DNA from: Vicinamibacterales bacterium
GTDB lineage: Bacteria > Acidobacteriota > Vicinamibacteria > Vicinamibacterales > SCN-69-37
Length of the DNA: 64,000 nt
Assembly (NCBI GenBank): GCA_035519535.1
Contig: DATIWF010000062.1
Span: 350-64,349 of the forward strand
Reading direction: 5' to 3'
In this document: positions 1 through 64,000 of the stretch, in pieces
Numbering within the stretch: the first letter of the stretch is position 1
Layout of the letters: every line of letters begins with the position of its first letter
Made by a program: the position numbers and the translations under genes
The notes under the pieces: generated by a model
Told to the model about the DNA's origin: nothing
What the model saw: the letters and a program-made list of their open reading frames with translations, nothing else
The model's database searches: none

Positions 1-59
1 GCGCACCCCTTCGCTCGGAGGAGTCGAAGCAACTCCTTACCGGTGAACGTCTTCGCCAT
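1..59 (-). CDS. hicA: HicA-like toxin, first ~19 codons only (gene continues beyond the left edge)
   Basis: The reverse complement starts at ATG (57-59) and reads MAKTFTGKELLRLLRAKGCA. This fits the N-terminal G-K-E-L-x-x-L-L-x-x-x-G pattern of HicA/YcfA mRNA interferases. It is edge-truncated, so it is absent from the ORF track. Confidence 0.4.
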   Translation of the reverse strand, partial: MAKTFTGKELLRLLRAKGC

Positions 60-284
60 GCGTCTATCAGACTAGACGATTATGACAGGCCTGAAAACGT
101 CCGGTCAAATTGACGCATGATCGCTCCGTCCTGCGATGGAGAACGCCTCTCTGACGAGCTAATCGTGAGCAGTCGACTGTCGTGAACAATCGGTGAACAA
201 TCGCCTCCCGAACACCGGATAACAAGAGGTTCCAACCCGAGCTAAACCACTGAAGAACCAACGAGAACCTATACCCGCGTTACG

Positions 285-332
285 CTACGAACCAGGAGGT
301 CGCAGGTTCGAGTCCTGCAGGGCGCGCCATCC
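285..332 (+). repeat. tRNA-Arg(ACG) 3-prime half fragment, att-type direct repeat copy 1
   Basis: CTACGAACCAGGAGGTCGCAGGTTCGAGTCCTGCAGGGCGCGCCATCC contains the anticodon loop CTACGAA (anticodon ACG), the 3-prime anticodon stem, T arm GCAGG-TTCGAGT-CCTGC, acceptor strand AGGGCGC, discriminator G and CCA. The complementary 5-prime half (GCGCCCT..., CCTGG) is absent upstream. It is 48/48 identical to 3797-3844. Confidence 0.7.
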
Positions 333-490
333 CTTTTCCATAGGCCCGTTGCAACAGCCGCCCGTAGTCCAGTTCGCCAGTATGGGCCGGGCCAATCACC
401 TTGGCGGGCTCCGGATACGCGATGGCGATCGCCATCGCCCGCATCGACTTCGTGATGTGGCGGCAGCGAACAGACGGGAAGTACGCGATG

Positions 491-1384
491 TTACTTAGAT
501 GTCCGCGGGGCACGCCCGCCGAAGATATCGATGTCGTCGAAAATGTTCCTTAGCGGCTGGTCGTTCAAGTCCCGTTCATCGTGCAAGGTCGGTACCTCGA
601 CCGCATCGATAGGCAACTCGATCACGCTGTTCGCGGTCTCGACGCTGATCCTTACCAGCCCTCTGCGAACTTCATCGCGGAGGCGTGGTGCTAGCAACTC
701 GCCGCGTGGCGATTGCCCGGCGAACCAAATCAAATCAAACAAGTACGGCGCTTCGGTCTTTGTCTTTGGCGGCGCGTGACCAGTGCGCGACCCGGAATAG
801 TCGGCGGGATTTCCCATAATCTCGCGCATTGGGGGCGACGACGCTGGTTTGAGCACTTGGAACAGGATGAAGCGGTTCGCGCCGCGGTCAATGCGCCCCT
901 CGTCGTTTAGCGGCGAAACATCCCAAGCCAAGACGCGGTACGGTAGGACCTCGCCGTACTTCTTGTCGATTTCGTCAAGCGTCAATCCATCCGGGACCAT
1001 GCTAACGAACTCATTGCCATTCAGCGGCAGTTCGCCGTCCACGTGCAGCGCCTTCACGTAACCGGGCAGATCGCCCGAGTTCGTGGCGTGAACGATCATC
1101 GCGATACCGTACTCCGTGAATGACTTCATTTCCGACGTCGCGGGCATCTCGACATGGTGAGTGGTCACGACTGGTCTCACAGCGAGTTGCAGCTTGGCCG
1201 GGCTTGGAGTCGTCAGCATCCGGTCCGCGATACTCCCAGCGATTCCCACACCTGCGAGAACACAAACGACGCGAAACCAATACTCGTGAGTTCGCTTAGG
1301 CGGTTTCTTCAGGCTGAGCCGAAACCCGATCAACAACACGAGGCCCTGGGCCACTAGCGTGACGACGAAGGCCGCAAGCGCCAT
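491..1384 (-). CDS. hypothetical membrane-anchored protein (island cargo)
   Basis: 297-aa ORF with two N-terminal hydrophobic segments (AAFVVTLVAQGLVLLIGF, VVCVLAGVGIAGSI). Its composition is more balanced and lower in GC than its surroundings. I recognise no family. Confidence 0.5.
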   Translation of the reverse strand: MALAAFVVTLVAQGLVLLIGFRLSLKKPPKRTHEYWFRVVCVLAGVGIAGSIADRMLTTPSPAKLQLAVRPVVTTHHVEMPATSEMKSFTEYGIAMIVHATNSGDLPGYVKALHVDGELPLNGNEFVSMVPDGLTLDEIDKKYGEVLPYRVLAWDVSPLNDEGRIDRGANRFILFQVLKPASSPPMREIMGNPADYSGSRTGHAPPKTKTEAPYLFDLIWFAGQSPRGELLAPRLRDEVRRGLVRISVETANSVIELPIDAVEVPTLHDERDLNDQPLRNIFDDIDIFGGRAPRTSK

Positions 1385-2040
1385 GCCGTAGAGTGTAGAC
1401 CCGCTCGACCGCTCGGACCGCTGCGATTGTCTCTTCCAACGTTGAACACGTCGCTCTTCCCATCAGTGCAGGGGGCAGGTCTTCCCGCCCGGTAAGACCT
1501 TTGATCCCCGCCGCCCCATCTTCGGCCAGGACCGACGACCGCCGGGCCGGACGACGGGACGGCCGGGGGCCGGGACCGGTCTGGCCGTCTCATTTGCTTT
1601 TGTTGCCACCACGCTCAGTTCTTGACTGACTAGTGGCAATGCACCAATTCGGAACATGGTCGCCATTGCTGAAGGCGTCAACGGAAACGTTTCTGGAAAC
1701 ACTGCGAGTGGTACGGATGCAATAACGTTCAACGTGTTTGTGGCTGGCAGCAATACCGGGGTTGGAGCACTGACTATTAATCGAACGTTTTCGATGCCCA
1801 AGTAGCATCGACTAACAGGCCGGTCAATGGTCACCGTCAGCACGGACGCCGCGCGAAATCGCTCCGCTTCGCCGCGCGACGAAGCCGACCAAGGTAAAGG
1901 GGGTGACCGCCGCAGGGCGCGCCAAATAATCACCGGGGGACTTCGTCCCGCGGACCCCCTAACTCGCTCTCTCGCAAGCCGCTTCGTCGGCTTGCTCCGT
2001 TCGCGGCGCTCGCTCGCGTTTGCTCGCTCGCGATGAATTT

Positions 2041-2277
2041 GCGCGCCCGTCTCCTCCATTTTGTGAACAATTGTGAACAACTCGCTCCCGACCTTGTCCG
2101 CAGCGGCCCGTAGAGAGCCGTCGAGGACCTGCGTGTAGACATTCAGCGTCGTATCGACGTTCGCGTGTCCCATGAGCTGAGCGGCCTGTTGTGGACCGGG
2201 GGTCCGACGTGGCGGATCTCGTGGTGCTGGTGGTCGAACCGGAGAAGAAAGCGGAGTAGCTGACGGATGCTGGAATC
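2041..2277 (-). pseudogene. tyrosine recombinase (integrase) C-terminal remnant, frameshifted and lacking its N-terminal part
   Basis: The minus strand reads AAQLMGHANVDTTLNVYTQVLDGSLRAAADKVGSELFTIVHK, the LGH...T..Y catalytic-Tyr box. Another frame just upstream reads LLRFDHQHHEIRHV (HxxRH box), implying a frameshift or deletion near 2195. The expected N-terminal ~250 codons are replaced at 2278 by the 181-bp repeat. Confidence 0.55.
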
Positions 2278-2458
2278 CAGGGTGCTAGAATCGGCTGCCT
2301 CTAGAGAGGTTGTCGAAATATGACGGGCGAGCCTTCCCGTACCGCACTTACCTCCGCTCGAGCTGACTCGCTGTCCTTCGTGTCGGCCGCCTTGGTTCTT
2401 GGCGCCGCGGCCGCAAGCATGCATCTCCACGGCAGTGGACTTGAACGAGTTGGCGCGA
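2278..2458 (+). repeat. 181-bp direct repeat, copy 1 (178/181 identical to 4573-4753)
   Basis: Hand alignment gives three mismatches and no indels. The block carries TGCTAGAAT (2283-2291) and an ATG at 2320 that opens a 58-codon ORF sharing its first 46 codons with the ORF at 4615. Confidence 0.9.
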
Positions 2459-2592
2459 ATCCGTGGCAATTCCAGCCGGGCAATCCGTCCGGTTAGAAGT
2501 GGACTTATACCCCCAACTCGAACAACTACCTGTATCACGTGATTTACGACGAATACGAAGGCCATGCGACAAGCCAGGAATAGTTCCGACCT

Positions 2593-3399
2593 ATGAGAGA
2601 AGCGACCAGTCGGCGTGCGTCTTCAGGCGACTCACGCAGCGCCATTACGAGGGCTGTCGGCCGAACCGGCCATCAGCCTCCACTGCTGGTGTGCGCGGGT
2701 CTGATCTTCGTGACAGGTGTCGTCTTTCGCGTGCCCGCTGGCCAAACGACGTTGCTCAAACACGCACCTCCGGAATCAGCTAGCCAGCGATCGGCAACGG
2801 CGCGCGGCCAAACACTGGTCGTCCCGGGCGGCGTATCGCCGGACGGTCGGTTCGAGGTACGTGTCATCGAGACGAGCAGCCGAAGTCCTTCCAACTATGT
2901 TGTGGCGATCATGGACGATCGAACTGGCCAGACACGGTCGGAACTGTCGTTGAGCGGCGGTGCATTTCAGTATCAGGATGCCACCAAAGTCGTCAAGGCT
3001 CTTTGGCATCCAAGCGGACGCGTCGTCGCACTAACGGACGCAGCCACCCAACATTCGCGAGAGCTCTACTTGTACGAAGTGACGTCAAACGACGTGGTTC
3101 AACTGAAGGTGCCTGACTACGTTCAAAATGCGCTTGGGCGCGTCGGCGCCGTAACGGTCGCGACCGCCTCTGTGACTGATCCACAAGCTTGGGACTCGGA
3201 CAGGCTCAAGTGCACGCTGACATTCAATGCCACACTGCCGAACCAACCAGGCGGGCGATCGCGGACGTTTCGCGCACCGTTCGTCTTGCGCTGGGTCCAT
3301 GGTCCGAACTCTGCAAGCCAGATTGTCCTCGAGAACATGGGGCGTCCGGTTCCTGTCGGTACACTCGTCCCAGTCGCGTTGTCGTTGCGTAGATTCTGA
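2593..3399 (+). CDS. hypothetical protein, probably exported (island cargo)
   Basis: 268-aa ORF with a hydrophobic segment (LLVCAGLIFVTGVVF) followed by a Ser/Thr/Val-rich beta-looking domain. I recognise no family, and the start is uncertain. Confidence 0.45.
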   Translation: MREATSRRASSGDSRSAITRAVGRTGHQPPLLVCAGLIFVTGVVFRVPAGQTTLLKHAPPESASQRSATARGQTLVVPGGVSPDGRFEVRVIETSSRSPSNYVVAIMDDRTGQTRSELSLSGGAFQYQDATKVVKALWHPSGRVVALTDAATQHSRELYLYEVTSNDVVQLKVPDYVQNALGRVGAVTVATASVTDPQAWDSDRLKCTLTFNATLPNQPGGRSRTFRAPFVLRWVHGPNSASQIVLENMGRPVPVGTLVPVALSLRRF

Positions 3400-3796
3400 A
3401 CGGCTGACGACCAAACGAAATGGATGCCGCGCTAGAGGCGCCTGGAGCGCGGTTGGCCGTGAACTAGATCAGCTCCTCAGTGCGCATCCCCTCAGCGACT
3501 GATACACAATGAAACGTTCTGCACAAGAACACAAAGCGCGGGCGTGAGCAAGCTGAAGCGGATGAGGAAGTTGTCCCCATCAGTTACGGTCGTAGCCGAA
3601 GGATCGCAGGTCACCGAATTACCCATCCGAGACGTTGTCCTTTTCTTGCCCTTTGAGTGCATCATGGCGCGGCTCAGACGGGCCAACCAGTGCATCTGGA
3701 CAATCGCAGCTCCCGCCTGAGTTTATGGCCTCAGTTGCGTTTTCGAGCTCAGACCGGCTCACCTCGGCAACCTGCGGCAATGGCGGCTCGTTCGGA

Positions 3797-3844
3797 CTAC
3801 GAACCAGGAGGTCGCAGGTTCGAGTCCTGCAGGGCGCGCCATCC
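3797..3844 (+). repeat. tRNA-Arg(ACG) 3-prime half fragment, att-type direct repeat copy 2
   Basis: Identical 48-mer to 285-332. The upstream sequence (…GGCTCGTTCGGA) cannot form the acceptor or anticodon stems, so this is not an intact tRNA. Confidence 0.7.
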
Positions 3845-3886
3845 TCCTTCGCTCGCGGTGTCGCAAGCGCGAGCTATGGAGGATGG
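3839..3886 (+). terminator. imperfect long hairpin immediately after the tRNA-Arg 3-prime end (tRNA-trailer hairpin family)
   Basis: CCATCCTCC TTC GCTCGCG gtgtcgcaa GCGCGAGC tat GGAGGATGG: the outer 8-9 bp and inner 6-7 bp pair. The trailer CCATCC..TTCGCTC.CG is also found after tRNA-Ser at 26534. Confidence 0.35.
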
Positions 3887-4172
3887 CGCGGACGTGCTTG
3901 TGCCCGCCGAAGCGGCCTGTTCGCGTAGGCGGGCAGGGCGCGCCAGTCGCCATCGCCCCGCCACCCAAACCGCGGGGCCAGGGCGAGAGGGCGCTCACGT
4001 TTGCTCGCGCCATCGCTCACAACCACGAACCGACAGCGCGGGGCGACGGCGGACGGCAAGCGAGCCGCCTGGATCTGCACGACCGCGTGTTTAGCATCCG
4101 CGAACACTCGTTCGCCTTGGCCTTGATGTCAGGAAATGCTAATTCTTGTTATACTGGCAGCGGAGGCACGAC

Positions 4173-4466
4173 GTGAACGTTTCCCTGACCCCCGAACTCG
4201 AGCGGCTCATCAATGACAAGGTCGAGAACGGGTCCTATCAGACAGCCAGCGAGGTCGTTCGCGAAGCCCTGCGACTGTTGAAACACCGAGACGAGGGTCT
4301 GGTCCAACTGCGCCGTGAGATCCAGGCCGGACTCGATCGCGCCGGACGCGGCGAGTACGCGGAGTACGATCGGCAGTCCGCATCCAAGCTTGGGGCACGC
4401 GTGAAAGCTCGTGGACGGAAACATCTCATCGCCCTAAAGGCAGGGAAGCGCGGCACGCCGCGGTGA
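4173..4466 (+). CDS. parD: ParD-family type II antitoxin
   Basis: VNVSLTPELERLINDKVENGSYQTASEVVREALRLLKHRDE fits the ParD antitoxin N-terminal pattern. GGAGG lies 6 nt upstream of GTG 4173 (the ORF track opens earlier, at TTG 4146). The stop overlaps the next start (GTGA). Confidence 0.75.
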   Translation: MNVSLTPELERLINDKVENGSYQTASEVVREALRLLKHRDEGLVQLRREIQAGLDRAGRGEYAEYDRQSASKLGARVKARGRKHLIALKAGKRGTPR

Positions 4467-4618
4467 AGCGTTTTCGTCTGTCGACCCTGGCCGAGGCCGA
4501 CCTTGACGAGATCTGGCTCTACGTCGCTCGAGACCGCTCGGTCGAGGTCGCCAATCGCCTGATTGACGACATCAGGGTGCTAGAATCGGCTGCCTCTAGA
4601 GAGGTTGTCGAAATATGA
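4463..4618 (+). pseudogene. parE: ParE-family toxin, C-terminally truncated remnant
   Basis: VKRFRLSTLAEADLDEIWLYVARDRSVEVANRLIDDIR matches the N-terminal third of ParE/RelE-fold toxins. The similarity ends at 4572, where the 181-bp repeat starts, and the frame stops after 51 codons. Confidence 0.6.
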
Positions 4619-4753
4619 CGGGCGAGCCTTCCCGTACCGCACTTACCTCCGCTCGAGCTGACTCGCTGTCCTTCGTGTCGGCCGCCTTGGTTCTTGGCGC
4701 CGCGGCCGCTAGCATGCATCTCCACGGCGGTGGACTTGAGCGAGTTGGCGCGA
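4573..4753 (+). repeat. 181-bp direct repeat, copy 2
   Basis: 178/181 identical to 2278-2458, in the same orientation and offset by 2295 bp. Confidence 0.9.
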
Positions 4754-4914
4754 GCCTCGCTGGGCCTGGAACCGGGGCTGTCATCTGGGCAATCGCACGT
4801 GCAGCAAGGGCCAAGCCCCGTCTTCCGATAGCGATGTTCTGGACTTCACTTGCTTTCCTCGCGATTGGGGTTCTCGTCAGCTACATCGAATGGTCAAGAC
4901 GCCTGGTCAGATGA
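4615..4914 (+). CDS. hypothetical small membrane protein (5-prime end lies inside the 181-bp repeat)
   Basis: 99-aa ORF with a hydrophobic C-terminal segment (MFWTSLAFLAIGVLVSYI). It sits 28 nt downstream of the TGCTAGAAT -10-like element. There is no homology evidence. Confidence 0.3.
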   Translation: MTGEPSRTALTSARADSLSFVSAALVLGAAAASMHLHGGGLERVGASLAGPGTGAVIWAIARAARAKPRLPIAMFWTSLAFLAIGVLVSYIEWSRRLVR

Positions 4915-5016
4915 CAGCCGGCTTCCTTTGGTTCCGCCGAGGGCGCGCCGCACTCAGCATGTTTCCTTTCTTGAGATCCGGATAGTTCAGCGACCGATGA
5001 AGGGTCGCGCGGGTCG

Positions 5017-5048
5017 ATACGTATAGAATCGATGTTAGTATACGTATA
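5017..5048 (+). promoter_or_regulatory. putative vapBC operator: two copies of the palindromic ATACGTATA
   Basis: ATACGTATA occurs at 5017-5025 and 5040-5048, 23 bp apart centre to centre, in an AT-rich patch that abuts the vapB start codon (5048). Confidence 0.4.
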
Positions 5049-5275
5049 TGCCGAAGCTGACACTCAGCGTCGACGAAAAGGTCGTGCGCCGGGCGAAACG
5101 GTATGCGGCGGCCCAGGGCACGTCGGTGTCGAAGCTCGTCGAGCGCTACCTCGACCTCCTTGCACGGCCCCTTGAGATGTCGAAGGCGCCGCCGGTCCTG
5201 CGGATGCTCCGCGGCGCGGCCCGTGGCGTGTCGGCCGACACGTACCGCAAGCACGTCATGCGCAAGTACCAGTGA
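5048..5275 (+). CDS. vapB: VapB-type antitoxin (DUF6364-like)
   Basis: 75 aa. MPKLTLSVDEKVVRRAKRYAAAQGTSVSKLVERYL is typical of the small antitoxins found upstream of PIN toxins. Its stop overlaps the vapC start by 4 nt. Confidence 0.7.
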   Translation: MPKLTLSVDEKVVRRAKRYAAAQGTSVSKLVERYLDLLARPLEMSKAPPVLRMLRGAARGVSADTYRKHVMRKYQ

Positions 5276-5691
5276 AGCCGCTTCTGCTCGACCTGAACGT
5301 CATTCTCGATGTGATTCTCGACCGCGCACCCGGCGTCGAACCGGCGTCAGCGTTGTGGGCGGCCATTGAGAGCGGTCGCGGCCGGGGACTCATTCCGGCG
5401 CATGGCCTGACGACCGTCTTCTATCTGCTCGACAAGGCGCGCGACGCCGCCTTTGCGCGGAGCGGCGTCGAGCGGTTGATCAGCGTCTTTGGCGTCGCGC
5501 CGATCGATGACACGGTCGTGCGCCGAGCGCTAGGACTGGGCTGGCCAGACTTCGAAGACGCCGTCTGCGCCGCCGCCGCGGAGGCGAGCGGATGCCAGGC
5601 GATTGTCACTCGGGACCCGGACGGATTCCCTGACTCCCCAGTGCCTGTCGTGGATCCGGCCGGCGCGTTGAGCTGGATGCTGCGCGCGTGA
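5272..5691 (+). CDS. vapC: PIN-domain ribonuclease toxin VapC
   Basis: 139 aa with LLDLNVILD (first acidic residue), FEDAV and IVTRD motifs in PIN-domain spacing. Confidence 0.85.
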   Translation: MKPLLLDLNVILDVILDRAPGVEPASALWAAIESGRGRGLIPAHGLTTVFYLLDKARDAAFARSGVERLISVFGVAPIDDTVVRRALGLGWPDFEDAVCAAAAEASGCQAIVTRDPDGFPDSPVPVVDPAGALSWMLRA

Positions 5692-5838
5692 GTCCCGGCC
5701 GGTGGTGATCGGAAGATCTATCAGAAAGCCATCCCGTGAGCCGCGTCGGCCCAGCCGGGGCCGGGCGAAACCGCAGTTGAGATGCGCTACCATTGAGCCG
5801 TCCGATTGGCGATCCTCCAGGCCCTCAGGACGGAGTGA

Positions 5839-6327
5839 ATGATGTCTTCGATCGTCGTCAGCGTGGCGCTGACCGCGTCGCTCGTTCTTCTTCAGTCATC
5901 CGCCAGTTCGCCAGCGTCCCGTGCGCCGCAGGTCGCCTGCCAGCTCGTGACGCAGGTGCAAATTGGGCAGGCGACCGGCGCCACCGTCGGCGCCGGGTCA
6001 CCGATCGCAGCGCCGACGTCGTGTCAGTGGGCCGGTCAAGGGAAGATCGTGACGCTCACAATCAACCAACCGCGCGGCGGTAAGAGCCCGGTGGACCAGT
6101 TCACGGCCGGGAAGACGACCTCGCTCCCAGGCATCACAACCGAAGCGCTCAGCGGCGTGGGAGACGATGCGTACTACGTGTTCTACGCCGGCACCAACCG
6201 GGCGGGTTGTGGTCTGGTCGTCAAGATAGGGACGTCGGTGTTCGAGGTCCGGGTGTACGGCTTCGATCTCGCCCAGGCAAAGACGGTCAGCAAGACGATC
6301 GCGCTCGACGCGGTCGGAAAGTTCTGA
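5839..6327 (+). CDS. hypothetical secreted protein
   Basis: 162 aa with an N-terminal signal-like segment (MMSSIVVSVALTASLVLLQSSA). I recognise no family. Confidence 0.5.
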   Translation: MMSSIVVSVALTASLVLLQSSASSPASRAPQVACQLVTQVQIGQATGATVGAGSPIAAPTSCQWAGQGKIVTLTINQPRGGKSPVDQFTAGKTTSLPGITTEALSGVGDDAYYVFYAGTNRAGCGLVVKIGTSVFEVRVYGFDLAQAKTVSKTIALDAVGKF

Positions 6328-6461
6328 GCACGTCTGCGCCCGGTCTATCAAGGCATCACCTACACGAGCCGCGAGACCGTGGTCGACATCGGTCCGGTGC
6401 ACGCCGCGGCCGATCGGCGCCGGAGGCAGCGGCCGCGCGCCGTACGATGTATTGATGGAGA

Positions 6462-6620
6462 ATGCCTGACACTCGCTCGCTGCCAACCGATCCGATCTAC
6501 TCGTCGGGCGACATTCTGGTGGAGGAGGCCGAGGGTGGCAGCTACCAGGTCTCCCGAGTGTCGGCCAATGGGGTGCTCCAGCTACATGCTGGGCAGAAGC
6601 AGGTGCCAGCAGTTCGATGA
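6462..6620 (+). CDS. small ORF (52 aa), diverged or truncated paralogue of the ORF at 10662; its stop overlaps the ABC-F start
   Basis: MPDTRSLPTDPIYSSGDILVEEAEGGSYQVSRVSANG... is about 89 percent nt-identical over the first ~110 nt to 10662 onward (hand alignment). TGA 6618-6620 overlaps ATG 6617 (ATGA). Confidence 0.3.
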   Translation: MPDTRSLPTDPIYSSGDILVEEAEGGSYQVSRVSANGVLQLHAGQKQVPAVR

Positions 6621-8254
6621 TCGCGATTCAGAACCTGACGAAGCAGTACGGCAAACAGCTCCTCTTCGTGGACGCGTCGTTTCAGCTCAACCCCGGCGAG
6701 AAAGTCGGCCTGGTCGGACCAAACGGCTCCGGCAAGACGACGCTCCTCCGCATCATCGCCGGCGAGGAGACGCCCGACGACGGGGAGGTGTCGCTGCCGC
6801 GCCGGATGACGATCGGCTACTTCCGGCAGGACGTCGAGGAGATGTCCGGGCGCAGCGTCATCGACGAAGCGATCGCCGGCAGCGGCCGCCTGGGCGCGCT
6901 CCATCACGAGCTGGAGGCACTGCAGCACGCGATGTCCGATCCGGCCAGCGCCGGCCGGATGGACGCGATCCTGGCGCGTTTTGGCGAAGTGCAGGAGGAG
7001 TACGAGCACTTCGGCGGCTACGGGCTCGAGAGCCAGGCGCGTGAAGTGCTCGCCGGCCTCGGATTCGATGACGCGTGGATTGACGGCGACGTGGGCGCGC
7101 TGTCCGGTGGCTGGAAGATGCGCGTCGCGATGGCGCGGGTGCTGCTCGGCAAGCCCGACGTCCTGCTGATGGACGAGCCGACCAACCACCTCGATATCGA
7201 ATCGATTGTCTGGCTCGAGGGATTCCTGAAGAACATGCCGGGCGCGCTGCTCATGACGTCGCACGACCGCGATTTCATGAACCGCGTCGTCACGCGCGTC
7301 GCTGACATCGACGACGGCGAGATCACGAGCTATTCGGGCAATTACGAGTTCTACGAGCGCGAGCGCGCGCTGCGGGCGGCCAACCGCGAAGCCGCCTTCG
7401 CGCGCCAGCAGGCGATGCTGGCCAAGGAGCAGCGCTTCATCGACCGATTCGCGGCCAACGCTGCCAAGGCCGGCCAGGTCCAGAGCCGCGTGAAGGCGCT
7501 CGAGAAAATCGAGAAGATCGAGCTGCCGAAGCGTCGTCCGGTGGTCACGTTCGACTTCAAGCCGCCGCCCCGCTCGGGCGACGACGTCGTCTCGATCCGC
7601 AATCTGCGCAAGGCCTACGGCGCGCGCGTGCTCTACGACGGGTTCGATCTCTCCGTCCGGCGGGGCGAGCGCTGGTCGGTGATGGGCCGAAATGGCGCCG
7701 GCAAGACGACGCTCCTCAAGATGATCGCCGGCGTGCTCGCGCCGGACGCCGGCGAGGTCGCGCTCGGCGCCAGTCTGAAGCTCGGCTACTTCGCCCAGCA
7801 GGCGCTGCAGGTGCTCGACGCCAACCTCACGGTCTGGGAGCAGATGCAGCGCGACTTTCCGCATGACACCATCGGCGTACTTCGCAATCTGCTGGGCGCC
7901 TTTCAATTCTCCGGCGACGAGATCGACAAGCCCGTGCGGGCGCTGTCAGGCGGGGAGCGCACGCGCCTGGTGCTCGCGCGCCTGCTGTTCGATCCGCCGA
8001 ACTTCCTCGTACTCGACGAGCCGACGAACCACCTCGACTTGACCACGAAGGACATGCTCATCGAGGCCCTCCGCGAGTTCGAGGGCACGATGATCTTCGT
8101 CTCGCACGACCGCTCGTTTCTGCGCGGCCTCAGCAATCGTGTTCTCGAGCTGGGCGGCGAAAGTGGCACCGAGGCGAAGCCGCTCGTGTATCCGGGCTCG
8201 TACGTCGAATACGTCGCGCGGACCGGTCACGAAGCGCCCGGCGTGCATTCCTGA
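6617..8254 (+). CDS. ABC-F family ATPase (YbiT/EttA-like, no transmembrane domain)
   Basis: 545 aa with two cassettes: Walker A GPNGSGKTT and GRNGAGKTT, signatures LSGGWKMR and LSGGERTR, Walker B LLMDEPTNHLD and LVLDEPTNHLD. Confidence 0.9.
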   Translation: MIAIQNLTKQYGKQLLFVDASFQLNPGEKVGLVGPNGSGKTTLLRIIAGEETPDDGEVSLPRRMTIGYFRQDVEEMSGRSVIDEAIAGSGRLGALHHELEALQHAMSDPASAGRMDAILARFGEVQEEYEHFGGYGLESQAREVLAGLGFDDAWIDGDVGALSGGWKMRVAMARVLLGKPDVLLMDEPTNHLDIESIVWLEGFLKNMPGALLMTSHDRDFMNRVVTRVADIDDGEITSYSGNYEFYERERALRAANREAAFARQQAMLAKEQRFIDRFAANAAKAGQVQSRVKALEKIEKIELPKRRPVVTFDFKPPPRSGDDVVSIRNLRKAYGARVLYDGFDLSVRRGERWSVMGRNGAGKTTLLKMIAGVLAPDAGEVALGASLKLGYFAQQALQVLDANLTVWEQMQRDFPHDTIGVLRNLLGAFQFSGDEIDKPVRALSGGERTRLVLARLLFDPPNFLVLDEPTNHLDLTTKDMLIEALREFEGTMIFVSHDRSFLRGLSNRVLELGGESGTEAKPLVYPGSYVEYVARTGHEAPGVHS

Positions 8255-8255
8255 G

Positions 8256-10151
8256 ATGCCGCTCATCACGCTCGACCACGTTCGCATGGCGTTCGGGCAC
8301 CTGCCGCTGCTCGACGACGCGAGCCTGCTGGTCGATGCCGGCGAGCGCGTCGCGATCATCGGACGGAACGGCACCGGGAAGTCGACGCTGCTGCGCATCC
8401 TGTCGGGCGAGCTCGAGCCGGACGCGGGTGCGGTGTGGCGCGCGCCGGCGCTCGTGACCGCGCGCCTCGGACAGGACGTGGTGCTGGCCACCGGTCAGTC
8501 GGTCTTCGACGTCGTCGCCGAGGGCCTGGGCGACCTTGGCGAGCTCGTCGCCGCGTACCACCATGCGGCGGTGGCCGTCGCCGAGCGTGGCGAGCCGTCG
8601 CGACTCGCCGAGCTTGGCCGTCTTCAACACGACCTCGAGGAGCGCGACGGCTGGCGGCTCGAGCAACGCGTCGAGCTGGTGGTCTCGAGGCTCAATCTGC
8701 CCGCCGACGCGATCGTCAACACGCTGTCCGGCGGCTGGCGGCGACGCGTGCTCCTCGCGCGCGCGCTCGTGTCGGAGCCGTCGCTTCTGCTGCTCGACGA
8801 GCCGACGAACCACCTGGACATCGAGGCCATCGAGTGGCTGGAAACCTATCTTGCGGCGAGCCGCTGCGCCGTCGTCTTCGTCACGCACGACCGGACGTTT
8901 CTTCAGCGCCTCGCCACGCGCATCGTCGAGCTGGATCGAGGGCGCCTCACGTCCTGGCCGGGCGACTATGCGGCCTTTCTCGAGAAGAAGGAGGCGTGGC
9001 TCGCGAACGAAGCGCTGGCCGAGGCGCGGTTCGACAAGAAGCTCGCCCAGGAAGAGGTGTGGCTGCGCCGCGGCGTCAAGGCCCGGCGCACGCGCGATGA
9101 GGGTCGCGTGCGCGCGCTCATGAGGATGCGCGACGAGCGCGCCGCGCGCCGGACCCGGGTGGGCACCGTGCGGCTGTCGTTCGAGGCGGCCGACCGATCC
9201 GGCAAGGTCGTGTTCGAGGTCGATCACATCAGCAAGACGTACGGCGGCACGGTCGTCGTGCGTGAGTTCTCCGCGCGGATCATGCGCGGGGACCGGATCG
9301 GGCTCATCGGTCCGAACGGCGCGGGCAAGACGACGCTGCTCCGGATGCTGGTGGGCGAGGTGGCCCCGGACGCGGGCGAGGTGCGCCGCGGCGCCGGCGT
9401 CGAAATCGCGTATTTCGACCAGCAGCGCGAGCAGCTCGATCCCGAGCGCACCGTCGTCGACACCGTTGGCGGCGGGAATGACACCGTGACGGTCGGCGGC
9501 GTCACGCGTCACGTCCACGGGTACCTTGAAGACTTTCTCTTTCCGCCCGAGCGCGCGCGGTCTCCGGTCAAGGCGCTCTCCGGCGGCGAGCGCAATCGAT
9601 TGCTGCTCGCGCGCTTGCTGACGCGGCCGGCCAACGTCATCGTGCTCGACGAGCCGACGAACGACCTCGACCTCGAGACGCTCGAAGTCGTCGAGGCGCA
9701 GCTCGCCGAGTTTCCCGGGACGATCCTGCTCGTGAGCCACGACCGGACGTTTCTCGACCACGTCGTGACGAGCACGTTCGCGTTTGAAGGTGGCGGTCGC
9801 GTCGTCGAGTATGTCGGCGGCTATGAAGACTGGGTGCGCCAGCGTCCGGCGATCGTCCCGGCGGGGGAGCCGGCGCTTGTCCGCGCGGATGCGCCAAGTG
9901 CGCGCAATCGGCCGCCGGCCTCGATTCGCAAGCTTTCGTACAACGAGCGCCGCGAGTTCGAGGCGCTGCCCGACCGAATCAGCGGCCTGGAGGCCGAGGA
10001 CGCGCGCCTGCGGGCGGCCGTCGCGCATCCGGAGTTCTACCGGGAGGCCGCCTCAGCGATCGAACAGACGCTGGCGCGTCTCGAGGCGCTTCGCGCCGAG
10101 CTCGATGCGGCGTATGCCCGGTGGGACGAGCTCGATTCGCGCGCCCGCTGA
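8256..10151 (+). CDS. uup: ABC-F family ATPase, Uup-like with C-terminal coiled-coil tail
   Basis: Walker A GRNGTGKST and GPNGAGKTT, signatures LSGGWRRR and LSGGERNR. The tail LSYNERREFEALPDRISGLEAEDARLRAAV...ELDAAYARWDELD resembles Uup. I placed the start at ATG 8256, 1 nt after the upstream stop (the track opens at 8139). Confidence 0.85.
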   Translation: MPLITLDHVRMAFGHLPLLDDASLLVDAGERVAIIGRNGTGKSTLLRILSGELEPDAGAVWRAPALVTARLGQDVVLATGQSVFDVVAEGLGDLGELVAAYHHAAVAVAERGEPSRLAELGRLQHDLEERDGWRLEQRVELVVSRLNLPADAIVNTLSGGWRRRVLLARALVSEPSLLLLDEPTNHLDIEAIEWLETYLAASRCAVVFVTHDRTFLQRLATRIVELDRGRLTSWPGDYAAFLEKKEAWLANEALAEARFDKKLAQEEVWLRRGVKARRTRDEGRVRALMRMRDERAARRTRVGTVRLSFEAADRSGKVVFEVDHISKTYGGTVVVREFSARIMRGDRIGLIGPNGAGKTTLLRMLVGEVAPDAGEVRRGAGVEIAYFDQQREQLDPERTVVDTVGGGNDTVTVGGVTRHVHGYLEDFLFPPERARSPVKALSGGERNRLLLARLLTRPANVIVLDEPTNDLDLETLEVVEAQLAEFPGTILLVSHDRTFLDHVVTSTFAFEGGGRVVEYVGGYEDWVRQRPAIVPAGEPALVRADAPSARNRPPASIRKLSYNERREFEALPDRISGLEAEDARLRAAVAHPEFYREAASAIEQTLARLEALRAELDAAYARWDELDSRAR

Positions 10152-10268
10152 CCCAGCTCGCGATCTCGCGCGCGACGACGCTCTCGGACATCGTGCTGCT
10201 CAACGGCGTGCGGTGACGCGCCGGTAGACTGTCCCACAACGTCTGGAACAGCTGTAGAGCCCGGCGAT

Positions 10269-10601
10269 TCAGTCTCCCCGCAACATGATGAGCAGCATGC
10301 GGGCGGCCTCGGACGCGTCGACCGCGTGCGGAACGTTTGCAGGCATCCTCACGATCGATCCGGGCACCGCGCGGACGGTTCTGCCGCCTATGGTCAAGGT
10401 AAGGGTGCCGTCGAGGACCATCACGAACGCCTCGAACGGCGACGTGTGCTCGGTGAGTCCCTGGCCCGCGTCGAACGCGAAAAGCGTCAGATTACCGCCG
10501 CTGGTCTTCGCCAGCACTCGGCTCGAGATGCCCTGCGCGGTCAGCGCGACAAGCGACTCGAGCGTCAGGACCTCCCCCGACGGAATCATCTGAGAGGACA
10601 T
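10269..10601 (-). CDS. cupin domain protein
   Basis: 110 aa from ATG 10601 (MSSQMIPSGEV...). The small beta-barrel pattern is GLTEHTSPFEAFVMVLDGTLTL...GSIVRMPANVPHAV. Confidence 0.7.
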   Translation of the reverse strand: MSSQMIPSGEVLTLESLVALTAQGISSRVLAKTSGGNLTLFAFDAGQGLTEHTSPFEAFVMVLDGTLTLTIGGRTVRAVPGSIVRMPANVPHAVDASEAARMLLIMLRGD

Positions 10602-10661
10602 ACTGACCAGATTATGGTGGATTCGTGGGGGCGACGGGCGCAGGAGGAGTATCGTGGAAGG

Positions 10662-10913
10662 ATGCCTGACACTCCCTCGCTGCCAAATGACCCCATCTAT
10701 TCGGCGGGCGACATTCTCGTGGAGGAGGCCGAAGGCGGCAGCTACCAGGTCTCCCGCGTGTCGGCCAACGGCCGCTCCAGCCATGTGCTGAGCGTTCAGC
10801 GGAACCAGGCGGCCGCCCTCATCCTGGCCGGCCGCGCGACGAGCGGCTTCCAGCGCGTCTTTCTGAGGGTAGAGCCCGGCTCGGCGGAATATCGTCTCAT
10901 TGGGACGCCCTGA
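10662..10913 (+). CDS. small conserved-looking hypothetical protein (83 aa)
   Basis: MPDTPSLPNDPIYSAGDILVEEAEGGSYQVSRVSANGRSSHVLSVQRNQ... lies 2 nt upstream of the next gene start (GTG 10916). The ORF at 6462 is a paralogue. Confidence 0.45.
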   Translation: MPDTPSLPNDPIYSAGDILVEEAEGGSYQVSRVSANGRSSHVLSVQRNQAAALILAGRATSGFQRVFLRVEPGSAEYRLIGTP

Positions 10914-10915
10914 TC

Positions 10916-11986
10916 GTGCGCCTCCAGTGGCTGGCCGGCGCGCTCGTCGCGGTCATCGCCGTCGCGCCCGTCGAGCCGTCGCAGGCGCCGGACGCCAAGG
11001 TCCAGACGTGGCTGCGCGACACGAAAGGCTTCAGCGATAGCGACGTCCGCCTCGTCACCGAGGGCCACGCCGTTGCGCGTCAACTCACGCTCGCCGGCCC
11101 GGAGGAGGTCTCCATCTTCGGCGCCGTGCGCATCGACGCGCCGCCCGCCGCGTTCATCAGTCAGCTTCGCGACATCCAGGCCTACGAGCATCGCCTCGGG
11201 GTGTTGCAGGTCGGGAAGTTCCACGATCCCCCGCGACTCGAGGACCTCGACGGCCTCGCGCTCGATCGCGAGGACCTGCAGGCGCTCGAGCATTGCCGTC
11301 CGACGGATTGCGACCTGCAGCTCCCGGCCGGGATGATGCGCCGGTTCGCGTCCGAGGTGCCCTGGGGCGCGCCGGACGCGTTCGTGCAGGCGAATCGATT
11401 GTTCCGCGAGATGCTGTTCGACCGGTTCCAGCGGTACCGGACCGGCGGGCTCGCGGCGCTCGAGCCCTACGACGACGGGCCGACGCCGGTGCCGGCTGCC
11501 GAGGAGTTCCGGCGGCTGCAGGTGACGAAGGACCTGCTGCCGGCTCTGCCGCACCTCGCCGCGTACGTCACGAGCTTTCCGGCGCCGACGCCGCCCGGCC
11601 TCGAGGATTTCTACTACTGGAACATGGGCGAGTTCGGCATGAAGCCGACGACGCGCCTCAATCACGTGTCACTGTATCGGGTCGCCCCGGCCGGCGCCCG
11701 GCCGGACGGCATTCGCTTCGCGATCGCGACGACGCAGATCTACTCGACGCACTACTTCAGCACGACCTTCGAGCTGCGGACCGTGGTGGACGACGCGGCG
11801 AACCCCGGTCAGGGCTTCTATCTGTTCTACGCCAGCCGATCGCGGGTGAATGGTCTGACCGGTTTCATCGGCACGCTGATCCGGCCGATCGTCAGGAGCC
11901 GCGCGCGGTCGGGCATGGAGCGCTATCTGTCGATCACCAAGAGCGCCGTCGAGGCCGAAACGCGGAAGCAGGGTTCGTCCGAGTGA
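10916..11986 (+). CDS. hypothetical secreted protein
   Basis: 356 aa with a signal-like N-terminus (LAGALVAVIAVAPVEPSQA) and natural composition. I recognise no family. Confidence 0.6.
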   Translation: MRLQWLAGALVAVIAVAPVEPSQAPDAKVQTWLRDTKGFSDSDVRLVTEGHAVARQLTLAGPEEVSIFGAVRIDAPPAAFISQLRDIQAYEHRLGVLQVGKFHDPPRLEDLDGLALDREDLQALEHCRPTDCDLQLPAGMMRRFASEVPWGAPDAFVQANRLFREMLFDRFQRYRTGGLAALEPYDDGPTPVPAAEEFRRLQVTKDLLPALPHLAAYVTSFPAPTPPGLEDFYYWNMGEFGMKPTTRLNHVSLYRVAPAGARPDGIRFAIATTQIYSTHYFSTTFELRTVVDDAANPGQGFYLFYASRSRVNGLTGFIGTLIRPIVRSRARSGMERYLSITKSAVEAETRKQGSSE

Positions 11987-12584
11987 CGACGTCGAAGTCG
12001 ATCGACACCTCGTCCTTGACCTTGACGGTCCCGCCAGCAACCGAGATGGGCGTGATTCCAAAGTCCGTCTGCCGCAGTGACGCCGATCCGATGTAGTGCC
12101 CGTGGTCGCGCACGACCTTCACGGTGACAGGGCGCGTCTGACCGTGCAACGTGAGCTGGCCGTGCACGGCCCAACCATCCTGAGTCGCCTCGACCGTCGT
12201 CGATTCGAACCGGATCTCCGGAAACCGCGTGACATCGAGCACGTCCGGTCCAAGCATCCGGGATTGGACTTGATCGCGATCCCGCGGTGACAGGCCCGGG
12301 TCGAGGACCTGCATCTGCGGTGCCTCCACGACGATCTCGACTCCCGCATTCCCGCCGTCGTCCACGAATCCGGCGCTGATGGAAGCTCGAATCTCGTGGT
12401 TGTCTGCGAACGCACGGAACAACCCGGTCTTGAACACGCGCACGGTCAACGTCGACCGGTCGGTGTCGATCGCTTGATGCCCCGTCGCGGCAGGCCGGGC
12501 GGCGGTGAACGCGAACAGGACCCCGGTCATCAGCAGGAATTGACGAATGACGCGTGCGCGACCCTGGTTGAGACTGGGGTTCAT
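11934..12584 (-). CDS. YceI-like domain protein (exported)
   Basis: 216 aa from ATG 12584. FPEIRFESTTVEA...W.VHGQLTLHGQTRPVTV...FGITPISVAGGTVKVKDEVSIDFDV matches the YceI fold signature. Confidence 0.75.
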   Translation of the reverse strand: MNPSLNQGRARVIRQFLLMTGVLFAFTAARPAATGHQAIDTDRSTLTVRVFKTGLFRAFADNHEIRASISAGFVDDGGNAGVEIVVEAPQMQVLDPGLSPRDRDQVQSRMLGPDVLDVTRFPEIRFESTTVEATQDGWAVHGQLTLHGQTRPVTVKVVRDHGHYIGSASLRQTDFGITPISVAGGTVKVKDEVSIDFDVVTRTNPASAFRPRRRSW

Positions 12585-12813
12585 CACCAGACCGGACCTC
12601 TGGCGACTGTCTGTGCAAGATATAGTCCACTCGACAAAGTGCGATGACGGCAGGGGCACGCAATCGGTCAGGCTTACGAAGGGCTGGAGTCCCTTTCGTA
12701 TCCGGTAAGTGTGACGAGCCCCGGGACTGCGGGGCGAGTTCGCGAGCGTGTCCGCGCCCGCGCGGCGAGGCCCCAGCCCGGACCCAGGCGATGTGCCCGG
12801 GTAGAATCCGGGC

Positions 12814-14373
12814 GTGACCGCACGTCGCCTTCCGGTGCGCACGCTCATCGTTTTGGCCGGCGCCGTCTGCATCGTGGCGATCGGGTGGCAGATCCGCCAC
12901 GCCCCCGAGACCTATCCCTACGGCGACTACGCGACGACGTCCATCTACACGCTGCGGGCGGCCAAAGGCGAGCTCGGGACCGGCGCGTACTCGCGCTTCC
13001 ACTGGAACCATCCCGGGCCGCTCCTCTACGAGATCCTCGCGCCGCTCTACGCACTCTCCGGCCGCCGCGAGGTGAGCCTCAAGTGGACGATGCTGATCGT
13101 GAACGTCGGCGTCCTCGCCGCGTTGCTGACGTACCTGAGCCGCCGGTCCCGATGGCTCGCTGCGACGACCGCGCTGGCGCTGCTGCCCATGATCTGGTTC
13201 GAGCAGCGTCTCCTGTTCTGGGCGTGGAATCCGGCCGCGCCGCTCCTCCCGCTGGCGCTCGGGATCGCGCTTGCGGCGGGGGTGTGCGCCGGCGACATCG
13301 CGGTGCTGCCGTGGCTCTGCGTCGTCGTGTCGTTTCTTGCGCAGACGCACGTTGCGCTGGTGCCGATCTCGCTGCTGCTGACGGCCGCGGCCCTCGGCGC
13401 CGTGCTGTGGCGCGTGCGATCGCCTGGTCCTGACGAGCGCCGCGCCGCCTGGCGCGCGCTCGCGGTCAGCGCGGCGGTCGCGATCGCGCTGTGGACGGTC
13501 CCCGTCGTGCACGACCTCCGCGCGGCGTCCAGCAACCTCGCGGCCCTCGCACGATTCTTCGCGGCCAGCCGCACGTCCCACCCGTGGTCCCAGGTCACGG
13601 ACATCTTCGCCAACGAGCTCGTCGCGGCCTTCAATCCCTCGCGCGAACTGATCACCGGCGACCTGCCGGCCTCGGCGTCGAGCGGCGTGCGCGCGTGGGC
13701 GACGATCCAGCTGCTCCTGCTCGGGGTGACCGCCGTGTCGAGCTACCGGCGTGGCCGCAGGTTCGAGACGGCGTTCTGCACGCTGTGCCTCCTCGCGTCG
13801 TTCCTTGGTCTCGTCGCGATTCGGTCGATTGTCGGCGACATCTCGGACTATTTGATCATCTGGATCGGCGTCATCGGCGCGCTCAACGTCGCAGCGCTCG
13901 CGTCGTCCCTGGACCTGCTGTGGCCACTGCGGCCGCTCACGTCGCGGCCCGGCGACCGGCCGTGGCGCCTGTCGATTGCGATCGGCATCGCGGCCATCGC
14001 GCTCCTTGGCGCGATCCGGCTCGATGAGAAGCAGCGCGCGGATTCCGGCGACCATACGCTGCTGCACATCGCGAGCGACCTCACGCGATACTGCGACGCA
14101 CACCACTACGTCCGCCCGCTGTTCACGTTCGACTGGAAGGTCTGGCACGCGGCTGCCGGCGTCGTGCTGCAGCTGTACAAGACGGATCGTCCGGTCTCGG
14201 TGGGCGACGACGTGCGCTTCATGTTCGGGGAGCCGTTTGCGCGCACGGGCCGGGAGCCGGCCGAGCTCTATCTCATGTCCACGGCTGACGAGGCCATGCC
14301 GGACGGCGTGACGCGCTTCACGTGGATCACGACCACCGGCGAATACCGCCTCGTTCAGGTGTTCCGGAACTAG
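12814..14373 (+). CDS. polytopic membrane protein, possibly a GT-C-type glycosyltransferase
   Basis: 519 aa with many hydrophobic helices in the first ~380 aa and a soluble C-terminal domain. GTG 12814 lies 7 nt after a TAGAAT -10-like hexamer. The function is inferred only from the architecture and the neighbouring gene. Confidence 0.5.
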   Translation: MTARRLPVRTLIVLAGAVCIVAIGWQIRHAPETYPYGDYATTSIYTLRAAKGELGTGAYSRFHWNHPGPLLYEILAPLYALSGRREVSLKWTMLIVNVGVLAALLTYLSRRSRWLAATTALALLPMIWFEQRLLFWAWNPAAPLLPLALGIALAAGVCAGDIAVLPWLCVVVSFLAQTHVALVPISLLLTAAALGAVLWRVRSPGPDERRAAWRALAVSAAVAIALWTVPVVHDLRAASSNLAALARFFAASRTSHPWSQVTDIFANELVAAFNPSRELITGDLPASASSGVRAWATIQLLLLGVTAVSSYRRGRRFETAFCTLCLLASFLGLVAIRSIVGDISDYLIIWIGVIGALNVAALASSLDLLWPLRPLTSRPGDRPWRLSIAIGIAAIALLGAIRLDEKQRADSGDHTLLHIASDLTRYCDAHHYVRPLFTFDWKVWHAAAGVVLQLYKTDRPVSVGDDVRFMFGEPFARTGREPAELYLMSTADEAMPDGVTRFTWITTTGEYRLVQVFRN

Positions 14374-14379
14374 ACGGCG

Positions 14380-15957
14380 ATGACCCGCCCGCAGCGCGCC
14401 GCGCTCATCGGCATCGTTCTCGTCGGACTGACGCTGCGCGTCGCGTATTTCGTTCATGCGGTCCGCATGCCCGGGTTCGTCTGGGAGGATCCCGACGGCT
14501 ACGCCGCGCATGCGCTCACGCTGACGCCGCATGGCTGGCACTGGACGTTTCAGGCCGTGTCCTTTCGTATCAACGGACAGCAGCACGCGCTGCCGCCGAT
14601 GTATCCGGTGTTTCTGTCGCTCTTCGCGCTGTTTCCCGGGTTTCCGATGACGGCCCAGATCGCTCAGGTCGGGCTCGCCGTGCTGACGATCGCCCTCGTG
14701 TTTGCGCTCGGCCGACGGATCCACTCCGTCCGTGCGGGCCTGGTCGCCGCAGCCGCCTACGCCCTCTGGGTGCCCAACATCAACAACGTGTGGTCCACGT
14801 CGCAGGAGACGCTGTACGTGCCGCTGATCCTGACGGCGTTTCTGCTGCTGTTCCGCGCCATCGAGGGCGACGCCGGCTGGGTTGGATTCGCGGTCGCGGG
14901 GCTGGCGTTCGGCGTGTCGGCCTTGACCCGATCGATGCCGCTGTTTTTCGCGCTGCCCGCGGCCGCCGCGCACGTCGGGCTGGCGCGCGATCGCGCGCGC
15001 GCCGCGCTGCAAGCCTCGGCGTTCCTCGCCGGATTCGTGCTGCTCACCGTGCCCTACTCGACGGCGCTGTCGCGCTATTTCGGGCAAGTCACGGTCATCG
15101 ACACGCATGGGAGCATCCACCTCGAGGCCGAGACCGAACCCGGCTCGATCGCGCCGGGCCTGAGCGAGACGGCCTCAGGGCTGTGGCGCGCCGCGACCGC
15201 GCACCCGATCGACTTCGCCGTCGAGTCGCTCGGACGTGCGCAGTCGCTATTTCACGTCAACGGCGGACGCATCCTGCAGATCTACGTCGTCGCCGCGACG
15301 CGCCTGCGCGCGGTCGTGTGGAAGGTGGTCGTCCTCGCCGGCTCGGACCTGCTGCTCATCGTCGCCTCGATCCTCGCGGCGATCGGCGCGGCGCTGTGCC
15401 GGCGCCCGCCGCTCGCGGCGCTGCTCGTGATCTGGATCGTGGTCAACATCGGCATCGCGAGCGCCGGCGGATTCGGCGGCGCGCGGCTCCGCGCGCCGTT
15501 CGAGCCGATGCTGATCGTGTTCGCGGCGATCTGTGCCGCCGGCGAGTGGGGCCGGCCGCGTGCGTGGGTCCTGGGTCTGGCCGTTGCCGCGAGCGGGGCC
15601 GCGGCGCTGGCCGTGCTGCCGCAGGTCCCCGCCAGCCTGCGTGCCTGGCCGGACTACGGCGTGCGATGGCCTTCGATCTTCGACCGGCACGACGGGGAGA
15701 TCCTCGGGGAGGCGGGCCTGAACCTGCCCGCCCGTGACGGCGCCGCGGCGCTCGCCGCGACGACCACGGGCGAGGCACCGGTGGTGGTGCGCGTGATCGT
15801 CAGCGGCCTTCCGGCGCGGGAGATCCAACTCGCGCCCCGCCAGTCCACGCCGATCCGCGTGCCGTGGCCGGCGCTCGGGCTGGCGTTCGTCGAGCTCGTA
15901 ACGGCCGGCCCGGCGGCGACGGCTCAACCCGTGCACGTGATCGTGGATGGTCGCTGA
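14380..15957 (+). CDS. ArnT/PMT-like glycosyltransferase (GT39/GT83-type, GT-C fold)
   Basis: 525 aa. The N-terminal pattern RVAYFVHAV...DPDGYAAHA...PPMYPVFLSLF is followed by ~10 TM helices, typical of dolichyl/undecaprenyl-phosphate sugar transferases. Confidence 0.65.
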   Translation: MTRPQRAALIGIVLVGLTLRVAYFVHAVRMPGFVWEDPDGYAAHALTLTPHGWHWTFQAVSFRINGQQHALPPMYPVFLSLFALFPGFPMTAQIAQVGLAVLTIALVFALGRRIHSVRAGLVAAAAYALWVPNINNVWSTSQETLYVPLILTAFLLLFRAIEGDAGWVGFAVAGLAFGVSALTRSMPLFFALPAAAAHVGLARDRARAALQASAFLAGFVLLTVPYSTALSRYFGQVTVIDTHGSIHLEAETEPGSIAPGLSETASGLWRAATAHPIDFAVESLGRAQSLFHVNGGRILQIYVVAATRLRAVVWKVVVLAGSDLLLIVASILAAIGAALCRRPPLAALLVIWIVVNIGIASAGGFGGARLRAPFEPMLIVFAAICAAGEWGRPRAWVLGLAVAASGAAALAVLPQVPASLRAWPDYGVRWPSIFDRHDGEILGEAGLNLPARDGAAALAATTTGEAPVVVRVIVSGLPAREIQLAPRQSTPIRVPWPALGLAFVELVTAGPAATAQPVHVIVDGR

Positions 15958-15963
15958 GGACGT

Positions 15964-17361
15964 ATGGGATCTGCGCTTGCCGCGCTCTTCTTGTTTCTGG
16001 CCGCACGGCCGGTCCCGGACCAGCCGGCTCAGCCGCCGGCGGCGACCCGCGTCTATCTCCCGAACACCGCAGACGAGGACTGGACGTTCCTCAAAGATCC
16101 GTCCAAGCGCACCGACTTCTGGGATCCCGTGAAGTACATTCCGCTCGGTGCCGACGACCGATCGCTCACGCTCAGCGGCGAGATTCGCTACCGTCCCGAG
16201 GGCCTGCGCATCCACGGCGTCGGCGCGCAACCGTCGACGACGGACAACTACTTCCTGCAGCGATACCTGGTCGGCGCGGACCTTCACTTCAGCAAACAGA
16301 TGCGGCTGTTCGGCGAGCTGCAGAGCGGGATCATCAACGGCAAGCTCGGGTCGCCGCGGCCGACCGATCGCGACAGCTTCGATCTTCATCAGGCGTTTTT
16401 CGAGTTTCGCCGGACGCTTGGCAACCAGCGCCTGTTCGGGATTCGGGCCGGGCGGCAGGAGCTCTCCGTCGGCAGCTCGCGACTGATCTCCGCGAGTCCG
16501 GGGCTGAACGTCAAGCGCAGCTTCGACGGCGTCAACGTGCAGTACCAGGCGGCGTCGTGGCGGCTGGTGGGTGCGGCCGCCGAGCTGGTGGAGCTCAGGC
16601 AGGGGGCGTTCAACGATCGGGCGCACGGCGGCCAGCACTTCTGGGGCGTGGCGGTGACGCGGCGGAGCCCGCGATTCAAGCGCGGCGACCTGGGTCTGTA
16701 CTACCTGGGCATCGACCGGAAGCTCTCGATCTACGCGCAGGGCCTCGGTCCCGAATCCCGCCACACGATCGGCATGAAGTGGAGCGGCATCGGCACGCGG
16801 TTCGATCTCGACTACGACCTTGTGGGGCAGTGGGGACACTTCAACGGGGCGCCCGTGCGCGCGTGGGCGTTCGCGGCGGAAACCGGCTATCGACTGTCGT
16901 CCTCGCGTCTGGCGCCGCGGCTGAGCATTCGCACCGATCTCGCGTCGGGCGATCGCGATCCGGCGAGCGCCCGTCTCGAGTCGTTCGACCCGCTGTTTCC
17001 GGGCAACTCGTACTCCGGCAACGTCGGTCTCTTCGGCCCGACGAACCTGACGGATCTCACGCCCGCCTTCACCCTGCGGCCGGCGACGAAGCTCACGCTG
17101 GGCTTCGAGGCGCCGAGCTACTGGCGGACGTCGACCGGCGATGGGATCTACGCGACCGACCTCCGCGTGCTGCTCCCGCCGGGCGTCGGTTCGGGCAAGT
17201 ACGTCGGGACCAACCCGAGCGTCCTGGTGATCTACCAGGCGACGCACCATCTTCAGCTGCAAGGCGCGATCACGCGGATGCACGCGGGCGGCTTTCTCAG
17301 TGCGACATTCGTCGCGAAGGGATTCGGCTTCTACTCGGCGACCGCGCTCTATCGCTTCTGA
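15964..17361 (+). CDS. alginate-export-family outer-membrane beta-barrel
   Basis: 465 aa with a signal peptide, alternating beta-strand pattern and C-terminal ...SATALYRF (terminal Phe). Motifs such as LSGEIRYRPE, FLQRYLVGADL and RAGRQELSVGSSRLIS resemble AlgE-like porins. Confidence 0.6.
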   Translation: MGSALAALFLFLAARPVPDQPAQPPAATRVYLPNTADEDWTFLKDPSKRTDFWDPVKYIPLGADDRSLTLSGEIRYRPEGLRIHGVGAQPSTTDNYFLQRYLVGADLHFSKQMRLFGELQSGIINGKLGSPRPTDRDSFDLHQAFFEFRRTLGNQRLFGIRAGRQELSVGSSRLISASPGLNVKRSFDGVNVQYQAASWRLVGAAAELVELRQGAFNDRAHGGQHFWGVAVTRRSPRFKRGDLGLYYLGIDRKLSIYAQGLGPESRHTIGMKWSGIGTRFDLDYDLVGQWGHFNGAPVRAWAFAAETGYRLSSSRLAPRLSIRTDLASGDRDPASARLESFDPLFPGNSYSGNVGLFGPTNLTDLTPAFTLRPATKLTLGFEAPSYWRTSTGDGIYATDLRVLLPPGVGSGKYVGTNPSVLVIYQATHHLQLQGAITRMHAGGFLSATFVAKGFGFYSATALYRF

Positions 17362-19697
17362 CGGCTGCGGCGGATGTCCGCGAGCAGTGCGGCGGCGTCA
17401 GCGTCGCCGGGTGAAAGGTCCACGAGCCGGGTCGCGAGCATTTCGGCGCGCGCGAGGTCGCCGCTCTCGCGCACGTAGCTGACGAGCCCGGCCAGCACGG
17501 TGCGGTCGCCCGGGTGGGCGCGCCACGTGCGATCCAGCAGATCGATCGCCGCGGCGGGCCGGCCGGCGTCGTGCGTCGCCACGGCCAGCATGTACTGCGC
17601 AGTCGTGTCGTCGGGCGCGAGGGCCGCAGCGCGCGTGAGCTCGGCGACGGCGCCGGGCAGATCGTGCCGCCGCGCCAGCAGCAGTCCGAGCGCGTGGTGC
17701 AGCGACGCCGCCTCGGGGGTGCGCGCGAGCGCCTCCCGCAGCACGCGCTCGCCCTCATCGTCGCGCCCCTGCGAGCGGTAGAGATCGGCCAGGTTGACGG
17801 ACGCCGGGGCGAAGTACGGTTCGAGACGACGGGCCGTCTCGTATTCCTGCCGGGCCCGATCGACGTCGCCGCGCTCGGCGTACAGCGCGCCGAGGTTCAC
17901 GTGCGCGCCCGCCGAGTCCGCGTTGAAACGCTGCACGTCTTCCCACTCGGCGAGCGCGCGTGCGCGACGCGCCCGATCCGGTTCGGCCAGGGCGCCGTCG
18001 GGCGCCGTTGCCAGCGCGCGGGCGGCCTCGATGCGGACCGCGCGCACCGGGTCGGCGATGAGCGGCGCCAGCAGCGACGCCCGCGGCTGGACCGGCAACG
18101 CCCCGAGCACGTCGACCGCGGCCAGGCGGAGCAGCGCGTCTGGATCGCGCAGAGCCCGCTCGATGACCGGTCCAGACTGCCCGTCGATCCAGCGCGCCAG
18201 CAGCGAGACCGCCGTCGCCCGCACGATCCCCGGCGCCGCGTCGTCGGCGACGACCGACAGCAAGCGCGATTCGGCGTCCGCGGCGGCGGTCCGCCCGGCG
18301 GCGAGCGCCTCTCCATAGTGCGGCGGCAGCGTCTGCGAGCCCATCCACACGGCAACCTGCGCGGCGGCCCACGCGGGCGGTCGATCGGCGTGGCACGCCG
18401 CGCACGCGTTGGGCGTGCCAATCTTCATGGTGAGGTCCGGCCGGGGCACGCGAAAACTGTGGTCGCGCCGATCGTCCACCGTCATGTACGTGCGCGTCGG
18501 CATGTGGCAAAAGACGCACTGGCTGCCCGCGGATCCCTCAGCATGGTGATGGTGCGCCGGCGACGCGAACTTCGAGGCGAGGTGACATCGCTGGCAGACC
18601 TCGTCGAGGTTCGACGCGATCTCCGGCCGGTGCGGCTCGTGACAGTCGCTGCACGTCACGCCCTTTGCATACATCTTGCTCTGCAGGAACGATCCGTACT
18701 CGTAGACCTCGTCCTTGATCTGGCCGTCGGCGAAGTACAGATCCTCCTCGAGGAGCGAGGGGCGATGCGTGTCGGCGAGCGGGCGACCGACATGGTAGTC
18801 GTCGGTCAACTGGGCGCGCCGGGAGTGGCAGCGCGCGCACATCTCGACTTCGACCCGCGACGTGCGCGGCCGGTCGCGATGCGCAAGGCCCGTCGACGGA
18901 TCGAGGATCCACGAGGCGCCGTCATGTGCGCCGAGCGGCACCAGTCCGTCGTCCTCGCCCGGACGCCGCGGCGTGTTCGCGGCGCGGCCGCGCGCCCACG
19001 CGACGTGCTGCGAGCCGGCGCCATGGCACGCTTCACAGCCGACACTCAGATCGCTCCACGTCGTCTCGTACCGGTCCTCCGCGGCGACGTACCGTTTGCG
19101 CAGATTCGTCGAGTGGCAGTCGGCGCACATGAAGTTCCAGTTCTGCGATCGGCTCGTCCAGTGCTGCACGTCACCCGCGCGAATCGGCGTCGCCGGATAC
19201 AGGTGATACCAGCGCTGGCCCTTCGGCGCCGGCCGGTCGTCCCACGCCACGCCAAGGGCCTGCAAACGCCCGCCGGCAAGCGGCAGCAGGTATTGCTGGA
19301 GAGGGTAGACGCCGAAGGTGTACGCGACCTCGAAGTCCTGCGGCTTCCCGTCGGGGCCGTCCGTGCGAACGACGTACTTGCCGTTGCGCTGCGAGAAAGA
19401 CGACGTCATGCCGTGCAGCGTGAACGTCTCCCCGGCGAATCTGGCCTCGACGGTTGCGGAGGACGGCGCCTGCATCGCGCGCGCGTGCATCGACGGCTGC
19501 CAGCGCGCGGCCTCAATCGCGTGGCACTCGGCGCAGACCGCCGCGCCGACGAACGTCGCGCCCGCGTCGCTTTCGCGCGCCGCAGTCGCTGAAACGGCGT
19601 GCGAGGCGTCCCGCGCATGATGCCGGACCCACCACATGAGGCTGCCCGCGGCGATCAGCGCGATCACGCCGGCGCTCGTCCAGCGGGATGTCGTCAT
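17349..19697 (-). CDS. octahaem c-type cytochrome fused to HEAT-like and TPR repeats
   Basis: 782 aa with an N-terminal TM anchor and eight CxxCH motifs (CAECH, CADCH, CEACH, CARCH, CSDCH, CQRCH, CVFCH, CAACH). The C-terminal ~330 aa are repeats of the TPR type (…AHVNLGALYAERGDVDRARQEYETARRLEP…). Confidence 0.85.
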   Translation of the reverse strand: MTTSRWTSAGVIALIAAGSLMWWVRHHARDASHAVSATAARESDAGATFVGAAVCAECHAIEAARWQPSMHARAMQAPSSATVEARFAGETFTLHGMTSSFSQRNGKYVVRTDGPDGKPQDFEVAYTFGVYPLQQYLLPLAGGRLQALGVAWDDRPAPKGQRWYHLYPATPIRAGDVQHWTSRSQNWNFMCADCHSTNLRKRYVAAEDRYETTWSDLSVGCEACHGAGSQHVAWARGRAANTPRRPGEDDGLVPLGAHDGASWILDPSTGLAHRDRPRTSRVEVEMCARCHSRRAQLTDDYHVGRPLADTHRPSLLEEDLYFADGQIKDEVYEYGSFLQSKMYAKGVTCSDCHEPHRPEIASNLDEVCQRCHLASKFASPAHHHHAEGSAGSQCVFCHMPTRTYMTVDDRRDHSFRVPRPDLTMKIGTPNACAACHADRPPAWAAAQVAVWMGSQTLPPHYGEALAAGRTAAADAESRLLSVVADDAAPGIVRATAVSLLARWIDGQSGPVIERALRDPDALLRLAAVDVLGALPVQPRASLLAPLIADPVRAVRIEAARALATAPDGALAEPDRARRARALAEWEDVQRFNADSAGAHVNLGALYAERGDVDRARQEYETARRLEPYFAPASVNLADLYRSQGRDDEGERVLREALARTPEAASLHHALGLLLARRHDLPGAVAELTRAAALAPDDTTAQYMLAVATHDAGRPAAAIDLLDRTWRAHPGDRTVLAGLVSYVRESGDLARAEMLATRLVDLSPGDADAAALLADIRRSRQKR

Positions 19698-19747
19698 CCG
19701 GCTGATATTATGTCGGGCGCATCGGTCACTGTTGGAGATCCCCCACG

Positions 19748-22144
19748 ATGAAGCGATCAGCGCCTCTGTTCGTCCTTGCTCTTTGTGTCGCGTGCAGCCA
19801 GAAAGAATCAGCGCCCGAGAACGTACTTCCCAGGCCCGAGGCGCCGTTCAAAGGCAAGATCGGGCGCACGGTGAGGGAGTCCACGCCGGACTTTCCCGCG
19901 GGCGTGCAGGCGCCCAAGGGCGCGCCCAACGTTCTGCTGATTCTGACCGACGACGTCGGCTTCGGCGCCTCGAGCACCTTCGGCGGACCGATTCCGACGC
20001 CGACGATGGATCGGTTGGCGAAGAGCGGCCTGCGCTACACGCAGTTCCACACGACGGCGCTGTGCTCGCCCACGCGCGCCGCGCTGCTGTCCGGACGCAA
20101 TCATCACTCGGTCGCGACGGGCGTCATCATGGAGCTCGGCACCGGCTTCCCCGGCTACAACTCGATCATGCCGAAGAGCGCCGGCACGTTCGCGGAGGTG
20201 CTGAAGCAGAACGGGTACAACACGGCGTGGTACGGCAAGAACCACAACGTGCCCGACTGGATGTCGAGCCAGGCCGGGCCGTTCGACCTCTGGCCGACAG
20301 GTCTCGGGTTCGAGTACTTCTACGGCTTCATCGGCGGCGACGCGAACCAATGGAACCCGGCGCTGTTCGAGAATACCCAGCCGATCGAGCCGCCCCACGA
20401 CCAGAAGGACTACTTTTTCGATCGCGACATGGCCGACCACGCGATCGATCGCATTCGGCTGCTGCACTCGGTCGCGCCCGACAAGCCGTGGCTGCAGTAC
20501 TACGCAACGGGCACCGCGCACGCGCCGCATCACGCGCCGCGGGACTGGATCGCGAAGTTCAAGGGGCAGTTCGACCAGGGCTGGGACAAGGTGCGCGAGG
20601 AGACCTTCGCACGGCAGAAGCAGCTGGGCGTGATCCCGCAGGACACGAAGCTCACGCCGCGGCCCGACGGGATTCCGTCGTGGGAGTCGCAGGACGCCGA
20701 TCACAAGCGGGTCTACGCGCGGATGATGGAGGTGTACGCGGGCGCGCTGGCGCACGCCGACAGCCAGATTGGCCGCATCGTCGACGCCATTGACGACCTG
20801 GGCGAGCTCGACAACACGCTCGTGATCTACATCATGGGCGACAACGGCGCGAGCGCGGAAGGCAGCGCGCAGGGCCTGCTGAATGAAATGACGTTCTTCA
20901 ACGGCATCCCGGAGGACTTCAAGGAGGTCGAACGGCGAATCGACGAGCTCGGCACGGACAAGACCTACAACCACTACCCGATCGGCTGGGCGCACGCGAT
21001 GGACACGCCGTTTCAGTGGACGAAGCAGGTCGCCTCGCACTTCGGCGGCACGCGCAACGGCCTCGTGATCTCCTGGCCGGCCCGCATCAAGGACAGAGGC
21101 GGGATCCGCACGCAATTCCACCACGTCATCGACGTCGCGCCGACGATCCTCGAGGCGGCGGGCGTGCAGGCGCCGTCCGTCCTGAACGGTGTGCCGCAGA
21201 AGCCAATCGAGGGCGTGAGCATGGTGTACACGTTCGACAGTCCCACTGCGCCGTCAGCGCACCGCACGCAGTACTTCGAGATGGCCGGCAACCGCGCGAT
21301 CTACAGCGACGGGTGGGTCGCAGCGACGACCCCGCCGATCGCGCCGTGGGTGAGTACCGCGGAGGCGATCGACATCGACGCCTACAAGTGGGAGCTCTAC
21401 CACGTCAGCGAGGACTTCTCCGAGGCTGTGAACCTGGCCGACAAGAATCCTGCGAAGCTCAGAGAGCTGCAGGATCTGTTCTGGAGCGAAGCCGCGAAGT
21501 ACAACGTGCTGCCGATCGACAACAGTCGCATGGAGCGGATGGACGTCAGCATTCGTCCGAGTCTGACGCGCGGCCGATCGGTCTTCACGTTCTATCCGGG
21601 CCAGACGCGGATCCCTGAAGGGAGCGCGCCGGACATGAAGAACAAATCGTGGAAGGTGGGCGCGGACGTGGACATTCCGGCGGGTGGCGCCGACGGCGTG
21701 ATCGCGACGCAGGGCGGACGGTTCGCCGGCTGGGGCCTCTACCTGCTCGGCGGCAAGCCCGTGTTTCACTACAACCTCGCCGGCGTCCAGCGCTTCACCA
21801 TTGCCGCCAGGGACAAGATCGCGCCCGGCCGGCACACGGTGCTCGTGGAGTTCAAGTACGACGGCGGCGGCATCGCCAAGGGCGGGGCGGTGACGATCAG
21901 GGTGGACGACAAGCCCGTCGCCCAGGGCCGCATCGAGCGCACGCTGCCGTTCCGCATGACCGTGGACGAGACGCTGGACATCGGCGAGGACACGGGCACG
22001 CCCGTCAGCGAGGACTACAAGGTGCCGTTCAAGTTCACCGGCACGCTGAACCGGGTGCTCGTGCGGCTCGGCGACGAGAAGCTGAGCGCCGAGGATCAGG
22101 CGCAGATCAACCGGGCGCTCGCCGCGCTGGCGGCCGCGCGATAA
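19748..22144 (+). CDS. arylsulfatase (formylglycine-dependent), lipoprotein-like signal
   Basis: 798 aa. LLILTDDVGFG...TALCSPTRAALLSGRNHH carries the C-x-P-x-R sulfatase signature. The signal ends in ...LALCVAC. Confidence 0.9.
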   Translation: MKRSAPLFVLALCVACSQKESAPENVLPRPEAPFKGKIGRTVRESTPDFPAGVQAPKGAPNVLLILTDDVGFGASSTFGGPIPTPTMDRLAKSGLRYTQFHTTALCSPTRAALLSGRNHHSVATGVIMELGTGFPGYNSIMPKSAGTFAEVLKQNGYNTAWYGKNHNVPDWMSSQAGPFDLWPTGLGFEYFYGFIGGDANQWNPALFENTQPIEPPHDQKDYFFDRDMADHAIDRIRLLHSVAPDKPWLQYYATGTAHAPHHAPRDWIAKFKGQFDQGWDKVREETFARQKQLGVIPQDTKLTPRPDGIPSWESQDADHKRVYARMMEVYAGALAHADSQIGRIVDAIDDLGELDNTLVIYIMGDNGASAEGSAQGLLNEMTFFNGIPEDFKEVERRIDELGTDKTYNHYPIGWAHAMDTPFQWTKQVASHFGGTRNGLVISWPARIKDRGGIRTQFHHVIDVAPTILEAAGVQAPSVLNGVPQKPIEGVSMVYTFDSPTAPSAHRTQYFEMAGNRAIYSDGWVAATTPPIAPWVSTAEAIDIDAYKWELYHVSEDFSEAVNLADKNPAKLRELQDLFWSEAAKYNVLPIDNSRMERMDVSIRPSLTRGRSVFTFYPGQTRIPEGSAPDMKNKSWKVGADVDIPAGGADGVIATQGGRFAGWGLYLLGGKPVFHYNLAGVQRFTIAARDKIAPGRHTVLVEFKYDGGGIAKGGAVTIRVDDKPVAQGRIERTLPFRMTVDETLDIGEDTGTPVSEDYKVPFKFTGTLNRVLVRLGDEKLSAEDQAQINRALAALAAAR

Positions 22145-22285
22145 AGACGAGGCGGTCGCGCCGTCACGGTACTCCGGGGGGAGCTTGGCGGGTAGGCGCG
22201 ACAGGGCAAAGGCGGAAGGCAGAAGGCAAAGACCAGGACGGCCGGCGGGAGCGCACGCTATAGTTAATCCTCGGAGGTCGTGCGC

Positions 22286-23926
22286 ATGATGCGTGGCTGG
22301 GCCCGTCGCCCGACGGGCGCGATCGTGTGTGTCGCAATTCTTCTTGGTGTGGTCCTCATCGCTCGTGATTCTCGGGTGTCGGCGTTCCCCCAGCGCGCCG
22401 GCCTCGGCAACCCCCGCGAACCTGTTGTCAATCAGCGACCGGCGCCCGCGGCGTCGGCCGTGGACGTCGGCCAGCTGCAGCTCACCGGCGATCGCGTCGC
22501 AGCGTTCGTGGAGGCGTACACCCGGCATCTCGACTACCTGCCCGGCGAAGTCCTGGTGACGTTCAAGCCCGGGATGTCGACGTCGCAGCAGCAGCGCGCG
22601 CTCATGGCGCTGCGCAGCCGGCCGTCGGTGGACGACCTGCATTGGCTGCCGGGCACGACCACTGCGCTCCTGCGTGACGTCACGCAGCCGGACGCGAACG
22701 TCCTGGCGAGTCAGTTGAGCGAGCAGCCGGAAGTCGCGTCGGCCCAGCCGAACTACCTGCGGCATCGCGCGGTGCAGCGCCAGCGGCGGATCGCGTCAAC
22801 GACCGCGACGGCCGCTCCGCTTGGCACGCCGAACGATCCCGATTACGGCAACTACCAGTGGAATTTCGGCATGCTCGACATGCCGCACGCCTGGGACATC
22901 CAGCCCGGCGGCAATTCGGGCCTCATCGTCGCGACGGTGGACACCGGCGTGACAACCGTCACGCAATCGTTCACGTTCCCGCTCTTCACCGGGTCGGCGA
23001 TCGAGACCGTCAGTCTGCCGTTCGCGGTGAGCCCGGACCTGCCGCAGTCGCGGATCGTGGGCCCAAAGGACTTCGTCTTCATGCCGAGCGGCGGGCCGGT
23101 GCTGGACTTCGACGGCCACGGCACGCACGTGAGCTCGACGATCGGCGAGGCGACCAACAACGGCATCCTGCTCGCCGGCATGGCCTACAACGTGCGCATC
23201 ATGCCGGTGAAGGTGTGCCTCGGCTACTGGGAGCTGATGATCGCGAACGCCCAGGCGGGGATCACCGGGTTCCTGCCGCAGGACGTCGGCGGGTGCCCCG
23301 ACGATGCCATCTCGTCGGGGATCCGGTACGCGACGGACAACGGCGCCAAGGTCATCAACATCAGCCTCGGCGGCGACTCGCCGGACACGATCGTCCGCGA
23401 CGCGATCGCATACGCGGTCGCGCACGGCGCGTTCGTCGCCATCGCGATGGGCAACGACTTCGAGGACGGCAATCCGATCGACTACCCGGCGTTCTACGCG
23501 CCGCAGATCAACGGCGCGATGTCGGTCGCGGCCGTCAGCAAGTTCGCCAATCACGCGTACTACTCGACGACGGGCAGCTACTGCGAGATCGCGGCGCCCG
23601 GCGGCGACGACCGCGACGCCAGCGGGCTCGATGCGGGATACGTCTGGCAGGTCACGCTCTACTATCCGGACCAGGATCCGGCGTTGAAAGTGCCGCGGTT
23701 CGATCGGCTCTACGGCATCGGCTACATCGGGACGTCGATGGCGACGCCGCACGTCGCGGCGACGGCCGCGCTGCTCATGTCACAGGGCGTCACCGATCCT
23801 GCGGCCATCGAGGCGCTGATCACGAAGACCGCCAAGGACCTCGGCGCCAAGGGCAAGGACGACACGTTCGGGAACGGACTCATCCAGCCCAGGCCGGCGT
23901 TGTTCGGCTTCGGCGTCATCAAGTAG
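22286..23926 (+). CDS. S8 family (subtilisin-like) serine peptidase
   Basis: Asp box VATVDTGV, His box DGHGTHVSSTIGE and Ser box GTSMATPHVAATAALL. I chose ATG 22286 (GGAGG 8 nt upstream) over the track start at GTG 22280. Confidence 0.9.
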   Translation: MMRGWARRPTGAIVCVAILLGVVLIARDSRVSAFPQRAGLGNPREPVVNQRPAPAASAVDVGQLQLTGDRVAAFVEAYTRHLDYLPGEVLVTFKPGMSTSQQQRALMALRSRPSVDDLHWLPGTTTALLRDVTQPDANVLASQLSEQPEVASAQPNYLRHRAVQRQRRIASTTATAAPLGTPNDPDYGNYQWNFGMLDMPHAWDIQPGGNSGLIVATVDTGVTTVTQSFTFPLFTGSAIETVSLPFAVSPDLPQSRIVGPKDFVFMPSGGPVLDFDGHGTHVSSTIGEATNNGILLAGMAYNVRIMPVKVCLGYWELMIANAQAGITGFLPQDVGGCPDDAISSGIRYATDNGAKVINISLGGDSPDTIVRDAIAYAVAHGAFVAIAMGNDFEDGNPIDYPAFYAPQINGAMSVAAVSKFANHAYYSTTGSYCEIAAPGGDDRDASGLDAGYVWQVTLYYPDQDPALKVPRFDRLYGIGYIGTSMATPHVAATAALLMSQGVTDPAAIEALITKTAKDLGAKGKDDTFGNGLIQPRPALFGFGVIK

Positions 23927-23933
23927 GCCGCCG

Positions 23934-24635
23934 ATGCGACGAGCCGTCTTCACGTTGCTGATCGTGTGTGTGGTGTTCGCGCCGGGGGTTTCGGCCGCCC
24001 AGACGCGTCCGACGCCGTCGTCCCCACAGCCGGCGCGCCGGCCCGCGCCGCCGCCGAAGAAGAAGGAGAAGGTCGGATTCCGCGCCTATGTCGGCGTGGA
24101 CATCGAGGCGATGTCGGCGTCGCAGAGCTTCAAGGCGGTGACCGGGTCGTCGACGTTCATCGGGCCGTCCGGCGGCGTCGAGATCACTAATATCTGGCAT
24201 ACGGTGTTCGCGCGCGTCGCCTTTGCGCACGCGAGCAAGGACGGCCAGCGCGTCTTCGTCAACAACGGGACGGTCTTCCCGCTGAACATTCCGCTCAAGG
24301 TCGGCATGACGCCGATCGAGCTCGGCGGCGGGTTCCGGCGCGTCATGGACAAGAAGAAGCTCTGGACCGGATACGCCGGCGTGAGCGCGCTCTTCCTGAA
24401 CTACTCGGAGACCTCCACGGGCGCGCTTGCCGGAGACGACACGCACCAGACGTTCACCGGCGTCACGATTTTCGGCGGTGTCGATCGCGGGTTCCACAAG
24501 TACCTGATGACGGGCGTCGAGGCGCAGTATCGCAGCGTGCCGAACGCCCTCGGCACGGCCGGCGTCTCGCAGGCGTACAACGAGACGAACCTCGGCGGCT
24601 TCGCGGTGCGGATCTTCTTCGGGTTCAAGCGCTGA
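23934..24635 (+). CDS. outer-membrane beta-barrel protein (hypothetical)
   Basis: 233 aa with a signal peptide (…APGVSAAQ), a Pro/Lys-rich linker, then alternating-hydrophobicity strands ending in ...AVRIFFGFKR. Confidence 0.5.
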   Translation: MRRAVFTLLIVCVVFAPGVSAAQTRPTPSSPQPARRPAPPPKKKEKVGFRAYVGVDIEAMSASQSFKAVTGSSTFIGPSGGVEITNIWHTVFARVAFAHASKDGQRVFVNNGTVFPLNIPLKVGMTPIELGGGFRRVMDKKKLWTGYAGVSALFLNYSETSTGALAGDDTHQTFTGVTIFGGVDRGFHKYLMTGVEAQYRSVPNALGTAGVSQAYNETNLGGFAVRIFFGFKR

Positions 24636-25194
24636 CGCGATAGCTCGCGAGGACGCAGCCGCCCGCAAGCTGGCGGCACTCGGTGAGCGTCAGCGCCACG
24701 CGGCGGCCGGCATCGCGGAACACCGGCACGCCCGATCCCAGAAGGATCGGGTGGATGTTCAGACCGACTTCATCGACCAGACCGGCCGCGAGGAGCGACG
24801 TCGCAAGCTCGCCGCCGCCCATGAGGCACATGCGTCCGCCCGGCTGGGATTTGAGGCGGCGGACGAAGCCGGCCGCATCCTCGCGCACGAGTTCCACGCC
24901 GGCCGCGTCGATCGACTCGAGGGTGCGCGAGAAGACGTAGGTGTGCATCTTCGGCGGCTTCGACGGCCGCCGATCGGCCGGCGGCCGGCGTGCCGGCTTC
25001 GGTCGGGCGGGGGACTGGGCTGCGGCGAAGGCCCAGGTCTTGCGGCCCATCAGGATCGTATCCACGCCTTTCCAGTACGCGGCCATCACGGCCTGGACGT
25101 CCGGGCTGAAGATCAGCCAGTCGATCGATCCGTCCGGCCCGGCCAGAAAGCCGTCGAGACTGATCGCCCCGCCGTAGGTGAGGGTGCGCGCCAT
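24625..25194 (-). CDS. dihydrofolate reductase family protein (RibD C-terminal domain type)
   Basis: 189 aa. ISLDGFLAGPDGSIDW...DTILMGRKTW...GGGELATSLLAAGLVDEVGLNIHPILLGSGVPVF matches the family, with a Pro/Arg-rich insert. Confidence 0.75.
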   Translation of the reverse strand: MARTLTYGGAISLDGFLAGPDGSIDWLIFSPDVQAVMAAYWKGVDTILMGRKTWAFAAAQSPARPKPARRPPADRRPSKPPKMHTYVFSRTLESIDAAGVELVREDAAGFVRRLKSQPGGRMCLMGGGELATSLLAAGLVDEVGLNIHPILLGSGVPVFRDAGRRVALTLTECRQLAGGCVLASYRVSA

Positions 25195-25286
25195 CGCTCG
25201 CCTCCGCGTGTGGTCCCGATATAACTAAATGCCTGTTGAGAAATGATACTATTCGCCCGTTTAGAAACTGTCAAGCCCGGCCGACG

Positions 25287-25901
25287 ATGAGCCCGCGCCC
25301 GCGCAAGGTCACCGACGAGGAGCTGTTCGCCGCGGTCTACGCCGTGATGAACCGCGTCGGCCCGGCTGGCCTGACGCTTGCCGCGATTGCCCGCGAGGCG
25401 GGCGTGACGGCGGCGGTCATCGTGCAGCGCTTCGGCTCGAAGCGCGGGCTCATGCGCGCGCTCGCTGGGCAGGTGGCCGGGCAAGCCGGCGATCTGATCG
25501 CGGGGCTGGCGCGCCGGCACCGCTCGGCGCTCGCGGCGCTGCGCGCGTATGCGGACTGCCTGGCCGGGATGGCCAGCTCGCCGGCGGCGTTTTTGCGGAA
25601 TCTCGCCTATCTGCAGATGGATTTGAGCGATCCAGTCCTGAGGCGGCACCTCGCGCGCCAGGGTCGGGCCACGCGGGCGGGCCTCTCGCGTCTCGTGCGT
25701 GCGGCGCAGCGCGCGGGCGAGCTGTCGTCGGACGCGCGTCCGGGCCAGATCGCGCGCACGCTCGAGGCCGTGATCGGCGGGTCGCTTCTGGCGTGGGCGT
25801 TCTACCAGGAGGGGTCCGCGGTGGCGTGGGTCCGCGCGGACGTCGACGCAGTGCTGGCGCCGTACCGGCGGTCGCGCGGCGCGGCCGGGCCGCGCACCTG
25901 A
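25287..25901 (+). CDS. TetR/AcrR family transcriptional regulator
   Basis: HTH region LTLAAIAREAGVTAAVIVQRFGSKRGLMRAL. I placed the start at ATG 25287 (MSPRPRKVTDEELF). Confidence 0.8.
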   Translation: MSPRPRKVTDEELFAAVYAVMNRVGPAGLTLAAIAREAGVTAAVIVQRFGSKRGLMRALAGQVAGQAGDLIAGLARRHRSALAALRAYADCLAGMASSPAAFLRNLAYLQMDLSDPVLRRHLARQGRATRAGLSRLVRAAQRAGELSSDARPGQIARTLEAVIGGSLLAWAFYQEGSAVAWVRADVDAVLAPYRRSRGAAGPRT

Positions 25902-25911
25902 CTCCGCGTGA

Positions 25912-26420
<509 letters not shown>

Positions 26421-26445
26421 CGCATCATTGACCTGAGCTCTCGAC

Positions 26446-26536
26446 GGAGAGGTACCGAAGTGGTCGTAACGGGGACGCCTCGAAAGCGTCTTGTCGGGTA
26501 ACCGGCACGTGGGTTCGAATCCCACCCTCTCCGCCA
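26446..26536 (+). tRNA. tRNA-Ser(CGA)
   Basis: Folded by hand: acceptor GGAGAGG/CCTCTCC, D stem CCG/CGG, anticodon stem GACGC/GCGTC with loop CTCGAAA (anticodon CGA), long variable arm (CGG-GTAA-CCG), T arm GTGGG-TTCGAAT-CCCAC, discriminator G, encoded CCA. Confidence 0.9.
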
Positions 26537-26545
26537 TCCTTCGCT

Positions 26546-26750
26546 CACGCGAGCTACCGACGCGCGTGAGCTTCGGATGGCAAGCCACGCGAACTGCACG
26601 CGAGCTACCGACGCGCGTGAGCTTCGGATGGCGAGCCACGCGAGCGGCACGCGAGCTAACCGACGTGCGTGAGCTTCGGATGGCGAGCCACGTGAGCTGC
26701 ACGCCAGCTACCGACGCGCGTGAGCTTCGGATGGCGAGCCACGCGAAGGA
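26546..26750. repeat. tandem array of four ~51-bp hairpin-forming units directly downstream of tRNA-Ser
   Basis: The unit CACGCGAGCTACCGACGCGCGTGAGCTTCGGATGGCGAGCCACGCGA(n4) repeats at 26546, 26597, 26648 and 26700. Each contains the inverted repeat CACGCG...CGCGTG. There are no unique spacers. Confidence 0.85.
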
Positions 26751-26973
26751 TGCCCTCCGTAGCTGCGAAGCAGCGAAGGAGGGCCCCAAGACAGCAAGCC
26801 AGCGAGCGAGTCCTCAACGCGCGAAGGATGCCAGGTCATCCAACAATGTCGTAGAGTTTCGCACCCAGCGAAGCCTGTTGGTTTGATTTCCTGCATACCC
26901 ATCCGAGCGCGGAACGGATTCAGGCCCGAACTCCGCAGCGTGTGCTGGCCGATGCCTTGCTCTGTCGGGGCAT

Positions 26974-27231
26974 ATGCCCCATCCACCGAAGCACTTCGTC
27001 TACATTCTGCGCAGCGTCGAGAGTCCCGATCGCAGGTACGTCGGAGTCAGCTCAGACGTCGCCTCGCGCTTGAGTGCGCACAACGCCGGACGGGATCCCT
27101 CGACAACTCGCTGGAAGCCCTGGTTCGTCGACGTCTGCGTCGAGTTCAGGTCCGAGCAACTGGCCTTGAGATTCGAGAAGTACTTGAAATCCGGGTCGGG
27201 TCACGCGTTCGCGAAACGCCACTTCACGTAG
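26974..27231 (+). CDS. GIY-YIG nuclease family protein (small stand-alone UPF0213-like)
   Basis: 85 aa. FVYILRS....RYVGVSSDVASRLSAHNAG.....T....PW... is the GIY-(x10)-YVG pattern with a conserved Arg and Asn/His region. Confidence 0.8.
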   Translation: MPHPPKHFVYILRSVESPDRRYVGVSSDVASRLSAHNAGRDPSTTRWKPWFVDVCVEFRSEQLALRFEKYLKSGSGHAFAKRHFT

Positions 27232-27417
27232 TTCGTCGTTCGCGCCGGGGCGCTGCGCCAGATTCGATCGATCGACAAGCGCCGATTGAAGGCCAGGGTC
27301 AGCACGTTGATCGCAGACGAGATGGCGCGTATCGACGAAGCCCTCGCGATCACGCTCGGCCTGCCGTCGTCGTACGCAATTCAGCGGGTTACGGCCTGGG
27401 ACGCCCGGGCGCCTTGA
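27232..27417 (+). pseudogene. MazF/PemK-type toxin, C-terminal remnant
   Basis: The frame immediately after the GIY-YIG stop reads FVVRAGALRQIRSIDKRRLKARVSTLIADEMARIDEALAITLGLPSS... This matches the C-terminal (d)QIRtiDk.RL....G.l....m..id.al...LGL segment of MazF. There is no start codon and the N-terminal ~70 aa are missing. Confidence 0.5.
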
Positions 27418-27489
27418 CGAGGGCCACCGGCACCCTGCTGGCGCAGGGACACTCTGTCGGTGTGCAGTCCCTGTGCGGACGGGTCGGCT

Positions 27490-29955
27490 CTAGCCTTCTC
27501 TGAGCGCGACCAGCGGATCCACGCGGCTCGCGCGTCGTGCGGGCAGGAAGCTCGCGAACGCGGCGACGAGCAGGAGCGCGCCCGAGGCGACGAGAAAGCT
27601 CACCGGATCGCGCGAGCTGCCGAACAGCAGCGCGCCCATGTAGCCCGAGATCCAGAACGACCCGGCGAGGCCGAGCACGACGCCGATCCCGACGAGCGCC
27701 ATGCCCTGTCGCATCACGATGGCGAGCACGTGGCTCTGTGGCGCGCCGAGCGCCATGCGCAGGCCGATCTCCTTCGTGCGCTGGCCGACCGAGTAGGCCA
27801 TCACGCCGTAGAGACCCACGCACGCGAGACCGAGCGCGAGCAGGCCGAAGACGCCGAGCAGCGCCGCCCCCAGTTTCACGGCGAAGAGCGACTGATCGAG
27901 AATGCCGGCGACCGTCGACGCGTTCTGAATCGGCATGCGCGAGTCCATCTGCCGAATCTCGCGCTGGACCGTGCCCAGCACCGCCTCCGGCCGGCCCTCC
28001 GCGCGGATGTTCAGCACCATGGCGTCGTTCATCGCCTGCCGCAGCGGGATGTACGCGGCCGGCTGCGGCAGCTCGCCGAGCGTGACGTATTTCGCGGTCC
28101 GGGCGATGCCGATCACCTGCCGCAGGTCCTGCTCGGTGTAGAAGCGGAACCGCTTGCCGAGGGCTTCCTCGTTCGGCCAGTACTTGCGCGCCATCGTGTC
28201 GTTGATGATCGCCACCGGCATCGACCCGTCGCGGTCCGCGTCGGTGAAATCCCGGCCCTGCAGGATCGGCACGCCCATCGTCTCGAAGTACCCGATGTCG
28301 ACGATGTTGGTCAGGGTGAGGATGCCGGAGGCCTGCTTGTCGTTCTCGCGCCCTTCGATGAACACGCTGCGCGAGATGCCGCCGAAGAGCGGCAGGTTCG
28401 CCGACCAGGACACGCTCCGGATGCCGCCCATCGTGCCGAGCCGCGCGTTGACGTCGCGATAGAAGCGCAGCACGCGGTCGCCGGTGTAGCCGGCCTGTCC
28501 GGGGCTGACCTGCATGATCGCGGTGTGTTCGGTGTCGAAGCCCGGATCGATCTGGGACGCGGCGCGGCTGCTGCGCAGGAACAGCGCGGCCGTGACGAGC
28601 GCGACGAGCGACAGCGCGACCTGTCCGACGATCAGCAGATTGCCGAGGCCGAACGTGCGGCGGCGCTGACCGGCGCTGCGGCTCTGGTCCTTGAGCGCGG
28701 TTACGACGTCCGCGCGCGATCCGGCCAGCGCGGGCGCCAGGCCGAAGATGACGCCCGTGACGAGCGCGACGCCGAGCGTGTACAGAAACACGCGCATGTC
28801 CATCTGAGGATCGACGAGGCTGAACCCCAGGAACGGCGGCCGCGCCGACCAGATCAGATCCTTGCCCCACACGGCGAGCAGCAATCCGGCAGCGCCGCCC
28901 AGCAGGCTGAGCAGCACGCTCTCGGTCATCAGCTGCCGGAGCAGCCGCCCGCGGCTGGCGCCGAGGGCCAGCCGCATCGCGACCTCCTGCCGGCGCGAGG
29001 TGGCGCGCGCGAGCAGCAGGTTCGCCACGTTCGAGCAGGCGATCAGCAGCACGAGGCCGACAATCACCATCAGCACGACGCCGCCCATGAGCAGCACGTC
29101 GCGAATGCCCGGGAAGATCGTCGCTTCCGCCAGCGCGCGGACCGAGGTCGTCCGCCCTTCGTTCGGCGTCGGATACTCCTGCTCGAGCGTCTTCGCGATC
29201 GTCGCGAGGTTCGATCGCGCCTGGTCGATCGTCGCGCCGGGCTTCAACCGGCCCGCGAGGCTGAAGATGAGCGCGCGCCGCTCGTCCAGCCAGTCGCGGA
29301 ACTGCAGCGGCAGCACGCACTGATACATCATCGTCGGCGTCCAGCCGTCGGGGCCGAAGAGCGAGTTGACCCCGCGGAACCCGTCGGCCGCCACGCCGAC
29401 GATCGTGAACGGCGTGCCGTTCACGCTCACGGTCTTGTTGACCACGTCCGGTGCGCCGCCGAACTTCCGCTGCCACAGGCTGTAGGAGATGACGATGACG
29501 GGCGCCGCGCCGGGCGCGCGATCCTCGGGCGGACCGAAGAAGCGCCCGAGCGCCGGCGTGACGCCGAGCGTGTGGAAGTAGTTGCCGCTCACCATCTCGA
29601 CGAACACCTGCTCGGGCTCGCCGCCCATCGAAAAGCTCACCGGATTGGGGAACGAGTAGGCCGCGAGATCCGAGAACACGCTGTTCGTGTCGCGGAAATC
29701 CTTGTAGTTCGGGTACGAGACCTGCAGGAGATTCGAGAACGGCGAGTTGTTCTTGGCGTCCACCGTGTAGACCGCGACGAGCTCCGACGGCCGGTCGACG
29801 GGCAGCGGGTTCAGGAACAGCGTGTTGACGAGCGTGAAGATCGTCGAGTTCAGGCCGATGCCGAGGCCGAGCGAGAGGACCGCCGCCGCGGTGAACGTCG
29901 GGGCGCGCAGGAACGTACGGAGCCCGAATCGAACGTCCTTCCACAGCCGTTCCAT
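27490..29955 (-). CDS. ADOP-family duplicated MacB/FtsX-type permease
   Basis: 821 aa. N-terminus WKDVRFGLRTFLRAPTFTAAAVLSLGLGIGLNSTIF, with two MacB_PCD plus FtsX four-helix modules. No adjacent ATPase gene. Confidence 0.85.
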   Translation of the reverse strand: MERLWKDVRFGLRTFLRAPTFTAAAVLSLGLGIGLNSTIFTLVNTLFLNPLPVDRPSELVAVYTVDAKNNSPFSNLLQVSYPNYKDFRDTNSVFSDLAAYSFPNPVSFSMGGEPEQVFVEMVSGNYFHTLGVTPALGRFFGPPEDRAPGAAPVIVISYSLWQRKFGGAPDVVNKTVSVNGTPFTIVGVAADGFRGVNSLFGPDGWTPTMMYQCVLPLQFRDWLDERRALIFSLAGRLKPGATIDQARSNLATIAKTLEQEYPTPNEGRTTSVRALAEATIFPGIRDVLLMGGVVLMVIVGLVLLIACSNVANLLLARATSRRQEVAMRLALGASRGRLLRQLMTESVLLSLLGGAAGLLLAVWGKDLIWSARPPFLGFSLVDPQMDMRVFLYTLGVALVTGVIFGLAPALAGSRADVVTALKDQSRSAGQRRRTFGLGNLLIVGQVALSLVALVTAALFLRSSRAASQIDPGFDTEHTAIMQVSPGQAGYTGDRVLRFYRDVNARLGTMGGIRSVSWSANLPLFGGISRSVFIEGRENDKQASGILTLTNIVDIGYFETMGVPILQGRDFTDADRDGSMPVAIINDTMARKYWPNEEALGKRFRFYTEQDLRQVIGIARTAKYVTLGELPQPAAYIPLRQAMNDAMVLNIRAEGRPEAVLGTVQREIRQMDSRMPIQNASTVAGILDQSLFAVKLGAALLGVFGLLALGLACVGLYGVMAYSVGQRTKEIGLRMALGAPQSHVLAIVMRQGMALVGIGVVLGLAGSFWISGYMGALLFGSSRDPVSFLVASGALLLVAAFASFLPARRASRVDPLVALREG

Positions 29956-30028
29956 CGGAGACCTCCGGGTCTACTGGAGAGTTGACGAGGTTCGGGGACC
30001 GTTGGTTCGGCGCCCCTGGGCGAGCCGC

Positions 30029-32425
30029 CTACTCGGTCCGGAGACTCGTGGCCGGATCGACCCTCGCGGCCCGCAGCGCCGGCACGAGCGCGGCGAGGCC
30101 GCCCGCCACGGCCAAAGTGACGGCGACCGTCGCGAGCGTGGCCGGGTCGGTGGGCTCGGTCGCGAACAGGAAGCTCCTGATCACGCCGGTGGCAAGCCAG
30201 GCGCCGCCCAGGCCCAGTACCGTGCCAATGATAATTGGCACCGCCGAGTCGCGCACCATCGCCCGCACGACCTGCGTCGGCCTGGCGCCGAAGGCCAGAC
30301 GCACGCCGATTTCCGCGGTGCGCCGCGTCACCGAATACGCCGTCATGCCGAAGACGCCGACCAGCGCCAGCGCCAGACCAAGGCCGCCGAGCAGGCCGAG
30401 CAGCACCGTGCGTCGTCTCGGGTTCAGCACCGTCGTGCCGAACATTTCTTCGCTCGTCCGGATCCGTTCCACGAGCACGCGCGGTCCGAGGCTCTGCGCG
30501 AGCCGGCGCAGTTGATCGCTGAGCCCGGACGTCGAGTCCGTCGGCCGCATCACGACCATCATCGCGGTGTTCAAGTCGTACTGCGTGATTTGCAGCGGGA
30601 AGAAGATTTGCGGTTCCTGCCGCGTGGACAGCGGGCCGCCGTGGCGGAGATTCTGGATGACACCGATCACCATCCAGGGCCGCTGGTCGGGTCCGATCCG
30701 CGTGAACTCGCGCCCGACCGCCGAGCCGTCGAAGAAATTGCGCGCCGCCATGTCGTTGATGACGACGCCGCGCAACCCCGAGGCGCTGTCCGTGTCTGTC
30801 GGCAACCGGCCGGCGAGAAGGACGGCGCCAATGGTCTCGAAATACCCCGGCGTGGCTCGGAACATCGTCGCACCGCCGCCCGTGGTCTTGCCCGCAACGT
30901 TGATGGACGAGAAGGTCGTGCCGGCGCCCAAAGTGAAGTTGTCCACGATCCCGGCCGAGGCGATGCCCGGCACCGCGCGGATCTGCTGGAGAAGCGACGC
31001 GTAGTACTCCTGGTGCACGGCGGGATTCTGATCGAGCGGCAGCACGTCCATGACGACCAGTCCCGTGCGCGCGAACCCGAGATCGACCGCGGCGATGCGC
31101 ATGAAGCTGCGGATCATCAGCCCAGCGCCGGTGACGAGGATGACCGCCAGCGCGACTTCGGCCGCGATGAGGAGCTGGCCCCCGCGTCGCGACAGCGCGG
31201 TGCTCCGCTGCCGGCCGCTGCGCGCGAGCACCGATCCGATCTGCACGCGTGACAACCTGATCGCCGGAGCCAATCCAAAGAGCAGCGTCGTCGGCACCAG
31301 CAGCGCCGCGGTGGCGCCCAGCACCCAGAGGTTGAGCGCGACGGGGGAGTTCGCCGGCAGGGAGAGAGGAATGTTGGCGGCGATGCCGTCAAGCGACAGC
31401 CAGGCGAGGAGCACGCCGAGCGCGCCGCCGAGCAGGCCGAGGACCGTGCTCTCGGTGAGCAACTGGCGGATGAGCCTCCCGCGTCCGGCGCCGAGCGACG
31501 CGCGCACGGCCAGCTCCGACTGACGAGCCGCGCCGCGCGCGAGCAGCAGCCCCGCGACGTTGACGCACGCGATGAGCAGGATCAGCGCGACCGATCCCGC
31601 CAGGACGTTGATCGTCGTCCGGTAGTACCTCAGCTCGCCCTGCAGCTGGGAACGCACCGACACGTGAGGGTTCCGCGTCTGCTCGCCGCCCGGCAGCGTC
31701 CGGATTGGCATCCGCGCAGACAGCCGCTCCTGCGCCTGCTCGATCGTCACGTCAGGCCGCAGGCGGGCCGTGACGCTTACCCGGCCCGTGCCGCGACGCG
31801 AGTACTCCGCGACCGGCGTCCGCAGAGGGAGACACACCGGCGTTCTCGCATTGAATGAGGCCGGCAGCACGCCGATAATCGTGGCAACCTCGGTGTCGAA
31901 CCGTACGGTTTGACCCACGACGTCCGCGCGCCCGTCGTAGTGGGACGTCCAGTACCCGTAGCCCAGCAGCGCGACCAGCGGCGCGCCGGGGTCCGTCTCC
32001 TCGCGCGTGAAATTCCGTCCGATGAGCGGCGTGACGCCGAGCATCGGCAGGTAGTCCTCGGTGAATTGCGTCACCGCGATCCGCTCGGGCTGGTCGCCGA
32101 CGACGATCCGGCCGCGAAAGGCGCTGCCCGTGCCCGCGACCATCGCGAAGATGTCGTCGGACTGCTGCCACAGCCGCATGTCCTCCATCGACGCGGTCGC
32201 GCGCGACACCCGGCCGTCGGGCATCGTCTCTTCCGGGCTCACGTCGACGAGCTGCTCAGGGTGCGGATAGGGCAGCGGCCGCAGCATGGTGGCGTCGATG
32301 ATCGAGAAGATCGCCGTGGAGACGCCGATGCCGAGCGCAAGGGTGATGACGGCGACCAGCGACGACCCCCGCTGGCGAATCAGCTGGCGGAAGCCGTAGC
32401 GGACGTCCTGCAGGAATGCGTCCAT
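30029..32425 (-). CDS. ADOP-family duplicated MacB/FtsX-type permease (paralogue)
   Basis: 798 aa. N-terminus LQDVRYGFRQLIRQRGSSLVAVITLALGIGVSTAIFS, with the same duplicated architecture. Confidence 0.85.
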   Translation of the reverse strand: MDAFLQDVRYGFRQLIRQRGSSLVAVITLALGIGVSTAIFSIIDATMLRPLPYPHPEQLVDVSPEETMPDGRVSRATASMEDMRLWQQSDDIFAMVAGTGSAFRGRIVVGDQPERIAVTQFTEDYLPMLGVTPLIGRNFTREETDPGAPLVALLGYGYWTSHYDGRADVVGQTVRFDTEVATIIGVLPASFNARTPVCLPLRTPVAEYSRRGTGRVSVTARLRPDVTIEQAQERLSARMPIRTLPGGEQTRNPHVSVRSQLQGELRYYRTTINVLAGSVALILLIACVNVAGLLLARGAARQSELAVRASLGAGRGRLIRQLLTESTVLGLLGGALGVLLAWLSLDGIAANIPLSLPANSPVALNLWVLGATAALLVPTTLLFGLAPAIRLSRVQIGSVLARSGRQRSTALSRRGGQLLIAAEVALAVILVTGAGLMIRSFMRIAAVDLGFARTGLVVMDVLPLDQNPAVHQEYYASLLQQIRAVPGIASAGIVDNFTLGAGTTFSSINVAGKTTGGGATMFRATPGYFETIGAVLLAGRLPTDTDSASGLRGVVINDMAARNFFDGSAVGREFTRIGPDQRPWMVIGVIQNLRHGGPLSTRQEPQIFFPLQITQYDLNTAMMVVMRPTDSTSGLSDQLRRLAQSLGPRVLVERIRTSEEMFGTTVLNPRRRTVLLGLLGGLGLALALVGVFGMTAYSVTRRTAEIGVRLAFGARPTQVVRAMVRDSAVPIIIGTVLGLGGAWLATGVIRSFLFATEPTDPATLATVAVTLAVAGGLAALVPALRAARVDPATSLRTE

Positions 32426-32461
32426 GGTCAGCCTCCCGGATGGTGACAGCGTGCCTGAAGC

Positions 32462-33439
32462 TTACCAGACGAACTTGAAGATGCTGGCGGTCGAACCGCG
32501 GGGGTCCGGAATCTGCGATCCCGTGAGTTTGAAGTGGTCCGGCACGGCGGCCCAGTCGGTGTAGATCGTCCCGCCGAGGTAGAAGCGACCGCCCGTATCG
32601 GGCGGCGGTGCAGTCGTCGTGAGGCTGTACGCGTGCTGTGGCGCGGTCTTACCGACCCTGTTGCTGGCCGGCACGTACTCCGGCACGCCGTCGCCGTCGA
32701 CGTCCGCGAGAATCCAGTCGACGTGCAGGAGCTTGTGATACGTGCCGTCGACGATCATGTCGCGCAGCTGGGCGTTGAACCGGCTGATGATCGATTCGGC
32801 GTCGGGCCGCGATTGCCGGATGGCCAGGTACAGCGGCCGCGTGATGAGCGGCTTTGCGCCCAGCTGCAGCCGGGCCTGCGCTTCCTTCGCGTAGTTGGCC
32901 AGCAGGTACTGGACGACGAGATCGTCCATCAGCGTGTAGTCCACCTGGCTGTGAAGCAGGAGCGTGAGGCTGTCTTCCTCGCCCTTGGACTTCACGAACG
33001 TCGGGCCCGCGCCTTCGATGTCGCCGTAGGCGTAGCCGCCGACGATCGCGACCGTCTTGCCCTTGAGCGCGCTCCACGTCGTGGCGGAGACGTCCGCGCC
33101 CTTGCGCCCGACGAGAATCAGCCGGTTCTCGAGGTACGGCTGGGAGAAGACGAGCAGGCGTTCGCGCTCCGGGTCTTTCCAGGCGGCCGCGCTGCCGTCG
33201 TACGCGGGGCTGAGCAGCGCGGGCGTGAACGCCGCCGGCTCGACAATCGTCGTGATGGTCTTGATGCCGACGCGACCGAGCGCGGCGTCGACCAGATCCG
33301 CGGCAAACCGCGGACGGCCAGGCTCGTTGGTGAACGGCGACCAGGCCGTCGACACCAGCCGCAGCGGCGCGATCTGCGCTGAGACGACGGTCAGGCTTGC
33401 CACGAAGGCCGCGACGCCGACGGTCGCGCGGGTCACCAT
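32462..33439 (-). CDS. periplasmic substrate-binding protein, family 3 (amino-acid/ABC-type SBP-like) with a C-terminal extension
   Basis: 325 aa with a signal peptide. LRLVSTAWSPF....G...D...A...R.G.......P...........YDG......P.R......S.PY resembles the SBP_bac_3 fold. Confidence 0.6.
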   Translation of the reverse strand: MVTRATVGVAAFVASLTVVSAQIAPLRLVSTAWSPFTNEPGRPRFAADLVDAALGRVGIKTITTIVEPAAFTPALLSPAYDGSAAAWKDPERERLLVFSQPYLENRLILVGRKGADVSATTWSALKGKTVAIVGGYAYGDIEGAGPTFVKSKGEEDSLTLLLHSQVDYTLMDDLVVQYLLANYAKEAQARLQLGAKPLITRPLYLAIRQSRPDAESIISRFNAQLRDMIVDGTYHKLLHVDWILADVDGDGVPEYVPASNRVGKTAPQHAYSLTTTAPPPDTGGRFYLGGTIYTDWAAVPDHFKLTGSQIPDPRGSTASIFKFVW

Positions 33440-33721
33440 GACCCTATCTTACCGCCCGTGCATCATCCTCCGGATGTCCGGCCAGAACTCCTTGAGCTCG
33501 TTCGCCACGCTGTCCCACATCGCCTGCATGCCCCAGCGCTCGAGCGTCGCGATGGCCGTGCGCTCGTCCTCCGGGTAGTAGAGGTTCCCGACGTTGGCGA
33601 CGACGAGCGTGCCGCCGACTTCGGAGATGTTGAACTGCGAGTGGCCCGAGCGTGATTTCGTCACCACGCTGCGGCTGGCCGCGTACGCGAGCCGGTTGAA
33701 GAAGCCCGTCGTGTGGCGATG

Positions 33722-35311
33722 TCAGTCGCGCTCGGCGCCGGGCCGGCCGTTCTCGACCTGGAACGACGCGCGCGTCATCAATGGCGCGTCGGGGCGCGTG
33801 ACGTAGTCCACGCCGAGGTAGACCGCGCGCATGGACGCCGGCGTCACCGTGCATCGCACGTAGCCACGCTGGCCGTTGAAGTACTTCACGAAGGGATTCT
33901 CGTCGAGCATCGACGCCGTGCGCACACCCCGGTCCGCGCCGTCGCCGCCCGACGAGATGGACGTGCCGACGAACTCCGTGCCCACGGTCGGTGACTTGGG
34001 ATCGGCGAAGTCGAGCTTGAGGTCGTTGACGTAGTTGGCGTGGATGTCGCCGGTGAGCACGACCGGGTTCGAGGGCCGCGCCTCGCCCAGAAACCGCATC
34101 ATGCGCTTCAGCTGCGCGTCGTACCCGGGCCACTGATCCATGGAGAACCGCTGCTCCGGGCCGGCCTGCTGATCGACGCGCGCCATCATGACCTGCTGCG
34201 GGATCAGGTGCCAGCGCGCCGGATCCTGACGCAGCCCGTCGAAGAGCCACCGCTCCTGGACTTCGCCCATCAGCGTGGCCTTCGCGTCGAATACGCCGTC
34301 GCAAGGCGCCTTCGTGCCGTCGCCGCACGGCTGGTCGGTCCGGAACTGGCGCGTGTCGAGAATGTGGAAGGACGCGAGCGTGCCCCAGGTGCCGCGGCGG
34401 TAGAACTGCGCAGCCGGCCCTCGCGGCATGGACGTCCGGCGCAGCGGCTGGTGCTCGTAGTAGGCGCGGTAGGCGGCCGCGCGCTGCAGGAGAAAGGCCT
34501 CGGGCGGATCGTGTCCTTCCGAGACGTCGTTGGCGTAGTTGTTCTGGACTTCGTGGTCGTCCGGCGTCAGGAACCACGGCGCCCGCAGGTGCGCCGCCTG
34601 CAGGTGGGGGTCCGTTTTGTACTGCGCGTACCGGTTGCGGTAGTCCTCGAGGGTCTGGAGCTTGGCGCCGACGTGCTTGCGCACGCGGCCGTCGGTGCCC
34701 GCACCCTCGTAGATGTAGTCGCCAAGATGAAAGATGAGGTCGACGTCTTCGGCCGAGAGGTGATCGTACGCCGTGTAGAGGCCCTGTTCGTAGTGCTGGC
34801 AGGAGACGAAGGCAAAGCGCAGCCGATCGGGCGCGGAGGCCGCGGCCGGCAGCGTCCTCGTGCGGCCGATCGGGCTCTCGGCGCCATCGACCGCGAACCG
34901 GTACCAGTACCACCGATCGGGCTCGAGGCCGTCGACCTCGACGTGGACCGAGTGGGCCCAGTCGGCGGTCGCGATCTCGGAGCCTTTCTGGACGATTCGC
35001 CGCAGGCGATCGTCGTCGGCCACTTCCCAGGTCACGCGGACAGGCGCCGGATCCATGCCGCCGTCGTGGAGCGGGTCCTGCGCGAGGCGCGTCCAGAGGA
35101 CGACGCCGGTCGGCGTGGGATCGCCTGACGCCACGCCGAGACTGAACGGATTCGCTGCCCAGCGCGGGGAGAAGAGCGAGGCGCCGCGCGCCAGCAGGCG
35201 CGCGTACGGCGTCGCGCACAGAAGCGCGCTGCCGACGAGCAGCGACCGGCGGGAAATGGAGCGATTGAGCCAGGCTTCCAAGCGGGGATTCTGCGTCGTG
35301 CGATCGGGCAT
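33722..35311 (-). CDS. phoD: alkaline phosphatase D (PhoD family), Tat-exported
   Basis: 529 aa from ATG 35311. Twin-arginine signal SISRRSLLVGSALL. Metallophosphatase motifs FAFVSCQHYE, HLGDYIYE, VLTGDIHANYV. The ORF track opens further upstream at 35449. Confidence 0.85.
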   Translation of the reverse strand: MPDRTTQNPRLEAWLNRSISRRSLLVGSALLCATPYARLLARGASLFSPRWAANPFSLGVASGDPTPTGVVLWTRLAQDPLHDGGMDPAPVRVTWEVADDDRLRRIVQKGSEIATADWAHSVHVEVDGLEPDRWYWYRFAVDGAESPIGRTRTLPAAASAPDRLRFAFVSCQHYEQGLYTAYDHLSAEDVDLIFHLGDYIYEGAGTDGRVRKHVGAKLQTLEDYRNRYAQYKTDPHLQAAHLRAPWFLTPDDHEVQNNYANDVSEGHDPPEAFLLQRAAAYRAYYEHQPLRRTSMPRGPAAQFYRRGTWGTLASFHILDTRQFRTDQPCGDGTKAPCDGVFDAKATLMGEVQERWLFDGLRQDPARWHLIPQQVMMARVDQQAGPEQRFSMDQWPGYDAQLKRMMRFLGEARPSNPVVLTGDIHANYVNDLKLDFADPKSPTVGTEFVGTSISSGGDGADRGVRTASMLDENPFVKYFNGQRGYVRCTVTPASMRAVYLGVDYVTRPDAPLMTRASFQVENGRPGAERD

Positions 35312-35417
35312 CGGCGGCCTCGAGGCGACGCATTGTAGCCCAGTGGAGGCTGGCCACGGCACCGGCTGGACGCCGACACCGTGACCAGTGCGAAGGCGCG
35401 GGGGTGCGCCGTGGAGG

Positions 35418-37001
35418 TTAGCGGTCGTGGTGACCGCGGCCTTCGGCAAACTTGATCTCGAACACCTGATTCATGCCGTGCTGCTGCGTGACGAACCAGC
35501 GCGTCGTCTCGGGGTTCAGCGTCCGGTCAAGCAAGCCGCCAATCGAACGGTCGCCGTCGGAGACGAGGAGGCCGGTGGGCTCGTTGTCCTCCGAGGTCGC
35601 GAGCGGGTCGCGTCCGAGCGCGATCAGCCGGCGCGCGAACCACCGGTCGTCGCGGTCGTGGTCGCCGTCCTTCTCGCACACGCGGTACGCCCAGACGGAG
35701 TCGAGCGTGTTCAGCTGGCCGTGCAGGCCGTCGCCGCGATCTTCCGCGGTGAGGAGCGTGCACCGATCGGCGAACGTGATGTTGTCGAACGACGCGTGGA
35801 CGGCGTCGCCGAGCACGACGTCGGTGATCGTGCCGAGGGCGCTGTGCCTGTCGAAGTGCACCCGGAAGATCGCGCCCCACGAGCCGCGCGTCGCGAGCGC
35901 CGCCTGATTGCCGGCGTCCGCGTCGGTGTCGCCGGTCACGGTGAAGTAGAAGGTCTCGAGATCAGCGTCGGGCTGGAACGCCAGGTTCTCCGGCCGCTTG
36001 AACGGCGTCGCACCGGCCGCTTTGGCCCGAGCGTTCGCGTCGAAGGCCGCCGAGCCGTTCGCCGCCGTGTCGTGCACCTGCACCCAGACGGCGCCGTGGT
36101 GCGCGCCGGGCGCGTGCAGCGCGACCTGCACTGGTGCGAAGGTGTCGCCGACCGGATCACCCGCATGGAACGTGATCGCCGCGCCGTTCACCCAGACCTG
36201 CAGCGCGTAGAGCGTGCCGCCGGCCGCCAGGTTCGTGCGGTCATACGGATGGAACTTGTAGATGAACGAGTTCGGCTGGTGCGCGGTCTTTGGCGAGGCC
36301 GCATTGTTCGGCACGACGTTCACGGCCGCGCCGCTCACGTCCTCCGCGATGATCAGATCGCCGTCGGCATCCGGGTGGATGCCCTCGAACCCGCCCCGGC
36401 CGATCACGCCCTCGAACGTGCGACGCGCCGGCGGCCAGCCGGGCGTGATCTCGATGACGCCGTTGGTCGTGTTGTTCTCCTGCGTGAACAGCAGCGTGCG
36501 CGTGAACGGATCCCACACCGACCCGTCGATCGAGCTGAACCCCGTCAGACCGGCGCCATTCGTCGGCGTCAGCAGCGTGATGCGATGCGCCGGGTCGTGG
36601 ACGTCGAGATTGATGCGCGTCACGTAGGCGAGTCCGCCGCCGTTCTCGTGACCCTGGAACAGATAGCGCCGGCCGTAGTCGAAGTTGGGCGTCGGCCCGG
36701 GCAGGCCGCCGGGCACCTCGAGGTAGGTGTTCTGGTCGGGCTCGGTCTTCGTCGGGCCCCCGTCGTTCAGGAACCCGAACTTCGTGATGACGCCTGACGG
36801 ATTCTCGAGCGGGTCGGTCCCCTGCGCGATGCGATCGAGGCGATAGTCGTCGATGATGACGTTGGCCGGCGATCCGGCGCGCGCGTTGGGCGCCGGCACG
36901 CTGTCGTCGATCTCGACGCGGATGGCGGACACCACCGCCGTGGCCGCGACCATCGCGGCGCCCAGGAAGAGAACGCGTGGAACCAGGGTGTGCACTCGCA
37001 T
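35418..37001 (-). CDS. PhoX-like / DUF839 beta-propeller phosphatase family protein, secreted
   Basis: 527 aa from ATG 37001 (GGAGG upstream) with a signal peptide. Segments such as FEGIHPDADGDLIIAED and FKRPENLAF...FYFTVTGD resemble DUF839/PhoX. The family assignment is from memory of motifs only. Confidence 0.55.
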   Translation of the reverse strand: MRVHTLVPRVLFLGAAMVAATAVVSAIRVEIDDSVPAPNARAGSPANVIIDDYRLDRIAQGTDPLENPSGVITKFGFLNDGGPTKTEPDQNTYLEVPGGLPGPTPNFDYGRRYLFQGHENGGGLAYVTRINLDVHDPAHRITLLTPTNGAGLTGFSSIDGSVWDPFTRTLLFTQENNTTNGVIEITPGWPPARRTFEGVIGRGGFEGIHPDADGDLIIAEDVSGAAVNVVPNNAASPKTAHQPNSFIYKFHPYDRTNLAAGGTLYALQVWVNGAAITFHAGDPVGDTFAPVQVALHAPGAHHGAVWVQVHDTAANGSAAFDANARAKAAGATPFKRPENLAFQPDADLETFYFTVTGDTDADAGNQAALATRGSWGAIFRVHFDRHSALGTITDVVLGDAVHASFDNITFADRCTLLTAEDRGDGLHGQLNTLDSVWAYRVCEKDGDHDRDDRWFARRLIALGRDPLATSEDNEPTGLLVSDGDRSIGGLLDRTLNPETTRWFVTQQHGMNQVFEIKFAEGRGHHDR

Positions 37002-37178
37002 AAAGCCTCCGAACACGTGGTGAAAGACGGACGCGACTCGAACGTCCGAGGCTAGCGTCTGGCTGTGTCGGAAGCGTGGCGCACGCGTGACGCCGCCGTG
37101 ATCGTTTCGTAACCAATGCACGACGACGGTGACCGCCGAAAGATTCTGGCGTCGTTTCCCCTATAATCCGGGCGGGCC

Positions 37179-38876
37179 ATGGATCAATTCGCGTCCCGCC
37201 GCCGGTTCTTCGCGATGGTATCGGCCATCGGCGTATCCGCACCGTTTGCGCGGGCTCTGTGGGCGGATGTGCGACAGGCGCCCAATGCGCGCGTGACGCC
37301 GGCGATGGCGCGCGAAGCGGCGCGCCTGTCGGGTCTCGCGTACACCGACGCCGAGCTCGAGGGTATGACGGCGTCGCTCAATCGCATCCTCGCCCGCGTC
37401 GACGATCTCCATCGCAGTTCACCGGGCAACGACGTGCCGTCGCCGGTCATCTTCAACCCGCGCGTGCCCGGGATGTCCGTGGCCGTGCCGCGGCGCGTGC
37501 ATCGGCCGAGCACGCCCGCGCGGCAGACGCGGCCGTCGTCGCTCGACGAGCTGGGATTCTGGCCCGTCACTCAGCTGGCCGATCTCATGCGCCGCCGGGT
37601 CGTCTCTGCGACCGAGCTCGCCGAGCTGTCGCTCGCGCGGCTCGAGCGCCACAATCCCGCGCTCAATTGCGTGGTGTCGCTGATGACGGACCGCGCGCTC
37701 GCGCAGGCGCGCGACCTCGACCGCGAGCTTGCCGGCGGCCGCTACCGCGGCCTGCTCCACGGGATTCCGTTCGGCGTCAAGGACATCATCGCCGCTCGCG
37801 GCTACCCGACGACGTGGGGCGCCAAGCCGTTCGAGCACCGGGTGATCGACGAGGACGCCGAAGTCGTGAAGCGGCTGACGGATGGCGGCGCAGTGCTCGT
37901 CGCCAAGCTCACGAGCGGAGAGCTGGCGTTTGGCGATCAGTGGTTTGGCGGGCGCACGAACAACCCGTGGAATCCCGCCGAGGGCTCGAGCGGATCGTCG
38001 GCCGGCTCGGGCGCGGCCGTCGGCGCCGGCCTGGTGGGGTTTGCGATCGGCAGCGACACGGGCGGCTCGATCCTTTCGCCCGCCGTCCGTTGCGGCGTCG
38101 TCGGCCTGCGGCCGACGTTCGGTCGCGTCAGCCGGCGCGGCGTCATGGCGGCCGGATGGACGCTCGACAAGGTCGGACCGATCTGCCGCACGGTCGAGGA
38201 CTGCGCGATCGTGCTGCATGCGATCGCGGGGCCCGATGGCTACGATCTGTCGGTACCGGACGACCTGCCGTTCGCGTGGGACGCCGCTGAATCCGCGAGG
38301 GGCCGGCGCGTCGGGGTGCCGGCCGGCCTGCTCGAGCTGGAGCCGGACGCCGCGGTACGCGCCAACAACGCGCGCGCGATCGACGCGCTGACGGCGGCGG
38401 GCCTCGAGATCCGTCCCATCGACCCGCCGAAGAGCGACCTCAGCTATTTCATCGAGTACACCGAGCGGGCCGCCGGATTCGAGACGCTCGTGCAATCGGG
38501 GCAGGACGCCGGCGTCGTCGAGCGCGTCCGCAACGACCTGCGCGCGTACCATCTGGTCACCGCGGTCGACTACCTCCAGGCCAATCGCGAGCGCCTGCGC
38601 TTGATGGATGCCTACGCGCGCGCCACGCGCGACGTGGACGTCGTCGTGTGCGGCGGCGTCACGCTGCAAGCGAATACCAGCCTGAATCCGATTACCAGCC
38701 TCACGGGCCATCCCTGCGTCGCCGTGCCAACGGGGTTCCGGCCGAACGGCACGCCGACCGGCTTCACGATGGCCGGGCGTCTGTACGACGAAGCCGGACT
38801 GCTCGTCGTGGCCCGCGTCATCGAACGCGCCACCGGCCTTGGCGGCCGTCGTCCGCGCGTCGGCGGCCAGGACTAG
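37179..38876 (+). CDS. amidase-signature family enzyme with Tat-like signal
   Basis: 565 aa. SRRRFFAMVSAIG is the signal. GIPFGVKDII and GGSSGSSAGSGAAVGAGLVGFAIGSDTGGSILSPA match the amidase signature (Ser-cisSer-Lys family). Confidence 0.85.
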   Translation: MDQFASRRRFFAMVSAIGVSAPFARALWADVRQAPNARVTPAMAREAARLSGLAYTDAELEGMTASLNRILARVDDLHRSSPGNDVPSPVIFNPRVPGMSVAVPRRVHRPSTPARQTRPSSLDELGFWPVTQLADLMRRRVVSATELAELSLARLERHNPALNCVVSLMTDRALAQARDLDRELAGGRYRGLLHGIPFGVKDIIAARGYPTTWGAKPFEHRVIDEDAEVVKRLTDGGAVLVAKLTSGELAFGDQWFGGRTNNPWNPAEGSSGSSAGSGAAVGAGLVGFAIGSDTGGSILSPAVRCGVVGLRPTFGRVSRRGVMAAGWTLDKVGPICRTVEDCAIVLHAIAGPDGYDLSVPDDLPFAWDAAESARGRRVGVPAGLLELEPDAAVRANNARAIDALTAAGLEIRPIDPPKSDLSYFIEYTERAAGFETLVQSGQDAGVVERVRNDLRAYHLVTAVDYLQANRERLRLMDAYARATRDVDVVVCGGVTLQANTSLNPITSLTGHPCVAVPTGFRPNGTPTGFTMAGRLYDEAGLLVVARVIERATGLGGRRPRVGGQD

Positions 38877-38882
38877 CGCGCG

Positions 38883-40046
38883 GTGCCTCGTTCTCAAAGC
38901 GCGCGCGACCTTCAGTTGATCTTCGACCGCGCGCCGTGGCGCTCGCGCCTGCTGTTCTACGCCGGCGTCTTCTGCTGCTTCGCGCCGGTGGGCCTCTTGA
39001 AGGGGATGCAGTCGCTCGGCACCGCCTCGTGGTCCTATCTCGCGATCGAAGGCGGGCTCTCGGGGCTGCTCGCGGTTGGCTGGGCCGCGTGCGCCATTCA
39101 CAAGCGGCGATGGCTGCCCGGCGTCATTCTCGCGACGCTCTTTCTGGCCGTGGGCCTGAGGTACTGGCTGCCCGATCCCTTGGTGCCCGACAGCCTCAGC
39201 GGGGCAACGCTCCTTGCGGTCAAGGCCCGCCTCACGTCGATGTCCGTCGCGACGCTCTATGTGGTCGTGCTCGCGTACGTCGCGTTCGTCATGTTCATCC
39301 TCGGCGAGGGGCGGCGGTCGTTCCGCGCATACACGGAGATCGCCCTCGCGCGCGAGATTCACGGGTCGCTCGTGCCGGCCACGAGCGGCGCCACGCACGA
39401 CGCGATCTGGCGCGGCATGTCGCGGCCGAGCGGCGACGTCGGCGGCGATCTCGTCGACGTCGTCGCCGATCGCGGCGCCTGGTTCGGCTGCGTCGCCGAT
39501 GTGACGGGGCACGGCGTGGCGGCCGGCGTCCTGATGGGCATGTTCAAAACGGCGGTGCACGCGAGCCTGCTGGACGCGCGCGACGTGGGCGATCTCATCT
39601 CGCGCGTCAACCGCACGCTGTGCCCGCTGACGCAGCCGAACATGTTCGTGACGTGCGCGTGCCTGCGGATCGCCGGGCTGCGGCGCATCGAGTACGTGCT
39701 GGCCGGGCATCCGTCGTTCCTCCACGTCTCGAAGCGGTCGGGTCAGGCCTCGTGGGTGGGCTCGCAGCAACTGGCGCTCGCGCTGCGGCCCGAGACGACG
39801 TACACGAGCGCCTCGCTCGACGTCGAGCCGGGCGATCTGATCGTGGTGATCACCGACGGGCTCCTCGAGGTCTTCGACGCCAGGGGCCGGGAGTTCGGCG
39901 CCGACGGCGTCGCGGCGGTGATTCGACCGCTGGCGACGCGCGGGCTGGATGAAATCGAAGCCGCGGTCTTCGCCGCTGCCCAGCGGCACGGCGGCCAGAC
40001 CGACGATCAGACGATGCTGCTGCTGCGGCTGCCGGAGGCGGTCTGA
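38883..40046 (+). CDS. membrane-anchored PP2C/SpoIIE-family serine phosphatase
   Basis: 387 aa with ~5 N-terminal TM helices, then GDVGGDLVDVV, ADVTGHGVAAGVLMG and ITDGLLE, typical of RsbU/SpoIIE phosphatases. Confidence 0.8.
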   Translation: MPRSQSARDLQLIFDRAPWRSRLLFYAGVFCCFAPVGLLKGMQSLGTASWSYLAIEGGLSGLLAVGWAACAIHKRRWLPGVILATLFLAVGLRYWLPDPLVPDSLSGATLLAVKARLTSMSVATLYVVVLAYVAFVMFILGEGRRSFRAYTEIALAREIHGSLVPATSGATHDAIWRGMSRPSGDVGGDLVDVVADRGAWFGCVADVTGHGVAAGVLMGMFKTAVHASLLDARDVGDLISRVNRTLCPLTQPNMFVTCACLRIAGLRRIEYVLAGHPSFLHVSKRSGQASWVGSQQLALALRPETTYTSASLDVEPGDLIVVITDGLLEVFDARGREFGADGVAAVIRPLATRGLDEIEAAVFAAAQRHGGQTDDQTMLLLRLPEAV

Positions 40047-40067
40047 CGCGGCACGCCGAGCGATCGG

Positions 40068-40940
40068 TCAGCGCGGCCGCTCGGCGACGTACGTGAAGCG
40101 GGACAGCCGGCCTTCTCGCCCGAGCCGCGCGACGGTCTCGAAGAACTCCTGCTGCGCGCGATAGGTCTCGTCGCCTTCAATCTCGACGAGCGCCGCGCGT
40201 CTCGCCGCCCGGGCCGCGCCACGCCGCTGGGCGATCGCGGTCATGTGCGCGGTCGAGTCCTCGCGGGTCACGAGACGCAGCCCGCAGCCGGCGATGACGC
40301 GGTCATCGTAGTCGGCGGGGACGAAGAGGAAGAAGCCGATCGCGCTGCGGCGCGCGATCTGGTCGCTCGTGAGCGGGCCCGTGACGACGACCGGATCGGT
40401 GAAGAGGAGGCGCCCGCCAGGCGTCAGCACGCGCGCGCACTCGCCGAGGATCTGCGGGCGGTCGGGCAGGTGGTTGATCGCATCGATGCAGGTGATCGCG
40501 TCGAAGCGGGCGTCGGGGAAGGGCAGGGGCTGGCGGGCGTCCGCGCGCTCGAACGTCGCCCGCGATGACAGGCCGCGGTCGCTGGCCAGCGCGCGCGCCG
40601 TCACGAGCGCCTGCTCGTGAAGATCGATCCCGGTGACCGTGCACCCGGTGGCCGCGGCGATTCGCAGCGCCGGGCCGCCCGCGCCGCACGCGACGTCCAG
40701 CAGCGTCTTCCCCGGCCCGAGATCGAGCCAGCGAATGAACCGATCCTGTTCGTCGGCCGTGATCCAGCTCTGCTGCCCGATGTCCTCGCCGAAGGCCTCT
40801 CGGCGGATGTCTTCGTACAGCGTCGTCTGGAAGTGGCCATAGCTGGCATCGTAGTGCGTGCGGTGGCCGCTCACGACAGTTCGCTCCGCGTTGAGATCGT
40901 CGCCGGGCCGTGGGCGCCAGGCCGCCGAGATGCCCGCCAT
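40068..40940 (-). CDS. class I SAM-dependent methyltransferase
   Basis: 290 aa from ATG 40940. Motif I LLDVACGAGGPA. Post-I/II regions VTGIDL and FDAITCIDAINHLPD...LTPGGRLLFTD. Confidence 0.8.
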   Translation of the reverse strand: MAGISAAWRPRPGDDLNAERTVVSGHRTHYDASYGHFQTTLYEDIRREAFGEDIGQQSWITADEQDRFIRWLDLGPGKTLLDVACGAGGPALRIAAATGCTVTGIDLHEQALVTARALASDRGLSSRATFERADARQPLPFPDARFDAITCIDAINHLPDRPQILGECARVLTPGGRLLFTDPVVVTGPLTSDQIARRSAIGFFLFVPADYDDRVIAGCGLRLVTREDSTAHMTAIAQRRGAARAARRAALVEIEGDETYRAQQEFFETVARLGREGRLSRFTYVAERPR

Positions 40941-40985
40941 TGTAGACCCGGGACCATCGCGCGGGCTCCGATACAATGGCGCGCG

Positions 40986-41492
40986 ATGCCGCGCTCGACT
41001 CGCCGCCGGCCGACGCGCACCCGGCGTGGCCGACCGCACAAGTACGGCCGACCGAGCAAGGTCGTCGCGCTGACGCTCCCGATCGAGGTGATTGAAGCGC
41101 TTCGGGCCTCCCACTCCGATCTGGGGTGGGCCGTCGTCAAGCTGGTCGAGAAGGCGGGGGGGCGCGCGGCGCGGCCGGCCGCCGCGGACTTCCAGCTCGT
41201 CGAGGTGGGCGCCGGCGCCTCGCTCATCGTCGTCGATCCGGCGTCCATCGAGCGGCTGCCCGCGGTGCAGATCGTGCCGTTGTCGGATCACGAGGCGTTT
41301 CTGGCGCTCGCGCCCGGCCGCGGCATGGCCGACCTCGAGATCGCGGTCGTCGATCAGATGGAGCGCCTGCGGGCCGGCACGCCGGAGCGGCGCGCGGCCG
41401 AGCGGCTGCGTCAGCAGCTGCGCGCCTGGCGGAAGGACTCGCGGCTGACCTTCGAGTCCCGATCGATCATCCTCGTCACGCGAAACAAATAG
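40986..41492 (+). CDS. hypothetical protein with Arg-rich N-terminus
   Basis: 168 aa from ATG 40986 (MPRSTRRRPTRTRRGRPHKYGRPSKVVALTLPIEVIEAL...). I recognise no family. The track ORF opens at 40617 in antisense overlap with the methyltransferase. Confidence 0.45.
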   Translation: MPRSTRRRPTRTRRGRPHKYGRPSKVVALTLPIEVIEALRASHSDLGWAVVKLVEKAGGRAARPAAADFQLVEVGAGASLIVVDPASIERLPAVQIVPLSDHEAFLALAPGRGMADLEIAVVDQMERLRAGTPERRAAERLRQQLRAWRKDSRLTFESRSIILVTRNK

Positions 41493-41516
41493 CCTCGAGT
41501 CGCTCGGCGGCCGCCG

Positions 41517-43649
41517 CTAGTGCGCGCGGCGCCGCGTAAGGTCCATCAGGGCCTGATGCGTGCCGAGCGTCTCGGGGCCCGCGGCCTGCGGGTCCGGGCG
41601 GAGCTGCGTGTACTCGCCGTCGCCGCCCATGACCCAGGCCTGACGGCGGTCTTGGAGGGAGATCTCGAGGATCTCCCAGAGCTTCTCCCGCCCGTGGCGC
41701 GCGACGACGGGCGCGACGACCTCGACGCGATGCGAGAGATTGCGGAACATCCAGTCGGCGGACCCGATGAAGAACTCGCCCTCGAGCGGGTCGGCGCTGC
41801 CGGCCGCGAAGTAGAAGATGCGCGAGTGCTCCAGGAAACGTCCGATCACGGAGCGCACGCTCACGGATTCGCTGAAGCCGGCCACACCGGGCCTGAGGCA
41901 GCAGAAGCCGCGCACGATGAGGTCGATCGCGACGCCCGCCCGTGACGCCTCGCAGAGCGCGGCGATGATCGCGGGGTCCTCGAGCTGGTTCATCTTGCCG
42001 ACGATGCGCGCCGGCCGGCCGGCGCGCTGGTTGGCGGTCTCGCGCGCGATCAGGTCGAGGAACCGCTGCCGCATCGTCTTGGGCGCGACGAGCAGCCGCT
42101 GGAAGTCGGGCGGCTCGGATCGCCCCGTCAGGTGGTGGAACAGATTCACGACGTCGCCGGTGATCGCGGGATCGCACGTGAGCAGGCCGACGTCCGAGTA
42201 GATCCGGGCCGTCCGCACGTGGTAGTTGCCGGTGCCGACGTGCGCGTAGGTGCGCAGACCGCCGGCCTCCTTGCGAACGACGAGCGCGACCTTGGCGTGC
42301 GTCTTGAGCGACATGTCGCCCACGGTCACGTGCGCGCCGACGCGCTCGAGCTCGGCGGCCCAGTGCAGGTTGCGCTCCTCGTCGAAGCGCGCTTTGAGCT
42401 CGATGACGCACGCGACCTGCTTGCCCGACTCGGCGGCCTGGATGAGCGAGCGGACGAACGGCGTGTCGTCGCCCACGCGATACACCGTCATCTTGATGGC
42501 CAGCGTGCGCGGGTCGCGCGCGGCCGTCTCGATGAAGCGCTCCACGCTGTCGCTGAAGCTCTCGTACGGATGGTGGACGAGGATGTCGCCGGCCTGGATC
42601 GCCTCGAACATGTCCGTGTCGGCGCGGAGGCTGGACGGGGCCGCCGGCATCCACGGCGCGTCGCGCAGCTCGGGCAGGTCGAGGTTCGCGATCTCGAACA
42701 GGCTCGAGTAGTCGATCTCGCCGGTGAGCACGTAGACATCGCGCGGCAGCAGGCCGAAGCGCTCCTGCAGCATGAGCTGCACGCGGCGGTCGGGCGCGCC
42801 CGCGAACTCGAGCCGGACGACGGGCTCGAAGCGGCGCTGGCGGATCTGCTCGCGGACTGCGTCTCGCACGTTGCGATCCTTCTCGTCGTCGAGCTCGACC
42901 TCCGCGTCGCGCGTGAGGCGGAAGAGCGTGGGCGACGTCAGGCGCATGCCGGGATAGAGCTTGTGCGCGTTCTCCTGGATGATCTCGTGCAGCCGCACGA
43001 ACAGGCGCTCGCCCGGCCGGACCTCCGTCGTGATCGGCACCCACTGCGCGAGCTCGGACGGCACCTTCACGCGCGCGTCCACCGACTCACCGGTCCGGTC
43101 GTCGTGGAGCTGAAACGAGATCGACAGCGACAGGTTCGAGAAGAAGGGAAACGGCTGCGACGGCTGGATCACGAGCGGCGTCAGCGCTGCGGAGACCTGC
43201 GTGTCGAAGTACGCGGAGGCCTCGCGCCGCTGGGCCTCGGAGAGCGACTCCCAGTGCCGCAGGTGGATGCCGTGCCGCGCGAGCTCGGGGACGAGGCGAT
43301 CGCGGAAGCACTCCGCGCGCTGGCGCAGCATCGGCTCGAGGCGCTCGCGGATGCGGGCGATGAGCTGCTGGCGCTCGGGCGTGCGGTGCTCGCGCAGCAC
43401 GGCCATGCGCTTCATGAAGAACTCGTCCAGGTTCGACGTGAAGATCGCGAGGAACTTCGCGCGCTCGAGCAGCGGCGTCCGCTCGTCGAGCGCCTCGTTG
43501 AGGACGCGCCGGTTGAACTCCATCCAGCCCAGGTCGCGGTCGACCCAGACCGTCGAGAGCGCCGCTTCGCGGATCGCGGACTCCGGGGCGTCCTGCAGAC
43601 GGGCGGGGGCCGGGGCAAGCACGCGCGCCATAGGGTCAGGAACGTCCAT
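41517..43649 (-). CDS. ppk: polyphosphate kinase 1
   Basis: 710 aa. WMEFNRRVLNEALDERTPLLERAKFLAIFTSNLDEFFMKR is the PPK1 N-terminal signature, followed by the two PLD-like C-terminal domains. An alternative start is at ATG 43631. Confidence 0.9.
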   Translation of the reverse strand: MDVPDPMARVLAPAPARLQDAPESAIREAALSTVWVDRDLGWMEFNRRVLNEALDERTPLLERAKFLAIFTSNLDEFFMKRMAVLREHRTPERQQLIARIRERLEPMLRQRAECFRDRLVPELARHGIHLRHWESLSEAQRREASAYFDTQVSAALTPLVIQPSQPFPFFSNLSLSISFQLHDDRTGESVDARVKVPSELAQWVPITTEVRPGERLFVRLHEIIQENAHKLYPGMRLTSPTLFRLTRDAEVELDDEKDRNVRDAVREQIRQRRFEPVVRLEFAGAPDRRVQLMLQERFGLLPRDVYVLTGEIDYSSLFEIANLDLPELRDAPWMPAAPSSLRADTDMFEAIQAGDILVHHPYESFSDSVERFIETAARDPRTLAIKMTVYRVGDDTPFVRSLIQAAESGKQVACVIELKARFDEERNLHWAAELERVGAHVTVGDMSLKTHAKVALVVRKEAGGLRTYAHVGTGNYHVRTARIYSDVGLLTCDPAITGDVVNLFHHLTGRSEPPDFQRLLVAPKTMRQRFLDLIARETANQRAGRPARIVGKMNQLEDPAIIAALCEASRAGVAIDLIVRGFCCLRPGVAGFSESVSVRSVIGRFLEHSRIFYFAAGSADPLEGEFFIGSADWMFRNLSHRVEVVAPVVARHGREKLWEILEISLQDRRQAWVMGGDGEYTQLRPDPQAAGPETLGTHQALMDLTRRRAH

Positions 43650-43702
43650 ACTACCCGTACGGCACGACGGGCGTGTGAGAACCGCTAGACTAAGTTGCAG
43701 CC

Positions 43703-45634
43703 GTGTATCTTCCGCGCTTCGGGAACGCCGGATCTGTCAGGCGGCGCGTGACCGCCGTGGCGCTGGCCGCCGGTGCCGTTGGCTGCGGCCGGCCGGCGCC
43801 CGCGCCACCCGCCCCGGTCACATTCAACAGCGACATCGCGCCCATCGTGTTCGCACACTGCGCGCCCTGCCATCGACCGGGCGAGGTCGCGCCGTTCTCC
43901 CTGCTGACGTACGCGGACGCCGCCAAGCACGCGAGCGGCATGGCGGAAGAAACGCGCCTGCGTCACATGCCGCCGTGGCTGCCCGAGCCGGGCGAGTTCG
44001 CGATCCTCGGTGACCGGCGGCTTCGCGACAGTCAGATCGATCTGATCCAGCGATGGGTCGCCGGCGGCAAGCTCGAGGGCAACGCGGCCGACGCGCCGAA
44101 GGCGCCCGTGTTTCCCGGCGGGTGGCAGCTCGGTCAGCCCGACCTCGTGCTCGCGCCGGCGCGGCCGTACTCCCTCAAGCCGGGTCCCGAGGACGTGTAT
44201 CGCAACCTGGTGATCCACCCGTCGCTGAAGGCCGGCGTGTTCGTGCGCGCGGTCGAATTCAAGACCGGCGGCGCGCCGATTCATCACGCGGTGATTCGCG
44301 TCGACGCCACGCCCGCGTCGCGCGCCCGCGACGGTGCCGACGGGCAGCCGGGGTTCGACGGCATGAGCTGGCAGAGCACGCAGGATCCCGAGGGCAACTT
44401 CATCGGCTGGGCGCCCGGCCGCGGGCCGATCGTCTCGCCGGACCGCATGCCGTGGCGGCTCGAGCGCGGGGCCGATCTCGTCCTCGAACTCCACCTCATT
44501 CCCGGCGAGTCGCCCGTGAGCGTGCAGCCGACCATCGCGCTGTTCCTGACCGACCAGCCGCCCGCCGCGTCGCCGCTCACGCTCAAGATGGGCTCGAAAC
44601 TGATCGACATTCCCCCGGGCCAGTCCGACTACGTCGTCACCGACACGTACGAGCTGCCGGTGCCGTTCGATCTGCTGAGCGTTTATCCACATGCGCACTA
44701 TCTGGGCAAGGAGATGCGCGTCACCGCCGAGCTGCCCGGCGGCGTCGTCAAGACGCTGCTCTACATCAAGCAGTGGAGCTTCCACTGGCAGCAGGACTAC
44801 CGGTTCGCCGAGCCAATCGCGCTGCCCGCCGGCACGAAGCTCACCATGCGCTACACCTACGACAACTCCGAGGCGAACGGCGAGAACCCGCATCATCCCC
44901 CGGTGCGCGTGCGGCTCGGACCGAAATCGACGGACGAAATGGCGGAGCTCGGCCTGCAGGTGCTGCCCAAGTCGCTGGCGGACGCCGCACGGCTCGTGCA
45001 GTCGTTCGTCGATCGCGACGCGCAAGCCAACGTGACGCTGGGCGAGCTGCGCGTCAGGGAGCAGCCGGAGAACGCGGAGTATCAGCTGTTCCTCGGCGAC
45101 AGCTACATGGATGTGGACCGGTATGCCGAGGCGGTGCCGCATCTCGAGGCGTCGCTGCGGATCAACGAGCGATCGGCCAACGCGCACAACGACCTGGGGA
45201 CGGCGCTGATGCAGCTGGGCCGGGTGCCCGAGGCGTTGCAGCACATCCAGCGGGCGGTCGAGCTGGCGCCGCGCGACGAGCGGACCTATTTCAATCTCGG
45301 CAACGCGCTGAGCCACGCCTCGCGCGTCGATGAAGCGGCCGCTGCCTACGAGCGGTCGCTCGCGATCAATCCCGACTACGGGGAGGCGCACGTGAACCTG
45401 GGGTCGCTGCTGTTCTCGCACGGCCGCGTGCCGGAGGCGCTGACGCATTTCCGGCGCGCCGTGGAGCTGATGCCGAACTCGGCGGTGATCCACAACGATC
45501 TGGCGAGCGCCCTGGCGGCGTCCGGCCGCTATGCCGACGCGATGCAGCAGGTCCGGCAGGCGCTCGCGCTCAATCCCGACTTCGCGCCGGCGCTCGACAA
45601 CCTGAAGCGCTTGCAGCAGCTGGGCATCCGCTGA
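43703..45634 (+). CDS. haem-binding (CxxCH) redox-domain protein with C-terminal TPR repeats
   Basis: 643 aa with a lipoprotein-like signal (…AAGAVGCG) and DIAPIVFAHCAPCHRPGE (one CxxCH). The central domain has His-rich strands (APIHHAVI, YPHAHYLGKEMRV). The C-terminal ~190 aa are TPR repeats. The central-domain family is uncertain. Confidence 0.65.
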   Translation: MYLPRFGNAGSVRRRVTAVALAAGAVGCGRPAPAPPAPVTFNSDIAPIVFAHCAPCHRPGEVAPFSLLTYADAAKHASGMAEETRLRHMPPWLPEPGEFAILGDRRLRDSQIDLIQRWVAGGKLEGNAADAPKAPVFPGGWQLGQPDLVLAPARPYSLKPGPEDVYRNLVIHPSLKAGVFVRAVEFKTGGAPIHHAVIRVDATPASRARDGADGQPGFDGMSWQSTQDPEGNFIGWAPGRGPIVSPDRMPWRLERGADLVLELHLIPGESPVSVQPTIALFLTDQPPAASPLTLKMGSKLIDIPPGQSDYVVTDTYELPVPFDLLSVYPHAHYLGKEMRVTAELPGGVVKTLLYIKQWSFHWQQDYRFAEPIALPAGTKLTMRYTYDNSEANGENPHHPPVRVRLGPKSTDEMAELGLQVLPKSLADAARLVQSFVDRDAQANVTLGELRVREQPENAEYQLFLGDSYMDVDRYAEAVPHLEASLRINERSANAHNDLGTALMQLGRVPEALQHIQRAVELAPRDERTYFNLGNALSHASRVDEAAAAYERSLAINPDYGEAHVNLGSLLFSHGRVPEALTHFRRAVELMPNSAVIHNDLASALAASGRYADAMQQVRQALALNPDFAPALDNLKRLQQLGIR

Positions 45635-45649
45635 CGCGCGCTTGCGCGC

Positions 45650-46858
45650 TCACGCCCGCTGGCTGCCGCTCTCGACCGGTTCGGCGGGCAGCGGCTCCCA
45701 CGGATGCTCGCGCGTCAGGAACGCGACGACGCCGCCCTGGCGCTCGAGACCTTCGTCCGCGCCGACGAAATGCACCGGAATGTTGTGGCGCGCCGCGAGC
45801 AGCGCGATCTCCTGCCAGAGGTTGACCTTCTCACACGACGCCTGACAGTTCGGGCACGCCGTCTGGATGCGGTCGAAGATGGCCTCGCATCGCGTGCACC
45901 GCGATCCGATGGCCCCGCGGTCCGGCGTCATCACGACCGACCCTGGCCAGTTCACCTGACTCCCGCGGATCGCGTCGATGACGGCCTGCGGTCCGGCCGC
46001 GATCCCGCGGTGCTCGGCCAGCCGATCGCGCACCTGCGCCGTGAGGCGCCGGTCGTGCACGCCCATGGCGGCGGCCATCGCGTCGTGCACCTCCGTCTCG
46101 AGCCGCGGTGTCTTGCCGGTGAACGGGTGGGGCGCCTCGCACGCCACGCGGGCGGCCAGATGCACCGGCAGCTCCGAACGGATCCGTGTCAGCACGACGT
46201 GTTCGCCGAACAACATCAGGCCTTCGTACGTCTCCTCCGCCCAGGCCCGCTCGATCTCACGGACGAGCTCCTTGCGGTAGTGCAGCAGGTGGTCCTCGCG
46301 ATGCCGCGCGATGGTGGCCTGCTGCTTGCCCCAGGTCTCGCCCGCGGCCGCCTCGCGCCGAGGCACGCTCTCGGTGATTTCCTCGATCAGCCGCAGCGGC
46401 CCGCGGCCCGCCGTGTACAGGCGGCCATGATGGCTGTCGGTGTGCACCACCAGGTACCGACGCTGGCGGTGCAGGTACTCGAGCAGCGGGACGAGGTAGA
46501 TGGCCTCGTCGACGACGAGGCGGTTTGCGATTGGCGTGTCGAGCGTAAACGTCCGCACGAAATGACGAGCGAGGCTGACGAAGACCGCCATGCCCTTCGC
46601 CTGTTTGGCCGCCGGCCCCGACAGAATGCTGCGGACGAGATCGATGTTGCGCGAAAGCTCGCGACGCGCGTCGGGATCGTCTTTGAGCGCGGCCTCGACT
46701 TGCTGCAGCTCGCGGTTCAAGTGCTCGGACCACGTCGAGCGCACGCCTGACACCGACGTGTCGGCGTAGCAACTCACGATCAGACCCTCGCCCCGGGAAT
46801 GATCCATCAGCCACTGAGCGGCCGCGGGGCTCGGCACGTCGAGCAGGGTCGTTGCCAC
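45650..46858 (-). CDS. bacterial archaeo-eukaryotic release factor-like protein (baeRF1/Pelota-like) with a GKQ loop and Zn-ribbon insert
   Basis: YLVVHTDSHHGRLY is followed by ETWGKQQATIARHREDHLLHYRKELV, which lines up with the eRF1 segment GRGGQSALRFARLR.EKRHNYVRKV. The C-terminal domain has AAGPQAVIDAIRGSQV and a CTRC...CPNC insert. I chose GTG 46858 (AAGGAGG 5 nt upstream); the ORF is open from GTG 46891, which would overlap the ASCH stop. Confidence 0.65.
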   Translation of the reverse strand: MATTLLDVPSPAAAQWLMDHSRGEGLIVSCYADTSVSGVRSTWSEHLNRELQQVEAALKDDPDARRELSRNIDLVRSILSGPAAKQAKGMAVFVSLARHFVRTFTLDTPIANRLVVDEAIYLVPLLEYLHRQRRYLVVHTDSHHGRLYTAGRGPLRLIEEITESVPRREAAAGETWGKQQATIARHREDHLLHYRKELVREIERAWAEETYEGLMLFGEHVVLTRIRSELPVHLAARVACEAPHPFTGKTPRLETEVHDAMAAAMGVHDRRLTAQVRDRLAEHRGIAAGPQAVIDAIRGSQVNWPGSVVMTPDRGAIGSRCTRCEAIFDRIQTACPNCQASCEKVNLWQEIALLAARHNIPVHFVGADEGLERQGGVVAFLTREHPWEPLPAEPVESGSQRA

Positions 46859-46887
46859 GATGTCCTCCTTCGCCCGCGCGCGGGCGC

Positions 46888-47208
46888 TCACGACAGTCGC
46901 TCGATCTCGATCGCCACGGCGCCACTCGCCGCGACCGTCGCCTCATGACCGCCCTCGAGCAGCCGCAGCAGCTCGTCCGCGTCTGTCGCGTCCGGTGCGA
47001 TGGCCCGCCAGTTCTCGTGCTGGAGCAGGTCGCGGAATCCGGGGTAGTAGCGGATTCGCCGGACCTGCACGCGCGCCCCCGGGTAGCTCACGTGCTCCCC
47101 GGTGCGCAGGTCCGCCACGTCGTCGGTGGCGAGCCGCGCGTCGATCGTCTTCGTGCCGCCGCGGATCGCGTCTTCCCACTCGGGTCTGGTTGTCAGATGT
47201 CTGGGCAT
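46888..47208 (-). CDS. ASCH domain protein (PUA-like fold)
   Basis: 106 aa. W.DAIRGGTKTIDARL......LRTGEHV.....ARVQVRRIRYYPGFRDLLQHE fits the ASCH pattern (G.KT.E/D.R ... GD ... beta-barrel). GGAGG lies 6 nt upstream of ATG 47208. Confidence 0.6.
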   Translation of the reverse strand: MPRHLTTRPEWEDAIRGGTKTIDARLATDDVADLRTGEHVSYPGARVQVRRIRYYPGFRDLLQHENWRAIAPDATDADELLRLLEGGHEATVAASGAVAIEIERLS

Positions 47209-47228
47209 GGCTGACCTCCGATGTGACG

Positions 47229-47642
47229 TCAGGACGCCGCGTCCACGTGCAGCGGGCCCGCCGGCGTGCCGTGCGGGGCCAGCGCGAGCACGCGGTCGCG
47301 CACGGCTGGAACGCGCCGGCCGATCGCGACGAGGACGCCGTGGATCGTCCGAAACTCGCCAAGCGCCTCGCGGATTTGTCTCTTCGTGAGCGGGCCGTCC
47401 GGGAACCCCCGCCGGTGGTCGCTGACCTGCTGCCAGAGCCGATCCAGGGCGCTGACGGCCGCCTGAGCGTCGGCCGGACAGACGGCAGCAAACCGCCTAT
47501 GCTCGTTCATCACGTCGTCGAAGAGGTAGGCCGCAAGCCGATCCGGCCGGATGCTCTCGGCTTCGAGGAGCTCGTGAAAGGCGCCCCAGTAACCGTTCAG
47601 GAACTGGGTGAAGATTTCTTCGAATCGAGCGGAGTCGTCCAT
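47229..47642 (-). CDS. hypothetical helical protein (137 aa)
   Basis: ATG 47642 (MDDSARFEEIFTQFLNGYWGAFHELLEA...) with GAGG upstream. It ends 20 nt before the ASCH gene. I recognise no family. Confidence 0.5.
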   Translation of the reverse strand: MDDSARFEEIFTQFLNGYWGAFHELLEAESIRPDRLAAYLFDDVMNEHRRFAAVCPADAQAAVSALDRLWQQVSDHRRGFPDGPLTKRQIREALGEFRTIHGVLVAIGRRVPAVRDRVLALAPHGTPAGPLHVDAAS

Positions 47643-47771
47643 GCCAGGCCTCACCACTCAAAACGCAGAACCCGTACCAGCGGTCGCCCACGGGCCAGGC
47701 GTTCGGCGACCGGCCCACGGCCGGTGATGAAGCGGGGATTTTCGCGTTCGGCTCGGAAATCCCGGCCGCCC

Positions 47772-48623
47772 TCAGGCGGCGGCAAGGCCGTAGTAATGGG
47801 CGCACTCGTCCTCGCGCCCGCGCACGACGCGCCGCCCGGCGAGCGTGCCGTGGGAGGCCGTTACGACCGTCCACTGTCCGCCGCCCGTCCCGCGATCGCA
47901 GTAGAGGACGACCCAGTCGTGCGTCCTCTGCAGGCGATGCGCGCGCGCCGTGTTCGAGAAGAGCGCGGTGTAGTGGTGATCGCCCCGGCTCGTATGCAGG
48001 ATCGGCAGCCAGGCCTCGTGCGCGGGATTGAAGCGGCGCGGGGCGATCATCGTCAGCCGGCGGGCCGACGCGGCCTCGCGGTACTCGCGATCGACGTCGA
48101 GCAGCTCGGCGACCGGCGGCGGTGGCACCGCGTCGGGCGGGAGGGGTCGCACTCGCGCCAGCCGATGCGCCAGCACGTCGCGGATGGCATCGAGCCGCTT
48201 CGCGCCGAATCCCGCGATGTCTTCGAGACGGCCGTCATGGGCGGCCGCCTCCAGATCCTCGAGCGTTTCGAGCCCGAGCTCTTCGTGGAGCCGCTCAGCC
48301 AGGCGCGGGCCGATACCCGGCACCGAGCTCAGTCGCCGGATCGGGTCTGCCTCGCCCCGGAGCCGCTCGAGCATCGGGAAGTAACCCAGCCGGACGATGT
48401 CGCGGATCGCGCGCGCGAGGCCCTCGCCGACGCCGGGCAGCCGTTCGAGACCGGGAAGCCCCTCGAAGTCGAGCAGGGCGGACACGGGGTCGGTGAGCTG
48501 CCGAAGGGTGTGGGCGGCGCGCCGGTACGCGCGGACTCTGAACACGTTCGCGCCTTGTTCGGCGAGCAGTTCAGCGGCCTGGTCCAGCTTGCCGGCGACG
48601 AGCTCGTTCTCGCGCACGTTCAC
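47772..48623 (-). CDS. helix-hairpin-helix protein: PolX-type N-terminal (8-kDa/fingers) domain plus uncharacterised C-terminal domain, no polymerase palm
   Basis: AAELLAEQGANVFRVRAYRRAAHTL...LPGVGEGLARAIRDIV...VPGIGPRLAERL...IAGFGAKRLDAI shows three HhH motifs, as in the DNA polymerase X N-terminus. The C-terminal segment is ...RRFNPAHEAWLPILHTSRGDHHYTALFSNTARAHRLQRTHDWVVLY... GTG 48623 has GGAG 6 nt upstream (the track opens at TTG 48650). Confidence 0.6.
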   Translation of the reverse strand: MNVRENELVAGKLDQAAELLAEQGANVFRVRAYRRAAHTLRQLTDPVSALLDFEGLPGLERLPGVGEGLARAIRDIVRLGYFPMLERLRGEADPIRRLSSVPGIGPRLAERLHEELGLETLEDLEAAAHDGRLEDIAGFGAKRLDAIRDVLAHRLARVRPLPPDAVPPPPVAELLDVDREYREAASARRLTMIAPRRFNPAHEAWLPILHTSRGDHHYTALFSNTARAHRLQRTHDWVVLYCDRGTGGGQWTVVTASHGTLAGRRVVRGREDECAHYYGLAAA

Positions 48624-48711
48624 GCGTCGCTCCGGAGGTACTTGAAGCAAGACACGGGCCAGCGAACGCTGTTGCCGGGGTCGGTGGTGCGCCTACAGTG
48701 AACACGAGTCT

Positions 48712-48773
48712 AGAAAAATATGCCGGGATTATTTTTGCAAGATTACGCAAAAATAATCCCGGCATATTTTTCT
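48712..48773. terminator. perfect 27-bp inverted repeat with 8-nt loop, AT-rich; probable bidirectional terminator and/or operator
   Basis: AGAAAAATATGCCGGGATTATTTTTGC aagattac GCAAAAATAATCCCGGCATATTTTTCT. An A-tract and a T-tract sit at the stem base. The right arm overlaps the stop codon (48772-48774) of the MBL gene. It lies 60-90 nt upstream of the HhH gene start. Confidence 0.5.
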
Positions 48774-49695
48774 ATTTGTGCAGTTCGTCGTACGTCCCCG
48801 CGAGGGCGCGCGTCGTCAGTGGGCCCCGATCCTCGAAGCCGCGAAGGACGTCCTTCGCGTTGATGATCTCATCGCGCGAGCGCCCCGCCGTGATGCCGGC
48901 CCGGACGTAGTCGACGAGCGCCGTCAGGTAGTCGCGCATCTTCAGCACGTCGGCGCGCGTCCCCGTCACCGGCAGCTTCGCGGCCGAGTGGCCCCAGACG
49001 TACGTCGCGTCCGCCGGGTATTTCGCGGCGATTTGCTCCGTCACCGCGATCCAGTTCGTCGCCGACGCGCCGCCAGGCGTGCGGTCGACGTAGCACTGCA
49101 ATCCGCCCCAGACGAGATCGCCCACGTGGACGATATTCGCCTTCTCGAAGAACACGACGCAGTCGCCGCCGGTGTGCGCCGGCGTGAATTTCGTCGCATG
49201 CACCGTCTCGTCGCCGATGACCTTGTTCCACACGCCGTCGAACGTCGAATCCGGATAGACCTGCTCGACCGGCGACGCCGCCTGATCGTTGGCGATCTTC
49301 TGCAGCGCGGGCACGTTCGCCTGGGCGGCGATCGTCTTCGTCACGGGCTTGAACACCGGGTTGCCGCCGGTGTGGTCCGCGTGATGGTGGGTGTTGATGA
49401 GCACGTCGATCGGCCGGTGGCCCGTCTGGTCGCCGAGCCCGTCGAGGAACGCCTTCGCGGCGTCCGGATACTGGCTGTCCACGACCAGCACGCCGCCGGC
49501 GTTGACGAGGTACCCAATCGTCCCGCCGCGGCCGGTGAAGAAGCCGACGTTGCGGCGGATCGGCGTGAACACGGGCGTCCATGCGGGCGGCTGTTGCGGT
49601 GCGGCCGCGGGTGTGGTCTGCGCCCACGCCCGGCGACCGAGCGCGACCAGGCCGGCGCCGCCGGCTGACAGCACAAGAAACGACCGACGAGTCAC
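48772..49695 (-). CDS. MBL-fold metallo-hydrolase, Tat-exported
   Basis: 307 aa from GTG 49695 (VTRRSFLVLSAGGAGLVALG twin-arginine signal). HHHADH zinc motif (LINTHHHADHTGGN). The start overlaps the upstream stop (GTGA). Confidence 0.85.
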   Translation of the reverse strand: MTRRSFLVLSAGGAGLVALGRRAWAQTTPAAAPQQPPAWTPVFTPIRRNVGFFTGRGGTIGYLVNAGGVLVVDSQYPDAAKAFLDGLGDQTGHRPIDVLINTHHHADHTGGNPVFKPVTKTIAAQANVPALQKIANDQAASPVEQVYPDSTFDGVWNKVIGDETVHATKFTPAHTGGDCVVFFEKANIVHVGDLVWGGLQCYVDRTPGGASATNWIAVTEQIAAKYPADATYVWGHSAAKLPVTGTRADVLKMRDYLTALVDYVRAGITAGRSRDEIINAKDVLRGFEDRGPLTTRALAGTYDELHK

Positions 49696-52673
49696 CGAAT
49701 CGGCTCTCCCTTCTTCACCTGCGGCAGGCCGGTGGCCATCCACTCCGGCTGCGGCGTGCCTTTGAGATAGTGATCGAAGAACTGCTTCATCCGCACCTGG
49801 AAATCCTTCTGGTTTTCCGTCTTCGCCAGGTGATGCGGTTCGTCCGGATAGGACAGGAAAATGACCTGCTTTCCGGTCCGCCGCGCCGCATTGTAGAACT
49901 CGAGGCCCTGGTCCCAGTCCACCGCGCCGTCCGCGGTGCCTTGCAGGATCATGAACGGCGTCTGGATCTTCGTCACGTTGAAAATCGGCGACTCGCTCTC
50001 GTACAGGTCCTTCGCGTTCCACGGCGTGACGTTGGCGCCCATCCGGCCCTGGCTCGTCTCGAGGATGCCGCCGTTCCACGCGCCCGTCGACTTGTACAGC
50101 TCGCCATACATGCTGATCAGGTCCGTCAGCGGCGCGCCGGTGACCACCGCCGCGAAGATGTTCGTCTGCGTCAGAATGAACGACGACTCGTACCCGCCCC
50201 AGCTGTGTCCCTGCAGGCCGATGTGCGCCGGATCGGCGTAGCCGAGCGCGATGACCTTCTTCACCGCCGCCGTGACGCAATCGAGCGCCGACGTGCCGGG
50301 GTGGCCGATGTCGTAGACGATGTCGGGCTCGAGGACGAGGTAGCCGTCGCTCGCGTAGGCGCTCATGTGCGGGCGATCGTCGTACACCGGCATCGAGAAC
50401 TGGTGATGCGTGTTGGACAGCAGCTCGTAGATATAGACGAGCATCGGGTACTGCTTGCCCGCCTGATAGCCCGCAGGCAGCGTCAGCGTGGCCTGAAGCT
50501 TGCGGCCCTTGCTGTTCGTGTAGTCGACGAGCACCCGCTTGCCCCACGCGTACTCGGAAATCTGCGGGTTCGCATCGGTGATCTTCCGCGGCGCGGCGAA
50601 CGACGAGTCGCTGACCCAGTAGTCGGGAAACTCCTCGAACGTCTGCTGCGTGAACATCACGCGGTCCGCGTCCTTTGCTTTTTGCGCCCCGCCGATGCTC
50701 TTGTCGGCCCAGATGAGCGGCGTCGGCTTGCCGCCGCCGGCGGGCAGGCGCCAGTAGCCGGATTTCTTCGTCCACTCCCCGTACGCGGTGAGCGTTTGGG
50801 GCTGCGACAGGTCGATGCCTTCGTCGGCGCCGCCCGCCCCGGCGAAGCCGCCGCCCCCGCCCCGTCCGCCGCGCCCGCCGCCGGCACCGAGCCGGGCCAG
50901 TCGCAGCTGCACCTGATCGGCGGCGCCGGCTGCCGCCGTGAGATTGGTCCCGCGCCCGCCGTCGAGCGGCTGCGACCACACGTCGAACTTGTCGTAGAGC
51001 AGCACGGACTTGCCGTCCTTCGCCCAGCCCGCGACGCCCCAGATCGGCTTCTCGGCCGCCTGATCGTTGTCGGTGTTGATGAAGTTCGCGCCGCCGGCGT
51101 CCACGCGCGCGGCCCTGCCCGTCTCGAGGTTGTACGCCATCACGTGCTGGCTCTCGAGATACAGGAACCACTTGCTGTCGGACGACGAGCCCATCGCGCG
51201 CAAGAGGCGCTTCGCGATGAGGGTGCGCGCGCCGGTCGCGGTGTCGATCCTGTAGTAGTCGGCGCGGGCCGGCTGGCCTTCGGAGAAGTCATGCTCGTAG
51301 GGGGTCGGGTCGCGCCCGATTGCCCAGCGATCGTCCGCCGTCGGCGTGACCGTCTTGATCGAGGCGTCTGCGAGCTGCAGGAACTTCTTCGACGCGACCA
51401 TCAGCACCGAGGCGAGCGTCGCCCGGCGCTCCTGTCCGACGCGGAGGATCTGCTCGGACTGCAGCTCGACGTCCTTCCAGTGATAGATGTCGAGATTCGC
51501 CTGCGGCTCGGTCGCCTCGGGCCGTGAGTCTTCTTGTGCCCGGATGCCGACGAACACGCGGCTGCCGTCCTTGCTCCAGCGCGGCGTGGTGTACTCGCTC
51601 AGGACGAAGCCTTTCGGGAAGGTCGCGTCCTGGCCGGGATCCCACTCGAGCGCCGAGGGCTGCGCCGCGGCGGCGTCGGTCCACGCGAGCAGGACGTTCT
51701 CCTTCTCGACCTTGCCGTCCGGCTTCTGGCCGCGGAGCGCCGCCAGCCGCGTGGACGCATCGCCCCACGACAGGCCGTCGTAGTCCTTCGCGGCGCTGTC
51801 GAGCGCGCGCGTTTCACCGGTCGCGAGGTTCGCGACGTAGACGCCGTTGCCCATGTGATTCGCCGCGTCTACGGTGTACGCCAGGAGCTTCCCGCCGTCG
51901 TCGAAGTCGTACTGATTCACGTTGCCGATGTTCTGGGTGACGCCCGTGGCGAGGCGACGCAGCAGAAGATCGCTGCCCCGGTGCGAGGTGTCGCCCGCGG
52001 CGCCGTTGACCTTGATTGCGATCCAGGCCGAGCCCTTGGAGAACTGATAGCCGCCGGCGTTGGGCACGTCGAACTTCGCGCCGGTCGTCAGGTCGAGCAG
52101 CTCGAATCGGCGAACGGTGTCGGCGTTCGCATTGGCGCCGGTCTGCGGTGCGGCGCCGGGCTCGGTGCTGCCGCCGCGCTGGGGCGGCGCCGCGCCGCGG
52201 GCGCCGCCGCGGGCGCCCCCGGCGCCGCGTCCGCGTCCGGCGGCCCGCGCCGGCGGATTCACGTAGTAGCCGATCCAGCGGCTGTCGTCCGAGAACTGCA
52301 CGGCCGCGCCGCCGCCCCCGCCGCCACGCCCGCCGCCGCGCCCGCCTCCGCCAGCCGCCGAGCCGACCGGAATCGTGTAGAGCTTGTCGCCATCGAGTTG
52401 CTTGACGAACAGCGTCTCGTCGCCGTCGTTGGGCGAGTACGTATACGTCGCCCACTTGCCGTCGTCGCTGATCGCCGTCGACGTGATGCGCTTCCACGGA
52501 CCGTAGTCCGCCAGCGTCAGCACTTTCTTGCCGTCCGGTGCGGTCTTGGGTGCGGCCGCCGGCGGGTTGGCGTCGGCGCGCTGTCGTGCCGCCGGTGCTG
52601 CGGGCCAGAAGACGAGCGCCAGGGACAGAACGCACCCCAGGCGGGTGAGATGTTTCAGGGATGTGACGGTCAT
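49692..52673 (-). CDS. S9 family serine peptidase (prolyl oligopeptidase/DPP-like: beta-propeller plus alpha/beta hydrolase) with Gly/Arg-rich inserts
   Basis: 993 aa with a signal peptide. Catalytic Ser in GLQGHSWGGYES, Asp in QGTADGAVD, His in YPDEPHHL. Three low-complexity G/R tracts are present. Confidence 0.85.
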   Translation of the reverse strand: MTVTSLKHLTRLGCVLSLALVFWPAAPAARQRADANPPAAAPKTAPDGKKVLTLADYGPWKRITSTAISDDGKWATYTYSPNDGDETLFVKQLDGDKLYTIPVGSAAGGGGRGGGRGGGGGGAAVQFSDDSRWIGYYVNPPARAAGRGRGAGGARGGARGAAPPQRGGSTEPGAAPQTGANANADTVRRFELLDLTTGAKFDVPNAGGYQFSKGSAWIAIKVNGAAGDTSHRGSDLLLRRLATGVTQNIGNVNQYDFDDGGKLLAYTVDAANHMGNGVYVANLATGETRALDSAAKDYDGLSWGDASTRLAALRGQKPDGKVEKENVLLAWTDAAAAQPSALEWDPGQDATFPKGFVLSEYTTPRWSKDGSRVFVGIRAQEDSRPEATEPQANLDIYHWKDVELQSEQILRVGQERRATLASVLMVASKKFLQLADASIKTVTPTADDRWAIGRDPTPYEHDFSEGQPARADYYRIDTATGARTLIAKRLLRAMGSSSDSKWFLYLESQHVMAYNLETGRAARVDAGGANFINTDNDQAAEKPIWGVAGWAKDGKSVLLYDKFDVWSQPLDGGRGTNLTAAAGAADQVQLRLARLGAGGGRGGRGGGGGFAGAGGADEGIDLSQPQTLTAYGEWTKKSGYWRLPAGGGKPTPLIWADKSIGGAQKAKDADRVMFTQQTFEEFPDYWVSDSSFAAPRKITDANPQISEYAWGKRVLVDYTNSKGRKLQATLTLPAGYQAGKQYPMLVYIYELLSNTHHQFSMPVYDDRPHMSAYASDGYLVLEPDIVYDIGHPGTSALDCVTAAVKKVIALGYADPAHIGLQGHSWGGYESSFILTQTNIFAAVVTGAPLTDLISMYGELYKSTGAWNGGILETSQGRMGANVTPWNAKDLYESESPIFNVTKIQTPFMILQGTADGAVDWDQGLEFYNAARRTGKQVIFLSYPDEPHHLAKTENQKDFQVRMKQFFDHYLKGTPQPEWMATGLPQVKKGEPIR

Positions 52674-52808
52674 GGCAGGGACTCCCTTGGGTGGCCCGAT
52701 CCTAATCCACGTCGCGCCGTCGCGGCGCGTCCGCCACCCCCAACCCGGAACCCGGCGTCGTCGTCAAACGTATCGTTGGATTACTGAGCTCCTCGGAGGG
52801 AGGCGGGC

Positions 52809-52976
52809 ATGTCGTTCTTGAAAAAGCTCCTTGGCAAGGCTGAACCACCGAAGACGCGCGTGCGGATTTGCGTGGAATGTGGCATGCCCGTTGCCGAACA
52901 CAAGGCGTGGTGCTCGATCTACCGCGGGCAGCTCGAGATGCAGGCCGCCAAGCCGGCCGGGGCGCCGCGGAACTAG
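52809..52976 (+). CDS. small hypothetical protein (55 aa) with a CxxC motif
   Basis: ATG 52809 is preceded by GGAGGGAGG. The product reads MSFLKKLLGKAEPPKTRVRICVECGMPVAEHKAWCSIYRGQLEMQAAKPAGAPRN. It is below the ORF-track cutoff and has no homology evidence. Confidence 0.4.
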   Translation: MSFLKKLLGKAEPPKTRVRICVECGMPVAEHKAWCSIYRGQLEMQAAKPAGAPRN

Positions 52977-53138
52977 GCCCGAGGCGGTCGGCCTCCGGCC
53001 CCAGGACAGCCTCAAGTCAGACTCACTCGCTGGCCGTTCGGACTCGCGCCGGGCGCTCCGCGCCGGCGCGCCGCACGCCGCACGAAGCACCAAGCACTCG
53101 GCACCCGCCCCGTGGTGCTATCCTCACAAGACCGCCCC

Positions 53139-54683
53139 ATGAACGTCCTGCTGTTCTCGATGCCGGACTCGTTCGAGCACACGCCGACGATAGCGATGCG
53201 GATGCCCAACGGCGCGCTCGCCTCGCTCGCCGGCAACGTCGATCCGCACCATCGCGTGGCGATCGCGGATCTCGTGCTCGTGCAGTCGGCGGTGCCGCAG
53301 ACGGTGGAGCGTCTCGTCCGGTCGATCGCGCCAGACGTCGTCGGGTTGTCGGTCATGACGTTTCAGCGTCACACGGCGCGGAAGGTGATCGCGCTCGTGC
53401 GCGCGCTGCGCCCTGAGGCGCGCGTCGTCGTCGGCGGCTACGATCCGAGCCTGGCCTCGCACGTCTACGAAGATCCGGCGTTCAACGTGGATGTCATCGT
53501 GCGCGGCGAGGGCGACCACACGTTCCGGGAGCTGCTGCGGGCGATCGAATCTGGCGGCGATCTGTCGGCGATTCCCGGGCTGTCGTATCGCGACGGCGCG
53601 CGGTTCGTGCGTAATCCGGATCGGCCGGTGAGCCACCTCGACGGCGACGTGCGGCCGCCCAATCGCGCCGCGCGCGTGCTCGGCGGCTACACCCTGCTCG
53701 GCCGGCCGATTGACATCGTCGAGACGTCGCGCGGCTGCACGTACGACTGCAGCTTCTGCTCGATCATCGAGATGCGCGGCCGGAACTTCCACACCTGGGC
53801 GTTCGACCGCGTGATCGCGGACATCGCGGACGCGAAGGCTCGCGGGGCGCGGGCGGTGTTCATCGTCGACGACAACATCACGCTCAATGTCGCGCGCTTC
53901 AAGGGCCTGTGCCGCGCGATCATCGACGCGGGCCACGACGACATCGACTACGTCGTGCAGGCCATGACGAGCGCCATCGCCTCGAGCGGCGACGAGCTGG
54001 CCCGGCTCATGCGCCGGGCCGGATTCCGCTACGTCTTTCTCGGGATCGAGAACGTGCTCGACCAGGACCTCGCGTTCCTGCGCGCGAAAGCGAAGAACGT
54101 GCAGCGCGAGGGCGGACGAGCGGTGGGCAGCGCGACGCTCACCGCGGTCACGCTGCTTCGCCGGCACGGCATGCAGGTCGTGGGCGGGCTCATCGTCGGC
54201 AGTCCCGACGACACGCGCGAGTCGATCGACGCCAATCTCGAGTTCGCGCGGCGGTACGTGGACTGGCCCTACATCCAGCATCCGACGCCGTACCCCGGCA
54301 CGCCGATGACGAAGGATTTCCGGGATCGGAATCTCATCGTCAACGAGGCCGTCGAGGAGTACGACGGGACGACCGCGGTCGTGCGCACGGAGCACCTGAG
54401 CGCCGAGGACGTCGAGTTCATGCGCTGGCGCGCCGAGCGCTGGATGAAGGTCCGGCACATGCCGGCGGCGCTGGCGCACGACACGTGGTTCGTGCTCACG
54501 CACTGGCACCGCATGCTGCAGCACACGTTCCGCGGATCGACGGTGCGGACGTGGCTGGGCCTCGAGCCCGAGCGCGAGGCGTTCCGCCGATACAAGGCGA
54601 TTCGCCGCAGGGAGCGCGAGTTCTTTCCGACCGACGCGCCGCCCTTGTCTGCCTCCACATTTTCTGCCACAGTCCGGGCGTGA
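53139..54683 (+). CDS. B12-binding domain radical SAM protein
   Basis: The N-terminal Rossmann-like B12 domain (VLLFSMPD...VVGLSVMT...VVVGGY) is followed by [12 protein letters not shown] (CxxxCxxC). I chose ATG 53139 (the track opens at GTG 53112). Confidence 0.85.
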
Positions 54684-56623
54684 GCCCGGATTCGTCAGCG
54701 GCCTCGTCCGGCCGCATCATCACGGACTACGAGGCGTACCTCTTCGGCGAGGGCCACTGGCTGCGCGCGTGGGAGAAGATGGGCGCGCGTCCCGCCGAGG
54801 TCGAGGGCCGCGCCGGATTCTCGTTCGTGGTCTGGGCGCCAAACGCGCGGCGCGTGGCCGTGGTGGGCGACTTCAATCAGTGGGACGGCCGCGCGCACCC
54901 GATGCGCAATCTGGGCGCGAGCGGGTTGTGGGAGACGTTCGTGCCCGGCCTGGGCGAGGGCGCCGTCTACAAGTTCGAGGTCCAGCCCGTGCAGGGGCCG
55001 ACGCTCACGCGCGCCGATCCGTTCGCACTCTGCGCCGAGCTGCCGCCGCAGACGGCATCGATTACCAGCCATCTGCACGGCTACGCCTGGCGCGACGACG
55101 AGTGGATGGCGTCACGCCGTCGTCACGATGGCGGCGCGGCGCTGGATCGTCCGATGGCGATCTACGAGGTGCATCCGGGATCCTGGCGACGCCGCGCGGA
55201 CGACGGCAATCGGCGGCTGACCTGGCGCGAGCTGGCCGCCGAGCTGGTGCCGTACGTGAAGCGACTCGGCTTCACGCACGTCGAGCTCCTGCCGGTCATG
55301 GAGCACCCGTTCGACGGCTCGTGGGGCTACCAGGTCACGGGGTTCTTCGCGCCGACGTCGCGGTACGGATCGCCCGACGACTTCCGCTTCTTCGTCGACG
55401 AGTGCCACCTCCACGGGATCGGCGTGCTCCTCGACTGGGTGCCGGGCCACTTCCCGAAGGACATCCACGGGCTGATCCGGTTCGACGGCACGGCGCTCTA
55501 CGAGCACGAGGATCCGCGCCAGGGCGAGCACCAGGACTGGGGCACGCTCATCTTCAACTACAGCCGCCATGAGGTCCGCAATTTTCTCCTCGCGAGCGCG
55601 CTGTACTGGCTCGAGTCGTTTCACGCGGACGGGCTGCGCGTGGACGCCGTCGCGTCGATGATCTACCTCGACTATTCGCGCAAGGCCGACGAATGGGTCC
55701 CGAACAAGTACGGCGGCCGTGAGAATCTCGATGCGATCGATTTTCTCCGCGAGCTGAACACGCTCACGCACGCGCACCAGCCGGGCACGGTGATGATTGC
55801 CGAGGAGTCCACGGCGTTTCCCGCCGTGAGCCGGCCGACCTGGGTCGGCGGGCTCGGTTTCACGTTCAAGTGGAACATGGGCTGGATGAACGACATTCTC
55901 ACCTACGTCAGCAAGGACCCGCTCTATCGCCGCTGGGAGCACCGCCACCTCACGTTCTCGATGCTGTACGCGTGGAACGAGAACTTCGTGCTGCCGTTCT
56001 CGCACGACGAAGTCGTGCACGGCAAGGGCTCGATGATCGGCAAGGCGCCGGGCGACGCGTGGCAGAAGGCGGCCACGCTCCGCGTGCTGTACTCGTTCAT
56101 GTACGCGCATCCGGGCAAGAAGCTCTTGTTCATGGGCGGCGAGTTCGGCCAGTGGCACGAGTGGAACCACGACGCGTCCCTCGACTGGCACCTGCTCGGC
56201 CACCCGCTCCACGCCGGCCTGCAACGCTTCGTCGAGGATCTGAACCGGCTGTACGCCGCCGAGCCCGCGCTGCACGAGATCGACTTCGACCCGTCGGGCT
56301 TCGAGTGGATCGACTGCAACGACTACGAGTCGAGCGTGATCTCGCTGATGCGCCACGGACGGGCGGAGGGCGACCGCGTCGTGGTCGTGCTGAACTGGAC
56401 GCCGCTCGTCCGCGCCGGGTACCGCGTCGGCGTGCCGGAGCCCGGCTATTACAAGGAGCTGCTCAACAGCGATGCCGAGTACTACGCGGGCAGCAACGTC
56501 GGCAATAAAGGCGGGCTGTTCGCCGACGCGGTGGCGGCGCACGGCCACGTGCAGTCGCTCAACCTCACGCTTCCGCCGCTTGGGGCGCTGTTCCTGAAGC
56601 GCGACGCGCCGCCAGAAGCCTGA
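54680..56623 (+). CDS. glgB: 1,4-alpha-glucan branching enzyme
   Basis: [78 protein letters not shown] 54680 overlaps the radical SAM stop (GTGA). Confidence 0.9.
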
Positions 56624-56667
56624 AGGGCCTGTCGATCGCCCTTGTGACGCGCCCTCGACTGCGCGAC

Positions 56668-57690
56668 TCAGGACAGCGTCTGCCGCGCGATCCGCAGCCG
56701 CAGCTCGCGCACGTCGTCGCCCCGCACCTCGCGCAGCGCCGCCGTGACGAGCGCCTTGACCATCCGCTTGCGCCAGACGAGCTCGAAGTCGGTGTTGTCC
56801 ATCGGCTTGGCGATGTCGTACGCGGCGTCGGCCGCCGCGGCAATGACATCGTCGGTCAGGGCGCGCCCGATCAGCAGCTCGGGGGCTTTCGCCGAGAGCA
56901 GCGGCCGCGAGGCCACGGCGCCGAGCGCCAGGCGCGCTTCGACGACGTGATCGCCGTCGAGCCGGACGGCCACCGCCGCCGACGCGACGGGGAAGTCGAA
57001 CGACCCGCGCCGGCGGAGCTTCCAATACGCGCTCAGCCACCCGGTCTGATCAGGAACGATCACGTCCGTGACCAGCTCGTCGGGCCGGCGAGTGAGGTAC
57101 CGCATGCCGTCGTTCTGATAGAGGTCGCCGACGCTCACGACGCGCTCCCCGGCAGCTGACGCGAGACGCACGCGCGCGCCGAGCGCGACCAGCATCGGCG
57201 CCGTGTCAGTGGACGACACGGCCAGGCACCGCGGGCTCGACGTCGCGACCCAGCACGTCTTGCCGTCCTTCTTCAGGCAGAAGTCGATGGCTTTGCGCCA
57301 TTCGAGGCTTTGGTCGTAGTAGGTGCAGCGCGTGTCGAGGCACAGGTTGCCGCCGATCGTGCCCATGTTGCGCAGATGCGGTGTGGCGACCTGCGCGGCG
57401 GCCTGCCAGAGGCCCGGGCACCGCGCGCGCAGCCGGTCGTCGCGCACGATCTCGGTCAGCGTCACGCCGGCGCCGATCGTGAACCCGGCGCCGTTGCGAA
57501 TCGCCTTGAGCGCGTCGATGCCGCGAAGCGCGATGACCGTGCGCGGCGTCTGCTGGCGCCGCTTCATGTTCGGAATCAGATCCGTGCCGCCCGCGAGCAG
57601 CATCGTGTCAGCCGGCGATTCGGCCAGCCACGCGACGGCGTCCTCGACGCTGCGCGGCGCGCGGAACCGGAACGGCGGCAAGCGCATCAT
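56668..57690 (-). CDS. molybdo-hydroxylase FAD-binding (medium) subunit with Cys-rich insert (HcrB-like)
   Basis: 340 aa from ATG 57690. LLAGGTDLIP and RNMGTIGGNL are FAD_binding_5 motifs. The insert is NLCLDTRCTYYDQSLEWRKAIDFCLKKDGKTCWVATSSPRC. The start overlaps the upstream stop (ATGA). Confidence 0.8.
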   Translation of the reverse strand: MMRLPPFRFRAPRSVEDAVAWLAESPADTMLLAGGTDLIPNMKRRQQTPRTVIALRGIDALKAIRNGAGFTIGAGVTLTEIVRDDRLRARCPGLWQAAAQVATPHLRNMGTIGGNLCLDTRCTYYDQSLEWRKAIDFCLKKDGKTCWVATSSPRCLAVSSTDTAPMLVALGARVRLASAAGERVVSVGDLYQNDGMRYLTRRPDELVTDVIVPDQTGWLSAYWKLRRRGSFDFPVASAAVAVRLDGDHVVEARLALGAVASRPLLSAKAPELLIGRALTDDVIAAAADAAYDIAKPMDNTDFELVWRKRMVKALVTAALREVRGDDVRELRLRIARQTLS

Positions 57691-60164
57691 CGCCGCACCC
57701 CCGCGCTCGCCTCGACGCCGGCGTCGGCCTTGCGCGATGACTTGCGCGCCGGCTCGTTCGAGGCGTGACCATCGCCGCCTTCCCACGGCGGCGTGACGAG
57801 CAGCGCCTCGGGCCAGGCGATCGCGGGGAACGCCGACGGCCCGGTGCGCGCGGGCTTGCCGCCGGCTTTGGCCGCGAGCGCGCGCACGATCTTGTCCGGC
57901 GTGATCGGCACTTCGTCCACGCGCACGCCCACCGCGTCGTACACCGCGTTGGCGACCGCCGGCATGATCGGCAGGAGCGGGCCCTGTCCGGCCTCCTTCG
58001 CGCCGAACGGCCCCGCGGGATCCGGGTGCTCGACGAGGTCCGTGACGATGTCCGGCATGTCGAGGCTCGTCGGACTCTTGTATTCGAGGATCGACGGGAA
58101 CTTGTGGACGAGCGCGCCCGACAGCCTCGCCGGCAGCCGGCGAAACGCCTGCTCCTCCATCAGCGCCTCGCCGAGGCCCATGTAGACGCTGCCCTCGACC
58201 TGGCCGCGCACGAGCGTCGGATTGAGCGCGCGGCCGATGTCGTGCGCGATCCACACGCGGGGCACGACCACCCAGCCCGTCTCCGGATCCACCGTCACCT
58301 CGACCACGGCCGCCGTGTACGAGTACGTGGGGGAGGGGCCGACGCCGCCGCCCTTGAACGCCGCGGCGGATTTCGGCGGCGCGTACGAGCCGGTCGTGCC
58401 GATCGTGCCCACGCGCGCCTCGGCGATGCAGACCGCCTCCTGAAACGTCACGCCCGTCGCGGGATCCGTGCGGTCGAAGACGCGGCGATCGGCGAAGACG
58501 AGCCGTTCCTTCGGGACGTCGAGGCGTGCGGCGACGTGCTCGGCGAGGAGGTCGCGCGCGCGCTCGGCGGCCTGGACCGCGGCGTTGCCCATCATGAGCG
58601 TGACGCGACTCGAGTACGAGCCGAGATCGACCGGCGTGAGATCCGTGTCGCCCGTGACCGCCCGAATGTCGAACGGATCGACGCCCAGAATCTCCGCCAC
58701 GCACGCCACCAGCACGTCGTCCGACCCCTGGCCGATCTCGGTGGCGCCGCAGAATGCCGTGACGCCGCCGCTGCGATCGAGCTTGAGCTGGACGCCCGAG
58801 TGCGGCAGGTCGTTCCAGTTGATGGGCAGCCCGGCGCCGGAGAGATAGGACGAACAGGCGAGGCCGATCCCGCGTCCGTACGGCAGCTTGCGAAACCGGT
58901 TCGCCCAGTCAGACCGCTCGGTGACGCGCCGGATGCACTCGGCGAGCCCGATCGTGCCCACACGGAGGAAGTTCGCCGTCAGCGAATCGGCCGGCGCCAG
59001 GTTCCTGAGGCGCAGCTCGGCGGGATCGATCGTCAGCGCCTCGGCAATCTTGTCGAGCTGGATCTCCTGCCCGAACCGGCTTTGCGGCGTGCCATGGCCG
59101 CGCTTCGGCCCGCAGGGCGGCTTGTTGGTGAACGTGCGGCAGCCGCGGAAGCGGTAGCGCGGAATCCGGTACGTCACGGTCTGGAGCGCGCCGGTGTAGA
59201 AGGTGCTCGCGACGCCGTACGATCCGTACGCGCCGCCGTCGAGCAGCGTCTCGAGGTCGATCCCGGTCAGGGTGCCGTCGCTCGTCACGCCCGTGCGGAA
59301 CCGCATCAACACGGGATGGCGCCCGCGATGGCAGTAGAACACCTCCTCGCGCGTGAGGCAGATCTTGACCGGACGATCGAGGATCCACGCAGCCTTCGCG
59401 ACGATGACCTCGTGGTTGAACGGATCGCTCTTGCCGCCGAAGCCGCCGCCGTTCGGCGTCGCGATCACGCGAATGTGTGCGGCCGGCATCGCCAGCGCCT
59501 TCGCCAGCGCGCGGTGCAGGTAATGCGGCGTCTGCGTGCTCGAGTACACGACGAGCTTGCCGTCCGGATCCTTGGTCGCGACCGCGGCGTGCTGCTCGAT
59601 CGGCAGGTGCGTGTTGCCTTCGTAGAAGAACACGTCGTCGAACACGCGATCGGCGCCGGCGAGCGCGGCGTCGACGTCGCCAAACTGCAGGGCGACGGCC
59701 TTGTGGACGTTGCCGCCGTCGCCGTAGTCGTGGATCCTCGGCTCCGGATGCGCCAGGCTCTCCTCGGGCGAAGCCAGCGTGCGCAGCGGCTCGTACTCGA
59801 CCTCGATCGACTCGACGGCGTCGGCGGCCGTGGACTCGTCGCGCGCGACGACCGCCGCCACGGGATCGCCGACGAACCGCACCTTGTCCCGGCAGAGCGC
59901 GTGCTCGTCGTGACTCACGGGCAGCACGCCATACGCAATCGGAAACGCCTCGCCGGTCAGCACGAGATGCACGCCCGGATGGGCCGCGGCCTTCGATGTG
60001 TCGACCCGGACGATGCGTGCGTGGGGGTGGGGCGACCGGAGCAGCTTGCAGTGGACCATGCGCGGCAGAACGATGTCGTCCGCGTATCGCGTCTGGCCGG
60101 TGACCTTGGCGCGGCCGTCCACGCGCTGCCGCGCGCGCCCGATGATCCGCGTCGACTCGGTCAT
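57687..60164 (-). CDS. xanthine dehydrogenase family molybdopterin-binding (large) subunit
   Basis: 825 aa from ATG 60164. RVDGRAKVTGQTRYADD N-terminus, GGGFGGK and GQG...EIGQG-type motifs. Confidence 0.9.
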   Translation of the reverse strand: MTESTRIIGRARQRVDGRAKVTGQTRYADDIVLPRMVHCKLLRSPHPHARIVRVDTSKAAAHPGVHLVLTGEAFPIAYGVLPVSHDEHALCRDKVRFVGDPVAAVVARDESTAADAVESIEVEYEPLRTLASPEESLAHPEPRIHDYGDGGNVHKAVALQFGDVDAALAGADRVFDDVFFYEGNTHLPIEQHAAVATKDPDGKLVVYSSTQTPHYLHRALAKALAMPAAHIRVIATPNGGGFGGKSDPFNHEVIVAKAAWILDRPVKICLTREEVFYCHRGRHPVLMRFRTGVTSDGTLTGIDLETLLDGGAYGSYGVASTFYTGALQTVTYRIPRYRFRGCRTFTNKPPCGPKRGHGTPQSRFGQEIQLDKIAEALTIDPAELRLRNLAPADSLTANFLRVGTIGLAECIRRVTERSDWANRFRKLPYGRGIGLACSSYLSGAGLPINWNDLPHSGVQLKLDRSGGVTAFCGATEIGQGSDDVLVACVAEILGVDPFDIRAVTGDTDLTPVDLGSYSSRVTLMMGNAAVQAAERARDLLAEHVAARLDVPKERLVFADRRVFDRTDPATGVTFQEAVCIAEARVGTIGTTGSYAPPKSAAAFKGGGVGPSPTYSYTAAVVEVTVDPETGWVVVPRVWIAHDIGRALNPTLVRGQVEGSVYMGLGEALMEEQAFRRLPARLSGALVHKFPSILEYKSPTSLDMPDIVTDLVEHPDPAGPFGAKEAGQGPLLPIMPAVANAVYDAVGVRVDEVPITPDKIVRALAAKAGGKPARTGPSAFPAIAWPEALLVTPPWEGGDGHASNEPARKSSRKADAGVEASAGVRR

Positions 60165-60631
60165 CGCATCTTCTCCGCGGCGGCCTCGACGGCCTCGAAG
60201 ATCTGCAGATACCCCGTGCAGCGGCACAGGTTGCCGGACAGCGCCTCGCGAATCCGATCGCGCGAGGGCGACGGCTCGCGGTCGAGCAGCGCCTTGGCCG
60301 TGACCAGAATGCCGGGCGTGCAGTAGCCGCACTGCGCGCCGCCGAGCGCCGCGCACGCCTCCTGCAGCGGATGCAGGCGCCCGTCGGCAGCCAGGCCCTC
60401 GATCGTCGTGATCCGGCAGCCGTCGTAGTCCGCAGCCAGCGCGAGACACGACAGCGCCGGCTCGTCATCGACCAGGACCGCGCACGCCCCGCACTCGCCG
60501 AGCTCGCAGCCGTGTTTCGTGCCCGTGAGCTGCAGGTCTTCGCGCAGCACCTCGAGCAGCGTTTTCGTGCCGTCGATCAAGAGCTCGACCCGCTCGCCGT
60601 TCACCGTCAGCCTGATTCGAAGCTTGTTCAC
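60161..60631 (-). CDS. (2Fe-2S)-binding small subunit of the molybdo-hydroxylase
   Basis: 156 aa from GTG 60631 (GGAG upstream). CELGECGAC plus C.......C and CGYCTPG...CRCTGY motifs. Confidence 0.9.
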   Translation of the reverse strand: MNKLRIRLTVNGERVELLIDGTKTLLEVLREDLQLTGTKHGCELGECGACAVLVDDEPALSCLALAADYDGCRITTIEGLAADGRLHPLQEACAALGGAQCGYCTPGILVTAKALLDREPSPSRDRIREALSGNLCRCTGYLQIFEAVEAAAEKMR

Positions 60632-61314
60632 GTCGGCTCCTGTTCGTCTCGGGGCGCGTGGACCAGCCGCAGCGGCTGGCGGGCGGCGCGCGGCCGCGCG
60701 CTGATCCCACGGACCAGAAAATCCGCGATGGCGGCACCGACGTCCGCGCCGGTCGTCCCGCCCTCGGGCCGGAACCACGTCGCGGTCCAGTTCACGGCGC
60801 CGAGCATCGCGCGGGTGACGAGGGCCGGATCGACGCGGATGAACTCGCCGCCGGCGATGCCGTCGCTCACGATCCGCCGGACGGCGCGCTCGTACCGATC
60901 GCGCTTGATCACCACGCGGCCGCGGAGCATTGGAGGGAGCGCCCCGACCTCCAGGTGCGCCGTGGCGCCCTCGACATCGTCGAGCAGTGTGCGTGCGTGC
61001 GACGCGAGGACGGCCCCGAGCCGCTCGCCGGCGTGCCGGGAGGTCCGCCGCGCGTGCGCCACGGCCGAAAAAAGCCGGTCAAGCGTCCGGTCCTGACAGT
61101 AGTAGAGGATCTCGTCCTTGCCGCGGAAGTAGTGGTACAGGTTGGCGGGCGATAGATCCGCCGCCTCGGCGATCTCACGCATGCCGGTGTCCGCGAAGCC
61201 GCGGTCGCGGAAGATCCGGGCGGCCGCGCGCAGAATCGCGTCCCGCCGGGCATCGCGGCGGCGCGCCCGCCGGGGAGACGGCAAAAGCGAACGGCTGTTC
61301 GAAGATCGAACCAC
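60628..61314 (-). CDS. TetR/AcrR family transcriptional regulator (first gene of the hydroxylase operon)
   Basis: ILRAAARIFRDRGFADTGMREIAEAADLSPANLYHYFRGKDEILY. The stop overlaps the next start (GTGA). Confidence 0.85.
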   Translation of the reverse strand: MVRSSNSRSLLPSPRRARRRDARRDAILRAAARIFRDRGFADTGMREIAEAADLSPANLYHYFRGKDEILYYCQDRTLDRLFSAVAHARRTSRHAGERLGAVLASHARTLLDDVEGATAHLEVGALPPMLRGRVVIKRDRYERAVRRIVSDGIAGGEFIRVDPALVTRAMLGAVNWTATWFRPEGGTTGADVGAAIADFLVRGISARPRAARQPLRLVHAPRDEQEPT

Positions 61315-61336
61315 CGTTCACATACTAGCGCAGATT

Positions 61337-61364
61337 TGCCCTCTGCCTTCTGCCCTCTGCCTTC
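61337..61364. repeat. 14-bp tandem duplication TGCCCTCTGCCTTC x2 in an intergenic spacer
   Basis: Read directly from the sequence. The related motif GAAGGCAGAAGGCA (reverse complement TGCCTTCTGCCTTC) occurs at 22215-22228. Confidence 0.8.
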
Positions 61365-61793
61365 TTACGCGTCCGCCATCTTCAGAATCGCGTCCCACGT
61401 GCGCTGATCCACGGGCATCACCGAGAGCCGGGGCATGTACGTGAGCGGAAAGTCCTTGAAGCGCCGATCGGCCTTGATTGCGGCCAGGGTGACCGGACGC
61501 TTGAGCTTCTTCACCGGCACGAGATCGACGACGTGGGCCTTCCCGGTCTTGTCCTTCGGGTCGGGACGCGCGTCGCCCGCGGCGCGCGCGATCGCGACGA
61601 CGGCCTTTTCGCTGCCGGTGTGGTAGTAGAAGACGAGATCGCCCTTGCGGATGCTCCGCAAATGCTTCTGGGCCAGCGGGTTCCTCACGCCGCTCCACTC
61701 GGTGCCGCCGTCCTTCACGAACGCGTCGTACCCATAGTGGTCCGGTTCTTCTTTCACCAGGAAAGGCATATGGGTCCGGAGCATACCACTCAT
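61365..61793 (-). CDS. EVE domain protein (PUA-like)
   Basis: FLVKEEPDHYGYD......W.GVRNPLAQKHLRSIRKGDLVFYYHTGSEKAVVAIARA matches the EVE signature. An alternative start is at ATG 61769. Confidence 0.8.
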   Translation of the reverse strand: MSGMLRTHMPFLVKEEPDHYGYDAFVKDGGTEWSGVRNPLAQKHLRSIRKGDLVFYYHTGSEKAVVAIARAAGDARPDPKDKTGKAHVVDLVPVKKLKRPVTLAAIKADRRFKDFPLTYMPRLSVMPVDQRTWDAILKMADA

Positions 61794-61940
61794 GAATCAC
61801 GCGCGATTGTTCCCGGACGGGACACTTTCGTGGAGCGTAACGTGCTTTCCATTTGCGAGCGGGAGTAGACTCCAAGACGGCTTCTCGACGCTCTCCAGCG
61901 TGGCAAGGGTCTTGCTGAATCAGGCGATGGAGGCACTACC

Positions 61941-62324
61941 ATGCGTCGAAACGTTCTCATCATCACTTTCCTGGCCGCACTCGTCGGAGGCGCGTCTGCC
62001 TGCGGCTCCAGCTACGGCTCGTCCAACATGCCGAGCGCCACGCCGATCCCCTCGGGACCGAATACCGTGCTCGTGCCAAACGGTGCGTATCTCGGGCCCG
62101 GGCCGGGATTCGCGCCGAACACCATCACGGTGGCTGCGGGCACGACCGTCATGTTCGGCAACAACGACGTCACCGCGCACACGACGACCGCGGATGGCGG
62201 TCAGTGGAACTCGAACAACCTGAATTCAGGGCAGACGTTCTCGGTGAAGCTGGACACGCCGGGGACGTACAAGTACCACTGCTCGATTCACTCGTTCATG
62301 AACGGGACGATCGTCGTCCAGTAG
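61941..62324 (+). CDS. cupredoxin-like copper protein (plastocyanin/azurin family), lipoprotein signal
   Basis: 127 aa. The signal ends in ...GGASAC. YKYHCSIHSFMNGTIVV supplies the Cys-His-Met type-1 copper ligands, with an upstream His in DVTAHT. Confidence 0.75.
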   Translation: MRRNVLIITFLAALVGGASACGSSYGSSNMPSATPIPSGPNTVLVPNGAYLGPGPGFAPNTITVAAGTTVMFGNNDVTAHTTTADGGQWNSNNLNSGQTFSVKLDTPGTYKYHCSIHSFMNGTIVVQ

Positions 62325-62646
62325 CCCGCGCCGGATCGGGCAGCCACTTCTGGGCCCAGGCCGCGACGGCATCGAGCGATCGCTGCAGCTCGCGGCCCTT
62401 GGCCGTCAGCGCGTACTCCACACGCACGGGCGCGGTCGGGAGCACCGACCGCGTCACCAGTCCCTCCTTCTCGAGGACCTGGAGCCGCTCGGAGAGCATC
62501 CGGTCGCTGATCTGCGGGATCGACTCGGCGAGCTCCGCGAACCGCGCGGGCCCCGCCAGCAGGAGCTGGAGGATCGCGCCGGTCCACCGGCTGCCGACCA
62601 GCTCGATGGCCCGGTGAAACCGCGGACAGAGCGTGCGGGAGATCAC
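62296..62646 (-). CDS. HxlR family transcriptional regulator
   Basis: CPRFHRAIELVGSRWTGAILQLLLAGPARFAELAESIPQISDRMLSERLQVLEKEGLV.R.....P.RVEYALT. Confidence 0.85.
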   Translation of the reverse strand: MISRTLCPRFHRAIELVGSRWTGAILQLLLAGPARFAELAESIPQISDRMLSERLQVLEKEGLVTRSVLPTAPVRVEYALTAKGRELQRSLDAVAAWAQKWLPDPARATGRRSSRS

Positions 62647-62673
62647 GCGCCTAGCTTACCAGATGAAAGCGAC

Positions 62674-62702
62674 TTGACTTCAGTAACTAATAATTCTATA
62701 GT
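62674..62702 (+). promoter_or_regulatory. sigma-70-type promoter for the yceI-like gene, in the AT-rich HxlR/YceI divergent spacer
   Basis: TTGACT (62674-62679), a 17-bp spacer, then TATAGT (62697-62702). GGAGGAG precedes ATG 62745. Confidence 0.55.
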
Positions 62703-62744
62703 AGCTACTTACTAGTTAGTCACACGCTGGCAGGAGGAGAGATC

Positions 62745-63290
62745 ATGTTCACGACTTGGAGAATTGACCCGGCCCACACCGAGGCGGCGTTCGCCGTCCG
62801 GCACCTGATGATTTCGACCGTTCGCGGCCGCTTCAGCGACGTGAAGGGCGACGTCGTCCTCGACGGTGAGGACTTCGGCACGGCGCGGTTCGACGTCACG
62901 ATCCCGACCGCCACCGTGGACACGCGCGAGCCGCAGCGCGATCAGCACCTGCGATCCGCCGATTTCTTCGACGTGGAGAAGTTCCCCGTCATGACGTTCT
63001 CGAGCCGCGAGGTCGCGCGCGCCGGCGACGCCTACCGCGTGATGGGCGACCTGACGATCCGCGGCATCACCCGGCCTGTGACGTTCGACGTCAGCCACGA
63101 GGGACGCGTGCGCGACCCGTGGGGTGGGGAGCGCGCCGGCTTCTCGGCGACGACCGTCATCAACCGCAAGGACTTCGGGTTGGTGTGGAACGCGGTGCTC
63201 GAGGCAGGCGGCGTCGTGGTGGGCGACGAGGTCAGGATTTCGGTGGATCTCGAGCTGGTCAAACAGGCGTCGGCGTCGGCGGCGGCCTGA
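62745..63290 (+). CDS. YceI family protein
   Basis: W.IDPAHTEAAFAVRHLMISTVRGRF....G.V..D.........TV.T....RD.HLRSADFFDVEKFP.MTF.S........Y.V.GDLTIRGITRPV. Confidence 0.85.
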   Translation: MFTTWRIDPAHTEAAFAVRHLMISTVRGRFSDVKGDVVLDGEDFGTARFDVTIPTATVDTREPQRDQHLRSADFFDVEKFPVMTFSSREVARAGDAYRVMGDLTIRGITRPVTFDVSHEGRVRDPWGGERAGFSATTVINRKDFGLVWNAVLEAGGVVVGDEVRISVDLELVKQASASAAA

Positions 63291-63396
63291 GCTGTAGAGG
63301 AGTGTGGGCGGCAGGCGGCGTCCGCGGACGGACGAATCTGTCCCGGCGCGCGCGACGAGCCGAAAACAAGGTAAGGTACTCTGCAGGGATTCCCCG

Positions 63397-64000
63397 ATGG
63401 CCTCGAGTCGTTTGTCGCGCGCCCGCGTCCTGTGGGTCGCGACCTGCCTGGCCGTCGTCGCGTTCACGACGGCGGCGCCGGCGCAGCGATTCGGACCGCA
63501 ATTCGGATTCGAGCCGACGATCACCCACTCGCGATACGACGGCAAGTTCGCGCTGGCGCGCTTGAAGTACACGACGGGGCCCGGCGGCTACTACTACATG
63601 GGGCTTCCGGCCTGGGCCCACGGCTACCCGAAGGCCGAGAACAACCTCATGCAGATTCTCGACTCCATCACGGCCGTCCATCCACATGTGACGGACACCG
63701 TCGTGGTCGAGCTCGACGACCCGGAGCTCACGAGATACCCGGTCGCATACATGACCGAAGCGGGCTACTGGGTGATGAACGACAAGGAGGCGGCCGGGCT
63801 GCGCGCGTACTTCCTCAAGGGCGGCTTCGTCATTTTCGATGACTTCCGCCCGCCGCCCCGCGGCGGCGGCGGCTGGGAGAACTTCGAGTCGAACATGATG
63901 CGCATCCTGCCCGGCGTGAAGTTCTTCGACCTGGACGCGTCGTCGCCCATCTTCCACTGCTTCTTCGACATCAACGAGCTGCAGATCATCCCGCAGTTCT
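63397..64000 (+). CDS. DUF4159-like protein, 5-prime part (runs off the right edge)
   Basis: ATG 63397. Signal-like N-terminus, then YDGKFALARLKY....GYYY...PAWAHGYPKAENNLMQIL...T........VELDDPEL.RYPVAYMTEAGYW.M.DKEAAGLRAYFLKGGFVIFDDF. It is open to the window end, so it is absent from the ORF track. Confidence 0.6.
   Translation, partial: MASSRLSRARVLWVATCLAVVAFTTAAPAQRFGPQFGFEPTITHSRYDGKFALARLKYTTGPGGYYYMGLPAWAHGYPKAENNLMQILDSITAVHPHVTDTVVVELDDPELTRYPVAYMTEAGYWVMNDKEAAGLRAYFLKGGFVIFDDFRPPPRGGGGWENFESNMMRILPGVKFFDLDASSPIFHCFFDINELQIIPQF

What the first reader, a model, noticed from the sequence alone, without database searches (positions are those of the whole stretch)
45650..48623. eRF1-like protein with a retained GKQ loop, tightly linked to an ASCH protein, behind a palm-less PolX-N-terminal HhH protein: candidate uncharacterised ribosome- or RNA-directed module
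Seen: four same-strand genes. The HhH gene (48623-47772) is followed by a 129-nt gap, a 137-aa unknown (47642-47229), a 20-nt gap, and ASCH (47208-46888). The eRF1-like ORF is open from a GTG that overlaps the ASCH stop (GTGA at 46888-46891), and its best Shine-Dalgarno-supported start is only 29 nt downstream (GTG 46858 after AAGGAGG). The ~400-aa protein has the order strand YLVVHTDSHHGRLY, then ETWGKQQATIARHREDHLLHYRKELV. By eye this aligns with the eukaryotic eRF1 GGQ segment (GRGGQSALRFARLR.EKRHNYVRKV), so the catalytic Gln is conserved in a GKQ context. Its C-terminal domain carries an inserted CxxC...CxxC zinc ribbon. Established: bacterial homologues of aeRF1/Pelota (baeRF1 families) were defined computationally, and to my knowledge none has an experimentally established function. 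ASCH is a PUA-like RNA-binding fold, and one bacterial member is an N4-acetylcytidine amidohydrolase. Inference: the ASCH/baeRF1 pair is co-expressed and may recognise a modified or damaged RNA or a stalled ribosome and release or cleave a peptidyl-tRNA. The HhH protein and the unknown ORF may or may not belong to the same unit. The locus is insulated upstream by a striking AT-rich palindrome.
Basis: partly seen in the sequence, partly recalled or inferred. Interest (0 to 1): 0.7.

Follow-up and report, generated by a model that had tools for sequence, protein, structure and literature searches.

The report
Balon-like ribosome factor with ASCH partner
A soil acidobacterium encodes a distant relative of the ribosome hibernation factor Balon next to a small RNA-modifying-type (ASCH) enzyme, and the two genes travel together in many genomes, a pairing I found reported in no paper I could search.

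Summary
The sequence observation holds. Four same-strand genes sit at the stated coordinates, with the stated start codons, Shine-Dalgarno site, motif strings, zinc ribbon and upstream palindrome.

- The 402-aa protein is an aeRF1-fold protein of Pfam baeRF_family10.
- The 106-aa protein has an ASCH fold. Its subfamily is almost always found just upstream of this kind of baeRF gene: 37 of 45 metagenome loci, and all but two of those with enough downstream sequence.

Three points need correcting.
1. Bacterial aeRF1 homologues are no longer uncharacterised. Balon is a cryo-EM-defined ribosome hibernation factor, and its Msmeg1130 form is itself a baeRF_family10 member. It is the best structural match to this protein (TM 0.75/0.82).
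2. "GKQ = GGQ" is imprecise. The Gln conserved across the wider clade is Q191, in a W-G-x-x-Q loop derived from GGWSQ. Lys189 or Trp, not Gln, aligns with the eRF1 catalytic Gln. A conserved Gln in family 10 was already noted in 2019.
3. The HhH gene belongs to a large independent family and is absent from the syntenic locus of the closest relative, so it is not part of the module.

Best reading: a Balon-type A-site factor used in stress or dormancy, with a dedicated ASCH partner. Whether it hydrolyses peptidyl-tRNA is open.

The parts
45650..46858 (-). Balon-like aeRF1-fold protein of 402 aa (Pfam baeRF_family10). The ORF stays open upstream to the GTG at 46891; residue numbers in this report count from that GTG (413 codons).
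   Evidence: PF18854 at 8.6e-15. The start is supported by the identical 402-aa protein P0001 and by homologue N-termini. AF2 model pLDDT 84. The best PDB fold match is ribosome-bound Balon Msmeg1130, 8v9l, TM 0.75/0.82. PDB sequence search: Msmeg1130 at 1e-9 over the full length.
46319..46333 (-). Codons for W187-G188-K189-Q190-Q191. This is the loop-to-helix junction of the middle domain, in the place of the aeRF1 GGQ loop.
   Evidence: W, G and K are invariant and both Gln are >=90% conserved in 30 homologues. In the wider clade only Q191 persists. The motif sits at the N-terminus of helix 189-219, after a loop of lower confidence. Register against eRF1/aRF1.
45833..45898 (-). Zinc-ribbon insert in the C-terminal (Pelota/eRF1_3-like) domain: C332-x2-C335-x10-C346-x2-C349-x3-C353.
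   Evidence: All five Cys are invariant. 96 of 102 full-length representatives carry CxxC...CxxC. Msmeg1130 Balon has no Cys at this insert.
46864..46870 (-). Shine-Dalgarno AAGGAGG, 5 nt before the GTG start at 46858.
   Evidence: Read directly from the sequence.
46888..47208 (-). ASCH-fold protein of 106 aa, the dedicated partner of the baeRF gene. Its octapeptide is G18-T-K20-T-I-D23-A-R25 (47157-47134).
   Evidence: Pfam ASCH is sub-threshold (E 0.0085). The AF2 model has pLDDT 90.5. Foldseek: PH0355 at TM 0.90 and rmsd 1.8, PF0455, PF0470, YqfB, ZmASCH. K20, D23 and R25 are invariant in 38 homologues. A baeRF10 gene lies downstream in 37 of 45 loci.
47229..47642 (-). 137-aa protein of unknown function, probably the first gene of the local transcription unit. 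It is lineage-specific and not part of the conserved pair.
   Evidence: No Pfam, NCBIfam, PADLOC or PDB match. A homologue at 63% identity occurs only in L019 and L027. It is absent from L020-L023 and from all more distant loci.
47772..48623 (-). 283-aa HhH protein (PolX 8-kDa and fingers-like N-terminus plus an unknown ~120-aa C-terminus). It is a neighbour and is judged NOT part of the module.
   Evidence: HHH_8 at 1e-18 and HHH_5 at 2e-13. It matches T. thermophilus PolX residues 15-160 only. The family is very large (7996 hits scored; the best 120 are >=62% identical) and sits in unrelated contexts. It is absent from the syntenic locus L019.
48711..48774 (.). AT-rich perfect palindrome (28-nt arms, 8-nt loop) that begins at the stop codon of the upstream MBL-fold gene. 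It is a likely bidirectional intrinsic terminator.
   Evidence: unique in the window, 0 expected by chance. (terminator-like on both strands: GC-containing stem followed by ATATTTTTCT).

Best explanation
The core of the locus is a conserved two-gene module, ASCH followed by baeRF10. Here it is preceded by a lineage-specific 137-aa gene.

The 402-aa protein is a divergent, zinc-ribbon-bearing member of the Balon/baeRF family-10 lineage of aeRF1-like proteins. It most likely binds the ribosomal A site with its three aeRF1-type domains. The N domain would face the decoding centre, the W-G-x-x-Q loop and the Arg-rich helix of the middle domain would face the peptidyl-transferase centre, and the C domain would face the factor-binding site. 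On this reading it serves in stress or dormancy as a hibernation-type factor. All of this placement is inferred.

The co-transcribed ASCH protein keeps the catalytic Lys and the acidic residue of ASCH amidohydrolases. It most likely acts on an RNA of the same machinery, either removing an N4-acyl group from a cytidine of tRNA or rRNA or simply binding that RNA, during the same response. This too is inferred.

What is shown: the folds, the family memberships, the motif conservation, the operon-like spacing, and the linkage across two phyla. What is inferred: ribosome binding, the timing, and the ASCH substrate.
For: Family and fold
- PF18854 is above its cut-off.
- The best sequence and fold matches among solved structures are ribosome-bound Balon Msmeg1130. 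Msmeg1130 is itself PF18854 at 124.7 bits.
- Balon proteins from Psychrobacter, mycobacteria and Synechocystis bind the A site of hibernating ribosomes (PMC10901736; bioRxiv 10.64898/2026.07.03.736309).

Neighbourhood
- Homologous loci carry stress and dormancy genes of the kind listed around Balon: Usp, Hsp20, BON/OsmY-like, CBS, a sigma-70-type factor, Lon and RtcB. A ~210-aa PRTase is present in about 30 loci.

Linkage
- The ASCH subfamily is small: 62 clusters, all >=56% identical.
- 37 of 45 loci have baeRF10 downstream on the same strand. The gap is 0-160 nt, or ~830 nt when a PRTase gene lies between them. Six of the remaining eight have too little downstream sequence to tell.
- Three of three further look-ups were also linked. 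Ten more pairs share a contig length.
- The pair occurs in Vicinamibacterales and in Planctomycetota, on deep branches of the baeRF tree.
- The two genes have co-diverged: r = 0.94, Mantel 0/2000.

ASCH catalytic residues
- The octapeptide is GxKxxDxR. In tested ASCH proteins the Lys is essential and Glu-to-Asp is tolerated (bioRxiv 10.64898/2026.02.27.708502).
Against: - Identity to Msmeg1130 is only 17-18%.
- The three NCBIfam hibernation-factor models score 42, 34 and 22 bits against cut-offs of 480, 320 and 330.
- Balon uses a beta-hairpin to contact EF-Tu. Here a zinc ribbon sits at that insert.
- The near-invariant WGKQQATIARHRE segment is far more conserved than expected for a passive plug. 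Burroughs and Aravind reported poor loop conservation in the widespread baeRF families and singled out family 10 as possibly catalytic.
- No RaiA/HPF gene appeared among the recurrent neighbour families, although HPF is the neighbour most often reported for Balon/baeRF genes.
- Most baeRF10 loci from GTDB genomes lack ASCH (16 of 17), so ASCH is not needed by the family in general.
- The ac4C-eraser activity comes from a preprint. I could not check whether this organism has an ac4C writer.
Confidence: 0.55

Rival explanations
1. The protein is an active peptidyl-tRNA hydrolase or rescue factor. It enters the A site of stalled or non-stop ribosomes and uses the conserved Gln (Q191, possibly helped by Q190 or K189) to release the nascent chain. 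The ASCH protein, and in some genomes a YbaK-like aminoacyl-tRNA deacylase, then clean up the released tRNA.
For: - The W-G-x-x-Q loop is invariant or near-invariant.
- The sister clade keeps GGWSQ in exact register with the GGQS of aRF1/eRF1. Its G, G, W, Q and the following Arg are invariant.
- This GGxSQ form is the one Burroughs and Aravind describe for the VLRF-1 families they predict to be catalytic. They also named family 10 as a possible hydrolase.
- A. pernix aRF1 itself reads GGQSQ.
- A tRNA_edit (YbaK-type) gene sits just upstream of ASCH in 8 loci. RtcB is adjacent in one locus.
Against: - The residue in register with the eRF1 catalytic Gln is Lys or Trp, not Gln.
- The second Gly of GGQ is essential in class-1 release factors (established knowledge; Frolova 1999, cited in PMC10901736), and it is not kept in canonical form here.
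- Msmeg1130 keeps a Gln at the Q191-equivalent position, yet it is described as lacking GGQ and as a hibernation factor.
- The N domain has no NIKS tetrapeptide.
- The surrounding genes are general stress genes rather than rescue genes.
Confidence: 0.25
2. The pair is a conflict or defence system: a toxin-like shut-off of translation, triggered by phage or by effector damage to the ribosome. This follows the general proposal for baeRF-1 genes.
For: Burroughs and Aravind argue that baeRF-1 pathways arose in response to ribosome-targeting effectors and spread by lateral transfer. The pair is shared by two distant phyla.
Against: - None of the four proteins has a PADLOC hit.
- There is no homologue on 72,556 plasmids.
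- The flanks carry no integrase, transposase or toxin-antitoxin genes; they are housekeeping and stress genes, syntenic with a relative.
- GC content across the locus matches the genome background.
Confidence: 0.07
3. The ASCH-baeRF10 adjacency reflects shared regulation only: two unrelated stress genes in one operon, with no common substrate or complex.
For: 16 of the 17 GTDB genome loci with baeRF10 have no ASCH. Other stress genes (Usp, Hsp20, PRTase) also cluster loosely with baeRF10.
Against: - In the reverse direction the linkage is nearly obligate: this ASCH subfamily is essentially never found away from baeRF10.
- The order, the strand and the short spacing are all kept.
- The two genes co-diverge across phyla.
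Confidence: 0.13

Closest known systems
Balon, Msmeg1130 type (M. smegmatis MSMEG_1130; PDB 8v9j/8v9l; NCBIfam NF052288)
   Same: Same Pfam family, PF18854, and the same three-domain architecture. It is the best fold match, aligned over the full length with TM 0.75/0.82 and rmsd 3.6 A. It has a Gln at the Q191-equivalent position. The gene neighbourhoods are of the same stress-gene type.
   Different: Only 17-18% identical, and far below the NF052288 cut-off (42 against 480 bits). Msmeg1130 has no zinc ribbon and no W-G-x-x-Q or GGWSQ loop; it reads AGQMREQRQA. No ASCH partner is mentioned in the main text of the Balon paper.
Archaeal and eukaryotic class-1 release factors aRF1/eRF1 (e.g. PDB 4af1, 3agk, 1dt9)
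   Same: The fold is shared. The sister-clade profile hits aRF1 at 1e-32 over the full length. In that alignment PxxH-x2-GG, Ser, and the Arg and aromatic residues of the following helix are all in register. A Cys4 insert lies in the C domain where Burroughs and Aravind place the aeRF-1 zinc ribbon.
   Different: There is no canonical GGQ: Lys189 or Trp occupies the catalytic-Gln position, and the loop is 4-5 residues longer. There is no NIKS. The host presumably keeps RF1/RF2 for termination, as Burroughs and Aravind note for all bacteria that carry baeRF-1.
VLRF-1 / Vms1-ANKZF1 clade of aeRF1-like peptidyl-tRNA hydrolases
   Same: The loop is of GGxSQ form, with the conserved Gln two residues after the GG. 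That is the form seen in the GGWSQ sister clade, and the window's W-G-K-Q-Q is an expanded version of it.
   Different: The Pfam family and the domain context differ: VLRF-1 proteins lack the Pelota-type C domain. The window protein did not list acVLRF1 among its Pfam hits at E <= 1.
Stand-alone ASCH proteins: Pyrococcus PH0355/PF0455/PF0470, E. coli YqfB, T. thermophilus TTHA0113
   Same: The same ~105-aa beta-barrel plus helices fold (TM 0.90 to PH0355). The G-x-K-x-x-acidic-x-R octapeptide keeps its Lys and Arg. Nineteen ASCH proteins, including six from Pyrococcus kukulkanii, remove ac4C from tRNA in a 2026 preprint.
   Different: Asp replaces Glu/Thr/Ser in the octapeptide. The Pfam score is below the gathering threshold. 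This subfamily is specifically tied to a ribosome-factor gene, a link the ASCH preprint does not describe (its text has one 'operon' mention, about another enzyme). No paper in the searched library holds both the ASCH and the aeRF1 or hibernation terms.
Eukaryotic TRIP4/Rqt4 ASCH domain in the ASC-1/RQT complex
   Same: An ASCH domain working beside ribosome-surveillance machinery. The preprint lists ribosome quality control among the roles suggested for the TRIP4 ASCH domain; that TRIP4/Rqt4 is a subunit of the RQT complex is from my own knowledge.
   Different: This is an analogy only. There is no helicase or ubiquitin-binding partner here, and no homology beyond the fold.

Membership tests
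Pfam PF18854 baeRF_family10 (aeRF1 superfamily) | HMM score at or above the gathering threshold on the middle (RNase-H-like) domain | tested here: met
   55.7 bits against 27.1, residues 132-272. Precomputed PF18854 on all of the 120 best homologues listed.
aeRF1/Pelota/Balon fold | Three-domain N-M-C architecture that superposes on solved members | tested here: met
   AF2 pLDDT 84 and pTM 0.76. 45 PDB matches at E <= 1e-3, all Balon, aRF1, eRF1 or Pelota/Dom34.
Balon hibernation factors as curated by NCBIfam (NF052288, NF052289, NF052287) | Equivalog HMM score above the curated cut-off | tested here: not met
   42.1 against 480, 34.1 against 320, and 22.3 against 330 bits.
Balon (functional definition, PMC10901736) | Absence of the canonical GGQ and NIKS motifs | tested here: met
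   The translation contains no GGQ or NIKS string. The loop reads AAGETWGKQQ.
Balon (functional definition, PMC10901736) | EF-Tu-binding beta-hairpin insertion in the C domain | tested here: inconclusive
   There is an insert in the same stretch of the C domain, but it is a Cys4 zinc ribbon. Burroughs and Aravind consider the two-strand insert a possible degenerate zinc ribbon.
Balon (functional definition, PMC10901736) | HP motif at the decoding centre, lasso loop, bL27 trap; binding to the A site of hibernating 70S ribosomes | not testable with these tools
This needs superposition on 8rd8/8v9j or an experiment.
Class-1 release factor aRF1/eRF1 | GGQ with the catalytic Gln in register, and a NIKS-type stop-codon motif | tested here: not met
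   In the helix-anchored register, K189 falls at eRF1 Q185. In the sister clade Trp aligns with the catalytic Gln of 4af1, 3agk and 3e20. There is no NIKS.
ASCH domain (PF04266) | Pfam score at or above the gathering threshold | tested here: not met
   17.2 bits against 21.2, E 0.0085.
ASCH domain (structural definition) | ASCH beta-barrel plus helices fold | tested here: met
   pLDDT 90.5. PH0355 at TM 0.90/0.87 and rmsd 1.8 A, then YqfB, ZmASCH, TTHA0113 and EF3133.
ASCH domain (motif) | Octapeptide G-x-K-x-x-[E/T/S]-x-R | tested here: inconclusive
   G18, K20 and R25 are present and K20, D23 and R25 are invariant, but position 23 is Asp. Glu-to-Asp kept partial or full activity in TthASCH and EOLA1.
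ASCH ac4C amidohydrolase / tRNA ac4C eraser | Hydrolysis of N4-acetylcytidine as a nucleoside or in tRNA | not testable with these tools
   This needs an enzyme assay. Whether the genome has a TmcA/TmcAL-type writer could not be checked from 64 kb.
Family X DNA polymerase (for the HhH gene) | Palm and thumb nucleotidyltransferase domains (plus PHP in bacterial PolX) | tested here: not met
   Only residues 19-163 match PolX residues 15-160. Pfam gives HhH domains only. NF006375 scores 58.5 against 426 bits.
Known anti-phage defence systems (PADLOC-DB v2) | A hit to any defence-system protein model | tested here: not met
   0 families for all four proteins at E <= 0.1.

The most novel reading that the evidence does not exclude
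The ASCH-baeRF10 pair, joined in some genomes by a YbaK-type deacylase and a PRTase, is a catalytic 'ribosome and tRNA reset' module. On this reading the Balon-like factor has kept a working Gln loop (W-G-x-x-Q, from GGWSQ) and releases peptidyl-tRNA or nascent chains from ribosomes that are being shut down or are stalled. Its dedicated ASCH partner would strip an acyl modification from the tRNA or rRNA involved. The GGWSQ/WGxxQ zinc-ribbon clade would then be a bacterial aeRF1-type hydrolase lineage, intermediate between aRF1 and the non-catalytic Balon, with an RNA-modification eraser as cofactor.
Probability: 0.2. Interest if true: 0.8.

Novelty: new variant of a known kind. Interest (0 to 1): 0.5.

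Why it matters
Balon-type factors were recognised only in 2024. How they are loaded, how they are removed, and whether any of them is catalytic are still open questions.

This locus points to two testable things.

First, there is a large zinc-ribbon clade whose middle-domain loop (GGWSQ, and here W-G-x-x-Q) is still in register with the release-factor GGQ loop. The 150 best representatives listed are almost all of this kind, out of 2683 detectable relatives. That makes it the natural place to ask whether a bacterial aeRF1 homologue hydrolyses peptidyl-tRNA.

Second, a small ASCH protein is found essentially only next to such a gene, in two phyla. ASCH proteins have just been proposed as tRNA ac4C erasers, so the pairing offers a concrete physiological setting in which to look for their substrate: ribosome shutdown or rescue.

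If the link is only regulatory, the locus is an ordinary stress operon.

Tried and rejected
- hhalign of the family alignment against a single human eRF1 sequence gave only a spurious 31-column match. I replaced it with hmmsearch of the middle-domain profile and with a PDB search using the sister-clade profile.
- The PDB sequence search with the close-family profile A1 reached only Balon, not aRF1 or eRF1.
- The literature search for 'baeRF1' found nothing until it was spelled 'baeRF-1'. One search was wasted on 'ASCH' as a word start.
- Supplementary gene-neighbourhood data of Burroughs and Aravind are not held. I therefore cannot exclude that ASCH appears there.
- HhH as part of the module: rejected.
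- The 137-aa ORF as a conserved member: rejected. It occurs only in the two closest loci.
- Defence-system reading: no support.
- The ORF-clustering cluster 6 ('tRNA_edit', 17 loci) was contaminated by low-complexity chaining. I rely on the tblastn count of 8 loci instead.
- No RNA family other than one tRNA-Ser is present in the window.
- The 109-aa ORF upstream of P0013's gene could not be verified as ASCH because no DNA was returned.

Full report
OBSERVATION

The window is high-GC DNA (about 69%). The identical ASCH and HhH proteins are held in NCBI as Vicinamibacterales MAG proteins, on a contig of 79,850 bp.

- HhH at 48623-47772, starting at a GTG after GGAG.
- A 129-nt gap, then a 137-aa ORF at 47642-47229.
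- A 20-nt gap, then a 106-aa ORF at 47208-46888.
- A large ORF open from the GTG at 46891, whose GTGA overlaps the stop of the 106-aa ORF.

AAGGAGG (46870-46864) lies 5 nt before the GTG at 46858. That GTG is the real start. An identical database protein has 402 aa (P0001), and homologues begin MATTV or VATTV at this point. The quoted peptide strings and the Cys-rich insert are present. I number residues from the upstream GTG (413 codons).

THE LARGE PROTEIN

It passes the gathering threshold of Pfam baeRF_family10 (PF18854, 55.7 bits). NCBIfam gives weak, far sub-threshold matches to three families named 'ribosome hibernation factor': MSMEG_1130, Rv2629 and AOC03_06830. These are the Balon proteins of Helena-Bueno et al. 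2024 (PMC10901736). Balon is an aeRF1-like protein that occupies the A site of hibernating ribosomes. It lacks NIKS and GGQ and carries an HP motif, a lasso loop, a bL27 trap and an EF-Tu-binding beta-hairpin.

A profile of 30 homologues finds Msmeg1130 (8v9j) at 1e-9 over the full length, and Rv2629 at 8e-5. The AlphaFold model has pLDDT 84 and pTM 0.76. Its best PDB match is ribosome-bound Msmeg1130 (8v9l, TM 0.75/0.82, rmsd 3.6 A over 388 columns). Next come aRF1, eRF1, Psychrobacter Balon and Pelota.

I rebuilt the Msmeg1130 sequence from the HMMER alignment and scanned it against Pfam. It is itself a strong baeRF_family10 member (124.7 bits), whereas Rv2629 belongs to family 2. So the Pfam family of the window's protein already contains a cryo-EM-characterised hibernation factor.

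THE 'GKQ' LOOP

Within the close family, W187, G188, K189, A192, T193, I194, R196 and R198 are invariant, and Q190 and Q191 are at least 90% conserved. The motif sits at the junction between a lower-confidence loop (174-188) and a long helix (189-219). That is the topological position of GGQ in eRF1.

A library-wide profile search found 2683 representatives at E <= 1e-3. I aligned the best 150 to the family model:
- Position 190 varies: S in 41, Q in 25, E in 19, A in 11.
- Position 191 is Q in 87 of 126.
- Close relatives read WGKEQ, WGKRQ, WGYSQ, WGTEQ and WGKDQ.
- 39 full-length representatives carry GGW[S/A]Q.
- 96 of 102 full-length representatives have a CxxC...CxxC ribbon.

An alignment of 34 GGWSQ-type proteins has G, G, W, Q, the following Arg and four Cys invariant. 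As a profile it hits Msmeg1130 (7.5e-38), aRF1 4af1 (1.2e-32, full length), aRF1 3agk, Rv2629, many eRF1 chains and Pelota. The printed alignments put 'VPgRHkqGGWSQaRyqRH' against 'VPGKQRKGGQSAQRFARL' (4af1), 'VPGKHKMGGQSQRRYERI' (3agk) and 'PKKHGRGGQSALRFARL' (S. pombe eRF1). So the GG is in register, Trp takes the place of the catalytic Gln, and the clade's invariant Gln lies two residues later.

The window's (A/S)G-E-x-W-G-K-Q-Q is a four-residue-longer version of this loop. A direct profile-to-eRF1 alignment of the window's own family (8.2 bits) anchors A195/R196/R198/Y205 on eRF1 A191/R192/R194/Y201. That places K189 at Q185. I checked the human eRF1 sequence used here against PDB entries first.

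Hence 'catalytic Gln conserved in a GKQ context' is imprecise. The conserved residue is Q191, at +2, in the GGxSQ form that Burroughs and Aravind describe for VLRF-1 families. The same paper had already singled out baeRF-1 family 10 as keeping 'a well-conserved glutamine' and as a possible peptidyl hydrolase. It also describes the zinc ribbon as the insert of classical aeRF-1, replaced by a two-strand insert in many baeRF-1 families. Msmeg1130 keeps a Gln at the Q191-equivalent position but has no ribbon.

THE 106-AA PROTEIN

Pfam ASCH is below threshold (17.2 against 21.2 bits). The model is confident (pLDDT 90.5), and it matches PH0355 at TM 0.90 and rmsd 1.8 A. It then matches PF0455, PF0470, the E. 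coli ac4C amidohydrolase YqfB, ZmASCH and TTHA0113.

Its octapeptide is G18-T-K20-T-I-D23-A-R25, with K20, D23 and R25 invariant in 38 homologues. A 2026 preprint reports that 19 diverse ASCH proteins remove ac4C from tRNA. It finds the Lys and the acidic or Thr residue essential, and Glu-to-Asp tolerated. The catalytic residues are therefore plausibly intact here.

LINKAGE

It fails clearly.

- Closest relatives. In the closest relative (77% identity, L019) the order is S9 peptidase, MBL-fold, 136 aa, ASCH, baeRF, TPR, PPK, as in the window but without the HhH gene. In a 73%-identical relative (L020-L023) the flanks are entirely different (histidine kinases upstream, Lgt downstream), yet ASCH-baeRF persists with a 19-nt gap.
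- Size of the ASCH subfamily. It is small: 62 clusters, all at least 56% identical. Ten of its members share contig lengths with baeRF homologues.
- Look-ups. Three look-ups of long contigs all showed ASCH upstream of baeRF10.
- Metagenome scan. A scan seeded with the ASCH alignment returned 45 loci. 37 have baeRF10 downstream on the same strand, either 0-160 nt away or ~830 nt away with a PRTase gene in between. Six of the other eight have too little downstream sequence to tell.
- Taxonomic spread. The pair occurs in Vicinamibacterales and in Planctomycetota (Isosphaeraceae, L012), on deep branches of the baeRF tree.
- Co-divergence. The pairwise identity matrices of the two genes correlate (r = 0.94, Mantel 0/2000). 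Shared species phylogeny contributes to that figure.

The converse does not hold. Only 1 of 17 GTDB genome loci with this baeRF type has ASCH. ASCH is thus a dedicated accessory of a subset of these factors.

WIDER NEIGHBOURHOOD

Across about 70 loci the recurrent neighbours are:
- a ~210-aa phosphoribosyltransferase, in about 30 loci, including loci that lack ASCH;
- tandem Usp, Hsp20, BON, CBS, PRPP synthetase and a DLH-type hydrolase;
- a sigma-70-type factor, Lon and dodecin;
- RtcB;
- a YbaK-type tRNA_edit gene just upstream of ASCH, in eight loci.

Several of these (Hsp20, OsmY-like proteins, sigma factors, RtcB) are among the stress-operon neighbours the Balon paper lists. No RaiA/HPF gene appeared among the recurrent neighbour families. 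The four proteins have no PADLOC hits, and the factor has no plasmid homologue.

THE OTHER TWO GENES AND THE PALINDROME

The HhH protein matches PolX only over its 8-kDa and fingers part. It belongs to a very large stand-alone family of ~283 aa: 7996 hits were scored, and the best 120 are at least 62% identical. That family sits in unrelated contexts. It is missing from the syntenic L019, where the sequence GGCCGGGATTTCCGAG... follows the MBL stop directly. In the window the same sequence follows the HhH stop. The HhH gene plus the palindrome therefore look like a ~1-kb indel.

The 137-aa protein has no detectable family and is found only in L019 and L027.

The palindrome (48711-48774) is perfect and unique in the window. 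It starts at the MBL stop codon and scores as an intrinsic terminator on both strands. It most simply terminates the MBL-fold gene.

MECHANISM

The best-supported reading (about 0.55) is a Balon-type A-site factor for stress or dormancy with a dedicated ASCH partner. Fold, family, neighbourhood and linkage are shown. Ribosome binding, timing and the ASCH substrate are inferred.

The main rival (about 0.25) is that this zinc-ribbon, Gln-loop lineage is catalytically active in peptidyl-tRNA release, as proposed in 2019. The extreme conservation of the loop and the YbaK and RtcB neighbours favour it. The off-register Gln, the non-canonical second Gly position and the behaviour reported for Msmeg1130 argue against it.

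The defence reading and the purely regulatory-linkage reading are minor.

NOVELTY

The fold, the family and the retained Gln are known, and relatives have been characterised. What I could not find in the literature available to me is the ASCH partnership. It is not mentioned in the main texts of PMC6514570 and PMC10901736. No paper in the searchable library holds both terms. The supplements are not held.

I therefore rate the finding a new variant of a known kind, of moderate interest.

Noticed in passing
window 1-5000: GC content is 0.585-0.615 against ~0.69 for the rest of the window. The three long ORFs here (491-1384 minus, 1463-2173 minus, 2593-3399 plus) have no Pfam match. This may be a foreign or orphan-gene island.
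   Followed up: partly
window 48711-48774 and 47732-47766; L019 5029-5100: The palindrome's core GCCGGGATT recurs in an imperfect hairpin-capable sequence right after the HhH stop. In syntenic L019 that sequence directly follows the MBL-fold gene's stop. The HhH gene plus the palindrome therefore look like a ~1-kb insertion or deletion.
   Followed up: partly
L001, L003, L006, L008, L009, L013, L015, L018, L024, L031, L035, L042-L058 and others: A ~210-aa phosphoribosyltransferase (PF00156) lies next to this baeRF type in about 30 loci, with or without ASCH. A PRPP synthetase and a DLH-type hydrolase are often nearby. The window itself has no copy.
   Followed up: partly
L012, L024, L025, L028-L031, L037: A YbaK/ProX-type aminoacyl-tRNA editing-domain gene (PF04073) sits immediately upstream of ASCH, giving the order tRNA_edit, ASCH, (PRTase), baeRF10.
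   Followed up: partly
L025 5359-6523; L024 5437-6086: The baeRF10 gene of L025 is split into 228-aa and 140-aa ORFs, and the PRTase of L024 into 124-aa and 92-aa ORFs. These are frameshifts, pseudogenes or assembly errors.
   Followed up: no
L068 962-1328; L069 5001-5367: ASCH-like residues 3-90 abut baeRF residues 81-143 with only 2 nt between the matches. This may be a deletion remnant or a fusion.
   Followed up: no
PDB 3agk (A. pernix aRF1), alignment: This archaeal release factor reads GGQSQRRYER. It carries Gln both at the canonical GGQ position and at the +2 position that is invariant in the bacterial GGWSQ clade.
   Followed up: no
window 45635-45649: The TPR gene (43703-45634, plus strand) and the baeRF gene (stop at 45650, minus strand) converge with only 15 nt between their stop codons. 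This short stretch holds a small GC palindrome (GCGCGCAAGCGCGC) and no terminator-like site.
   Followed up: no
window 26446-26536: A single tRNA-Ser(CGA) is the only RNA gene detected in the 64 kb.
   Followed up: yes
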